Origin: Gammaproteobacteria bacterium
GTDB taxonomy: Bacteria; Pseudomonadota; Gammaproteobacteria; Eutrophobiales; Eutrophobiaceae
NCBI GenBank assembly: GCA_012270695.1
Contig: JAAXHV010000241.1
Coordinates: 1-28,316, forward strand
Reading direction: 5' to 3'
Length of the DNA: 28,316 bases
Shown here: positions 1-28,316 of the stretch, piece after piece
How the letters are laid out: each line of letters opens with the position of its first letter
How positions within the stretch are numbered: the first letter of the stretch is position 1
Program-made: the position numbers and the translations under genes
The notes under the pieces: generated by a model
What the model saw: only the letters and a program-made list of their open reading frames with translations
Told to the model about the DNA's origin: nothing
Database searches by the model: none

Positions 1-327
1 ATACGCGGAGGCGAGAATATCTATCCCCGGGAAGTCGAAGAGTTCCTGTATGGTCATGACAAGGTCCAGGACATTGCCGTATTCGGCGTCCCGGATGACA
101 AGTACGGAGAACAACTCTGCGCCTGGATAAAACTTAAAGAGGGGCAGGAAGCAGACGAGGCCGAAATCAAGGCGTACTGCAAGGACAGGATCGCCCACCA
201 CAAGGCGCCGTATTATATCCGTTTTGTCGATGAATTCCCCATGACGGTCACCGGCAAGCTGCAGAAGTTCATCATGCGCGACAGGATGATCGAGGAGTTG
301 GGTCTCACTCTACAGGAAACCGCCTAG
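1..327 (+). CDS. AMP-dependent acyl-CoA synthetase, C-terminal part (5' truncated by window edge)
   Basis: Not in the ORF track. My translation of frame 1 gives IRGGENIYPREVEEFLYGHDKVQDIAVFGVPDDKYGEQLCAWI...FVDEFPMTVTGKLQKF...ETA*. It contains the ANL-superfamily GGENIYPxEVE and PxTxTGKxxK motifs. TAG at 325-327. Confidence 0.92.
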   Translation: MRGGENIYPREVEEFLYGHDKVQDIAVFGVPDDKYGEQLCAWIKLKEGQEADEAEIKAYCKDRIAHHKAPYYIRFVDEFPMTVTGKLQKFIMRDRMIEELGLTLQETA

Positions 328-380
328 CCAGAGACCAGCTCTCACCTGGTGAAAAATTCACAACTCACAGGAGTTACGAT

Positions 381-803
381 ATGAATACAAGCGCTATACT
401 CTGTCCCATGGTCGCATTGGCATGGTGGACTATTGCCATTTTCATGCTGATTCCCTATCGGCGCCTGAATCCGTCGTTAAACAAAGGCGTCAGGCTCGCT
501 GACTACATCGCAGGTGAGCCGGACGAGCTGCCCTCTTATGTTTCGTTGCCAAATCGAAACATCATCAACCTGTTCGAAGTGCCAGTCCTGTATTACGTTT
601 CCTGCACAATACTGTTCATCACCGGTAGCGTCAACAATCTGGTTGTCGGTCTTGCATGGGGCTACTTCGGTTTGCGCATCGTACATAGCCTGATCCATGT
701 AACCTATAACAATGTAACTCATCGCGCTACAGTGTTCGGGCTCAGCGCTGTCGTCCTGGTCGTTTTGATGGTAGAGATGACCAGAGCTGTGTCTACCCTT
801 TAG
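381..803 (+). CDS. MAPEG family membrane protein
   Basis: 140 aa with four hydrophobic segments. Motifs NLFEVPVLYY and LRIVHSLIH are typical of bacterial MAPEG proteins. AGGAG Shine-Dalgarno just upstream. Confidence 0.82.
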   Translation: MNTSAILCPMVALAWWTIAIFMLIPYRRLNPSLNKGVRLADYIAGEPDELPSYVSLPNRNIINLFEVPVLYYVSCTILFITGSVNNLVVGLAWGYFGLRIVHSLIHVTYNNVTHRATVFGLSAVVLVVLMVEMTRAVSTL

Positions 804-825
804 CCCTTCATCTGAACCAGAAGCC

Positions 826-2013
826 ATGAACTCCGCAGCAGGACGACCGCCTATCCTTTTGCTGATTGCTGCTTCTTCGTTGTCTCCTTTCGCCTTGACC
901 GTGTGTGCGCCCGCGCTGCCGATGCTCGGCCGCGAGTTTGATCTCCCCGGTTCTACTATACAGTTCGCAGTTTCCATCTTTCTACTGGGTTTGATGCTAG
1001 CCCAACCTGTCCACGGTGTGCTGGCTGATCGTTATGGGCGCCGCTCGGTACTGCTTTGGAGTTTCAGCCTGTTTACGCTCTCCAGCATGGCCTGCGGTTT
1101 GGCCAATAGCATGCCTTTGCTTGTCATTTTCCGTTTCCTGCAGGCATCTGGTATTGCCGCCAGTTTCGTTGTTGCACGGGCTATCATTCAGGATATGTGT
1201 GACGATGATGATGACGCTGCCCGTTATACGGCTTATCTTGCCGGTGGCATGGCTATCTCACCCATGTTCGCGCCGGTGTTGGCGGGCTACCTGATCGAGG
1301 TGTCGGGTTGGCGCATGATCTTTCATGTTACCACAGGATTAGCCCTGGCCGTTCTTGCCTGGCTGTTGCTGGTCTTGCCGGAAACCATCCGCCAGGTACA
1401 GTCAGTCGGTAACGCCTTCAGTCAAATGGGGGGTAACATCGCCGAGTTGCTTAAATCCAGACTGTTTCTGGGTTATTCTTTGATAATCTGTTTTATTAAT
1501 GCCATTTTCTTTGCATTCCTTACCAGCGCCCCCTTGTATTTCCAGGAGCAGCTGCACGTCGAGCCGGCGCTTTTCGGCATTTACATGGGTGTCTGCGCAT
1601 TCACTTACATCTGCGGCACATTCAGCAGCAGTGTGCTGATCCAGCGCCGTGGTATGCAGCATACGTTGCGGCTGGGAGTTGTCGGCACCTTCTTCAGTGG
1701 CCTGCTTGTCACGCTGGCGTTTGTGTTTTTTGGCAATAGCGTCTTCATGATCCTCGTGCCATTCATGCTGCTGTTCGCATTTACCGGAGTGGGTAATCCT
1801 CCTGCCTTGAGCGCTGTGCTTATGAACCATCCGGACAAGGCCGCGACTGCCTCGGGGTTATCCAACAGTATGACCGTGGGAACGGGGGCCCTGGCAACTG
1901 CGCTGACTGCGCTGGTTTATAATGACACCGCCCTGAGTTTGTCCCTGCCGATGATAATACTGGTTACTTTGCCTGCCCTGACATACCTGCTCCTGGTGAG
2001 AAATCGGGGCTAG
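826..2013 (+). CDS. Bcr/CflA-type MFS drug resistance transporter
   Basis: 395 aa with about 12 hydrophobic segments, MFS motif A (GVLADRYGRRSVL), PALP in TM1 and motif C-like SPMFAPVLAG. Confidence 0.88.
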   Translation: MNSAAGRPPILLLIAASSLSPFALTVCAPALPMLGREFDLPGSTIQFAVSIFLLGLMLAQPVHGVLADRYGRRSVLLWSFSLFTLSSMACGLANSMPLLVIFRFLQASGIAASFVVARAIIQDMCDDDDDAARYTAYLAGGMAISPMFAPVLAGYLIEVSGWRMIFHVTTGLALAVLAWLLLVLPETIRQVQSVGNAFSQMGGNIAELLKSRLFLGYSLIICFINAIFFAFLTSAPLYFQEQLHVEPALFGIYMGVCAFTYICGTFSSSVLIQRRGMQHTLRLGVVGTFFSGLLVTLAFVFFGNSVFMILVPFMLLFAFTGVGNPPALSAVLMNHPDKAATASGLSNSMTVGTGALATALTALVYNDTALSLSLPMIILVTLPALTYLLLVRNRG

Positions 2014-2045
2014 CCGATGGCAGACAGCGACCTGAGAAATGCGGG

Positions 2046-5000
2046 TTATACCCTGTTGCTGTACGTCATGAAAGTACGGTAAAGCCAGGGAATGACGAAA
2101 AGCGTCAGCCCGGTGGAGAATGCCAGCCCCCAGACAATGGTGGTTGCAACGTTGCCCCAGATGACTGACTTGCCGGCAAGCCCTGCGGCCAATGAAAATA
2201 ATCCTGCGATGGTAGTCAGGGAAGTAATGAGAATAGGGATCACCCGTCGCTTGGCGGCATATATGGTGGCATGCAGTAAGCTCATGCCGTTTTCCAGACG
2301 CGTATTTGCCGCTGATATCAGTACGATGGCAGAGTTGACCGAAATCCCGAACAAGGCAACGATGCCATACATGGTGAACAGGCTCAACGGGTTTTGCGTC
2401 ACCAGCAGCCCGAGGGTGACGCCGGTGAATGCCAGCGGCACGCTGGCAATGACCATAAAAGGCTGAAAGTAGCTACGGAATTGCGTTCCCAGGATAATGT
2501 AAATAATACCCAGACCAAGCAGCGCCAGTAGCCGGAGCGCATCCAGGCTTTCCCTGATATCATCCATTTCCCCGGTCAAATCCAGCAACAGGGTAGGATA
2601 TTTATCCTGTATCCTGGCCCAAGCGTCCCGGATCAGGTTATTGGCTTGTACGGTATTGATTTTGTCCTTGTCCAGATCACTTTCCAATGCTATCGCCCGG
2701 TGAAAATTGTAATGTCGAATGTTTTGCTGCCCGTTGCCCGTAGTGCCATAGACCAACTCACTCAAAGGGATGGATTGCCCCTCGTCCAATGAGATCGTCT
2801 GCGCCATCAAGTTGTCGATACTGTTTATGCCATCTGTTTTTGCGAGTACCCTGACTTTCACTTCTTCGCCCCGATCGTGGAAATCTGTCACGATTTCACC
2901 ATCCACGTAAGTTTGCAATACCCGACTGATGGTGGTGGGGTCCAGGCCTGCCCGTTGTATCGCCTCACCGTCAAGCCGTAATGCCAGTTCCGGATTCCCG
3001 GGGCGATAATCCATGGTAATGTCCCGGTACTCCGGTTGCGATTCAAGGAACTCCCGCAACTCCATGGCCGCCGGCAACAGGTTCGCATAGTCATCTCCCA
3101 GAATTTTAACACTCACAGGCTTTCGCGTCGGCGGCCCGTCCGTTAGTTCCTGGACGGATATATCTATGGGTCCGGGTATATTTTTGACGCGTTTTCTGAC
3201 TTCATCAGTAATGACTGTAACATGACGCCCCCCATGGGTTTGCGGTTTCAGGCTGAACAGCACCTGCCCAATGGTATCGCCAAACAATGGCTCCATCTGG
3301 GTGAACTGTTGCCCGGCAACAGCGACGGAGGCGCTCAGCTCGCCAGGCAAAAATGTTTTCAAGGCTGCCTTTTCAACTATCGATAATACCCGGTTGGTGT
3401 CTTCCAGGGATGAACCCTGTGGCATTTCTATATTCAGGTAAAACAGCCGTTGCAGATCATCTTCAAAAAAATTGACTCGAATCTGACCGCTCTTCAGTGC
3501 GCCGACAGCCAGAAAGAAAACCAGCAGAATCGCCACCAGGGTAATCAATGGGTGTCGCAAGGAGCGCAACAACGTCTTAACGTAGCTTCTGCGGATCCAC
3601 CTGGTGACAGCCACCCTCTTTCGTTGCACGCTTCCGGGCCTGGAAAAATCGGTCTTTACTGCCAGCACGTGGGCAGGCAATATCCAATATGCCTGTAACA
3701 AGCTGGCTATCAGGGCAACGGTAACGACCAGCGGGATAACCTTCATAAAATCTCCCAGTACGCCCGGTAACAGCATCAGTGGCAGAAACGCGGCGATGGT
3801 GGTTAACACCGAAGTGGTCACTGGAGCGAATACTTCTTCAAGTGAATCGATAATGCTGCTGATTCCTGTAAAACCTCGGTGCAGTCGGTAGTAAATGGCT
3901 TCAACGACCACTACGGCATCATCGACGATCATGCCCAGCGTAATCACGATACCGAGCAGCACCGTATTACTCAGGGAAAAACCCAGCGCGTCGATCAACA
4001 GGAAGGTACCGGCAAGGGTGAAAAAAATACCGATACTGGTCAAAAAAGCAATACGTGAACCCAGGAATACCCAAGTAACCAACAATACGAAAAAAAAGCC
4101 GATCAAAGCGTTATCCTGCATCAGACCGAGGGACTTGCGGGTAGCACCTGTCTGATCATCCACCAGAAAAATTTCCACCCCGGTTACGTGTTTGAAGCGG
4201 TTGCGCTCCTCTATGTATTGATTGATGCGGTCAACCAGTTCCAGCACATTGGTATCCGGCTGTTTGGTAATGGCCAGTAGGGCAGCCGGAGCTCCGCGAA
4301 AAGTGACCTTTGTCTGGGGTTCTTCCCTGGTACGGATCAGCTCAGCCAGGGACCCAAGCGGAACGACTTCTCCGGTAGCTGTGATAATGGGCATGTCCCG
4401 CAGGACCGACGGATCAGGGTCCGTGCTTTGCAAACGTATTACCCATTTGCCGTCCGCGGTTTCCAGGTCGCCGGCAGATATGTCACGAAAATAAGAACGA
4501 ACAGTCCTGGCAATATCCGCGGGCGTGATTCCCAGTCCCTCAAGGCGCTCCGGGATAAAAATCACGTGCAGCTCCGGGTCGGAACGTCCCACAACTGTGA
4601 CGCGATCCGACCCTTCGATCCGTTCCAGGACCTTGGTAATGTTGAGCGTTTGCTGGCTGAGATTTTCATCGTCACCAGGGCTGGTGACCACAACCATAGC
4701 GGTGGGATAAGCGTTGGAGCTGCTGATCTCATACACGACCGGATCTTCAGCTTCCTCCGGGAGTTCATCGAGGTAGGTGTTTTGCACTTCTCGCCTTAGC
4801 TCGGCGATGCGTTTGTCAAAAGTTCTCTGGTCGAGTTCGTTGAACCGCATCAGAATACTGGATACCCCTTCCCGACTGGTGCTGATCGCAAATTTAATAT
4901 CCCTGACGTTGTTCCGCAAAGCATCCTCAAGGGGGTCAGTCACCCGGCGTTCCACGTCGGTGGCAGCGGCGCCAGGGAATACGGTAAAAATAGTGACCCA

Positions 5001-5129
5001 GTTCAAATTGATTTCCGGAATTTTGCTCCTGGGCATTTGTAAATAAGTGGCAAACCCAAACACAATGACCAGGACAAAAGTCAGGTTTGCCAATACGTGG
5101 TTGGAGATCAACTTACGGAAAAGATTCAT
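2046..5129 (-). CDS. RND efflux transporter permease subunit (AcrB/AcrD/AcrF family)
   Basis: 1027 aa. N-terminal NHVLANL, PG motif, TM4 GMIVDDAVVVVE, TM11 PILITSLTT, and two large periplasmic domains. Confidence 0.95.
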   Translation of the reverse strand: MNLFRKLISNHVLANLTFVLVIVFGFATYLQMPRSKIPEINLNWVTIFTVFPGAAATDVERRVTDPLEDALRNNVRDIKFAISTSREGVSSILMRFNELDQRTFDKRIAELRREVQNTYLDELPEEAEDPVVYEISSSNAYPTAMVVVTSPGDDENLSQQTLNITKVLERIEGSDRVTVVGRSDPELHVIFIPERLEGLGITPADIARTVRSYFRDISAGDLETADGKWVIRLQSTDPDPSVLRDMPIITATGEVVPLGSLAELIRTREEPQTKVTFRGAPAALLAITKQPDTNVLELVDRINQYIEERNRFKHVTGVEIFLVDDQTGATRKSLGLMQDNALIGFFFVLLVTWVFLGSRIAFLTSIGIFFTLAGTFLLIDALGFSLSNTVLLGIVITLGMIVDDAVVVVEAIYYRLHRGFTGISSIIDSLEEVFAPVTTSVLTTIAAFLPLMLLPGVLGDFMKVIPLVVTVALIASLLQAYWILPAHVLAVKTDFSRPGSVQRKRVAVTRWIRRSYVKTLLRSLRHPLITLVAILLVFFLAVGALKSGQIRVNFFEDDLQRLFYLNIEMPQGSSLEDTNRVLSIVEKAALKTFLPGELSASVAVAGQQFTQMEPLFGDTIGQVLFSLKPQTHGGRHVTVITDEVRKRVKNIPGPIDISVQELTDGPPTRKPVSVKILGDDYANLLPAAMELREFLESQPEYRDITMDYRPGNPELALRLDGEAIQRAGLDPTTISRVLQTYVDGEIVTDFHDRGEEVKVRVLAKTDGINSIDNLMAQTISLDEGQSIPLSELVYGTTGNGQQNIRHYNFHRAIALESDLDKDKINTVQANNLIRDAWARIQDKYPTLLLDLTGEMDDIRESLDALRLLALLGLGIIYIILGTQFRSYFQPFMVIASVPLAFTGVTLGLLVTQNPLSLFTMYGIVALFGISVNSAIVLISAANTRLENGMSLLHATIYAAKRRVIPILITSLTTIAGLFSLAAGLAGKSVIWGNVATTIVWGLAFSTGLTLFVIPWLYRTFMTYSNRV

Positions 5130-5140
5130 ATTTGCGGGTT

Positions 5141-6181
5141 TCAGGGAATCACTGAAATGGTCTGCGAATCTCTTAACGCGTGTTGTCCTTCCGTGATAAG
5201 CAGCGTATCCGGCGCCAGATCTATGGGTGTTGGTCGGCCCGGTTGTGCGTCGGAAATGATTTTGAACCGGGCTTTGCCCTGCTTGGCAAGAAAGACTCCA
5301 AAACTGTCATTGCGGCGCACCAGAAGCTTGCCAGGCACGTGCGGACGCTCGTCGCGCCAGACGAGTCTGCCGGCCGCTCCGGGCAGTGCTGACTCATCAA
5401 CAAACAGCAACCGGACCTCCTGATTTCGGGTTCGGGTATTGATCGCCGGCACTGTCGTTCGTATTTTTACCGGGTACCGCCCTGCCGAATCTTCAAAATA
5501 CAACGCGCTGATATGGTTGACCTGGTCCACGTCTCCGATTGGAAGTTGGGCGGACACCTCCAGTTGTTCAAAATCCACGATTTCAAACAGTTTTGTTCCC
5601 TCTTTGGCGAAGTCGCCCACGGCGCCGATTCGGGCCGTGATGACAGCCCGGTAGGGACTTTTTAACAGACAGTGGGAGACATCGGTTTCCGCTTCCTTGA
5701 GGCTTGATAATGCAGCCTCACGATCGGCGTGTAATACCGCAAGCTCGGCTTCCCTTTGGTCCAGCAGTTCTTCGGTTACCGTCTTGCTTTCTATCAGTTT
5801 CCTGGTTCGTTCCAGACGGCGCTCCGCTAACTTTATACGCGCTTGCAAGGAGGCGATGCGAGCTTTCGTTTGTTGCGCTGCCAGATCATAATAAGTACAA
5901 TCCAGCCGCGCCAGCACGCTACCTGCCTCGACCACTTCGCCGACTTTGACGAAAATCTCTTCCACCCGTGCTTTGATCTGCGTTGAAAGTAACGTGTTGT
6001 TCAGACTGACGACGGTGGCAGGCGCGGACTTTTGTGGATAGACAGCAATGTCGGCCAGACGCGCAGTTTTCACCAGGTTAGCCGTCTGTGCATTGATCAG
6101 GGGCGAGAACACCAGGAACAGACATGTAAGAAAAGCCAGCGGGGTACAGAGACGAGGTTTGTTGCTCATTATTTTAGCCAT
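5141..6181 (-). CDS. RND efflux periplasmic adaptor (membrane fusion protein)
   Basis: 346 aa. Signal-like N terminus, lipoyl half motif VKVGEVVEAGSVLARLD, coiled hairpin, LKSPYRAVI second half motif. Ends 11 nt before the RND gene. Alternative start at 6169. Confidence 0.92.
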   Translation of the reverse strand: MAKIMSNKPRLCTPLAFLTCLFLVFSPLINAQTANLVKTARLADIAVYPQKSAPATVVSLNNTLLSTQIKARVEEIFVKVGEVVEAGSVLARLDCTYYDLAAQQTKARIASLQARIKLAERRLERTRKLIESKTVTEELLDQREAELAVLHADREAALSSLKEAETDVSHCLLKSPYRAVITARIGAVGDFAKEGTKLFEIVDFEQLEVSAQLPIGDVDQVNHISALYFEDSAGRYPVKIRTTVPAINTRTRNQEVRLLFVDESALPGAAGRLVWRDERPHVPGKLLVRRNDSFGVFLAKQGKARFKIISDAQPGRPTPIDLAPDTLLITEGQHALRDSQTISVIP

Positions 6182-6322
6182 TACCTGATCAGCACACCCG
6201 CATTTGTTGATGATACTGGATTCGGCCCATGTAGTAAACGTGCGCCATTTTTAATGCTCCATGTTTAAAACACGCCGGCAGGTTTTCAGGCTGTGTATTA
6301 TGCAGTTGAAGTAGTTGCATGT

Positions 6323-6350
6323 TTGACAGCGTTGCGTCACTGATTATAAG
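6323..6350 (+). promoter_or_regulatory. Putative sigma70 promoter for the P450-sulfotransferase operon
   Basis: TTGACA (6323-6328), 16-nt spacer, TATAAG (6345-6350). It lies 16 nt upstream of ATG 6367, with GGA at 6356-6358. Confidence 0.6.
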
Positions 6351-6366
6351 ATTTTGGAAAAAACAG

Positions 6367-7728
6367 ATGCCAGCCATGACTAAAAAACTGCCTCCTGGCC
6401 CTAAAGGCACAGGTGTCCTGAATGTGCTGCGGCGTGTCCGGGACCCCTTAGGGTTTCTCTTTTCATTACATGAACAATACGGGGGGATTGTCTGCTTCCC
6501 GACTTTTTTCCGCAGAACATGCGTGGTGTTTGATGCCGATTTGATTAATGAGGTGCTCTCAGCACAACATTCATCATTCGAGAAGGGGCCTTTTGCCAAG
6601 TCCCTGGTAGAAAATCCAACAACGGGAACAGCGGAAGGAAAGGAGCACCAGCGCATGCGAAAGCTGGTGAGGCCACTCTATCTCAGGAATGCCCTGGAGG
6701 GGTACGGCAAGATCATGGTAGAAGCAGCAGGGCGATTACAGGAACATTGGCGTGATGGTGACACCGTGGACATTGCGACCAATATGCACGTTATGTCTCA
6801 AAACGTGGTATCCAGAACTTTTTTTGGGCAAGACACGACTTTTGACCCGAAACTCGTCGAGGAAATGGTACGCTCGGGTGGATGGTTGCTGATTCTTACC
6901 ATGTTGCCGTTCAGGAAGCTGATTGAACACTTGCCGCTACCGCATAATCGGCGTCTTGAGGAGCAGTATGCAGCGTTTGACCAGGTGGTTTACGACCTGA
7001 TCAAGAGAGCCCGCAACCAGGACGAAGAGCGCACCGACCTGGTATCGTTGCTGACTAACGCGCGGGATGAAGAAGGCATTGAGCAGCCTTTGAACGACAG
7101 GGAAATCAGGGATGAAACTCTTATCCAACTCTTTGCCGGATATGAAACGGTAGCAAACTCCATGGCCTGGTGTTTTTACCATCTCAGCCGGAATCCGGCA
7201 GCGCGAGAACGCATGGAGCAGGAAATCGACGAGGTTCTGGGTGGCAGGCTGCCTACCCCCGCGGATCACTCGAAACTGGTTTACACCCGCGCTGTTTTCG
7301 ACGAGTCGCTGCGTCTGAATCCCCCTCTCTATGTTGTTGGCCGCAGGGCCGTTGAGGATTGCGTTATCGGCGGCTATGACATTCCCAAGGGAACAGTGGT
7401 CCAGCCTGTTCTGTTGGCTCCTCACCTGAAAGAGAAATACTATCCCCAGGCCGATGAGTTCAAGCCGGAGCGCTGGCTCCAGGGAGTTAAGGCGCGACCA
7501 AAGAATGCCTACCTGCCGTTCTCGAGCGGTCCCCGGGCCTGTATTGGTTCGAATTACGCCAGGTTGGAAGCGATAACGACACTGGTCACCGTCAGCCAAC
7601 GCTGGCGGCTCGAAGTTATTTCGGATGATCCTCCGGAAGTCAGCGCGCTGATCTTATACCGGTTTAAACATGGTCTTCCGGTAAGGCTGCACAAACGCAA
7701 GTCAGCGCCTCTCGAAACGTCAGCTTAA
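6367..7728 (+). CDS. Cytochrome P450
   Basis: Motifs PPGP, I-helix AGYET, K-helix ESLR, FKPERW and haem-binding FSSGPRACIG. The ORF track starts at 6319, but the promoter inside those first codons favours ATG 6367 (or 6376). Confidence 0.96.
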   Translation: MPAMTKKLPPGPKGTGVLNVLRRVRDPLGFLFSLHEQYGGIVCFPTFFRRTCVVFDADLINEVLSAQHSSFEKGPFAKSLVENPTTGTAEGKEHQRMRKLVRPLYLRNALEGYGKIMVEAAGRLQEHWRDGDTVDIATNMHVMSQNVVSRTFFGQDTTFDPKLVEEMVRSGGWLLILTMLPFRKLIEHLPLPHNRRLEEQYAAFDQVVYDLIKRARNQDEERTDLVSLLTNARDEEGIEQPLNDREIRDETLIQLFAGYETVANSMAWCFYHLSRNPAARERMEQEIDEVLGGRLPTPADHSKLVYTRAVFDESLRLNPPLYVVGRRAVEDCVIGGYDIPKGTVVQPVLLAPHLKEKYYPQADEFKPERWLQGVKARPKNAYLPFSSGPRACIGSNYARLEAITTLVTVSQRWRLEVISDDPPEVSALILYRFKHGLPVRLHKRKSAPLETSA

Positions 7729-7736
7729 GTATCGGG

Positions 7737-8777
7737 ATGAAGCGGGTTACCACCATCCCGCCGGTTTTCGTCGTCGGCACCGGGCGCTGTGGTTCGACGA
7801 TGATATCCAAGGTGTTGAACCGTCACCCGGACGTGCTTAGCCTGTCCGAGTTCTTCGGCTTCCTCGAATTGAAGTGGTGCGTCTATCGCAGACGCAGCGG
7901 AGAGCAGATGTGGGACTTCTACAGCCGGCACCGAAACCGCACGCGTCTCATGTTGCGCGGGCACTACGAGGAATTGCTTTATCCGTTTGATAATGAGGAC
8001 GCCCGCTATACGCGGCGTAACTTACCTCCTATCCTGTGTACTACGCTCCCGAATCTCACCAGCCGTCACGAGGAGCTGTTCGATGAGCTCAGACCCTTTG
8101 TCCAGGCGCAGCCAAAGCAACGGCCGGCAGACCACTTCAGAAGTCTTTTCGAGTGGTTGTGTGAGCGCTTTGGACGGAAAATATGGGTTGAACGTTCCGG
8201 CACATCGTTGATGCTCGTATCGAAACTGATGCATGAGTTTCCTGACGCACGCTTCATACACATATATCGCGATGGACGGGAAGTAGCCATATCGATGAGC
8301 CGGCATTATCTTTTTCGCACCATCCTGGCCAACGTGATGCTGTTGCGGCGCTTCGGTGTTGACACCATCAAGATGATGGCTAACGGGAGACGCTGGCAGA
8401 AAATCAATCCCTGGTTGGAGTTGTTGGCAAACGGGCTGATAAATCCGAGCTGGCTGCCTTATGATAAAGCGGCGTTGTCTGACTATGCGGCATTCTGGCA
8501 GGTACAGATCGACATGACTCATGACCTTTTCAGCCAGCTTCCGGCCACCAGGTTGCTGAATATCAGGTTTGAAGACATGCTTGCACAGCCGGAAGAGCAA
8601 CTTCAACGCCTGATTCGCTTCATCGACCCGTCACTGGAAAATAAGACCTGGTTGCAGGAGGTGTCAGGGATCCCGCGCCCGGTACAGCCGAAGTTTGAAC
8701 AGCTCGGTGACTATGACAAAGCCGCGATCATTGCGGCATGCCGTGCCGGATTGGAAAGTCTCGACTACCCGGTCTAA
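7737..8777 (+). CDS. PAPS-dependent sulfotransferase (Sulfotransfer_3-like)
   Basis: 5'-PSB loop VGTGRCGSTM, HPDVLSLSE, 3'-PB motif IHIYRDGREVAISM, and RFEDMLAQPEE near the C terminus. Starts 8 nt after the P450 stop. Confidence 0.92.
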   Translation: MKRVTTIPPVFVVGTGRCGSTMISKVLNRHPDVLSLSEFFGFLELKWCVYRRRSGEQMWDFYSRHRNRTRLMLRGHYEELLYPFDNEDARYTRRNLPPILCTTLPNLTSRHEELFDELRPFVQAQPKQRPADHFRSLFEWLCERFGRKIWVERSGTSLMLVSKLMHEFPDARFIHIYRDGREVAISMSRHYLFRTILANVMLLRRFGVDTIKMMANGRRWQKINPWLELLANGLINPSWLPYDKAALSDYAAFWQVQIDMTHDLFSQLPATRLLNIRFEDMLAQPEEQLQRLIRFIDPSLENKTWLQEVSGIPRPVQPKFEQLGDYDKAAIIAACRAGLESLDYPV

Positions 8778-9973
8778 TACTCGATTGACTGCTCCACCCT
8801 GACATGGTCCGGCAACTGGTACTTGATATCGTCCAGCATGGACGCTTCGAGTAAAAAAACAAAGTTTTGGCCGCGCCACTTATTGGCAAAGTCCGGAGCC
8901 GCCTTATGAGACAAACCGTACATTTGGCGTAGCAATCGCAGGGTCTGCAGAAACCCTGCAGTATTACATTTTGGTAACGCCAGCTTGTCCGCCAACTCGT
9001 TGCCAAGTACCGCGCGGGAGACCCGGAATACATGCTTCAGCATTTTTTCCTGGTCTGCCGGGTGGATCTTACCCGCAATCTCAGGTAAAGCCCGCACCAG
9101 GGCATTGGCAATCATCGCCGATTCCTTCGATGGTGGCGGTTCGCATATCCCGGCGATTTTTAGAAATTCACGGGTTTTGGCCTCGTCACCCTCGAACAAC
9201 AGGGCTTCGGGGGTCCCGACCAGGTAGGAGGCGTAACGCCAGATTTGCATGAAGCTATTGCGCGTCTTCTTGTTCATGCGCGCCCCGAGTTTGCGCGCGT
9301 TCTCCAGCATGGTAGCGGAGAAGTTCGCGGAAGCAAGCCCCTGGTGAGCGGCGCTGATTGGCTCACCCCAACTTGCTGCGTTCCAATCTTCCGATTCCCG
9401 AATCAGCTTCCTGAGCCGCGCATGCACCAGCCGGATGCGCACAGACAAACGCCAACCGTCCCCCTGGTCCACCAGCGCGCCAGGGAGCATAATTTCAACA
9501 AAGTGCCTGGTATTTTGTCTTATCCGCCGCAGGCCAAAATCGCTGACCACCCGGCCGGTTGCATGGAATGACTTAGCGATCAGGCTGGCAGCATTTTGCA
9601 CCGTGACCAGGAAAAATGCAGGTATAAACAAATCCGAATGTTCGTGGAAACTGCGACGGCCTGCCTCGAATTTCTCCGGTTCCAACCAGGCCGGTGGTTG
9701 TTTCATCTCCTCAAAAAAATCACGCAGACTCTTCGGCGCCTGCGCTAAAACCTCTTCATTTCCCTGCATCCCAGCCATGATGAACCTGTGTTCCTGTTGC
9801 TGGGTTAAATCTGCCAACTCCTCCATCAGGGAGTCGGCTATGGGGTCACCAACAGTTATATGCTCGATATATGTTTCAGCGAGTCCGGGATTCAGCTTTT
9901 TTGCCTTTTCGTACCCGTCCTCAAAGGCAGTGGGCACTGTCAAGTTGGAATTGTCAGAGATAAATCCTGCCAT
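8774..9973 (-). CDS. MpaB/Lcp (rubber oxygenase catalytic domain, DUF2236) family haem oxygenase
   Basis: 399 aa. GDPIAD, PPAWL, RRIRQNTR and RIRLVHARLR with Arg-to-His spacing of 34 residues as in Lcp, PISAAHQ, QIWRYASYLVG. No obvious Tat or Sec signal. Confidence 0.85.
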   Translation of the reverse strand: MAGFISDNSNLTVPTAFEDGYEKAKKLNPGLAETYIEHITVGDPIADSLMEELADLTQQQEHRFIMAGMQGNEEVLAQAPKSLRDFFEEMKQPPAWLEPEKFEAGRRSFHEHSDLFIPAFFLVTVQNAASLIAKSFHATGRVVSDFGLRRIRQNTRHFVEIMLPGALVDQGDGWRLSVRIRLVHARLRKLIRESEDWNAASWGEPISAAHQGLASANFSATMLENARKLGARMNKKTRNSFMQIWRYASYLVGTPEALLFEGDEAKTREFLKIAGICEPPPSKESAMIANALVRALPEIAGKIHPADQEKMLKHVFRVSRAVLGNELADKLALPKCNTAGFLQTLRLLRQMYGLSHKAAPDFANKWRGQNFVFLLEASMLDDIKYQLPDHVRVEQSIEY

Positions 9974-10017
9974 TTCTACGTCTAGTTGGTTGCCTTCACG
10001 CTGATTAGTTCAATATA

Positions 10018-11475
10018 TTACCCCCCCCCCCGATTTTCCAGTCTCTCCGACAGCAGTTGGTTGACCTGTTTCGGGTTGGCCTTGCCTTGAGATTTTTTCA
10101 TCACCCGGCCGACGAAATAGCCGATCATTTTCCCCCGTTTTTCCGGCGCCGCGCTGCGGTATTGCTGCACTTGCGCACTGTTTTCGGCGATGACCTCATC
10201 CACCAGCCGGCCTATTGCACCGCTATCGGTAAGCTGTTTCAATCCCTGCTTTTCGATGACATCATCGACCCCGCCGGCGCCATCCCATAAGGCTTCAAAA
10301 ACCTGCTTGGCGATTTTATTTGAGATGGTGCCGTCGGCAATGCGCGTTACCAGTCCAGCCAGCATCGCCGCGTTTACCTTGCTGTGATTGATGGCGATAT
10401 TTTCACGATTCAAAGCGGCTCCCAGTTCCCCCATGATCCAGTTTGCAACCGGTTTGGCCTGACCGGGAGCGGCGGCGACGGCAGCCTCAAAATAGTCCGC
10501 GCTGTCCTTGTTCGCGACCAGGTAGCCGCTGTCATATTCCGACAGGCCGTATGTTTCAATGAACCGCTGTTGTTTCTGTTCCGGCAACTCCGGCAGTTGC
10601 TTCCTGACGGCTTCAATATAGTCATTATCAATGACTACAGGGGGAAGGTCCGGGTCGGGGAAATAGCGGTAATCATTTGCTTCTTCCTTGCCTCGCATCG
10701 AACGGGTTTCATTTTTTTCCGGGTCGAACAAGCGGGTTTCCTGCACCACCTCATTACCGGATTCGACAAGCTCTACCTGCCGGCTGATTTCAAAATTTAT
10801 CGCCTGCTCAACAAAGCGGAATGAATTGATATTTTTTGTCTCCGTGCGGGTTCCCAACCGGGTTTCGCCTTCCGGCCTGATCGATACGTTGGCATCACAG
10901 CGGAATGAGCCCTCCTGCATGTTGCCATCAGAGATATCCAGGTAACGGACCAGGGAATGGATCTTTTTCATAAGCGCGACCGCTTCTGCGGCAGAGCGTA
11001 AATCGGGTTCGGATACGATCTCGATCAGCGGGGCGCCGGCGCGATTCAGGTCAATCGCGGTAAACCCGGCAAAACCCTCGTGGATGGATTTGCCGGCGTC
11101 TTCTTCCAGGTGCGCCCTGGTGATACCGATTTCCCTGGTTATGCCGTCAAGCTGTATCCGTATTTTTCCGGCGCTGACGACAGGCAATTCATACTGGCTG
11201 ATCTGGTAACCTTTGGGCAGGTCCGGGTAAAAATAATTTTTTCTTGCAAATACGGAGCGTTTTGCAATGCTGGCATCGATAGCGAGGCCGAATTTGACCG
11301 CCATCCGTATCACTTCCTCGTTGGCTACAGGCAGTACGCCGGGAAGTCCCAGGTCAACGGCACATGCCAGGGTGTTGGCGGTCGCGCCGAACCGGTTGGC
11401 CGCGCCCGAGAAAATTTTGCTCTGCGTAGCCAATTGCACGTGCAGTTCAAGACCGATGACGGATTCCCATTGCAT
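10018..11475 (-). CDS. gatB: Asp-tRNA(Asn)/Glu-tRNA(Gln) amidotransferase subunit B
   Basis: [44 protein letters not shown] and a C-terminal YqeY-like domain. Confidence 0.99.
10021..10031. repeat. C11/G11 homopolymer tract
   Basis: Eleven consecutive C on the + strand. On the - strand they encode the last codons of gatB (CGG GGG GGG GGG TAA). Confidence 0.95.
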
Positions 11476-11480
11476 GGTGA

Positions 11481-12932
11481 CTACCAGCCTCCTGGTATCT
11501 GTTTGTGCCAGTCGGTCATCTGCTGGTACTGGTGAGCGACATTCAACAGCCTGGCTTCATGGAAATAATTACCGATGATCTGCATACCGATCGGCAGACC
11601 GAGGCTGAACCCCACCGGGATTGAAATGGCGGGCAATCCGGCGAGATTGACGGATACGGTATAAATATCGGACAGGTACATGGCTACCGGATCATCGATG
11701 CGGGAACCCAAGGGAAATGCGGTTGACGGAGTCGTGGGCGTTATGATGACGTCCACCCGGTCCAGCGCAGCGCGAAATTCATCCCGCAACAGGCGCCTCA
11801 ACTTTTGCGCTTTCAGGTAATAGGCATCGTAGTATCCTGCGGACAACACGTAAGTTCCAATCATGATCCTGCGTTTGACCTCATTGCCGAAACCCTCGCT
11901 GCGGGAACGACAAAACAGGTCTTTGATATCCTCAGGATCCGTGCATCGATGGCCAAAGCGCACGCCATCGTAACGGGACAGGTTTGAAGAACATTCGGCG
12001 GAGGCGATTACATAGTAGACCGGGATGGACAATTCGGTATGGGGCAATTCGATGTCGATAATTGACGCGCCTTCCTGTTCGTACAAATTCAACGCGGCTG
12101 TGAGCGCGTCGGCGACGGGTTGTTCCAGTCCGGCGGAAAAATATTCCCTGGGCAGGCCGATCTTCAGCCCCTTGATATCGTTATTTAAAGCATCCAGGTA
12201 ATTGTCGACCCGGACATTGGCGCAAGTCGCGTCCCTGGGGTCGAACCCGGACATGGCGGACAACAGCATGGCCGCATCCTGCGCGGTTTGCGTGATGGGA
12301 CCACCCTGGTCCAGACTGGAGGCATAAGCGACCATGCCGTAACGGGAGACACGCCCATAAGTGGGTTTCAACCCGGTCACACCGCATAATGCTGCCGGTT
12401 GCCTGATTGAGCCACCCGTATCCGTAGCAGTCGCCGCCGGCACCAGCCTGGCGCTGACTGCGCAAGCCGAGCCACCGGAAGAACCGCCCGGCACCCGCTG
12501 ATGATCCCACGGATTTTTGACGGGGCCGTAATAACTGGTTTCGCTGGACGACCCCATGGCAAACTCATCCATATTGGTCTTTCCGATCATGACGCTCCCT
12601 GCGGCATCGATCCTTCCTGTGGCGGTTGCGCTGTAGGGAGCAACGAAGTTATCCAGCATTTTTGATGCGCAACTCGTTTTGAAACCTGCAGTGCAAAAAA
12701 TGTCTTTGTGCGCAATGGGCATGCCTGTTAAAGGTCCGGCCTCACCGGCGGCGATCAGCCGGTCTGCCACTTTTGCCTGTTCAAGCGCATATTCAGGAAA
12801 CAGCGAAATGAAACAGTTCAGCTCATCGTTAAATTGTTCAGTCCGGTGCAGACAGGATTTGACCAGGTCGATACTGCTGATTTCCCGTCCTTGCAGCAAG
12901 CGGGATAATTCCGCAAGCGTATATCCAATCAT
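11481..12932 (-). CDS. gatA: Asp-tRNA(Asn)/Glu-tRNA(Gln) amidotransferase subunit A
   Basis: Amidase signature [31 protein letters not shown]; [22 protein letters not shown]. Confidence 0.99.
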
Positions 12933-12935
12933 ACG

Positions 12936-13223
12936 TTACTCTACGAATTTGGGCACAATGTAATACCCGTCCTCTGTCAGCGGCGCGATTTTCTGGAAGC
13001 TGTCCCGCTGGTCTTCTTCCTTTACATCGTCAGGCCGCAACTGCGTGTCGATTTCCAGCGGATGCGCCAGCGGCTCAATAGCAGTTGTGTCGACTGCCTG
13101 CATTTGTTCGACCAACGCAAGGATATCAGCCAGGTCCTTTGCATAACCGGCTATAGCCCGATCTTCTATGGTTAACCTTGCCAGCCAGGCAATATTTTGT
13201 ATCTGTTCTTTCTCAAGCAGCAT
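12936..13223 (-). CDS. gatC: Asp-tRNA(Asn)/Glu-tRNA(Gln) amidotransferase subunit C
   Basis: 95 aa from ATG 13223: IAWLARL...PLAHPL...LRPDDV...YYIVPKFVE. The 166-aa track ORF is over-extended into mreB. Confidence 0.96.
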   Translation of the reverse strand: MLLEKEQIQNIAWLARLTIEDRAIAGYAKDLADILALVEQMQAVDTTAIEPLAHPLEIDTQLRPDDVKEEDQRDSFQKIAPLTEDGYYIVPKFVE

Positions 13224-13272
13224 AAAATTTCTGATTTCTTTAAAGCAATGGCAATCTATCATATTTCCCGAC

Positions 13273-13301
13273 TTGCCCAAAATACACGTCACTGTTAAAG
13301 T
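13273..13301 (+). promoter_or_regulatory. Putative sigma70 promoter for the mreB operon
   Basis: TTGCCC (13273-13278), 17-nt spacer, TAAAGT (13296-13301), in the gatC/mreB divergent gap. Confidence 0.45.
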
Positions 13302-13327
13302 TACATCTTTTAAATGAGTCAAAAGGA

Positions 13328-14377
13328 ATGTTAAACAGGTTAAGGGGGTTTTTCTCCAGCGATTTGTCCATTGACTTGGGTACCGCCAATACCCTGATCT
13401 ATGTTCGCGGCAAAGGTATCGTCCTGAACGAACCATCAGTGGTTGCCGTCGGGAAAACCGAGCATGGGGCAGTCAATATGAAGGCAATCCGCGCAGTCGG
13501 TCGTGCGGCCAAGAGCATGCTTGGACGAACACCTGAGCATATCAAGGCAATAAGGCCGCTGAAAGACGGGGTAATCGCTGATTTCACTCTAACCGAAAAA
13601 ATGTTGCAGTATTTCATTCACTCAGTCCATGGCGATACCTTTTTCAAACCCAGCCCCAGGGTGCTGATTTGCGTCCCCTGCGGCTCGACCCAGGTGGAGA
13701 AAAGAGCAATTCGCGAATCCGCCTTAGGCGCAGGCGCAAGAAAGGTGTACCTGATAGAAGAACCCATGGCTGCCGCTATGGGCGCGGGGATGCCGGTAGG
13801 TGATGCGAGCGGCTCAATGATACTGGATATAGGCGGCGGCACCACTGAAGTCGCTGTCATTTCCCTGAACGGCATCGTTTATGCGGCTTCGGTACGCATT
13901 GGAGGTGACAAATGCGACGAGGCCATCATCAATTACGTACGGCGGAATTATGGCACCCTGATCGGTGAAGCGACCGCCGAAAATATAAAAAAGACCATCG
14001 GTTGCGCTTTTCCCCCGGATGAGGTTAACGAAATGGAAATCAGGGGACGCAACCTGGCCGAGGGAATACCTCGCAGTTTTACCATAAGCAGCAATGAAAT
14101 ACTGGAGGCATTACAGGAGCCGTTGTCAGGGATAGTCGATGCGGTTAAAGATGCCCTGGAAAAAACACCGCCCGAATTGGGTTCAGACGTGGTCGAACGG
14201 GGTATCGTGTTGACCGGCGGTGGCGCCTTGTTGCAGGACCTGGACCAACTGTTGATGAAGGAAATAGGATTATCTGTTATCGTTGCCGAAGATCCCTTGA
14301 CCTGTGTCGTACGCGGCGGCGGCCGCTTCATTGAACTGCTTGATGAATATGGCGACGAGATACTGGTTTTTGAATAA
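13328..14377 (+). CDS. mreB: Rod shape-determining protein MreB
   Basis: [52 protein letters not shown]. Confidence 0.99.
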
Positions 14378-14400
14378 TCTGTAACAAGGAGTAACAGCCA

Positions 14401-15255
14401 ATTACCACATTATTTGTAAAAAGCCTCTCATCACACGCAAAGATTATTATCTGTGTGCTGTTGTCGATAGTCCTGATGGTGGTTGATCACAAGAACGGCC
14501 ACCTGGAATTTACTCGTACTGCCATTTCAACCGTTGTTTATCCACTCCAATATGCAGCGAGTTTGACTGCCGATGTGCCTCGACAAATTTCATTACTCAT
14601 GGTAACCAGGCAAGCGTTACAGGATGAGAATGAAAAGCTGCGCGAAGAACAACTTTACTTGTATTCCAAGCTGCAACGGGTTGCAACACTGGAAGATGAA
14701 AACCGACGCCTGCGGGCATTGCTGGAGTCGTCGGTTGAGTTTTATGAACGGGTGTTGGTGGCGGAACTGGTCGGCGTTGAACTGGAACCTTTCCGCCAAC
14801 AGATGATAATCAACAAGGGACTGACAGACGAGGTGTTCAACGGCCAGCCCGTTGTCGATTCAGGTGGCATCATGGGACAGATAATCCACGTGTCTCCGTT
14901 TTCGAGCACCGTGTTGTTAATCACCGACCCGAGTCACGCAATACCGGTACTGGTAAATCGCAATGGCCTGCGTTCCGTAGCGGTTGGTCTCGGTCAGGAT
15001 AATGTTCTGTCACTGGAACACGTCCCGGTTAATGCCGATATCAAAAAAGGAGATTTAATCGTTTCATCGGGCCTTGGCAGAAAATTCCCCAGGGGTTATC
15101 CGGTAGGAACCGTATCGAGTGTCTCACGTATTCCCGGAGAACTTTTTTCCAGCGTGCTGGTAACACCCAGCGCGAAGTTCGGTGAGAGTCGAGAGGCATT
15201 ATTACTCTGGCCGGACCAGCCGAATGCTACGACTTCAGACGTGGCAATGAACTAG
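14401..15255 (+). CDS. mreC: Rod shape-determining protein MreC (probable ATT start at 14401; track start is GTG 14455)
   Basis: ENxRLRALL coiled coil, INKG, VLLITD, GDLIVSSGLGRKFPRGYPVG. AAGGAG at 14386-14391 lies 9 nt before an in-frame ATT. Confidence 0.96.
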   Translation: MTTLFVKSLSSHAKIIICVLLSIVLMVVDHKNGHLEFTRTAISTVVYPLQYAASLTADVPRQISLLMVTRQALQDENEKLREEQLYLYSKLQRVATLEDENRRLRALLESSVEFYERVLVAELVGVELEPFRQQMIINKGLTDEVFNGQPVVDSGGIMGQIIHVSPFSSTVLLITDPSHAIPVLVNRNGLRSVAVGLGQDNVLSLEHVPVNADIKKGDLIVSSGLGRKFPRGYPVGTVSSVSRIPGELFSSVLVTPSAKFGESREALLLWPDQPNATTSDVAMN

Positions 15256-15261
15256 TAGCTA

Positions 15262-15750
15262 ATGCCGTTAGTCAGACACAACCGCGGATGGGTGATTGTT
15301 GTCAGCTTCATCGTTGCTTTTCTGCTGACTACCATACCGCTGCCGGGATGGTTGGCAGACTGGCGACCTGCATGGGTTGCCATGATGGTGATCTACTGGT
15401 GTGTGGTTTTGCCCGAACGGGTCGGAGTCGCTATTGCCTGGATACTCGGACTTTTGCTGGACGTATCCACCGGGGCGCTGCTGGGCCAGAATGCCCTGGG
15501 GCTGGCCGTGATTGCATACCTCACGCTGCGCCTGCACAAACAAATCAGGATATTTCCGCCGATACAACAGTCTATTCTCGTCTGCTTTTACCTGTTACTG
15601 TTACAGTTTTTCAGCTTGTGGATTCGCGGCATCATAGGTGTCCCCCCACAGCACTGGACATTCTGGGCGCCGGTTTTAAGCAGTGTGTTATTGTGGCCGA
15701 TATTTTTCGTTATCATGCGTGGCATTCGGCACAAATATAACGTTTTTTGA
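15262..15750 (+). CDS. mreD: Rod shape-determining protein MreD
   Basis: 162-aa hydrophobic protein: WRPAWVAMMVIYW, GLLLDV, LLGQNAL. Directly after mreC. Confidence 0.96.
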   Translation: MPLVRHNRGWVIVVSFIVAFLLTTIPLPGWLADWRPAWVAMMVIYWCVVLPERVGVAIAWILGLLLDVSTGALLGQNALGLAVIAYLTLRLHKQIRIFPPIQQSILVCFYLLLLQFFSLWIRGIIGVPPQHWTFWAPVLSSVLLWPIFFVIMRGIRHKYNVF

Positions 15751-15813
15751 ATAGCGGCACGGAAAAAGACCCGGGTCATGTCTTTTTCCTGATGCGCACA
15801 GAATTCACGCAGT

Positions 15814-17682
15814 TTGATGGCGATACAAACCACGAACAAAGGTCCGGATTGGAAAATAAACCTGGTCCACAGGCGGATCTATTGGACAGCAGCGCTGGTA
15901 CTGATTATTACCGGGCTGATGCTGTTACAGATTTTTAACCTGCAAGTCGCCAAACACGATCATTTCACAACCTTATCAAAGAGTAATCACATAAAAATTT
16001 TACCGGTAGTGCCGTCCCGTGGGTTGATATTCAGCAGTGACGGCGTATTGCTGGCAGATAATCGCCCCTCGTTCACCCTTGATATCGTGCCGGAACGGGT
16101 TGCAGACGTGGATTCTGTAATCGATCAATTAAGCAGGATGATTACCGTTACCCCCGATGATATACAGCGTTTCAGAGAATTAAAGAAACGCACCCGCCGG
16201 TTTGAAGGCATTCCCCTCAGGTTGAACCTGGATGACGAGGAAGTCGCACTGATTTCAGTGAACCGTCACCTGCTTCCGGGAGTTGACGTCGTAGCCAGTC
16301 TGAGCCGCTACTATCCACTGGCTGACAGCCTGGCACATACGGTCGGGTACGTGGGAATGATCGATGAAGAAGAGTTCGAGAACCTGAATAAATCAAACTA
16401 CAGCAGCACAAGCTATGTCGGCAAATCAGGAATCGAGAAGGCTTACGAGGACCTGTTGCATGGTTACGTCGGCTACCAGCAGGTAGAGGTAAATGCCCAG
16501 GGAAGAAAAATCCGTGAAATATACAGGGAACATCCCGAATCGAGTAAGAATTTGTACCTGACCATCGATGCTTCCATGCAAATCACTGCAGTTCAGGCCC
16601 TCAACGGGAGGAGGGGCGCAATTGTAGCTATCGACCCCAATACCGGCGCGGTTCTGGTTTCCGCCAGTTCCCCCGGCTATAACCCCAACCTGTTTGTTGA
16701 CGGCATCGACAGGAAAATCTATGCAGACTTGCTGCGATCCAAGGACACGCCTTTATTAAACCGGTCGTTACAGGGTAAATATCCTCCCGGCTCCACGATT
16801 AAACCAATGCTGGCCCTGGGAGGCTTGTATCATGGCCGGCGCGAAGCCGAGACTGAGACATGGTGTCCGGGCTGGTATTCGCTGAGGGGCAGTTCTCACC
16901 GCTATCGAGACTGGAAAAAGCAGGGACATGGTCATATAGATATGGTAAACGCCATCTCCCAATCCTGTGACGTGTACTTTTACGTCCTTGCCAAGGACAT
17001 GGAGATTGACTTGCTCCACCGGACAATGACGGATTTTGGTTTTGGCAAACCGACAGATATAGATATAGGAGGCGAAGTGGCGGGCCTGGTCCCTTCAACG
17101 CAATGGAAACGCGAAGCGCTGGGCCAACCCTGGTATCCTGGTGAAACCCTGATCACCGGCATAGGCCAGGGAGCTACCACGGTAACGCCCATCCAGCTGG
17201 TGGTAGCTACGGCAGTAATAGCAAACCGAGGCAAACTGGTGCGCCCTTACCTGCTGTCGGAAGTAAGGGATTCGGCAACTGGACAGCAAGTGATCAGGGC
17301 GTCTGCCCATGAAGGCAAACAGCTGATATCCGCCGACCCTGAGGATTGGGACGTGATTATTCATTCGATGCAGGAAGTCGTACACGGTGAGAGAGGCACT
17401 GCGCGGAGTTCCGGCGCGGGGACGGAATATCGGTTCGCCGGAAAGACCGGCACGGCACAGGTAATTAAGGTCGGCCAAGACGAAGAATACGATGAAGAAG
17501 AGATACCGGAAGAGTTTCGGGACCATGCCCTGTTTATTGCATTTGCTCCGGTTGAAGCGCCTGAGATAGCACTGGCCGTGATCGTTGAGAATGGGGGAAG
17601 CGGGTCAACGACTGCAGCGCCGTTAGCCAGGGAATTGCTGGATCATTATTTTCGCCGGCAAAACCGGGTTGAGGCGGGATGA
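15814..17682 (+). CDS. mrdA: Penicillin-binding protein 2
   Basis: Single N-terminal TM helix, PSRGLI, SxxK in PPGSTIK, SCD, KTG in GKTGTAQ. Start is TTG 15814 or ATG 15817. Confidence 0.97.
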   Translation: MMAIQTTNKGPDWKINLVHRRIYWTAALVLIITGLMLLQIFNLQVAKHDHFTTLSKSNHIKILPVVPSRGLIFSSDGVLLADNRPSFTLDIVPERVADVDSVIDQLSRMITVTPDDIQRFRELKKRTRRFEGIPLRLNLDDEEVALISVNRHLLPGVDVVASLSRYYPLADSLAHTVGYVGMIDEEEFENLNKSNYSSTSYVGKSGIEKAYEDLLHGYVGYQQVEVNAQGRKIREIYREHPESSKNLYLTIDASMQITAVQALNGRRGAIVAIDPNTGAVLVSASSPGYNPNLFVDGIDRKIYADLLRSKDTPLLNRSLQGKYPPGSTIKPMLALGGLYHGRREAETETWCPGWYSLRGSSHRYRDWKKQGHGHIDMVNAISQSCDVYFYVLAKDMEIDLLHRTMTDFGFGKPTDIDIGGEVAGLVPSTQWKREALGQPWYPGETLITGIGQGATTVTPIQLVVATAVIANRGKLVRPYLLSEVRDSATGQQVIRASAHEGKQLISADPEDWDVIIHSMQEVVHGERGTARSSGAGTEYRFAGKTGTAQVIKVGQDEEYDEEEIPEEFRDHALFIAFAPVEAPEIALAVIVENGGSGSTTAAPLARELLDHYFRRQNRVEAG

Positions 17683-18770
17683 AAGAGACCGGCTTCGGAC
17701 AAAAACTCCATATTGACGTCCCCCTGTTTATCGGGATCATAGTATTGAGCCTGATCGGATATGTGGTGTTGTACAGTGCCAGTGACCAGGATGTGGATTT
17801 GATTATTCGTCGCTCAATCCACCTGGCAGTAGCCCTGGTCGTGATGTTTGCCGTTGCCCAGATTCCCCCCGCCCGGCTGTCAGGTGTCTCTCTCTGGTTC
17901 TACCTGATCAGTCTTGGTCTGTTAATCCTGGTTTTATTTTTCGGCGAGACGGGTAAAGGCGCCCAGAGATGGCTGGGTGTCGGTCTGTTTCGCTTTCAAC
18001 CGTCGGAACTGATGAAACTGGCTCTGCCCATGGTGATTGCCCTGTACCTCAGCAAAGAATTACCGCCACCCTCTGTCAAGAGGGTATTGATGGTGTTGAT
18101 TTTTCTCATCGTGCCCGTGTTGCTGGTGGCAAAGCAACCGGACCTGGGTACGGCAATGCTGATAGCTGTCAGCGGCTTTGCGGTCCTGTTCATTGCCGGC
18201 ATCAGTTGGAAATTACTGGCGGGTTTTGCGGTAATTGCCCTGTCATCGGCGCCGGTAATATGGAACCTGATGCATGATTACCAGAAAAACCGGGTGCTGA
18301 CGTTTTTAAATCCGGAACAGGACCCGCTCGGGTCCGGGTATCACATCATACAATCGAAGATAGCCATCGGCTCCGGTGGGCTCTACGGAAAAGGCTGGCT
18401 GAACGGGACCCAGTCACATCTTGAGTTTTTACCCGAGAGGTCTACGGATTTTATTTTCGCGGTTTTTTGTGAGGAGTTCGGATTGATCGGCGTGCTCATC
18501 CTGATCAGCATATACTTGTTCGTCATAGCCAGGGGTCTGTATATTTCCATGGAGGCCCAACACTTGTATGGAAAGTTGCTCAGTGTTGGGGTAATAGCAA
18601 GTTTTTTTGTTTATATAGCAGTCAATATGGGAATGGTGTCAGGGCAATTGCCTGTGGTGGGTATCCCCTTGCCGCTCATCAGCTACGGCGGCACATCGAT
18701 GATGACGATCATGGCCGGCTTCGGTATTCTCATGGCGATTCATACTCACAGAAGATTACTCTCAAATTAA
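17679..18770 (+). CDS. rodA: Rod shape-determining SEDS peptidoglycan polymerase RodA
   Basis: GAQRW, FQPSELMK, QPDLGT, LPERSTDFIF, PLPLISYGG. ATGA overlap with mrdA. Confidence 0.98.
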   Translation: MKETGFGQKLHIDVPLFIGIIVLSLIGYVVLYSASDQDVDLIIRRSIHLAVALVVMFAVAQIPPARLSGVSLWFYLISLGLLILVLFFGETGKGAQRWLGVGLFRFQPSELMKLALPMVIALYLSKELPPPSVKRVLMVLIFLIVPVLLVAKQPDLGTAMLIAVSGFAVLFIAGISWKLLAGFAVIALSSAPVIWNLMHDYQKNRVLTFLNPEQDPLGSGYHIIQSKIAIGSGGLYGKGWLNGTQSHLEFLPERSTDFIFAVFCEEFGLIGVLILISIYLFVIARGLYISMEAQHLYGKLLSVGVIASFFVYIAVNMGMVSGQLPVVGIPLPLISYGGTSMMTIMAGFGILMAIHTHRRLLSN

Positions 18771-18771
18771 T

Positions 18772-19752
18772 ATGAAATTCAGAACAGCTTTTATTGTATT
18801 GATTTTACTGTTTCTCAGTCCGGCCAGGGCAGACCTGCTGCAGCGCGCTGAGGTTGCCTCTTTTATCCGGGATATGGTTGCAGAGTACGATTACGATGCT
18901 GAAGAATTGAATGACATTCTCGGCAGCGTGCAACTTTCAGAAAAAGTCATCGCGGCCATCTCCAGGCCCGCGGAAGCCCTTCCATGGTACCGGTACAGGT
19001 CGATATTTATAAAACCCAGCCGAGTACGGGGAGGAGTCGAATTCTGGCGCCGAAATCAGGCGCAGCTTGAGCGCGCCAGAGATTTATACGGCGTTCCGGT
19101 AGAGATCATGGTCGCCATTATAGGAGTTGAGACAAAGTATGGACGTATTACCGGCAGTTTTAAGGTTATCAATTCACTATCGACCCTGGCGTTTGATTAT
19201 CCGAAACGGAGCAAGTTCTTTACCGGTGAACTGAAACATTATTTGCTGCTTACCCGGGAACAATCCCTCGACCCGCACGTGTTGAAAGGTTCTTATGCCG
19301 GGGCAATGGGTATTCCGCAATTCATACCAAGCAGTTACCGTGCTTATGCCGTTGACTTCGACGATGACGGCTTGACCGATATCTGGGAAAACCCGACAGA
19401 TGCAATCGGCAGTGTCGGAAATTATTTTAAACTGCACGGATGGAGAGAAGGCGCAGGAATAATCACTCCTGCAACTATCCCCGAGCGCGACATTTCGGGG
19501 CTGCTGACAAAGGGTCTTGAACCTGTGCTGAGCGCCGCGGATATGGCAACCGGCGGTGTTATTGCAGAGAACGAGATCGATGCTGCAGAAAAAGTCAAGT
19601 TGCTACAGCTCGAAAATCAGGATGGTTATGAGTACTGGCTGGCGCTGCATAATTTTTATGTGATCACAAGGTATAACCACAGCGCCCTCTATGCAATGGC
19701 AGTTTATCAGTTGGCAGACGCGATCAAGGCGCGGTATCAGTCCGCACCGTAG
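18772..19752 (+). CDS. mltB: Lytic murein transglycosylase B family (soluble SltB1-like)
   Basis: IIGVETKYG (catalytic Glu), GSYAGAMGIPQFIPSSY, EF-hand-like DFDDDG, ITRYNHS. Signal peptide ends in ARA with no lipobox Cys. Confidence 0.95.
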   Translation: MKFRTAFIVLILLFLSPARADLLQRAEVASFIRDMVAEYDYDAEELNDILGSVQLSEKVIAAISRPAEALPWYRYRSIFIKPSRVRGGVEFWRRNQAQLERARDLYGVPVEIMVAIIGVETKYGRITGSFKVINSLSTLAFDYPKRSKFFTGELKHYLLLTREQSLDPHVLKGSYAGAMGIPQFIPSSYRAYAVDFDDDGLTDIWENPTDAIGSVGNYFKLHGWREGAGIITPATIPERDISGLLTKGLEPVLSAADMATGGVIAENEIDAAEKVKLLQLENQDGYEYWLALHNFYVITRYNHSALYAMAVYQLADAIKARYQSAP

Positions 19753-19830
19753 AAGCAGTTGTTTTTTTGAGTGACTCAATCGATCAGCCTCAGAGTTCAC
19801 AGAGGAAAAACAACATGAATAACGGGTAAG

Positions 19831-20700
19831 ATGACGATAAATATGCAGTTTACCCAAGCATTAAAAAGATTCCCGATTTACTCTCTGACCCCTGCGTCCT
19901 CTCTGGTATTTCTCAAATGGTTTTCAGTAGTTTTACTTGTTTCAGGGATAACAGCTTGTGCCACCCCGCCACGAAAATACGTTGTGCCGAAACGGTCGCC
20001 AGCGGAGCTGGCGAAAATACCTGATGCCGTCCCGAAAGTTGAACCCAGAAGCAAGCTTGGCAACATGGGAACCTACGAGGTCTTTGGCAAAAGGTATTAC
20101 GTTCTGGGCAGCAGTGACGGATTTGCACAAAAAGGCATTGCTTCCTGGTATGGCCCAAAATTTCATGGAAAAAAGACCTCGAACGGCGAGATTTATGATA
20201 TGTACGCCATGACCGCGGCACACAAGACACTGCCTTTGCCCTCCTACCTGGAAGTCAAAAACCTTGAAAACGGCAGAAAAATCATCGTTCGAGTTAATGA
20301 TCGCGGTCCGTTTCATGACAACCGGATAGTCGATTTATCTTATACGGCCGCCATCAAGCTGGATATGATTACGGAAGGCACTGCCCTGGTGGAAATTCGT
20401 GCGATTAACCCCAGGACGCACAGGGGAGGGGGCACACCTGTTGAGACCAGGCGCGGGAAACGCAAAGTGCCGGATTTCTATATCCAGGTGGGCGTCTTTT
20501 CCAAATACAACAATGCAGCGAGACTGAAGGACAAACTGCGGGAACTGGAAACTCCGATCAGTCTGGAGAAAACCAGGTTGAACGGCAGAACAGCTTTTCG
20601 CGTTAAAATAGGCCCGTTGAATAACATCGAGGCCGCGGACAAAATTGTCAGCCGGCTGGGACTGTTTGATATCCACAGTCACCGCATCCTCCTGGAATGA
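19831..20700 (+). CDS. rlpA: Septal ring lytic transglycosylase RlpA (DPBB plus SPOR domain lipoprotein)
   Basis: Lipobox-like ITAC, GIASWYG, MTAAHKTLPLPS, VNDRGPF, RIVDLS, and a C-terminal SPOR domain (FYIQVGVFS...FRVKIGP). Confidence 0.95.
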   Translation: MTINMQFTQALKRFPIYSLTPASSLVFLKWFSVVLLVSGITACATPPRKYVVPKRSPAELAKIPDAVPKVEPRSKLGNMGTYEVFGKRYYVLGSSDGFAQKGIASWYGPKFHGKKTSNGEIYDMYAMTAAHKTLPLPSYLEVKNLENGRKIIVRVNDRGPFHDNRIVDLSYTAAIKLDMITEGTALVEIRAINPRTHRGGGTPVETRRGKRKVPDFYIQVGVFSKYNNAARLKDKLRELETPISLEKTRLNGRTAFRVKIGPLNNIEAADKIVSRLGLFDIHSHRILLE

Positions 20701-20728
20701 AAATGGTATTATGACAACCTGGATTAAT

Positions 20729-21880
20729 ATGAAATACCTGATAGTAAAACCGCTTATATTTCTTGCTGGAATTGGCCTGAATATTGCCGCCACGGCCGTC
20801 ACGGTTGTACCGCCCCCACCCGAGATCGCGGCCACTTCATACCTGATCGTGGATGCCGACAGCGGTTATTACCTGGTGCAGAAAAATACGGACCAGCCCG
20901 TAGAACCGGCCAGCCTGACCAAGATGATGACCGCTTACGTGGTTGCCAGTCAAATCTCCGGAGGCCATATTGCCATGACCGACCAGGTGACTGTCAGCGA
21001 GCGGGCCTGGCGTATGGGGGGTTCGCGCATGTTCATTGAAGTAGGGAAAATAGTCAGCGTCGAAGACTTGCTGAAAGGGGTGATTATTCAATCAGGTAAC
21101 GATGCGAGCGTGGCCCTGGCCGAGCACGTTTCCGGCACTGAAGAGGCATTTGCGGACCTGATGAACCTGTATGCCGTTGAACTCGGGATGAAAGACTCCC
21201 ATTTTATCAACAGTTCCGGGTGGCCGGATGAAAACCACTATACTACGGCCAGGGACCTGGCGACCCTGGCGCGCGCGCTGATCCGGGACCATCCGGAAAT
21301 TTACGCGATGCACGCCATCAGGGAATTTACCTACAACGACATAAAACAACCCAATCGAAACAGCTTGTTGTGGAAAGATGCCAGCGTGGACGGCATTAAA
21401 ACAGGCCATACTGAAAGCGCTGGGTATTGCCTGGTGGCTTCTGCAGTACGGGACGGGATACGCTTGATCTCGGTAGTCATGGGAACGGACGGGGTGCAGG
21501 CCAGGAGCAGCGCTACCCAGGCATTATTGAGTTATTCCTACAGGTTTTATGAGACGAGAAAACTCTATAGCAGCGGTGAGACAATCACGACCGTGAAGGT
21601 GTGGAAAGGGGAACGTGACAGTCTCGACCTGGCCATTGAGGATGAGCTCGTATTGACCCTGCCGAGGGGGCAATACGATCAGCTTCAGACGGTGATGACG
21701 GTTGAAGAACAACTGGTCGCGCCGATTGAGGCCGGGCAACGACTCGGGCAGTTGGAGTTGTCGCTGGCTGAAGAAGTCATTGCGACCCGGCCGCTGGTAG
21801 CGTCCGCAGCTGTGGCAAAAGGAAGTCTTTTTGTGCAACTTCGAGATCAAATCAAAATGCACTGGCTGGATCAGCGATGA
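20729..21880 (+). CDS. dacA: D-alanyl-D-alanine carboxypeptidase (PBP5/6 family)
   Basis: EPASLTK (SxxK), SGN, KTG in GIKTGHT, and a PBP5 C-terminal domain. Start is probably ATG 20729 or 20711 rather than the track's 20645. Confidence 0.95.
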   Translation: MKYLIVKPLIFLAGIGLNIAATAVTVVPPPPEIAATSYLIVDADSGYYLVQKNTDQPVEPASLTKMMTAYVVASQISGGHIAMTDQVTVSERAWRMGGSRMFIEVGKIVSVEDLLKGVIIQSGNDASVALAEHVSGTEEAFADLMNLYAVELGMKDSHFINSSGWPDENHYTTARDLATLARALIRDHPEIYAMHAIREFTYNDIKQPNRNSLLWKDASVDGIKTGHTESAGYCLVASAVRDGIRLISVVMGTDGVQARSSATQALLSYSYRFYETRKLYSSGETITTVKVWKGERDSLDLAIEDELVLTLPRGQYDQLQTVMTVEEQLVAPIEAGQRLGQLELSLAEEVIATRPLVASAAVAKGSLFVQLRDQIKMHWLDQR

Positions 21881-21881
21881 C

Positions 21882-22730
21882 ATGCCAACAGTCTATTTAA
21901 ACGGGCGTTTTGTACCGCTTGAACAGGCAACCGTGTCGGTACTGGACCGGGGATTTAATTTTGCTGACGGGGTATACGAGATCATACCGGTTTTTTCCGG
22001 AAGGGCTTTCAGGTTATCGGAACACCTGAAAAGACTGCAAAACAGTCTGGCGGGTATTTCCTTATCATTGGATTATGACGGACATAAATGGCAATCACTG
22101 CTGGATGAATTGTTGAACCTGAACCAGGTTACGGAGGATTCTTCCATCTACATCCAGGTTACCCGGGGTGCGGGCGAGAGAAACCATTTCTTCCAGTCCG
22201 GTTACAACCCCACCGTTTTCATCATGTGCAAGCCGCTGTCAGGTGTGGACTTCAGCATGGGCGTCAGTGCGATACTGCACGAAGACATCAGGTGGAAATA
22301 CTGCCACATAAAATCAGTGGCGTTGCTGCCCAACGTATTGTTAAAACAGTATGCCAGGGATAAAGACGGTTCACATGAAGCGATTTTAAGCAAAGACGGA
22401 TATATCACCGAAGGCGCCGCGAGCAATGTTTTTATCGTGGCTGACAACACAGTAAGGACCCCTCCCAAGAGCAACCGGCTGCTGCCGGGAATCACCCGCG
22501 ACCTGACGGTGGAGTTAATCGGTGAATCCGAGTATCAATGTCTGGAAGTTCCAGTCACAGAGAACGAGTTGTTGCAAGCCGATGAAATATGGATAACCAG
22601 CTCCACCCTAGGCATTGCCCCGGTCGTCAGACTCGACGGCCGGCCGGTAAGCGGCGGCAAGCCTGGCCTGGCCTGGCGTGACGTAAATAAGCTGTATCAG
22701 GCATTCAAGACAGCGGCCGGGAGACAATAA
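21882..22730 (+). CDS. dat: D-amino acid aminotransferase (PLP fold type IV)
   Basis: VYLNG, DRGFNFADGVYE, YIQVTRG, HIKS (PLP lysine), EGAASNVF, LPGITR. ATG 21882 follows the dacA stop by 1 nt. Confidence 0.9.
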   Translation: MPTVYLNGRFVPLEQATVSVLDRGFNFADGVYEIIPVFSGRAFRLSEHLKRLQNSLAGISLSLDYDGHKWQSLLDELLNLNQVTEDSSIYIQVTRGAGERNHFFQSGYNPTVFIMCKPLSGVDFSMGVSAILHEDIRWKYCHIKSVALLPNVLLKQYARDKDGSHEAILSKDGYITEGAASNVFIVADNTVRTPPKSNRLLPGITRDLTVELIGESEYQCLEVPVTENELLQADEIWITSSTLGIAPVVRLDGRPVSGGKPGLAWRDVNKLYQAFKTAAGRQ

Positions 22731-22784
22731 ATACCTGTTTAACCCAGCCTGGAATTCTCACCAATCGATGCGTCGTTCAGTCTG

Positions 22785-22806
22785 CTGGAACACCATGCTG
22801 TTCCAG
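22785..22806. terminator. Hairpin between convergent dat and FAD-oxidoreductase genes
   Basis: CTGGAACA-CCATGC-TGTTCCAG, a perfect 8-bp stem. No clear U tract on either strand, so terminator function is uncertain. Confidence 0.35.
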
Positions 22807-22810
22807 TGTA

Positions 22811-24181
22811 TCAGCCCACCACCCGTCCCGGGTTCAGTATGTCTTTCGGGTCCATGACCTGTTTCAGCAGTTTCATCAGGGCTATCTCTTCATTGCTCCT
22901 GGATTGATGCAAATAAGAACGTTTCTGTATTCCTATACCGTGCTCCGCGGAGACTGAACCGTTATATGCGCCGACGAGTTTGTACACCACGTCATAGACC
23001 GTTTTTTTATCCTCTTTCCTGTTCACCGTGAAGACCAGGTGCAGGTTGCCGTCGCCGATATGCCCGAATACCAGGAGCGCTGTGTCCGGCAGAATCGCCT
23101 TGATTTCCGGCTCAAGCTGTGCAAGGAAGTCGGCCATTTTGTTGATAGGCACACTTACGTCGAAATTGGCATTGTCCCTTATCACGGCCATGGCATCGCC
23201 CACGCCGTCCCGTATGGCCCAGACGGCCTGTCTCTCGCGTTCCGATTTACAGATCACGGCATCTACTATCCGCCCCGCCTCCAACTCGTCCGCCAGGGAA
23301 TTTTCCAGAACACTTTGGCCGGATTTATCACTGATTTCGGTTAACACATAGATGGGGTAGCGCTCAGCAAAAGGACTGCTGACCGCCGGAACGTGCTCAA
23401 TGATGTAATCATAATAACTGTCCCACATGACCTCGAACGAACTCAGCGACCCGCTGAATTCACGGCTCATGAAATGCAGGAACCGAATCACGCCGTCAAA
23501 TGACGCCAATGCAACCAGCGCAGTGCTGCGGCTTTCCGGTTCGACGAACAACCTCAATACGGCCCGCGTGACAATTCCCAGGGTACCTTCGGTGCCGATG
23601 AACAAGTGCTTCAGATCGTAACCGGCGTTATTTTTCAACATCTTGTTCAACGAGGTAATGACTGTGCCGTCAGCCAGCACCACCTCCAGGCCCAGGATCA
23701 GGTTGCGGGTCATGCCGAACCTGATCACCTCGTTGCCGCCTGCATTGGTTGCGATATTTCCGCCGATATTGCAGGAACCCCGGGCGCCCAGGTCAAGCGG
23801 GAACAGGAACCCTGCATCTTCCGCCGCTTCCTGAATGGCCTGCAGGGGAGTACCGGCGAGTACGGTCATGGTCATGGATTCCCGGTCCAGTTCTTCAATC
23901 CCGTTCAGGCGCTCAAGGGACAATGCAATCTCTTCTTCCCTTGGAGTGGCGCCGCCGCACAAGCCCGTAAGGCCGCCCTGTACGACTATTTTCTGGTTGG
24001 CGGATGAGCAGGTGCGCAGTATGGATGACACCTGTTCGGTGGACGCGGGCCGGGCAACGGCAACAGGCGCATGGGCTGTTTCCCCCGAACTGTCGGCGTG
24101 GTATTTTTCGGAAATATCGATACCGGTTAAAATAACCTCCGGGCCTAATTCCTGTATTAACTGTCTGATCGTATCGTTCAT
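22811..24181 (-). CDS. FAD-linked oxidoreductase, D-2-hydroxyacid dehydrogenase-like (FAD_binding_4 plus FAD-oxidase_C)
   Basis: QGGLTGLCGG, GGNIATNAGG, FIGTEGTLG, GHIGDGNLH, SAEHGIG, ILNPG. ATG 24181 is preferred over the track's TTG 24199. Confidence 0.9.
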   Translation of the reverse strand: MNDTIRQLIQELGPEVILTGIDISEKYHADSSGETAHAPVAVARPASTEQVSSILRTCSSANQKIVVQGGLTGLCGGATPREEEIALSLERLNGIEELDRESMTMTVLAGTPLQAIQEAAEDAGFLFPLDLGARGSCNIGGNIATNAGGNEVIRFGMTRNLILGLEVVLADGTVITSLNKMLKNNAGYDLKHLFIGTEGTLGIVTRAVLRLFVEPESRSTALVALASFDGVIRFLHFMSREFSGSLSSFEVMWDSYYDYIIEHVPAVSSPFAERYPIYVLTEISDKSGQSVLENSLADELEAGRIVDAVICKSERERQAVWAIRDGVGDAMAVIRDNANFDVSVPINKMADFLAQLEPEIKAILPDTALLVFGHIGDGNLHLVFTVNRKEDKKTVYDVVYKLVGAYNGSVSAEHGIGIQKRSYLHQSRSNEEIALMKLLKQVMDPKDILNPGRVVG

Positions 24182-24269
24182 GTAATATCGTTCACTCAAG
24201 GATGGCGCAATACATTTCCAACTTATACAGTATACTTGTCAGTTGATTAAAACACATGCATAAATACTC

Positions 24270-25370
24270 ATGACCGAGAGAGCGCCATTCCGGGCAGACC
24301 AGGTGGGCAGCTTATTGCGACCGGCCCGCTTGAAAGCCGCCCGCACAGATTTTGAAAACGGCAAAACAGGTGCGGAAACTCTGAAATCGATTGAAGATCA
24401 ATGCGTCCGTGAAGTGGTTGCGCGCCAGGAGTCTGCTGGTCTGCAAGCCGTTACCGACGGGGAGTTCAGGCGTGCCTGGTGGCACTTTGATTACCTTGCC
24501 GGACTGGACGGCGTTGAATTGGTCGAGAGTGAGCATGGCATCCAGTTTCACGGGGTGCAGACAAAGTCGAAAACCATCACGGTCAGCGGCAGAGTCGATT
24601 TTGATCAACACTATATGCTGGGCCACTTTCGTTTTCTACACAGCGTTGCCGGCGTCACGCCCAAGATGACCATCCCGGCGCCGTCGGTCCTGCATTTTCG
24701 TGGGGGAAGAGACTCCATCAGCAAAGACGTTTACCCGGGGCTGGACGAGTTCTTTGCGGATACGGCGGAGGCTTATCGTAAGGCCGTGCACGCGTTCTAC
24801 GCCGCCGGCTGCCGCTACCTGCAATTCGACGACACGGTGTGGGCCTATCTTTGCTCTGCAAAAGAACGGCAGGCAGCGCGCGACCGCGGCGACGACCCCG
24901 AACCGTTGCCGCGCATTTATACGGATATGATCAATCACGCCCTGAAAGACAAACCGACGGATATGGTGGTGACCACCCACGTCTGCCGCGGCAATTTTCG
25001 TTCAAGCTGGATCGCGGAAGGCGGTTATGAGCCGGTTGCGGAGACCCTGTTGGGGGGAACCGCTTATGACGGTTATTTCCTGGAATACGACACCGAACGC
25101 GCCGGTGGCTTCGAGCCGTTACGCTTCCTGCCGAAGGGCGACAAGCGCGTTGTACTGGGTCTGGTGACCTCCAAGTCAGGTGAACTGGAAGACAGGGACG
25201 CCATCAAGCGGCGCATTGATGAAGCGGCCCGCTTTGCCGACCCTGACCAGTTCTGCCTCAGTCCGCAATGCGGCTTCGCCTCCACCGAGGAAGGCAATAT
25301 ACTGAGCGAAGACCAGCAGTGGAAAAAACTGGAAATGATCGTCGGACTGACCCGCGCAATGTGGGGCTGA
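24270..25370 (+). CDS. Core (single-barrel) cobalamin-independent methionine synthase-like Zn enzyme, YxjG/YxjH-like
   Basis: 366 aa. VGSLLRP, TDGEFRR, and Zn ligands in HVCRGN, FLEYD and SPQCGF. Lacks the N-terminal folate-binding barrel of full MetE. Confidence 0.9.
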   Translation: MTERAPFRADQVGSLLRPARLKAARTDFENGKTGAETLKSIEDQCVREVVARQESAGLQAVTDGEFRRAWWHFDYLAGLDGVELVESEHGIQFHGVQTKSKTITVSGRVDFDQHYMLGHFRFLHSVAGVTPKMTIPAPSVLHFRGGRDSISKDVYPGLDEFFADTAEAYRKAVHAFYAAGCRYLQFDDTVWAYLCSAKERQAARDRGDDPEPLPRIYTDMINHALKDKPTDMVVTTHVCRGNFRSSWIAEGGYEPVAETLLGGTAYDGYFLEYDTERAGGFEPLRFLPKGDKRVVLGLVTSKSGELEDRDAIKRRIDEAARFADPDQFCLSPQCGFASTEEGNILSEDQQWKKLEMIVGLTRAMWG

Positions 25371-25415
25371 GCATCCGCAAAACTGGTACAGATGTAAGTA
25401 GCTTGGAACGGTGAT

Positions 25416-26432
25416 TTAGAACGTCGCAGGGACCGGTGGCAGTTCGCCTGCGGCGTAGCGTTTCTCCAGGCCCGGTGTCAGATTTTCCCAGACCAGCAGC
25501 ATGGAACGTTTCGGAGAAAAGCCGCGATGGCGTATATCCGCCGGCATACAGGCCACGTCCCCGGCCTTCATGGTGACCACGGACATGGGCGCGGCGGTAT
25601 CTTTGTCCGCTACTTTCCAGGTAATCTCATCGGACATCTGGATAAACCATTCCACCCGGTCATTGCCGTGGTCCACCGGCAGGATATGCTCTTCCGACGT
25701 CGGGCAGTAAGCGCTGCTCCTGACCACGGAAACGACGGACGGATTCCAGGTGACTGGTGAGCGGGACAGGTACTTGAACAGGTTGAACCCCGCCAGTTGA
25801 CCTTCAAATCCGGCTTCGGCATGTACTTCCGGTTCGGACTGGTCCACGTCTGCGAACTGCCGGTTAACTAGTCGTCCATTTTCATCGGAGCGTATGGGAC
25901 TATCGCCGGGCAGGCTGACGAAACGAGCAGCCAGTTCCCGTTGGAAATTGACGGCTTCATCGTTGTTACCGTTTTTGGGTCCGCGCGCGCTGCCGGTCTC
26001 CAGGGGGGCGGCGAAGGGGTCAAAGCCAGCATTGGTCCAATCTGAGAGCAGAGACTTGAAACAGGCCAGCATTACGCCTGCCTCAAAGCGTTCGGTAAAG
26101 TCCGTACCGGAATCCTTATAGGCCTGGTTATAGGCACCCATAAAGACGTCAACGCTGCCGTAATTATTCACCGTGCCGAATACCTCATCGAAGTTGACCC
26201 AGCCGTAGAAAAAGCCCCAGGCCACGTCCCGCATAAGAGAGCGCAGAAAATTCTCCACGTCCATCACGTGAGTCCCGGTCGGACACTGGATACGGGCAAA
26301 ATATTCATCCCGTTGAAACGTGAACGAGCCGATTTCAAAACGTTTGTAACCGGTGGTCGGATGTGGCGCGCTTTCCCGGTGCGCTTCGGTAAGAACCGGC
26401 AATTCAGTCATTTTTTCAGCTGTGGCTGCCAT
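25416..26432 (-). CDS. hqdB: Hydroquinone 1,2-dioxygenase large (beta, catalytic) subunit, HapD/PnpD/HqdB family
   Basis: FLRSLMRDVAWGFFYGWVNFD, ILPVDHGNDRVEWF, DIRHRG, RSMLLVWEN. His, Glu(+6), His(+47) match the Fe(II) ligand spacing of PnpD. Confidence 0.92.
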   Translation of the reverse strand: MAATAEKMTELPVLTEAHRESAPHPTTGYKRFEIGSFTFQRDEYFARIQCPTGTHVMDVENFLRSLMRDVAWGFFYGWVNFDEVFGTVNNYGSVDVFMGAYNQAYKDSGTDFTERFEAGVMLACFKSLLSDWTNAGFDPFAAPLETGSARGPKNGNNDEAVNFQRELAARFVSLPGDSPIRSDENGRLVNRQFADVDQSEPEVHAEAGFEGQLAGFNLFKYLSRSPVTWNPSVVSVVRSSAYCPTSEEHILPVDHGNDRVEWFIQMSDEITWKVADKDTAAPMSVVTMKAGDVACMPADIRHRGFSPKRSMLLVWENLTPGLEKRYAAGELPPVPATF

Positions 26433-26450
26433 GATAATTTCCCCTTTATG

Positions 26451-26951
26451 TCAGTGCTGGCAGATCTCCGCCCACTTCTCGACGGACTCATCGCCAAGTA
26501 AAGTTTGCAGTAATATCACGCTTAACTCGCCGGCACGAAACTGGTAGGCCGCGCCGGCCGGCAACAGGACCAAGTGGCCCCGCGTCGCCTTGATATGGCC
26601 CATGACCTGACCTTCCGGCTGACCAGCCAGTTTCACGGACCCCTCCTTCTCCGCCGGTGGAACCAGGCCACTGTCTGCAGGTTGAACAAACCGGGTTTCC
26701 ATGCTGCCCTGCATGAGCAGCGCGGTCTCATCATGACTGCATATATACCAGGAACTGTCGCCTTCGGCGCGGATACACTCGATGGTGTTCTCCAGGTTTT
26801 TAGCTATGACAACCCGCTCCCAGGGTTCTGCGTTGCCGGCTACCTCGTACATATTGGAAAACAGGTAATCCCGGGCTTCCTCATTGCCGGTAATTTCAAC
26901 GCCACCCTTGTCGTACTTGTCAATACTGCCGAATACGGTTGTTACGGACAT
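26451..26951 (-). CDS. hqdA: Hydroquinone 1,2-dioxygenase small (alpha) subunit, HapC/PnpC/HqdA family
   Basis: TVFGSIDKYDKGGVEI, YLFSNMYEVA, HDETAL, GHLVLLPAGAAYQF. 166 aa, directly upstream of the large subunit, GAGGGAG SD. Confidence 0.9.
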   Translation of the reverse strand: MSVTTVFGSIDKYDKGGVEITGNEEARDYLFSNMYEVAGNAEPWERVVIAKNLENTIECIRAEGDSSWYICSHDETALLMQGSMETRFVQPADSGLVPPAEKEGSVKLAGQPEGQVMGHIKATRGHLVLLPAGAAYQFRAGELSVILLQTLLGDESVEKWAEICQH

Positions 26952-26988
26952 GGTCTCCCTCTAAAGGTCATTAAGGAACTCAGCTTAA

Positions 26989-27006
26989 CATATTAGACAA
27001 AATATG
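26989..27006. promoter_or_regulatory. Inverted repeat upstream of hqdA, candidate operator
   Basis: CATATT-AGACAA-AATATG, a perfect 6-6-6 inverted repeat starting about 37 nt upstream of the hqdA ATG. Confidence 0.35.
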
Positions 27007-27027
27007 AGGCACTGCAGGCGACACATT

Positions 27028-28023
27028 TTACCCGCTCCCATCTGCAGATAACAAATGCCGTTCATGGGGCGCCTCGGGGTGAAAATCTGGTCCTACGGGA
27101 ACTATGCCGGTCGGGTTCACCATGCTGTGACTGCCAAAATAAGACTTTTTGATATGTTCCATGTTAATCGTTTCCGCTACCCCGGGCTGTTGGTAGAGAT
27201 CACGGGTATAGGCCCATAAATTCGGATAATCGACCAGTCGTTTTCTATTACATTTAAAATGGCTCACGTACACCGGGTCGAACCGGATTAGCGTAGTGAA
27301 CAAACGCCAGTCCGCCTCGGTGATCCGACTACCGGTCAGGTAGCGGCGGTTTTGCAGACTGTCTTCAAGCCATTCCAAGGTATCAAACAACGGATAGACC
27401 GCTTCTTCATAAGCTTCCTGGGTGGTGGCAAAACCGGCCCGGTACACGCCGTTATTCAGGGTTTTGAACACCCGGCTGTTGATCGCATCGATCTCATCCC
27501 GCAGGTGTTCCGGGTAATAATCACCCTGCCTGGCGCCGGCCCCATCGAATGCGCTGTTGAACATGCGGATGATTTCCGATGATTCATTGGAAACGATGGT
27601 GTTGCTGCGTTTATCCCATAAGGCCGGTACGGTGACTCTGCCGGAATACCCGGGGTCTGCAGCAGTGTAGATTTCGTAATAATATTTCGCGTTAAACATC
27701 GGGTCGGGGATAACGCCGTCACCCGGTTCAAACGTCCAGCCGTGCTCGCCCAGGTGCCAATGGACCACGGAAAGGGAGATCATCCCTTCAAGACCTTTAA
27801 TACTGCGGTAGATCATGGTGCGGTTGGCCCAGGGACAGGCATGGGAGACATACAGGTGATAGCGATCAGCCTCAGCCTTGAACCCTCCTGTACCGGAAGG
27901 TCCTGGTGAACCGTCTTTGGTTACCCAGTTACGGAACCGGGATTCAGAACGTATGAACCGTCCTTGATTGGACTCGGTGTCATACCATTCATCCTGCCAT
28001 TTGCCTTCTACCAATAGACCCAT
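27028..28023 (-). CDS. yqjG: Glutathionyl-hydroquinone reductase (Xi/omega-like GST, YqjG/PcpF family)
   Basis: MGLLVEGKW, RYHLYVSHACPWANR (active-site CPWA), RVTVPALWD, IVSNESSEI, NNGVYRAGF, TLIRFDPVY, NPTGIVP. True start is ATG 28023, with AGGA upstream. Confidence 0.95.
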   Translation of the reverse strand: MGLLVEGKWQDEWYDTESNQGRFIRSESRFRNWVTKDGSPGPSGTGGFKAEADRYHLYVSHACPWANRTMIYRSIKGLEGMISLSVVHWHLGEHGWTFEPGDGVIPDPMFNAKYYYEIYTAADPGYSGRVTVPALWDKRSNTIVSNESSEIIRMFNSAFDGAGARQGDYYPEHLRDEIDAINSRVFKTLNNGVYRAGFATTQEAYEEAVYPLFDTLEWLEDSLQNRRYLTGSRITEADWRLFTTLIRFDPVYVSHFKCNRKRLVDYPNLWAYTRDLYQQPGVAETINMEHIKKSYFGSHSMVNPTGIVPVGPDFHPEAPHERHLLSADGSG

Positions 28024-28059
28024 CTCATTTTCCTGAAACGTGAATGTCAAAGGCGCTAT

Positions 28060-28068
28060 AGTATAACA
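28060..28068 (-). promoter_or_regulatory. Putative extended -10 promoter for the GS-hydroquinone reductase gene
   Basis: The minus strand reads TG-T-TATACT, about 37 nt upstream of ATG 28023. No good -35 seen. Confidence 0.4.
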
Positions 28069-28104
28069 CCTTACCGGTTTTACTTTCTGCGGGGGGATGT
28101 TATG

Positions 28105-28194
28105 TTAAGGAAGCTCTGATCAAGTCCATCCAGGACTTGTCAGAGACGCTACATCCCTGTACCGTAGGAACCTGTGGCTTAACAGGTTCCTTAA
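28105..28194. mobile_element. Putative MITE-like palindromic element, 82 bp flanked by TTAA
   Basis: TTAA (28105-28108), then GGAAGCTCTGAT...TTAACAGGTTCC (28109-28190), then TTAA (28191-28194). The ends match at 8 of 12 positions as inverted repeats, and there are three internal hairpins. Confidence 0.45.
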
Positions 28195-28234
28195 CGTTGA
28201 TTCCCGCAATATACTGAAGACCAGGCAAACATAC

Positions 28235-28316
28235 ATGAGTATTAACCAAAAATTACGCGAGACTGATCAGCAGACAGCCGGACCCACTGGCAAAAAAATG
28301 CGCAAGGATGCCCTGC
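28235..28316 (+). CDS. Start of a CDS truncated by the window edge, possibly a TetR-family regulator
   Basis: MSINQKLRETDQQTAGPTGKKMRKDAL. RKDA resembles the R(A/K)DAxRN that precedes many TetR HTH domains. Only 27 codons are visible. Confidence 0.3.
   Translation, partial: MSINQKLRETDQQTAGPTGKKMRKDAL

Follow-up and report, generated by a model that had tools for sequence, protein, structure and literature searches.

The window analysed here, a 28,316-nucleotide stretch of a gammaproteobacterial contig (JAAXHV010000241.1), encodes a cytochrome P450, a sulfotransferase (ST) and a haem oxygenase-like protein of the Lcp/MpaB family, hereafter the MpaB-like protein (Table 1). The preliminary description had reported a tight P450–ST pair, with an MpaB/Lcp gene converging on ST through overlapping stop codons, and both points held on re-measurement. 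P450 and ST, both on the forward strand, are separated by 8 nt (7729–7736). The ST stop codon TAA occupies 8775–8777 and the MpaB-like stop codon TAG is the reverse complement of 8774–8776. The P450 start at 6367 given in that description was also preferred over 6319, because in the longer frame orthologue alignments begin only at residue 17. Upstream of the MpaB-like gene by 44 nt, and in the same orientation, lies gatB; the MpaB-like gene may be expressed by read-through from gatCAB instead of from its own promoter. This possible gatCAB co-transcription, together with the convergent arrangement, counts against assuming that it is co-regulated with ST. Three RNA runs bearing the host label contained no reads on positions 5000–12000 of the window.

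Table 1. Genes and sequence features of the window around the P450, ST and MpaB-like genes.
Feature	Position	Strand	Basis or remark
MAPEG protein (381-803) and Bcr/CflA-type MFS pump (826-2013)	381-2013	+	Pfam, NCBIfam
RND efflux pair, divergent from P450: AcrB-type permease (2046-5129) and adaptor (5141-6181)	2046-6181	-	Pfam, NCBIfam
Sigma-70-like promoter candidate 5' of the P450 start	6323-6352	+	TTGACA-18-TAAGAT, 10/12 matches, consensus match only
Cytochrome P450 gene	6367-7728	+	ORF list; longer frame 6319-7728
Sulfotransferase (ST) gene, PAPS-dependent, Sulfotransfer_3	7737-8777	+	Pfam, ORF list
Overlapping, convergent stop codons of ST and MpaB-like gene	8774-8777	.	CTAA = TAA on +, TAG on -
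Lcp/MpaB-family (DUF2236) haem oxygenase-like gene, product predicted cytoplasmic	8774-9973	-	Pfam, ORF list
Promoter-like site over G11 tract at the gatB end, upstream of the MpaB-like gene	10012-10040	-	TGGAAA-17-TATATT, 9/12 matches

ST matched the Pfam profile Sulfotransfer_3 with 87.1 bits (cut-off 27; 2.7e-24). Residues G16-R17-C18-G19-S20-T21 (the GRCGST loop), E38, R178 and S186 were conserved among 30 homologues and, by comparison with TPST2, are putatively assigned to the 5'-phosphosulfate loop and 3'-phosphate motif. By profile and conserved loops, ST is assigned as a PAPS-dependent sulfotransferase. PAPS supply in the cell is also supported. APS kinase is present in all four cassette-carrying genomes of the genus (G000, G005, G009 and G012), and PAPS-synthesis genes lie in or beside related clusters (CysD and CysNC in L037 and L048; CysNC in G380). 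The ST model (pLDDT 91.6) matched the folds of the CurM and olefin synthase (OLS) ST domains, TPST and Stf3/Stf9/Stf1.

Among solved structures, the CurM ST domain (4gbm, E 1.3e-8) was the best match to the ST model and the OLS ST ranked fourth. Retinol dehydratase and LGS1, for which sulfate is a leaving group, were also matched. Sulfation might then serve as activation: P450 would hydroxylate a saturated position, ST would sulfate it, and loss of the sulfate would create a C=C bond for cleavage by the Lcp-like oxygenase. The enzymes would thereby form a linear chain-cutting route, catabolic or remodelling, with each enzyme passing its product on to the one after it. We consider this quite improbable. 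TM values to these structures were modest (0.44–0.57) and TPSTs scored equally well, while no PKS, ACP or thioesterase context was found in the window or any related locus. A product that stays sulfated would account at least as well for the second ST copies and the PAPS-synthesis genes within clusters.

The P450 matched the Pfam p450 profile above its curated cut-off (255 bits, 1.5e-75). Its translation, read directly, contains the haem-Cys motif FSSGPRACIG and the I-helix sequence AGYET, and a membrane anchor is absent. The best PDB and NCBIfam relatives were CYP170A1, pentalenene oxygenase, BM3, CYP3A4 and CYP97; CYP170A1 and pentalenene oxygenase are the nearest named ones, both far under their cut-offs. 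These nearest families are sesquiterpene oxidases, and their oxidation of terpenes was counted as an isoprenoid hint. The best PDB match was 7WZL, a code with no mention in the searched literature. No redox partner (ferredoxin or reductase) was found among the window genes; the distant fusion P0130 contains Fer2_BFD and FAD_binding_6.

The MpaB-like protein matched MPAB_Lcp_cat (PF09995) with 59.4 bits (cut-off 23; 7.1e-16), and with 60.7 bits in the genome search. Its best sequence match was LcpK30 (5o1l/5o1m, 3e-10). The model (pLDDT 86.9) adopts the all-helical Lcp fold, with TM 0.63–0.69 to 5o1m/5o1l over ~375 residues, and its top Swiss-Prot fold match was a rubber oxygenase. R150 and H184 align to Lcp R164 and H198, the latter the proximal haem-ligand histidine, with the 34-residue spacing kept; both residues were invariant across 19 homologues. 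On the distal side, the positions of Lcp K167 and T168 carry Q and N (RIAKT aligns to RIRQN), and the ST-linked orthologues keep these two residues. The N-terminus, MAGFISDNSNLTVPTAFEDGYEK, contains no twin-arginine motif or hydrophobic segment as judged by eye. With no secretion signal and a predicted cytoplasmic location, the protein is placed outside the strict rubber oxygenase Lcp group, whose members are exported through a Tat signal peptide and act on a polymer outside the cell. In bacteria, enzymes of the MpaB family are oxygenases that carry haem b and cleave alkenes (PMC12724181). A fusion of MpaB to Caroten_synth also exists and was counted as an isoprenoid hint.

Comparable neighbourhoods were found in at least 20 other loci. 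All six inspected ST homologues with at least 50% identity adjoin an orthologue of the MpaB-like gene. These ST-adjacent partners are 51–59% identical to the window protein (P0003), with a split copy at ~70–80% over its two halves; same-genus MpaB paralogues without ST are ~40% identical to it. A metagenome scan covered 80 ST loci, with MpaB sought within 5 kb. At an ST identity of ≥39% it was present in 6 of 10 loci, versus 3 of 47 below this value (Fisher p = 4e-4). The identity matrices of ST and MpaB also correlate (Mantel r = 0.53, p = 2e-4).

Within the genus, only 3 of 40 relatives (G005, G009 and G012) have an ST orthologue; it adjoins an MpaB orthologue each time, in three different arrangements. 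A genome-contig scan that used a single ST protein as query, not an alignment, returned G005 only. The G005 cassette occupies a different site, between AFG1 and a MAPEG gene whose product is 65% identical to that of the window and which directly adjoins the MpaB gene. Outside the genus, gene order and flanking genes both vary, order doing so among the loci generally. Arrangements include an overlapping MpaB->ST pair in a 9.2-Mb genome, MpaB/P450/ST/ST2 in a 5.8-Mb genome, MpaB->ST->x->ST2, STAS->MpaB->ST, and a locus with MpaB, STAS, an SDR-P450 fusion, ST, CysD and CysNC. At L049 an SDR gene is placed between ST and MpaB, which was counted as an isoprenoid hint. Fusion proteins were found as ST-P450 (P0173, P0215), ST-cNMP-Fd-FNR-P450 (P0130), P450-ST (L048) and SDR-P450.

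Adjacency of the P450, ST and MpaB-like genes is far above chance. The preliminary description had made its proposal depend on the three genes recurring as neighbours across unrelated taxa, and this they do. The local layout alone could suggest a coincidence, in which the MpaB-like gene, co-oriented with gatB, 44 nt downstream of it and convergent with ST, is simply the last gene of a gatCAB transcription unit unrelated to the P450–ST operon. This reading is hardly credible and is already contradicted by the comparative data: all six close ST loci keep the orthologous MpaB and ST adjacent, as do many distant loci without nearby gat genes, and in G005 the cassette lies at a different site.

The P450 is less constant than its two neighbours. 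Many loci combine MpaB and ST without a P450, and the conserved core consists of ST and the Lcp-like oxygenase, with the P450 a frequent accessory present in a subset. Where a P450 is co-located with both genes, it belongs to a defined lineage: ten such P450s, including that of the window, form one clade (support 100/98), and linked P450s are 38–58% identical versus ~30% for free P450s. The earlier interpretation was upheld in part. Its central proposal of a single three-gene system is favoured by neighbouring genes in unrelated genomes, dedicated orthologous groups and fusions, with the correction that the P450 takes part in only a subset of loci.

In Mycobacterium tuberculosis, Cyp128 and Stf3 make sulfomenaquinone (S881) by hydroxylation followed by sulfation. 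With this precedent documented, the window genes could be a proteobacterial counterpart, in which P450 omega-hydroxylates the polyprenyl tail of a respiratory quinone (here ubiquinone), ST adds sulfate to it and the MpaB-like enzyme shortens the tail, as fungal MpaB' does with a farnesyl chain. P450 and ST are indeed tight and co-directional, the ST model has Stf3 (P9WLG1) as one of its structural matches, and the substrate in the MpaB-family precedent is a prenylated aromatic compound (PMC12724181). Stf3 ranked only sixth, however, at 16% identity and TM 0.50/0.45, and CHST7, TPST and the CurM ST scored equally well or better. Relatives of the P450 are those named above, and mycobacterial P450s were absent from its best 60 matches. 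Moreover, hydroxylation followed by sulfation cannot be the core logic, because many loci hold MpaB and ST without a P450. We therefore judge a true counterpart distinctly unlikely, and the Cyp128–Stf3 parallel drawn in the preliminary description is retained as analogy, not as homology.

The surrounding genes suggest another role. A MAPEG protein, an MFS pump and an RND pump are encoded directly upstream of the cassette, and RND or MMPL transporters occur at other ST loci. P450, ST and MAPEG/GST could act as phases I and II of a general detoxification island, modifying assorted lipophilic toxins from the host or environment for expulsion by the pumps (phase III), with no single dedicated substrate. 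The setting of the genome would suit such a function: it is coral-reef associated, carries the GPP34-P450 hallmark of sponge symbionts and encodes many ST paralogues. The coral-reef source and a G+C content of 53–63% spoke against a Legionella-like host. We nevertheless find this reading unlikely. Inheritance of the MpaB–ST pair and of the P450 clade follows specific orthologous groups, as is typical of a defined pathway, and some clusters contain dedicated PAPS-synthesis genes. The RND and MFS pumps were rejected as cassette members, being non-orthologous between loci (28–31% identity) and missing from most cassette loci; the RND pump beside ST in L036, for example, is only 28% identical to that of the window. 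The RND pair may still be an exporter outside the conserved cassette. DUF1499 was likewise rejected: it lies beside the cassette in three distant loci, yet in the genus it was either not linked or not found. The control genome, that of Caulobacter vibrioides, had matches to PF13469, PF09995 and PF07386.

No isoprenoid-synthesis gene was adjacent to the cassette in any examined locus. All of 22 genus genomes have a squalene/phytoene-synthase gene (SQS_PSY), with or without the cassette, so its phylogenetic profile was set aside as uninformative. In all compared genus genomes it is never close to MpaB, lying at least 31 kb away or on other contigs.

Our favoured reading, with a probability of about 0.6, places the three genes in a cytoplasmic tailoring cassette, both conserved and horizontally mobile, in which an Lcp-like haem-b oxygenase and a PAPS-dependent ST are the co-inherited core and one P450 clade joins in a subset of loci that includes the window. 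The linkage and orthology of the genes, the fusions, the conservation of cofactor motifs and a PAPS supply were all observed. The cassette probably encodes one undescribed pathway that oxidises and sulfates a lipophilic molecule. For its substrate class, reaction order and export we infer the following scheme. The substrate, probably an isoprenoid chain, would be lipophilic and unsaturated; P450 would hydroxylate it and the Lcp-like enzyme would cut it at a C=C bond. The resulting carbonyl might be reduced to an alcohol, and ST would transfer sulfate from PAPS to a hydroxyl group. This would yield an oxidised lipid bearing sulfate, which may leave the cell through the neighbouring pumps. Since C=C cleavage gives carbonyls and no sulfatable hydroxyl, the core pair would need an extra reductase or an already hydroxylated substrate. 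An isoprenoid is a plausible substrate solely from the known activities of the families. Weighed against the cassette pathway were the lack of an adjacent isoprenoid-synthesis gene, the lack of a redox partner in the window and the Q/N replacement of Lcp K167/T168.

A bolder version, possible but doubtful, is that the cassette makes sulfated apo-isoprenoids or sulfated cleaved lipids of a new bacterial class. A polyprenyl chain, endogenous or from the host, would be cut inside the cell by the Lcp-like enzyme, and hydroxylation and sulfation of the fragment would give a membrane lipid or signal in coral and sponge symbionts, which might explain part of the sulfated terpenoids of these animals. 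The searched literature contained no DUF2236 and sulfotransferase combination, nor any relevant link between MpaB and a sulfotransferase.

The known roles of Lcp/MpaB enzymes are rubber degradation after secretion and tailoring in fungi, and a cytoplasmic branch co-inherited with ST would suggest a new use of haem-dependent C=C cleavage. To our knowledge, genes are known for few bacterial sulfated lipids, such as S881 and the sulfolipids of mycobacteria; a second route of wide occurrence would, if true, be new. The cassette is found in symbionts of marine invertebrates, animals rich in sulfated terpenoids with no known origin. At three genes in length, it is amenable to direct heterologous expression.

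Comparison with known systems places the cassette near several of them. LcpK30 of Streptomyces sp. K30, a haem-b rubber dioxygenase, shares the Pfam family, the best sequence and fold match and the His/Arg spacing. The MpaB-like protein is, in contrast, only ~17% identical to it, has no Tat or other signal peptide, differs at the K167/T168 positions and lies at a locus with no rubber-degradation context; no Lcp has been reported paired with an ST. Fungal MpaB/MpaB' of the mycophenolic acid pathway, Nro1 and the t-anethole oxygenase 8s1j belong to the same family and share haem-dependent C=C cleavage of lipophilic substrates (PMC12724181). They are shorter (~300 aa) and were weaker fold matches (TM 0.44–0.57), none is linked to sulfation, and MpaB/MpaB' are membrane bound, unlike the predicted cytoplasmic MpaB-like protein. 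The activating ST domains of CurM and olefin synthase (4gbm, 4gox) are PAPS dependent and were the best solved-structure matches of the ST model, but they are 14–15% identical to ST and act within PKS megasynthases on ACP-bound substrates, with no PKS at any cassette locus. Cyp128–Stf3 likewise joins an adjacent P450 and PAPS-dependent ST of the same broad fold in hydroxylate-then-sulfate logic on a lipid. The window ST is non-orthologous to Stf3, however, and the window P450 is of another group; no Lcp/MpaB partner accompanies the mycobacterial pair, whereas in the cassette it is the P450 that is dispensable. Sponge symbionts carry operons of ST with GPP34::P450, termed GPP34_L (PMC11706023). 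Although their P450 is of another clade, fused to GPP34 and without an MpaB-like partner, their ST, 43% identical in G380, belongs to the same subfamily and adjoins P450 and CysNC, and the genome of the window also has GPP34::P450.

We favour a reading in which the P450, sulfotransferase (ST) and Lcp/MpaB-family (MpaB-like) genes form a cytoplasmic cassette that would oxidize, cleave and sulfate a lipophilic alkene. All three genes lie where the preliminary description had placed them, with the tight P450–ST spacing and convergent, overlapping stops that it reported. The MpaB-like gene ends in TAG (8776 down to 8774 on the minus strand), which overlaps the TAA (8775–8777) that ends the ST. The later of two candidate P450 starts is favoured because orthologue alignments begin only at residue 17 of the longer frame, and because a TTGACA-18-TAAGAT site lies ahead of that start at 6323–6352.

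Cassette genes in the window
Feature	Position	Strand	Basis or remark
P450	frame 6319–7728, likely start 6367	+	p450 profile
ST (sulfotransferase)	7737–8777	+	8-nt gap after P450
MpaB-like gene	8774–9973	-	MPAB_Lcp_cat

The upstream flank encodes a MAPEG protein, a Bcr/CflA-type MFS pump and a divergent RND permease and adaptor. A broad detoxification island working with pumps is thus a conceivable role for the region, which we consider unlikely. The two genus members with a cassette P450 both encode the MAPEG-family protein close to the cassette (window 381–803; 15094–15537 in L028, the G005 locus; 65% identical); G009 and G012 do not. Downstream are gatB, gatA and gatC, then mreBCD, mrdA and rodA, the latter placed by synteny. 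The MpaB-like gene follows gatB on the same strand after 44 nt. A G11 homopolymer (10020–10030) forms the last gatB codons directly before the TAA stop; this tract may be slippage-prone and lies within a weak promoter-like -35/-10 pair, 38 nt before the start of the MpaB-like gene. Some 15 kb from the cassette lie a two-subunit hydroquinone dioxygenase and a GST resembling GS-hydroquinone reductase (25416–28050), for which no evidence of a link to the cassette was found.

Gene linkage was observed both within and beyond the genus. An ST orthologue occurs in only 3 of 40 relatives (69% identity in G005, 55% in G009 and G012), and an MpaB-like orthologue adjoins it in all three, each time in a different layout. 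MpaB precedes ST in G009, flanked by mreB and gatC, and also in G012, where the pair converges on gatB. The G005 locus, at an unrelated site with AFG1 on one side and MAPEG on the other, carries a P450–ST pair transcribed divergently from a second P450 (P450b) followed by MpaB. A frameshift there breaks the MpaB-like orthologue into two frames, offset by 565 nt (L028 13789–14992; G005:C1:213809–214988); this reflects either a pseudogene or a homopolymer error in the long-read assembly.

Outside the genus the genes are again adjacent, as MpaB/ST pairs and in some cases with a P450, so the grouping withstood the neighbourhood comparison proposed in the preliminary description. MpaB overlaps the following ST in a 9.2-Mb genome; MpaB, P450, ST and a second ST (ST2) occur together in a 5.8-Mb genome; and a 4.1-Mb genome has MpaB, ST, one further gene and ST2 in that order. 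One distant locus reads STAS, MpaB, ST, and another (L037) gathers MpaB, STAS, an SDR::P450 fusion, ST, CysD and CysNC in one cluster. By local BLAST, linked MpaB partners are 51–59% identical to the window protein versus ~40% for same-genus paralogues without an adjoining ST, and linked P450s 38–58% versus ~30% for relatives' unlinked P450s, indicating that the partners are orthologues. Scanning metagenome contigs with the ST alignment gave 80 loci. MpaB lay within 5 kb at 6 of the 10 loci with ST identity ≥39% (≥3 kb flank) and at 3 of 47 below 39%, those three being near-identical contigs (Fisher p = 4e-4, for phylogenetically non-independent loci). The MpaB link therefore belongs to one ST subfamily. 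Identity matrices of ST and MpaB correlate across 14 loci (Mantel r = 0.53, p = 2e-4), consistent with co-inheritance to which shared organismal phylogeny contributes. Chance adjacency of the three genes is, against these results, highly improbable. L037 pairs ST from one subclade with MpaB from another, so modules have at times been reshuffled. A DUF1499 protein adjoins the cassette in three distant loci (L048 13605–16737; L035 3205–3606; the P0077 locus) and is unlinked or was not found in the window's genus. Caulobacter vibrioides, one of the control genomes, has a match to each of PF13469, PF09995 and PF07386.

Few genomes carry the cassette: among 400 genomes sampled evenly across the class, a single further one, G380, passed the ST cut-off (E ≤ 1e-40), and its ST lies beside GPP34::P450 and CysNC, with no MpaB gene at the locus. 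Rarity, patchy distribution and flanks quite unlike one another around MpaB/ST pairs outside the genus point to horizontal spread. The G380 locus (L127, G380:C1:728000–747900), from a 2.0-Mb gammaproteobacterium, represents a second kind of ST–P450 cassette, without an MpaB gene: an ST of 43% identity is followed by GPP34::P450, with CysNC and an autotransporter alongside. The GPP34::P450 architecture, described in the literature as restricted to bacterial symbionts of sponges (PMC11706023), is also present in the window's own genome, G000 (contig 727, ~894–2786, L128; 680-aa frame). The window is contig 32 of this fragmented assembly (3.26 Mb, 89% complete), and its DNA was recovered in runs of one host organism and in coral-reef metagenomes. 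Loci read from the genus have 53–63% G+C. At least six more Sulfotransfer_3 paralogues, in 530–600-aa open frames (contigs 650, 171, 660 with two copies, 732 and 326), make G000 unusually rich in sulfotransferases.

The P450 carries the Cys-ligand loop and I-helix motif, and no redox partner was found among nearby window genes. The named enzymes closest to it are sesquiterpene oxidases (CYP170A1, pentalenene oxygenase), BM3, CYP3A4, CYP97 and CYP120, all scoring far below equivalog cut-offs. In a tree of 22 P450s, all ten co-located with both partners formed one clade (support 100/98), outside which fell free P450s, the GPP34-fused P450 and the ST-fused P450 of L038. ST and P450 are also joined in fusion proteins: ST::P450 in P0173 and P0215, P450::ST in L048, and ST::cNMP::Fer2_BFD::FAD_binding_6::P450 in P0130.

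The MpaB-like protein matches the secreted rubber oxygenase LcpK30 in sequence (3e-10) and, as a predicted model (pLDDT 86.9), in fold (TM 0.63–0.69), with weaker matches to t-Anethole oxygenase, fungal MpaB and Rv2237. R150 and H184, invariant among 19 homologues, correspond in the alignment to R164 and H198 (the haem ligand) of Lcp, whereas Lcp K167 and T168 are replaced by Q and N. No signal peptide was seen by eye at the N-terminus, suggesting a cytoplasmic relative of the secreted enzyme. Bacterial MpaB-family proteins have been described as haem-b enzymes cleaving C=C bonds (PMC12724181).

The ST retains a GRCGST loop, E38, R178 and S186, and its model is confident (pLDDT 91.6). The nearest structures are CurM and olefin-synthase ST domains, TPSTs and mycobacterial Stf9/Stf1; the nearest Swiss-Prot models are CHST7/2 and Stf3. 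At 16% identity and TM ~0.5 to Stf3, the ST is a distinct subfamily, so the parallel drawn earlier with the M. tuberculosis Cyp128–Stf3 pair does not hold as orthology, and we regard prenylquinone sulfation of that kind as improbable. Fold matches to CurM and retinol dehydratase prompted a further reading, with sulfate as a leaving group whose loss would create the alkene that is then cleaved; this too seems improbable. Each of the four genomes in the genus with the cassette encodes APS kinase, CysD and CysNC genes are part of two distant clusters (L037, L048), and a CysNC gene adjoins ST in G380; PAPS can thus be made.

For the favoured oxidation, cleavage and sulfation, we infer that the Lcp-like enzyme would cut a C=C bond, the P450 would introduce a hydroxyl and the ST would transfer sulfate to a hydroxyl. 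Since C=C cleavage yields carbonyls, a minimal MpaB/ST pair would need a reductase or an already hydroxylated substrate. An SDR between ST and MpaB at L049, and the SDR domain fused to P450 at L037, are consistent with an aldehyde-to-alcohol step. Family chemistry, the P450 affinities and existing MpaB::Caroten_synth fusions point indirectly to an isoprenoid substrate. No isoprenoid gene adjoins the window cassette, and squalene/phytoene synthase is encoded throughout the genus at unlinked positions.

Every enzyme family here is already known. A conserved pair of Lcp-like oxygenase and sulfotransferase with its own P450 clade was not found in the searchable literature; for its hydroxylate-then-sulfate logic, Cyp128–Stf3 provides the precedent.

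What the first reader, a model, noticed from the sequence alone, without database searches (positions are those of the whole stretch)
14386..14457. mreC appears to start at a non-canonical AUU codon
Seen: AAGGAG (14386-14391) is followed after 9 nt by ATT (14401), which is in frame with mreC. An in-frame TAA at 14392-14394 rules out any earlier start, and the track's GTG 14455 has no SD. The 18 added residues (ITTLFVKSLSSHAKIIIC) resemble the usual gammaproteobacterial MreC N terminus (MKPLFxxGPS...) and supply the basic cytoplasmic segment before the TM helix. Known: AUU starts in E. coli infC and pcnB lower translation and respond to IF3. Inference: MreC stoichiometry is limited, or tied to translation status, through its start codon.
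Basis: partly seen in the sequence, partly recalled or inferred. Interest (0 to 1): 0.62.

Follow-up and report, generated by a model that had tools for sequence, protein, structure and literature searches.

The report
mreC starts at conserved ATT codon
The cell-shape gene mreC in this uncultured marine gammaproteobacterium begins at the weak start codon ATT behind a strong ribosome-binding site. The same ATT/ATC/ATA start is kept in about two thirds of gammaproteobacterial families sampled, including every Pseudomonas relative checked, so it looks like a selected way of throttling MreC synthesis that gene finders routinely miss.

Summary
AAGGAG (14386-14391), an in-frame TAA (14392-14394) and ATT (14401) lie in the mreC frame. 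No ATG/GTG/TTG occurs before GTG 14455.

ATT 14401 is almost certainly the real start:
- It is the only candidate with an SD (-8.0 kcal/mol, against -0.9 for GTG 14455 and -1.6 for TTG 14461).
- The 18 added codons evolve like coding sequence.
- GTG and TTG lie inside the only membrane helix.
- The curated MreC profile TIGR00219 is matched from position 3 with the extension, and only from position 18 without it.
- ATT is present in 21 of 23 genomes of the genus.

The feature is much wider than the window. ATT/ATC/ATA sits at the same position in 64-71 of 106 class-wide genomes and in 29 of 29 Pseudomonadaceae, nearly always behind a strong SD. G is three times rarer at the third base than at neutral sites. 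It is not a genome-wide habit here.

The proposed purpose, low and IF3-sensitive MreC synthesis, is inferred and not tested. RefSeq already places the start there in Pseudomonas. No paper in the held library mentions it. Earlier first-stage readers of this scan flagged the same thing in four other genomes.

Verdict: a new member of a known kind.

The parts
13328..14377 (+). mreB (349 aa), the upstream gene on the same transcript; stop TAA at 14375-14377
   Evidence: ORF list; PF06723 MreB_Mbl, 479 bits
14386..14391 (+). Shine-Dalgarno AAGGAG, 9 nt upstream of ATT
   Evidence: Sequence. Duplex energy to the anti-SD is -8.0 kcal/mol, and only 12% of first canonical starts of long ORFs in this genome reach -7. 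An equivalent SD is present at 92% of ATH-start orthologues.
14392..14394 (+). In-frame TAA that closes the mreC frame upstream and excludes any earlier start
   Evidence: An in-frame stop lies within 10 codons upstream in 91 of 133 ATH-start orthologues.
14401..14403 (+). ATT, the proposed initiation codon of mreC (read by initiator tRNA as fMet)
   Evidence: Aligns with Met1 of E. coli MreC (ATG AAG CCA ATT TTT). ATT is present in 21 of 23 genomes of the genus. ATT/ATC/ATA is found at the same profile position in 133 of 199 unique loci.
14401..14454 (+). 18-codon N-terminal extension missed by gene callers: a short basic cytoplasmic tail plus the first third of the membrane helix
   Evidence: Divergence by codon position is 0.21/0.14/0.46, against 0.27/0.15/0.45 in the next 60 codons. 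It adds 11 bits and profile positions 3-17 of TIGR00219.
14437..14484 (+). Hydrophobic core of the single N-terminal membrane helix (residues 13-28, AKIIICVLLSIVLMVV)
   Evidence: Kyte-Doolittle scan. GTG 14455 is residue 19 and TTG 14461 is residue 21, so both lie inside the helix.
14455..14463 (+). GTG 14455 and TTG 14461, the starts used by automatic gene calls; judged not to be the real start
   Evidence: SD energies are -0.9 and -1.6. P0001 starts at TTG 14461. Either start would leave only 8-10 hydrophobic residues.
14401..15255 (+). mreC as re-annotated here: 284 aa plus stop at 15253-15255, followed by a second TAA
   Evidence: Translation; TIGR00219 at 199 bits against a cut-off of 92.75, and PF04085 at 141 bits
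15262..15750 (+). mreD, the downstream gene of the operon
   Evidence: PF04093 MreD, 88.7 bits

Best explanation
mreC is translated from ATT 14401. A 30S subunit docks on the strong SD AAGGAG 9 nt upstream. Initiator fMet-tRNA pairs with AUU despite the mismatch at the third base, and the product is a 284-aa bitopic MreC with a short basic cytoplasmic tail and a complete membrane anchor. AUU/AUC/AUA are poor start codons that IF3 discriminates against. The strong SD and weak codon together therefore give MreC a low, fixed and probably IF3- and growth-state-sensitive share of the ribosomes that read the mreBCD mRNA. Shown here: the start position, its gene-specific conservation, and the avoidance of ATG. 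Inferred: the low output and the IF3 sensitivity. The confidence figure is for the start site. I put the regulatory purpose at about 0.4-0.5.
For: 1. Between TAA 14392 and GTG 14455 there is no canonical start, and ATT 14401 is the only in-frame candidate up to 14479 with an SD (-8.0 kcal/mol; all others -1.6 or weaker).
2. Codons 2-18 show the same coding periodicity of divergence as the next 60 codons in 21 congeners: 0.21/0.14/0.46 against 0.27/0.15/0.45.
3. GTG 14455 and TTG 14461 are residues 19 and 21 of a hydrophobic core spanning residues 13-28.
4. TIGR00219 aligns from profile position 3 at 199 bits with the extension, and from position 18 at 188 bits without it.
5. In the genus, 21 of 23 genomes have ATT and one has ATC.
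6. Of 96 unique loci from named MAGs, 72 have ATT/ATC/ATA. In a class-wide sample fetched blind to the start codon, 64 of 106 do so strictly, and at least 7 more have it offset by 1-3 codons. In Pseudomonadaceae the count is 29 of 29.
7. 119 of 133 unique ATH loci have no in-frame canonical start upstream, and the first downstream one is at median codon 16.
8. SD energy at ATH starts has a median of -7.5, against -2.5 at internal in-frame ATH codons.
9. The third base changed at least 38 times among T/C/A but only 9 times to or from G. G is 12% at this site against 36% at four-fold sites of the same genes.
10. It is not a genome-wide habit: SD+ATH occurs in frame 61 times, against 56 and 46 out of frame.
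11. infC in the genus also starts at ATC/ATT, so the IF3/AUH circuit exists in this lineage.
12. Published reporters put AUU/AUC/AUA at 1-2% of AUG (10.1101/063800) or 6-8 fold lower (PMC3592434). Non-AUG mRNAs are depressed by nutrient limitation and ppGpp (PMC5499595).
Against: There is no experimental N-terminus, ribosome-profiling or reporter data for this organism or, in the library searched, for any mreC. All genomes of the clade are MAGs. Counts across genomes are not phylogenetically independent. The link between ATH and a strong SD (and between ATG and a weak SD) could not be confirmed with independent pairs, because only 4 supported pairs exist. infC itself was not found in this 89%-complete assembly. 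About a third of lineages, E. coli included, manage with ATG, so the weak codon is not obligatory. A few close relatives have a canonical ATG 2-5 codons upstream of the retained Ile codon (P0005, P0083, P0164).
Confidence: 0.88

Rival explanations
1. The automatic gene model is right. Translation starts at GTG 14455 or TTG 14461, and the conserved upstream stretch is untranslated leader.
For: Gene callers choose these codons (P0001 from TTG 14461; relatives mostly 259-270 aa). GTG and TTG are efficient start codons.
Against: Neither has an SD (-0.9 and -1.6). Both lie inside the membrane helix. The upstream 17 codons show protein-type conservation and third-position divergence. The position of the first downstream canonical codon varies between relatives (codon 3 to 25 and beyond), while the ATH codon is fixed. 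The truncated protein lacks profile positions 1-17 of TIGR00219.
Confidence: 0.04
2. ATT is the real start but has no regulatory meaning. It is a tolerated relic whose weakness is offset by a strong SD, so output is ordinary and nothing senses IF3.
For: ATH starts carry much stronger SDs than ATG starts (median -7.5 against -3.3), as compensation would predict. E. coli does the job with ATG and almost no SD. PMC5499595 stresses that non-AUG genes can be highly expressed.
Against: A single change to ATG is always available and G is the commonest third base at neutral sites (36%), yet ATG holds only 12% of loci. The third base moved among T/C/A at least 38 times against 9 times to or from G. Retention in 29 of 29 Pseudomonadaceae and about 100 other families argues for purifying selection against ATG in that SD context.
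Confidence: 0.3
3. ATT is used mainly by ribosomes that have just terminated on mreB 23 nt upstream (re-initiation or coupling), so MreC output is a fixed fraction of MreB translation and not an independent initiation event.
For: The gap is short in this window (23 nt) and is 9-30 nt in about a third of ATH loci. With a 20-nt spacer, about 40% of second-cistron translation was re-initiation in E. coli reporters (PMC3592434). An in-frame mreB deletion lowers MreC protein in P. aeruginosa for unknown reasons (10.64898/2026.08.02.742333).
Against: The gap ranges from 9 to 243 nt with a median of 47 among ATH loci, so coupling cannot be the general rule. A strong SD is kept, which suits de novo 30S binding. 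An in-frame deletion keeps termination at the mreB stop, so the Pseudomonas polar effect does not specifically point to coupling.
Confidence: 0.15
4. Sequencing or assembly error: the true codon is ATG.
For: The window comes from a fragmented MAG (762 contigs, 6% contamination).
Against: ATT is present in 20 other independently assembled genomes of the genus, several of them single-contig. ATT/ATC/ATA is present in more than 130 further unique loci.
Confidence: 0.01

Closest known systems
E. coli infC (IF3) AUU start
   Same: A non-canonical AUU/AUC start behind an SD that is phylogenetically conserved and gene-specific. The same arrangement is seen for infC in this genus (GGAGGA, 7 nt, ATC).
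   Different: For infC the codon closes an autoregulatory loop, because IF3 represses its own AUU. MreC has no known role in translation, so any IF3 sensitivity would be an input and not feedback. The infC case is proven experimentally; this one is not.
E. coli pcnB (poly(A) polymerase I) AUU start
   Same: An AUU start interpreted as a way to keep a potentially harmful protein scarce (Binns and Masters 2002, cited). This is the simplest reading for MreC too.
   Different: pcnB is a monocistronic-type case in one lineage. In mreC the weak codon sits on the second gene of an operon, right after an abundant partner's gene, and is kept across some 100 families.
Streptomyces sigR GTC start repressed by IF3 (PMC5472188), E. 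faecalis ebpA ATT start (PMC4447247)
   Same: Non-canonical starts shown to attenuate expression, in sigR through IF3. In ebpA the annotated downstream ATG was wrong, as here.
   Different: They involve different genes and phyla. Both are narrow in distribution and experimentally verified.
Conserved non-AUG starts of gammaproteobacterial cyaA (UUG), tufA/fus and hupB (GUG) (PMC5499595, Table 1)
   Same: Gene-specific, phylogenetically conserved departure from AUG within the same class, taken by those authors as a sign of regulation.
   Different: Those are canonical alternatives that IF3 accepts. The mreC codon belongs to the IF3-rejected AUH class and is not in that list.
E. coli K-12 mreC
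   Same: An orthologue with the same operon and an N-terminus that aligns residue for residue (M-KPIF against (M)-TTLF).
   Different: It starts at ATG with essentially no SD, and has a hairpin in a 65-nt mreB-mreC spacer. It belongs to the minority ATG state.

Membership tests
MreC (NCBIfam TIGR00219 equivalog; Pfam PF04085) | Whole-protein score above the curated cut-off | tested here: met
   TIGR00219 scores 199.2 bits against a cut-off of 92.75; PF04085 scores 141.4 bits against 28
MreC (NCBIfam TIGR00219 equivalog; Pfam PF04085) | N-terminal cytoplasmic tail plus a single membrane helix before the coiled coil and beta-barrel core | tested here: met
   Met only if translation starts at ATT 14401. 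The hydrophobic core spans residues 13-28 and is preceded by K7, H12 and K14. From GTG or TTG only 8-10 hydrophobic residues remain.
MreC (NCBIfam TIGR00219 equivalog; Pfam PF04085) | Operon context mreB-mreC-mreD(-mrdA) | tested here: met
   MreB is at 13328-14377, MreD at 15262-15750, and a PBP2-like ORF runs from 15814
Bacterial genes with a genuine AUU/AUC/AUA start (infC, pcnB kind) | No canonical in-frame start that could give the conserved full-length protein | tested here: met
   TAA at 14392 closes the frame and the first canonical codon is 18 codons downstream. The same holds in 119 of 133 unique ATH loci.
Bacterial genes with a genuine AUU/AUC/AUA start (infC, pcnB kind) | SD at working distance from the AUH codon, above background | tested here: met
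   AAGGAG with a 9-nt spacer, -8.0 kcal/mol. 92% of ATH starts reach -5 or lower, against 21% of internal ATH codons.
Bacterial genes with a genuine AUU/AUC/AUA start (infC, pcnB kind) | The AUH codon is conserved at the orthologous position while the residues after it are conserved as protein | tested here: met
Bacterial genes with a genuine AUU/AUC/AUA start (infC, pcnB kind) | Protein N-terminus mapped to the AUH codon, with Met as first residue | not testable with these tools
Bacterial genes with a genuine AUU/AUC/AUA start (infC, pcnB kind) | Expression rises when the codon is changed to AUG or when IF3 fidelity is lowered | not testable with these tools
   Needs an experiment. Only general reporter data exist.

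The most novel reading that the evidence does not exclude
The pairing of a strong SD with an AUH start on mreC is an ancient, selectively maintained translational valve. It makes the supply of the elongasome scaffold MreC depend on IF3 activity and ppGpp or nutrient state in most Gammaproteobacteria, Pseudomonas included. That would make mreC a third broadly conserved AUH-start gene after infC and pcnB, and a direct link between translation-initiation fidelity and cell-shape control.
Probability: 0.3. Interest if true: 0.75.

Novelty: new member of a known kind. Interest (0 to 1): 0.6.

Why it matters
**Annotation.** Standard gene finders cut 14-25 residues, including part of the only membrane helix, from MreC in most Gammaproteobacteria. 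Public calls for this clade are mostly 259-270 aa instead of about 284. Even NCBI's pipeline placed one relative's start at the wrong internal ATT.

**Biology.** Only infC and pcnB are textbook AUU genes in E. coli. An essential morphogenesis gene that keeps an IF3-disfavoured start across about 100 families, avoiding the one-step change to ATG, implies that MreC dosage relative to MreB is under tight selection. It offers a simple, testable route by which growth state could reach the cell-wall elongation machinery.

**Practice.** Because every Pseudomonadaceae genome sampled carries it, the idea can be tested at once in cultured, genetically tractable strains. It also bears on anyone who clones or complements mreC from the annotated start.

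Tried and rejected
- **Genome-wide relaxed start-codon use (as in earlier Asgard findings of this scan): rejected.** In G000, SD+ATH upstream of the first canonical start is no commoner in frame (61) than out of frame (56 and 46).
- **Regulatory RNA or attenuator in the mreB-mreC junction: none found.** The fold z-score is -0.83, there is no Rfam match, and no promoter- or terminator-like site.
- **Tight translational coupling as the general mechanism: not supported.** The stop-to-start gap runs from 9 to 243 nt.
- **Phylogenetically independent test of 'ATH goes with strong SD, ATG with weak SD': underpowered.** Only 4 supported pairs exist, so the contrast is reported as descriptive.
- **infC in the window's own genome: not found.** The assembly is 89% complete, so I used 5 complete congeners instead.
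- **Literature: nothing on the mreC start.** Eight full-text searches found no paper that discusses it. One broad query returned only noise.
- **Unpublished genome:** It could not be removed from the N-terminus profile, which was built before it was fetched and does not include it.

Full report
**What is in the window.** The region holds the operon mreB (13328-14377), mreC, mreD (15262-15750) and a PBP2-like gene. After the mreB stop (TAA 14375-14377) come 8 nt, then AAGGAG (14386-14391), an in-frame TAA (14392-14394), CAG CCA, and ATT at 14401. The frame then runs open through GTG 14455 and TTG 14461 to a stop at 15253-15255. No ATG, GTG or TTG lies in frame between 14395 and 14454. The public gene call for this gene (P0001, 264 aa) begins at TTG 14461.

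**Which codon starts the protein.** I scored every in-frame ATG/GTG/TTG/CTG/ATH codon from 14395 to 14479 for pairing of its upstream 18 nt with the 16S anti-SD tail. ATT 14401 scores -8.0 kcal/mol, and every other candidate scores -1.6 or weaker. In this genome only 12% of first canonical starts of long ORFs reach -7, so this is among the strongest SDs in the genome. It is the strongest in the operon: mreB scores -2.2 and mreD -1.5.

From ATT the product is (M)TTLFVKSLSSHAK followed by a hydrophobic core at residues 13-28. GTG 14455 and TTG 14461 are residues 19 and 21, so a protein begun there keeps only 8-10 hydrophobic residues and no cytoplasmic tail. The curated MreC equivalog profile TIGR00219 (283 positions) aligns from profile position 3 at 199.2 bits when the 284-aa protein is used. 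With the 266-aa protein it aligns from position 18 at 187.8 bits. The E. coli K-12 gene begins ATG AAG CCA ATT TTT, and its Met1 aligns with the ATT codon with no gap up to the conserved D-x-R/K after the helix.

**Are the 18 codons coding?** Across 21 genomes of the genus there are no indels in this stretch. Mean pairwise divergence by codon position in codons 2-18 is 0.206/0.141/0.457, which matches the next 60 codons (0.265/0.148/0.447). Upstream of ATT the sequences lose alignment, and in-frame stops appear at varying places. The ATT itself is invariant in these 21 genomes, although other Ile codons in the first 78 codons use ATT 64, ATA 34 and ATC 28 times. Two more divergent members of the genus differ. 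One has ATC (L026). One has no Ile codon there and a GTG 11 codons upstream (L025).

**How far the feature extends.** The window's nearest named relatives are uncultured gammaproteobacterial MAGs, several from marine and sponge samples.
- Among 96 unique mreC loci from the relatives and named MAGs, the aligned codon is ATT in 48, ATC in 13 and ATA in 11. ATG occurs in 9 and TTG in 2. Most of the rest have a GTG one or two codons upstream.
- Named carriers include Methylococcaceae, Methyloprofundus, Sedimenticolaceae, Thiohalomonas, lucinid symbionts and Thiotrichaceae MAGs.
- To reduce bias I drew 300 genomes evenly from the class (about 200 families) and searched for PF04085, the C-terminal domain, which is blind to the start. 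I fetched 110 of the hits in score order and located the first residue with an N-terminus profile.
- Of the 106 loci where the N-terminus was found, 64 have ATC (33), ATT (18) or ATA (13) exactly at profile position 1, and 9 have ATG there. Among the 33 others, at least 7 have an ATH with a strong SD displaced by 1-3 codons. That makes roughly two thirds.
- In Pseudomonadaceae, 29 of 29 informative loci from about 15 genera have ATC (24) or ATT (5), each behind AGGAG/GAGGA.

**Is it selected?**
- Of 133 unique ATH loci, 119 have no canonical in-frame start between the upstream stop and the ATH codon. The first canonical codon downstream lies at median codon 16, inside the helix.
- SD energy at ATH starts has a median of -7.5 kcal/mol, with 92% at -5 or lower. 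At 550 internal in-frame ATH codons of the same genes the median is -2.5, with 21% at -5 or lower (Mann-Whitney p about 1e-49; related genomes are not independent).
- On a FastTree of 199 unique N-termini, with the first residue excluded, the third base changed at least 38 times among T, C and A and only 9 times to or from G.
- The choice among T/C/A follows composition: median locus GC is 0.61 for ATC, 0.49 for ATT and 0.52 for ATA. G is the commonest base at four-fold sites of these genes (36%) but occupies only 12% of first codons.
- So mutation explores the third position freely and the best start codon is avoided.
- The 18 ATG-type genes have weak SDs (median -3.3), and E. coli has almost none. 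This looks like two ways of reaching a modest output. Only 4 well-supported independent contrasts exist, so I report it as a description only.

**Gene-specific, not a habit of the organism.** Among the 1044 long ORFs of the window's own genome with at least 8 codons before the first canonical start, a strong SD plus ATH occurs in frame in 61. It occurs in the two other frames in 56 and 46, and mreC is among the in-frame hits. infC was not found in this 89%-complete assembly. In five complete congeners it has no canonical start and reads GGAGGA, 7 nt, ATC GCA ATT AAA, the usual IF3 arrangement.

**Mechanism.** There is no significant RNA structure (z = -0.83), no Rfam family and no promoter or terminator signal at the junction. 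The site is therefore a plain SD plus start codon on the mreB-mreC transcript.

Published E. coli reporters place AUU/AUC/AUA at 1-2% of AUG (10.1101/063800) or 6-8 fold below AUG and GUG (PMC3592434), with Met as the first residue. Translation of non-AUG mRNAs is strongly reduced by nutrient limitation and ppGpp, and IF3 is the discriminator (PMC5499595).

The best-supported reading has three parts. The strong SD guarantees where initiation happens. The weak codon sets how often it happens. The rate is open to modulation by IF3 and growth state.

The mreB stop lies 23 nt upstream here, so some re-initiation is plausible. With a 20-nt spacer, about 40% of second-cistron translation was re-initiation in reporters. 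Across ATH loci, however, the gap ranges from 9 to 243 nt, so coupling is not the general basis. A 2026 preprint reports that an in-frame mreB deletion lowers MreC protein in P. aeruginosa for unknown reasons, and that mreCD are essential there. That is relevant background and not evidence for the mechanism.

**What is already known.** Eight full-text searches found no paper that mentions the mreC start codon. The review-like section of PMC5499595 lists conserved non-AUG starts in Gammaproteobacteria (cyaA, tufA/fus, hupB) but not mreC.

Annotation practice is mixed:
- JGI, ENA and Logan calls are truncated.
- RefSeq proteins of Stutzerimonas and Pseudomonas begin M-KPLFAKGP at exactly the position where near-identical genomes read ATC or ATT. 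Older NCBI and Prodigal-type calls begin at the internal Met.
- One NCBI call in this clade (P0054) uses a different, internal ATT.

So NCBI's pipeline already uses the start implicitly in cultured Pseudomonas, but it appears undescribed as a biological feature. Earlier first-stage readers of this scan noted an ATT or ATC start of mreC in four other genomes, none of them followed up. My survey agrees with them.

**Verdict.** The ATT start is strongly supported, at about 0.9. Its purpose, low and IF3-sensitive MreC synthesis, is plausible but untested, at about 0.4-0.5. It is a new member of the known class of AUH-initiated bacterial genes, notable for its breadth and for sitting in an essential cell-shape operon. 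No claim here rests on the unpublished genomes flagged, and L135 (G063) was excluded from the tree and the final tallies.

Noticed in passing
L221-L225 (infC loci of five same-genus genomes), about position 1240-1260 of each: infC has no canonical start. It reads GGAGGA, 7 nt, ATC GCA ATT AAA AAA CAG, so IF3 in this genus also starts at ATC (or ATT two codons later). infC was not found in the window's own 89%-complete assembly.
   Followed up: partly
L016 (G007) / protein P0054: NCBI's call for this relative's MreC begins MSSHVK. That is an internal ATT 10 codons after the conserved ATT, so the pipeline accepts ATT starts but picked a position inside the cytoplasmic tail.
   Followed up: partly
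L220:1979-2045 (E. coli K-12 mreB-mreC spacer) and the 18 ATG-type loci: mreC genes that start at ATG tend to have weak or no SD (median -3.3 kcal/mol against -7.5 for ATH starts). E. coli also has a GC-rich hairpin in the spacer. This suggests two alternative ways of keeping MreC output modest, but it is not significant with independent contrasts.
   Followed up: partly
L079 (JALXDW010000172.1, Chromatiales MAG), first codon of mreC: GTT sits at the conserved first position, with AGGAG 7 nt upstream and no canonical start before codon 14. It is either a GTT start or a base error in a low-coverage contig.
   Followed up: no
Proteins P0005, P0083, P0164: Some relatives have a canonical start 2-7 codons upstream of the retained Ile codon (MEYHPINTLF, MPIKTLF, MAHKEQVIKPLF). 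These may be secondary gains of a canonical start or annotators' choices, and whether both starts are used is unknown.
   Followed up: no
window 15814-15819: The PBP2-like gene (mrdA) opens with TTG ATG. Neither codon has a recognisable SD (0.2 kcal/mol), so its true start is uncertain.
   Followed up: no
L025 (G012, same genus): This is the only genus member without an Ile codon at the position (TTT TTT CCA ACC TTG TTC). It has a GTG 11 codons upstream and a much longer open frame, which may be a lineage that switched to a canonical start.
   Followed up: no

Follow-up and report, generated by a model that had tools for sequence, protein, structure and literature searches.

The Xi-class GST gene, hqdA and hqdB at the end of the window form, with a probability of about two in three, one arm of a TetR-controlled bidirectional hydroquinone-catabolic cluster, in which the GST is an optional, built-in component that salvages adducts for ring cleavage. 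The window, that is, the whole stretch of 28,316 nucleotides that was analysed, is an entire 28.3-kb contig; the MAG to which it belongs has 762 contigs. Upstream of the GST only 293 nt remain before the contig stops, within codon 27 of a divergent TetR gene, and for this reason no lower-pathway genes are found in the window. The features of the region are as follows.

24270-25370, + strand: MetE-like methyltransferase, the next gene downstream, converging on hqdB
25416-26432, - strand: hqdB, predicted large catalytic subunit of hydroquinone 1,2-dioxygenase (PF18191, 5m21_B, 4zxa_W)
26451-26951, - strand: hqdA, predicted small subunit of two-subunit (type II) hydroquinone 1,2-dioxygenase (5m21_A, 4zxa_A)
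26952-27027, - strand: 76-nt spacer between the GST and hqdA, with a ribosome-binding site (GGGAG) ahead of hqdA
27028-28023, - strand: Xi-class GST (YqjG/PcpF-like, by Pfam and PDB matches), first gene of the GST-hqdA-hqdB unit
28024-28234, no strand: intergenic control region separating the divergent TetR and GST genes, with a conserved leader and an inserted repeat
28235-28316, + strand: start of a TetR-family regulator gene (27 codons), truncated at the contig end and extended by contig C138

The GST contains the Pfam domains GST_N_2 and GST_C_2. In the PDB it best matches E. coli YqjG (3r3e, E 7.6e-134) and PcpF (4fqu, E 1.2e-126), and poplar, yeast and fungal Xi GSTs match it likewise. 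By alignment with Met1 of YqjG, the start codon is the ATG at 28023; the TTG at 28050, called as the start by the ORF finder, is an upstream extension. Counted from this ATG, the cysteine of the ACPWA motif is residue 63, the same position as Cys63 of YqjG, and Tyr 194, 252, and 295 (203, 261, and 304 of P0001) align with tyrosines of YqjG. These tyrosines lie 58 and 43 residues apart, as do those of the conserved Tyr triad in the H-site of Xi-class GSTs (PMC6345682). With the Cys motif, the Tyr triad, and full-length similarity all present, the protein is predicted to be a glutathionyl-hydroquinone reductase. It is ~60% identical to YqjG over the full length, and the two are alike in the position of the catalytic Cys and in the Tyr triad. 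YqjG is, as far as is known, a stand-alone general enzyme. Unlike YqjG, the GST of the window is a cluster-bound paralogue, and congeners have a second Xi GST elsewhere.

The hqdA product (166 aa) matches no Pfam model of its own, but it is matched by two small subunits, 5m21_A (E 8.6e-44) and 4zxa_A (E 1.7e-41). The hqdB product (338 aa) matches PF18191 (the PnpD N-terminal domain, 2.8e-53), 5m21_B (E 4.8e-135), and 4zxa_W (E 2.1e-128). In a 20-sequence alignment (A1), residues H255, N257, E261, and H302 of HqdB are invariant; we take them to correspond to the Fe(II)/metal ligands of PnpD, in the C-terminal cupin. The subunit sizes and the adjacency of the genes, which are separated by 18 nt, agree with the type II pattern of HapCD, PnpCD, and HqdAB (~165 and ~340 aa). 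The proteins resemble solved structures at ~60% identity. The pair is thus a two-subunit (type II) hydroquinone 1,2-dioxygenase by sequence, and its cleavage activity is predicted. The reading of this DNA made earlier from the sequence alone (hereafter, the sequence-only reading) had described three co-oriented genes with the CPWA motif and the Fe ligands intact, followed by a converging gene, and our analysis agrees on each point.

The same reading had also remarked that no lower-pathway genes were in view. This is true of the window but is an artefact of the assembly. At its end, contig C64 of the same MAG carries the last 36 codons of the same TetR gene, and next to them genes for a PcpA/LinE-like dioxygenase (4huz, PcpA, E 5.7e-78), for a maleylacetate reductase (3hl0, E 8e-91), and for a fused 3-oxoadipate CoA-transferase. 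The C64 fragment of the latter is 84% identical to the CoA-transferase of the relative L001 (P0127), which matches both pcaI and pcaJ models within a single polypeptide. By the layout of L001, the divergent gene at 28235 was considered as the start of a maleylacetate reductase; it is the TetR regulator instead. A strain-variant contig, C138, lengthens the TetR protein to 145 aa, with the domains TetR_N and TetR_C_7, and the join between the window and C64 would span a gap of roughly 40 codons beyond C138. In two congeners, L013 and L175, the seven-gene layout (GST-hqdAB, TetR, PcpA-like dioxygenase, reductase, and CoA-transferase) stands on contiguous DNA. By this layout, the reductase and CoA-transferase lie just past the contig end, and the compact route without a lower pathway proposed by the sequence-only reading does not hold; with it, the suggestion of detoxification rather than growth loses its basis. 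The genome search proposed in that reading for hapE and hapF finds counterparts of both, a PnpE/HapE-type semialdehyde dehydrogenase on contig C44 (4go3, E 5.8e-188) and the maleylacetate reductase on C64. In four congeners, too, the dehydrogenase is not near the cluster: in G001 it is on a different contig, in G002 it is ~650 kb distant, and in G003 and G004 it shares the contig but is hundreds of kb or more away. Because it is unlinked in the genus, flux through HqdAB would depend on a separately controlled gene.

The cluster would thus read, from hqdB inwards, through hqdA and the Xi GST to the divergent control region, and from there outwards through TetR, the PcpA/LinE-like dioxygenase, and the maleylacetate reductase to the fused 3-oxoadipate:succinyl-CoA transferase. 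HqdAB would convert hydroquinone to 4-hydroxymuconic semialdehyde, the PnpE/HapE-type dehydrogenase encoded elsewhere would convert this to maleylacetate, and the reductase and the CoA-transferase would carry maleylacetate into the 3-oxoadipate route. Substituted (halo- or alkyl-) hydroquinones would probably be taken by the PcpA-like enzyme. Benzoquinones, arising from autoxidation of hydroquinone or from an upstream monooxygenase, would add glutathione spontaneously. The GST, as a dedicated and dispensable paralogue co-transcribed with hqdAB, would use a second glutathione to release hydroquinone and GSSG, so that hydroquinone returns to ring cleavage, the cell is protected, and the carbon is recovered. 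The genome contains gshB and, in place of E. coli-type GshA (PF04262), which was not found, a GCS2-type ligase, and glutathione is therefore probably made.

HqdB is encoded in 19 of 22 congeners, which gives 20 HqdB-bearing genomes in the genus when the window's own is counted. Among the 19, the maleylacetate reductase is inside the cluster in 18 and the PcpA-like gene in 16. The cluster-type GST (81-90% identity) is present in 11 of the 19 and in the window's genome, i.e., in 12/20. All 12 copies are directly upstream of hqdAB on the same strand, 570-920 bp from hqdB, and none is found elsewhere. Genomes of the genus without hqdAB also lack this GST, and G011 retains a GST remnant beside hqdA. 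A second, different Xi-GST paralogue (53-54% identity) is encoded at another locus in 10 genomes of the genus. The nearest unlinked GSTs (≤70% identity) have no hqd genes nearby. The cluster-type GST is missing from 8 of the 20 HqdB-bearing genomes, indicating that it is not required for the pathway.

The GST-hqdA gaps of relatives are mostly short (roughly 60-200 nt; ~400 nt in G005). In the 76-nt gap of the window, a terminator-like site was looked for and none was found, and the gap folds no better than shuffled sequence (z = 0.81). A leader of ~60-70 nt by the GST start is conserved between the window and L013, and in L015, which has no GST, the conserved leader directly precedes hqdA (alignment A2). 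The spacing and the shared leader suggest that the GST and hqdAB are co-transcribed. An interspersed repeat of ~80-100 nt, found on at least 20 contigs of the MAG, is inserted in the control region at ~28094-28195. The perfect 10-nt inverted repeat at 28166-28191 was considered as a TetR operator but not adopted: it lies in or overlaps the many-contig repeat and does not occur in the intergenic regions of L013 and L015.

In principle, the GST could have a primary role rather than one in salvage. Spontaneous addition of glutathione and release by the GST would then take the place of the NAD(P)H benzoquinone reductase (PnpB/PcpD) that is missing; for halogenated quinones, the outcome would be net dehalogenation, as by PcpC or LinD, and host-derived halo- or alkyl-quinones would feed both dioxygenases. 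We consider this quite unlikely. In its favour, neither reductases like PnpB or PcpD nor genes like PcpC or LinD were seen in this cluster and in the layouts found in relatives, the co-clustered PcpA-like dioxygenase is typical of chlorohydroquinone pathways, and the record of at least one close relative is labelled sponge metagenome. In addition, an FAD aromatic hydroxylase, a possible source of quinone or hydroquinone, is inserted in the cluster of three congeners only (G005, G019, and G023), and the broad group to which it belongs includes quinone-forming phenol monooxygenases. However, the window's own cluster has no such hydroxylase: no hydroquinone- or benzoquinone-making enzyme is encoded in it, and the top match in the genome to the congeners' hydroxylase is just 28% identical. 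The hydroxylase occurs in 3/12 GST-bearing clusters and in 0/6 GST-less clusters with judgeable spacing, numbers too small to weigh. Moreover, both dioxygenases persist in eight congeners that lack the GST, so the GST cannot be obligatory, and the absence of PnpB, PcpD, and PcpC refers to the cluster layouts.

It is decidedly unlikely that the GST is merely a neighbour, i.e., a general redox or quinone-stress gene upstream of hqdAB without specific coupling to ring cleavage. Its high similarity to the housekeeping YqjG, and its loss from eight genomes that keep hqdAB, are in line with such a role, as is its rarity outside the genus. In a neighbourhood survey of the best 80 of ~590 HqdB-encoding stretches, an Xi GST is within 10 kb of hqdAB at only 2 of the 76 loci outside the genus. 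These two loci, the alphaproteobacterial L050 and L047, share the order GSTxi, BKACE, hqdA, hqdB, reductase, and their GSTs form a separate, well-supported clade in a quick tree with SH-aLRT supports. Thus, in the Alphaproteobacteria, a different Xi-GST lineage joined an hqdAB operon independently, at the same position. Genomes of 3-5 Mb contain about one Xi GST each, and chance placement within a few kb of hqdA in two separate lineages is very unlikely. A mere neighbour would also be hard to square with the confinement of all 12 copies of the paralogue to the upstream side of hqdAB, its absence from genomes without hqdAB, the distinct second paralogue at another locus in 10 genomes, and the leader common to the GST and hqdAB. 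The pairing that the sequence-only reading took for a unit is therefore borne out by the survey. By its own account, that reading would be refuted by a full hap/pnp lower pathway just beyond the window together with an independently regulated GST, or by a pairing unique to this genome and not co-transcribed; lower-pathway genes lie just past the contig end, and so it largely falls on its own terms, whereas the pairing is not unique. On plasmids, among the matches listed, none of the 60 Xi-GST-bearing records (90 more exist) is among the 23 HqdB-bearing ones. Two of the plasmid-record Xi-GST contexts were inspected and have WrbA or MarR neighbours and no dioxygenases.

Finally, a self-contained three-gene module that frees hydroquinones from GS-adducts and then cleaves them for protection rather than growth, without a lower pathway, is very improbable: it would suit the converging gene past hqdB, the dehydrogenase unlinked in the genus, the own leader and promoter region of the GST-hqdAB arm, and the quinone-stress contexts of other Xi GSTs (e.g., beside WrbA in Sphingopyxis indica), but the reductase and CoA-transferase lie across the divergent TetR gene in this genome and in 18/19 congeners, a PnpE orthologue is encoded in the genome, and the compactness is an effect of the contig end.

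The salvage arm proposed here can be compared with known hydroquinone pathways. The canonical clusters are HapCDEF of Pseudomonas fluorescens ACB, PnpCDEF of Pseudomonas sp. WBC-3, and hqdRAB-CDEF of Sphingomonas sp. TTNP3 and Sphingobium amiense. The present genome shares with them adjacent genes for the small and large subunits, a maleylacetate reductase, and a PnpE-type dehydrogenase, and it shares a divergent CoA-transferase with the pSAMIE_4 cluster. However, the canonical order of hqdA, hqdB, dehydrogenase, and reductase, seen at most of the 76 outside loci, is broken up: the dehydrogenase is unlinked, and the reductase, which would lie within the cluster given the join to C64, is divergent. 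The Xi GST ahead of hqdA and the second, PcpA-like dioxygenase also set the cluster apart, and the characterised hqd cluster of pSAMIE_4 has no GST. In the literature searched, no paper names both a glutathionyl-hydroquinone reductase and a hydroquinone dioxygenase, and none connects GS-hydroquinone, benzoquinone, and nitrophenol; the TTNP3, KU-46, and Sphingobium papers make no mention of glutathione. This is consistent with the sequence-only reading, which did not know the pairing as a described unit. What is new here is an Xi GST joined to an otherwise fairly ordinary hydroquinone-degradation cluster.

The lin lower pathway of Sphingobium japonicum UT26 (LinD-LinE-LinF-LinGH) is alike in combining a glutathione-dependent enzyme with a PcpA/LinE-type dioxygenase, a reductase, and a CoA-transferase, but LinD, a dehalogenating GST, belongs to another class and the pathway has no HqdAB. 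The MhqR quinone-stress regulon of Bacillus subtilis likewise uses ring-cleaving hydroquinone-type dioxygenases and quinone-handling enzymes as protection; unlike the present cluster, it is thiol-independent, has VOC-fold dioxygenases only, and contains neither an Xi GST nor a lower pathway. The pcp pathway shares with our cluster an Xi-class glutathionyl-(chloro)hydroquinone reductase, a PcpA-type dioxygenase, and a PcpE-type maleylacetate reductase. PcpA-F are listed as its enzymes, PcpF is counted with the PcpA/PcpE pathway, and the pcp genes are spread over two DNA fragments (PMC5741723), whereas the genes here form one cluster. In further contrast to the pcp pathway, the GST is the first gene of a putative operon with HqdAB, an unrelated dioxygenase of two subunits, the cluster of this genome contains no PcpB, PcpC, or PcpD, and the regulator is of the TetR type rather than the LysR type. 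The sequence-only reading had cited PcpF as working alongside PcpA, a dioxygenase unrelated to HqdAB; a PcpA homologue in fact belongs to this very cluster.

When a pathway seems to be missing beside a contig end, relatives should be checked before the gap is interpreted. An unlikely prospect is that the specialised Xi GST turns glutathione chemistry into a functional step of quinone breakdown, replacing a benzoquinone reductase and achieving net dehalogenation of halogenated quinones. If so, host-associated marine bacteria would consume substituted quinones and hydroquinones via two different ring-cleavage enzymes. The same GST-hqdAB operon design arose separately in two unrelated lineages. 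Glutathionyl-hydroquinone reductases are widespread, and few have an assigned physiological role, the main example being the "maintenance" role of PcpF in pentachlorophenol degradation. A paralogue tied tightly to a ring-cleavage operon, with a second lineage likewise, gives this family a concrete, testable context, and it suggests that hydroquinone catabolism pays a real price when substrate is lost to glutathione adducts.

Three tightly spaced genes at the right end of the window lie on one strand.

27028-28023, minus strand: Xi-class glutathione transferase (GST), first gene; GST_N_2 and GST_C_2 domains
26451-26951, minus strand: hqdA, second gene; small-subunit match (5m21_A, E 8.6e-44; also 4zxa_A)
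25416-26432, minus strand: hqdB, third gene; large-subunit match (5m21_B, E 4.8e-135; 4zxa_W, E 2.1e-128)

5m21 and 4zxa are two solved two-subunit hydroquinone 1,2-dioxygenases. The hqdB product contains PF18191, the PnpD N-terminal domain. In an alignment of 20 diverse homologues, residues H255, N257, E261, and H302 of HqdB are invariant; we take these to be the PnpD iron ligands. Full-length matches of the GST are E. coli YqjG (E 7.6e-134) and Sphingobium PcpF (E 1.2e-126), and its ATG at 28023 aligns with YqjG Met1. Its catalytic cysteine lies within an ACPWA motif at the position of that of YqjG. Three tyrosines align with those of YqjG at spacings of 58 and 43 residues, the spacing of the Xi-class tyrosine triad (PMC6345682). 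The domain and structure matches and these conserved residues bear out the co-oriented genes and intact motifs of the sequence-only reading, and the gene downstream of hqdB is convergent as it described, encoding a MetE-like methyltransferase. The gaps are 76 nt (GST–hqdA) and 18 nt (hqdA–hqdB). In the 76-nt gap, no terminator-like site is found and the folding is no better than that of shuffled sequence.

The window is one complete contig of 28,316 bp, and this contig ends 293 nt upstream of the GST, within codon 27 of a divergent gene. C138, a 1.6-kb contig of the same bin, is 96-97% identical to window 27031-28316 and appears to come from a co-binned variant strain, not from a duplication. 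On C138 the divergent gene extends to 145 residues with TetR_N and TetR_C_7 domains, which mark it as a TetR-family regulator. The end of C64, another contig of this MAG (762 contigs, 3.26 Mb, 89% complete, 6% contamination), carries 36 codons matching the C-terminus of the orthologous TetR of relatives. These are followed by a 322-residue VOC-fold dioxygenase homologous to PcpA (4huz, E 5.7e-78), a maleylacetate reductase (3hl0 and 3w5s, E about 1e-90), and the start of a 3-oxoacid CoA-transferase, the remainder of which is on C520. The full-length CoA-transferase orthologue in the related locus L001 combines pcaI- and pcaJ-type model matches in one chain. Both arms are on contiguous DNA in L013 and L175 (HqdB 91% and 92% identical), with the CoA-transferase, reductase, PcpA-like, and TetR genes in this order on one strand and the GST, hqdA, and hqdB on the other.

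An aldehyde dehydrogenase on contig C44 matches PnpE, the gamma-hydroxymuconic semialdehyde dehydrogenase, with E 5.8e-188, far above other aldehyde dehydrogenase matches. The PnpE-type orthologue is away from the cluster in four congeners, and in slightly more distant relatives (L002, L008, and L011) it directly follows hqdB. A DUF4286-like gene of about 270 codons is conserved after the unlinked PnpE-type gene (C44 2273-3109; L097 8183-8995); in congener G002, the PnpE-type gene adjoins a DUF4286-like gene and recQ. Because of the genes on C64 and C520, the layout of L013 and L175, and the PnpE-type gene on C44, every step from hydroquinone to 3-oxoadipyl-CoA is encoded in the genome, most of them just beyond the contig end across a join that we infer. 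The compact route lacking a lower pathway, proposed from the window alone, is therefore not borne out, and detoxification rather than growth does not stand.

The evidence best supports a two-armed catabolic cluster under TetR control. Hydroquinone would be cleaved by HqdAB and substituted hydroquinones probably by the PcpA/LinE-like enzyme, and the maleylacetate reductase and CoA-transferase would lead into the 3-oxoadipate route. Benzoquinones react spontaneously with glutathione to form glutathionyl adducts, and reduction of glutathionyl-hydroquinones is the established chemistry of the GST's family, known from YqjG and PcpF. The GST, co-produced with HqdAB, would reduce such adducts back to free hydroquinones, and the salvage proposed earlier stands at that strength. 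We infer the co-transcription of the GST with hqdAB, the substrates, and the salvage role. Glutathione is probably synthesised by the cell, since its genome has genes for GshB and a GCS2-type glutamate-cysteine ligase. In three congeners, an FAD-dependent aromatic hydroxylase encoded between the TetR and PcpA-like genes could plausibly supply quinone or hydroquinone; this cluster hydroxylase is not found in our genome. That the GST instead works as a pathway step, standing in for a quinone reductase or a dehalogenase when the quinones are substituted, is unlikely.

We surveyed the best 80 of about 590 HqdB loci in species-representative genomes, with gene content determined by tblastn. Of these best 80, 76 lie outside the genus, and most of the 76 are arranged canonically as hqdA, hqdB, dehydrogenase, reductase. 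Just two of them, L047 and L050, both from uncultured Alphaproteobacteria, have an Xi GST within 10 kb of hqdAB. HqdB is present in 19 of 22 other species of the genus, and a GST 81-90% identical to that of the window in 11 of those 19. In all 12 genomes, ours included, this paralogue is on the same strand as hqdB, 570-920 bp away; it is found at no other locus in the genus genomes, nor in the three genomes lacking HqdB. It is absent from 8 of the 20 HqdB-bearing genus genomes and is therefore an optional component of the cluster. In G011, all that remains of it is a fragment (86% identical) next to hqdA, which points to loss of the GST. At an unrelated locus, 10 genus genomes carry another Xi GST, 53-54% identical. 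Conversely, among 71 metagenomic loci with the nearest relatives of the GST, hqdAB is adjacent in only two, both at 80% identity or above, and no GST at or below 70% identity adjoins hqdAB. In L001, a 617-residue PF27383 (SF2091) protein and a family-2 glycosyltransferase are encoded between the GST and hqdA (6280-9275), which shows that the unit can be interrupted.

The window and L013 share a conserved leader of about 60 nt ahead of the GST start. The same leader directly precedes hqdA in L015, which has the TetR gene but no GST; the place of the GST, now or in the past, is therefore between hqdA and the promoter region of hqdAB. The TetR–GST intergenic region of the window also contains a repeat of about 80-100 nt (28094-28195), which is an insertion, because it is absent from the corresponding regions of L013 and L015. 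Its two halves occur on at least 20 contigs of the MAG (C13, C261, C696, C634, C64, C4, C760, and others), often with 60-100 nt extra between them, which fits a MITE-like element. On C64, the TetR stop and the PcpA-like start are separated by additional DNA of about 400 nt (around 2860-2950) that carries a copy of this interspersed repeat and a short open frame resembling an AAA-type ATPase N-terminus; L013 has almost no gap between these two genes.

In a quick maximum-likelihood tree, the hqd-linked GSTs fall into two separate clades, one gammaproteobacterial (support 99) and one the alphaproteobacterial pair (support 100), and these supported branches force two origins. The alphaproteobacterial operon has the order GST, beta-keto-acid cleavage enzyme (BKACE), hqdA, hqdB, maleylacetate reductase. 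The BKACE-family gene (L050 8483-9343, also in L047) may provide alternative 3-oxoadipate processing in place of CoA-transferase and thiolase. The pairing thus stands and recurs beyond our genome, and chance neighbourhood is very unlikely given the linkage in the genus, the common leader, the surveys in both directions, and the two origins.

That a glutathionyl-hydroquinone reductase supports a hydroquinone pathway is already known from PcpF, which is counted within the PcpA/PcpE pathway (PMC5741723). The characterised hqdRAB-CDEF cluster of Sphingobium amiense pSAMIE_4 has a divergent CoA-transferase, as in our reconstruction, but no GST. Papers on TTNP3, KU-46, and Sphingobium hqd-type clusters make no mention of glutathione, and our literature search returned no paper naming both a glutathionyl-hydroquinone reductase and a hydroquinone dioxygenase. 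In two inspected plasmid contexts of cultured bacteria, Xi GSTs neighbour WrbA or a MarR regulator and no dioxygenases. An hqdAB operon headed by an Xi GST and facing a PcpA-like/reductase/CoA-transferase operon appears to be previously undescribed. A PcpA/LinE-type dioxygenase lies within 10 kb of HqdAB in 16 of 19 congeners and in L020, L022, L052, L063, L067, L070, L072, and L076, a set that comprises several Gammaproteobacteria and Acidimicrobiia. Therefore, pairs of non-homologous hydroquinone ring-cleavage enzymes within one cluster recur across phyla.
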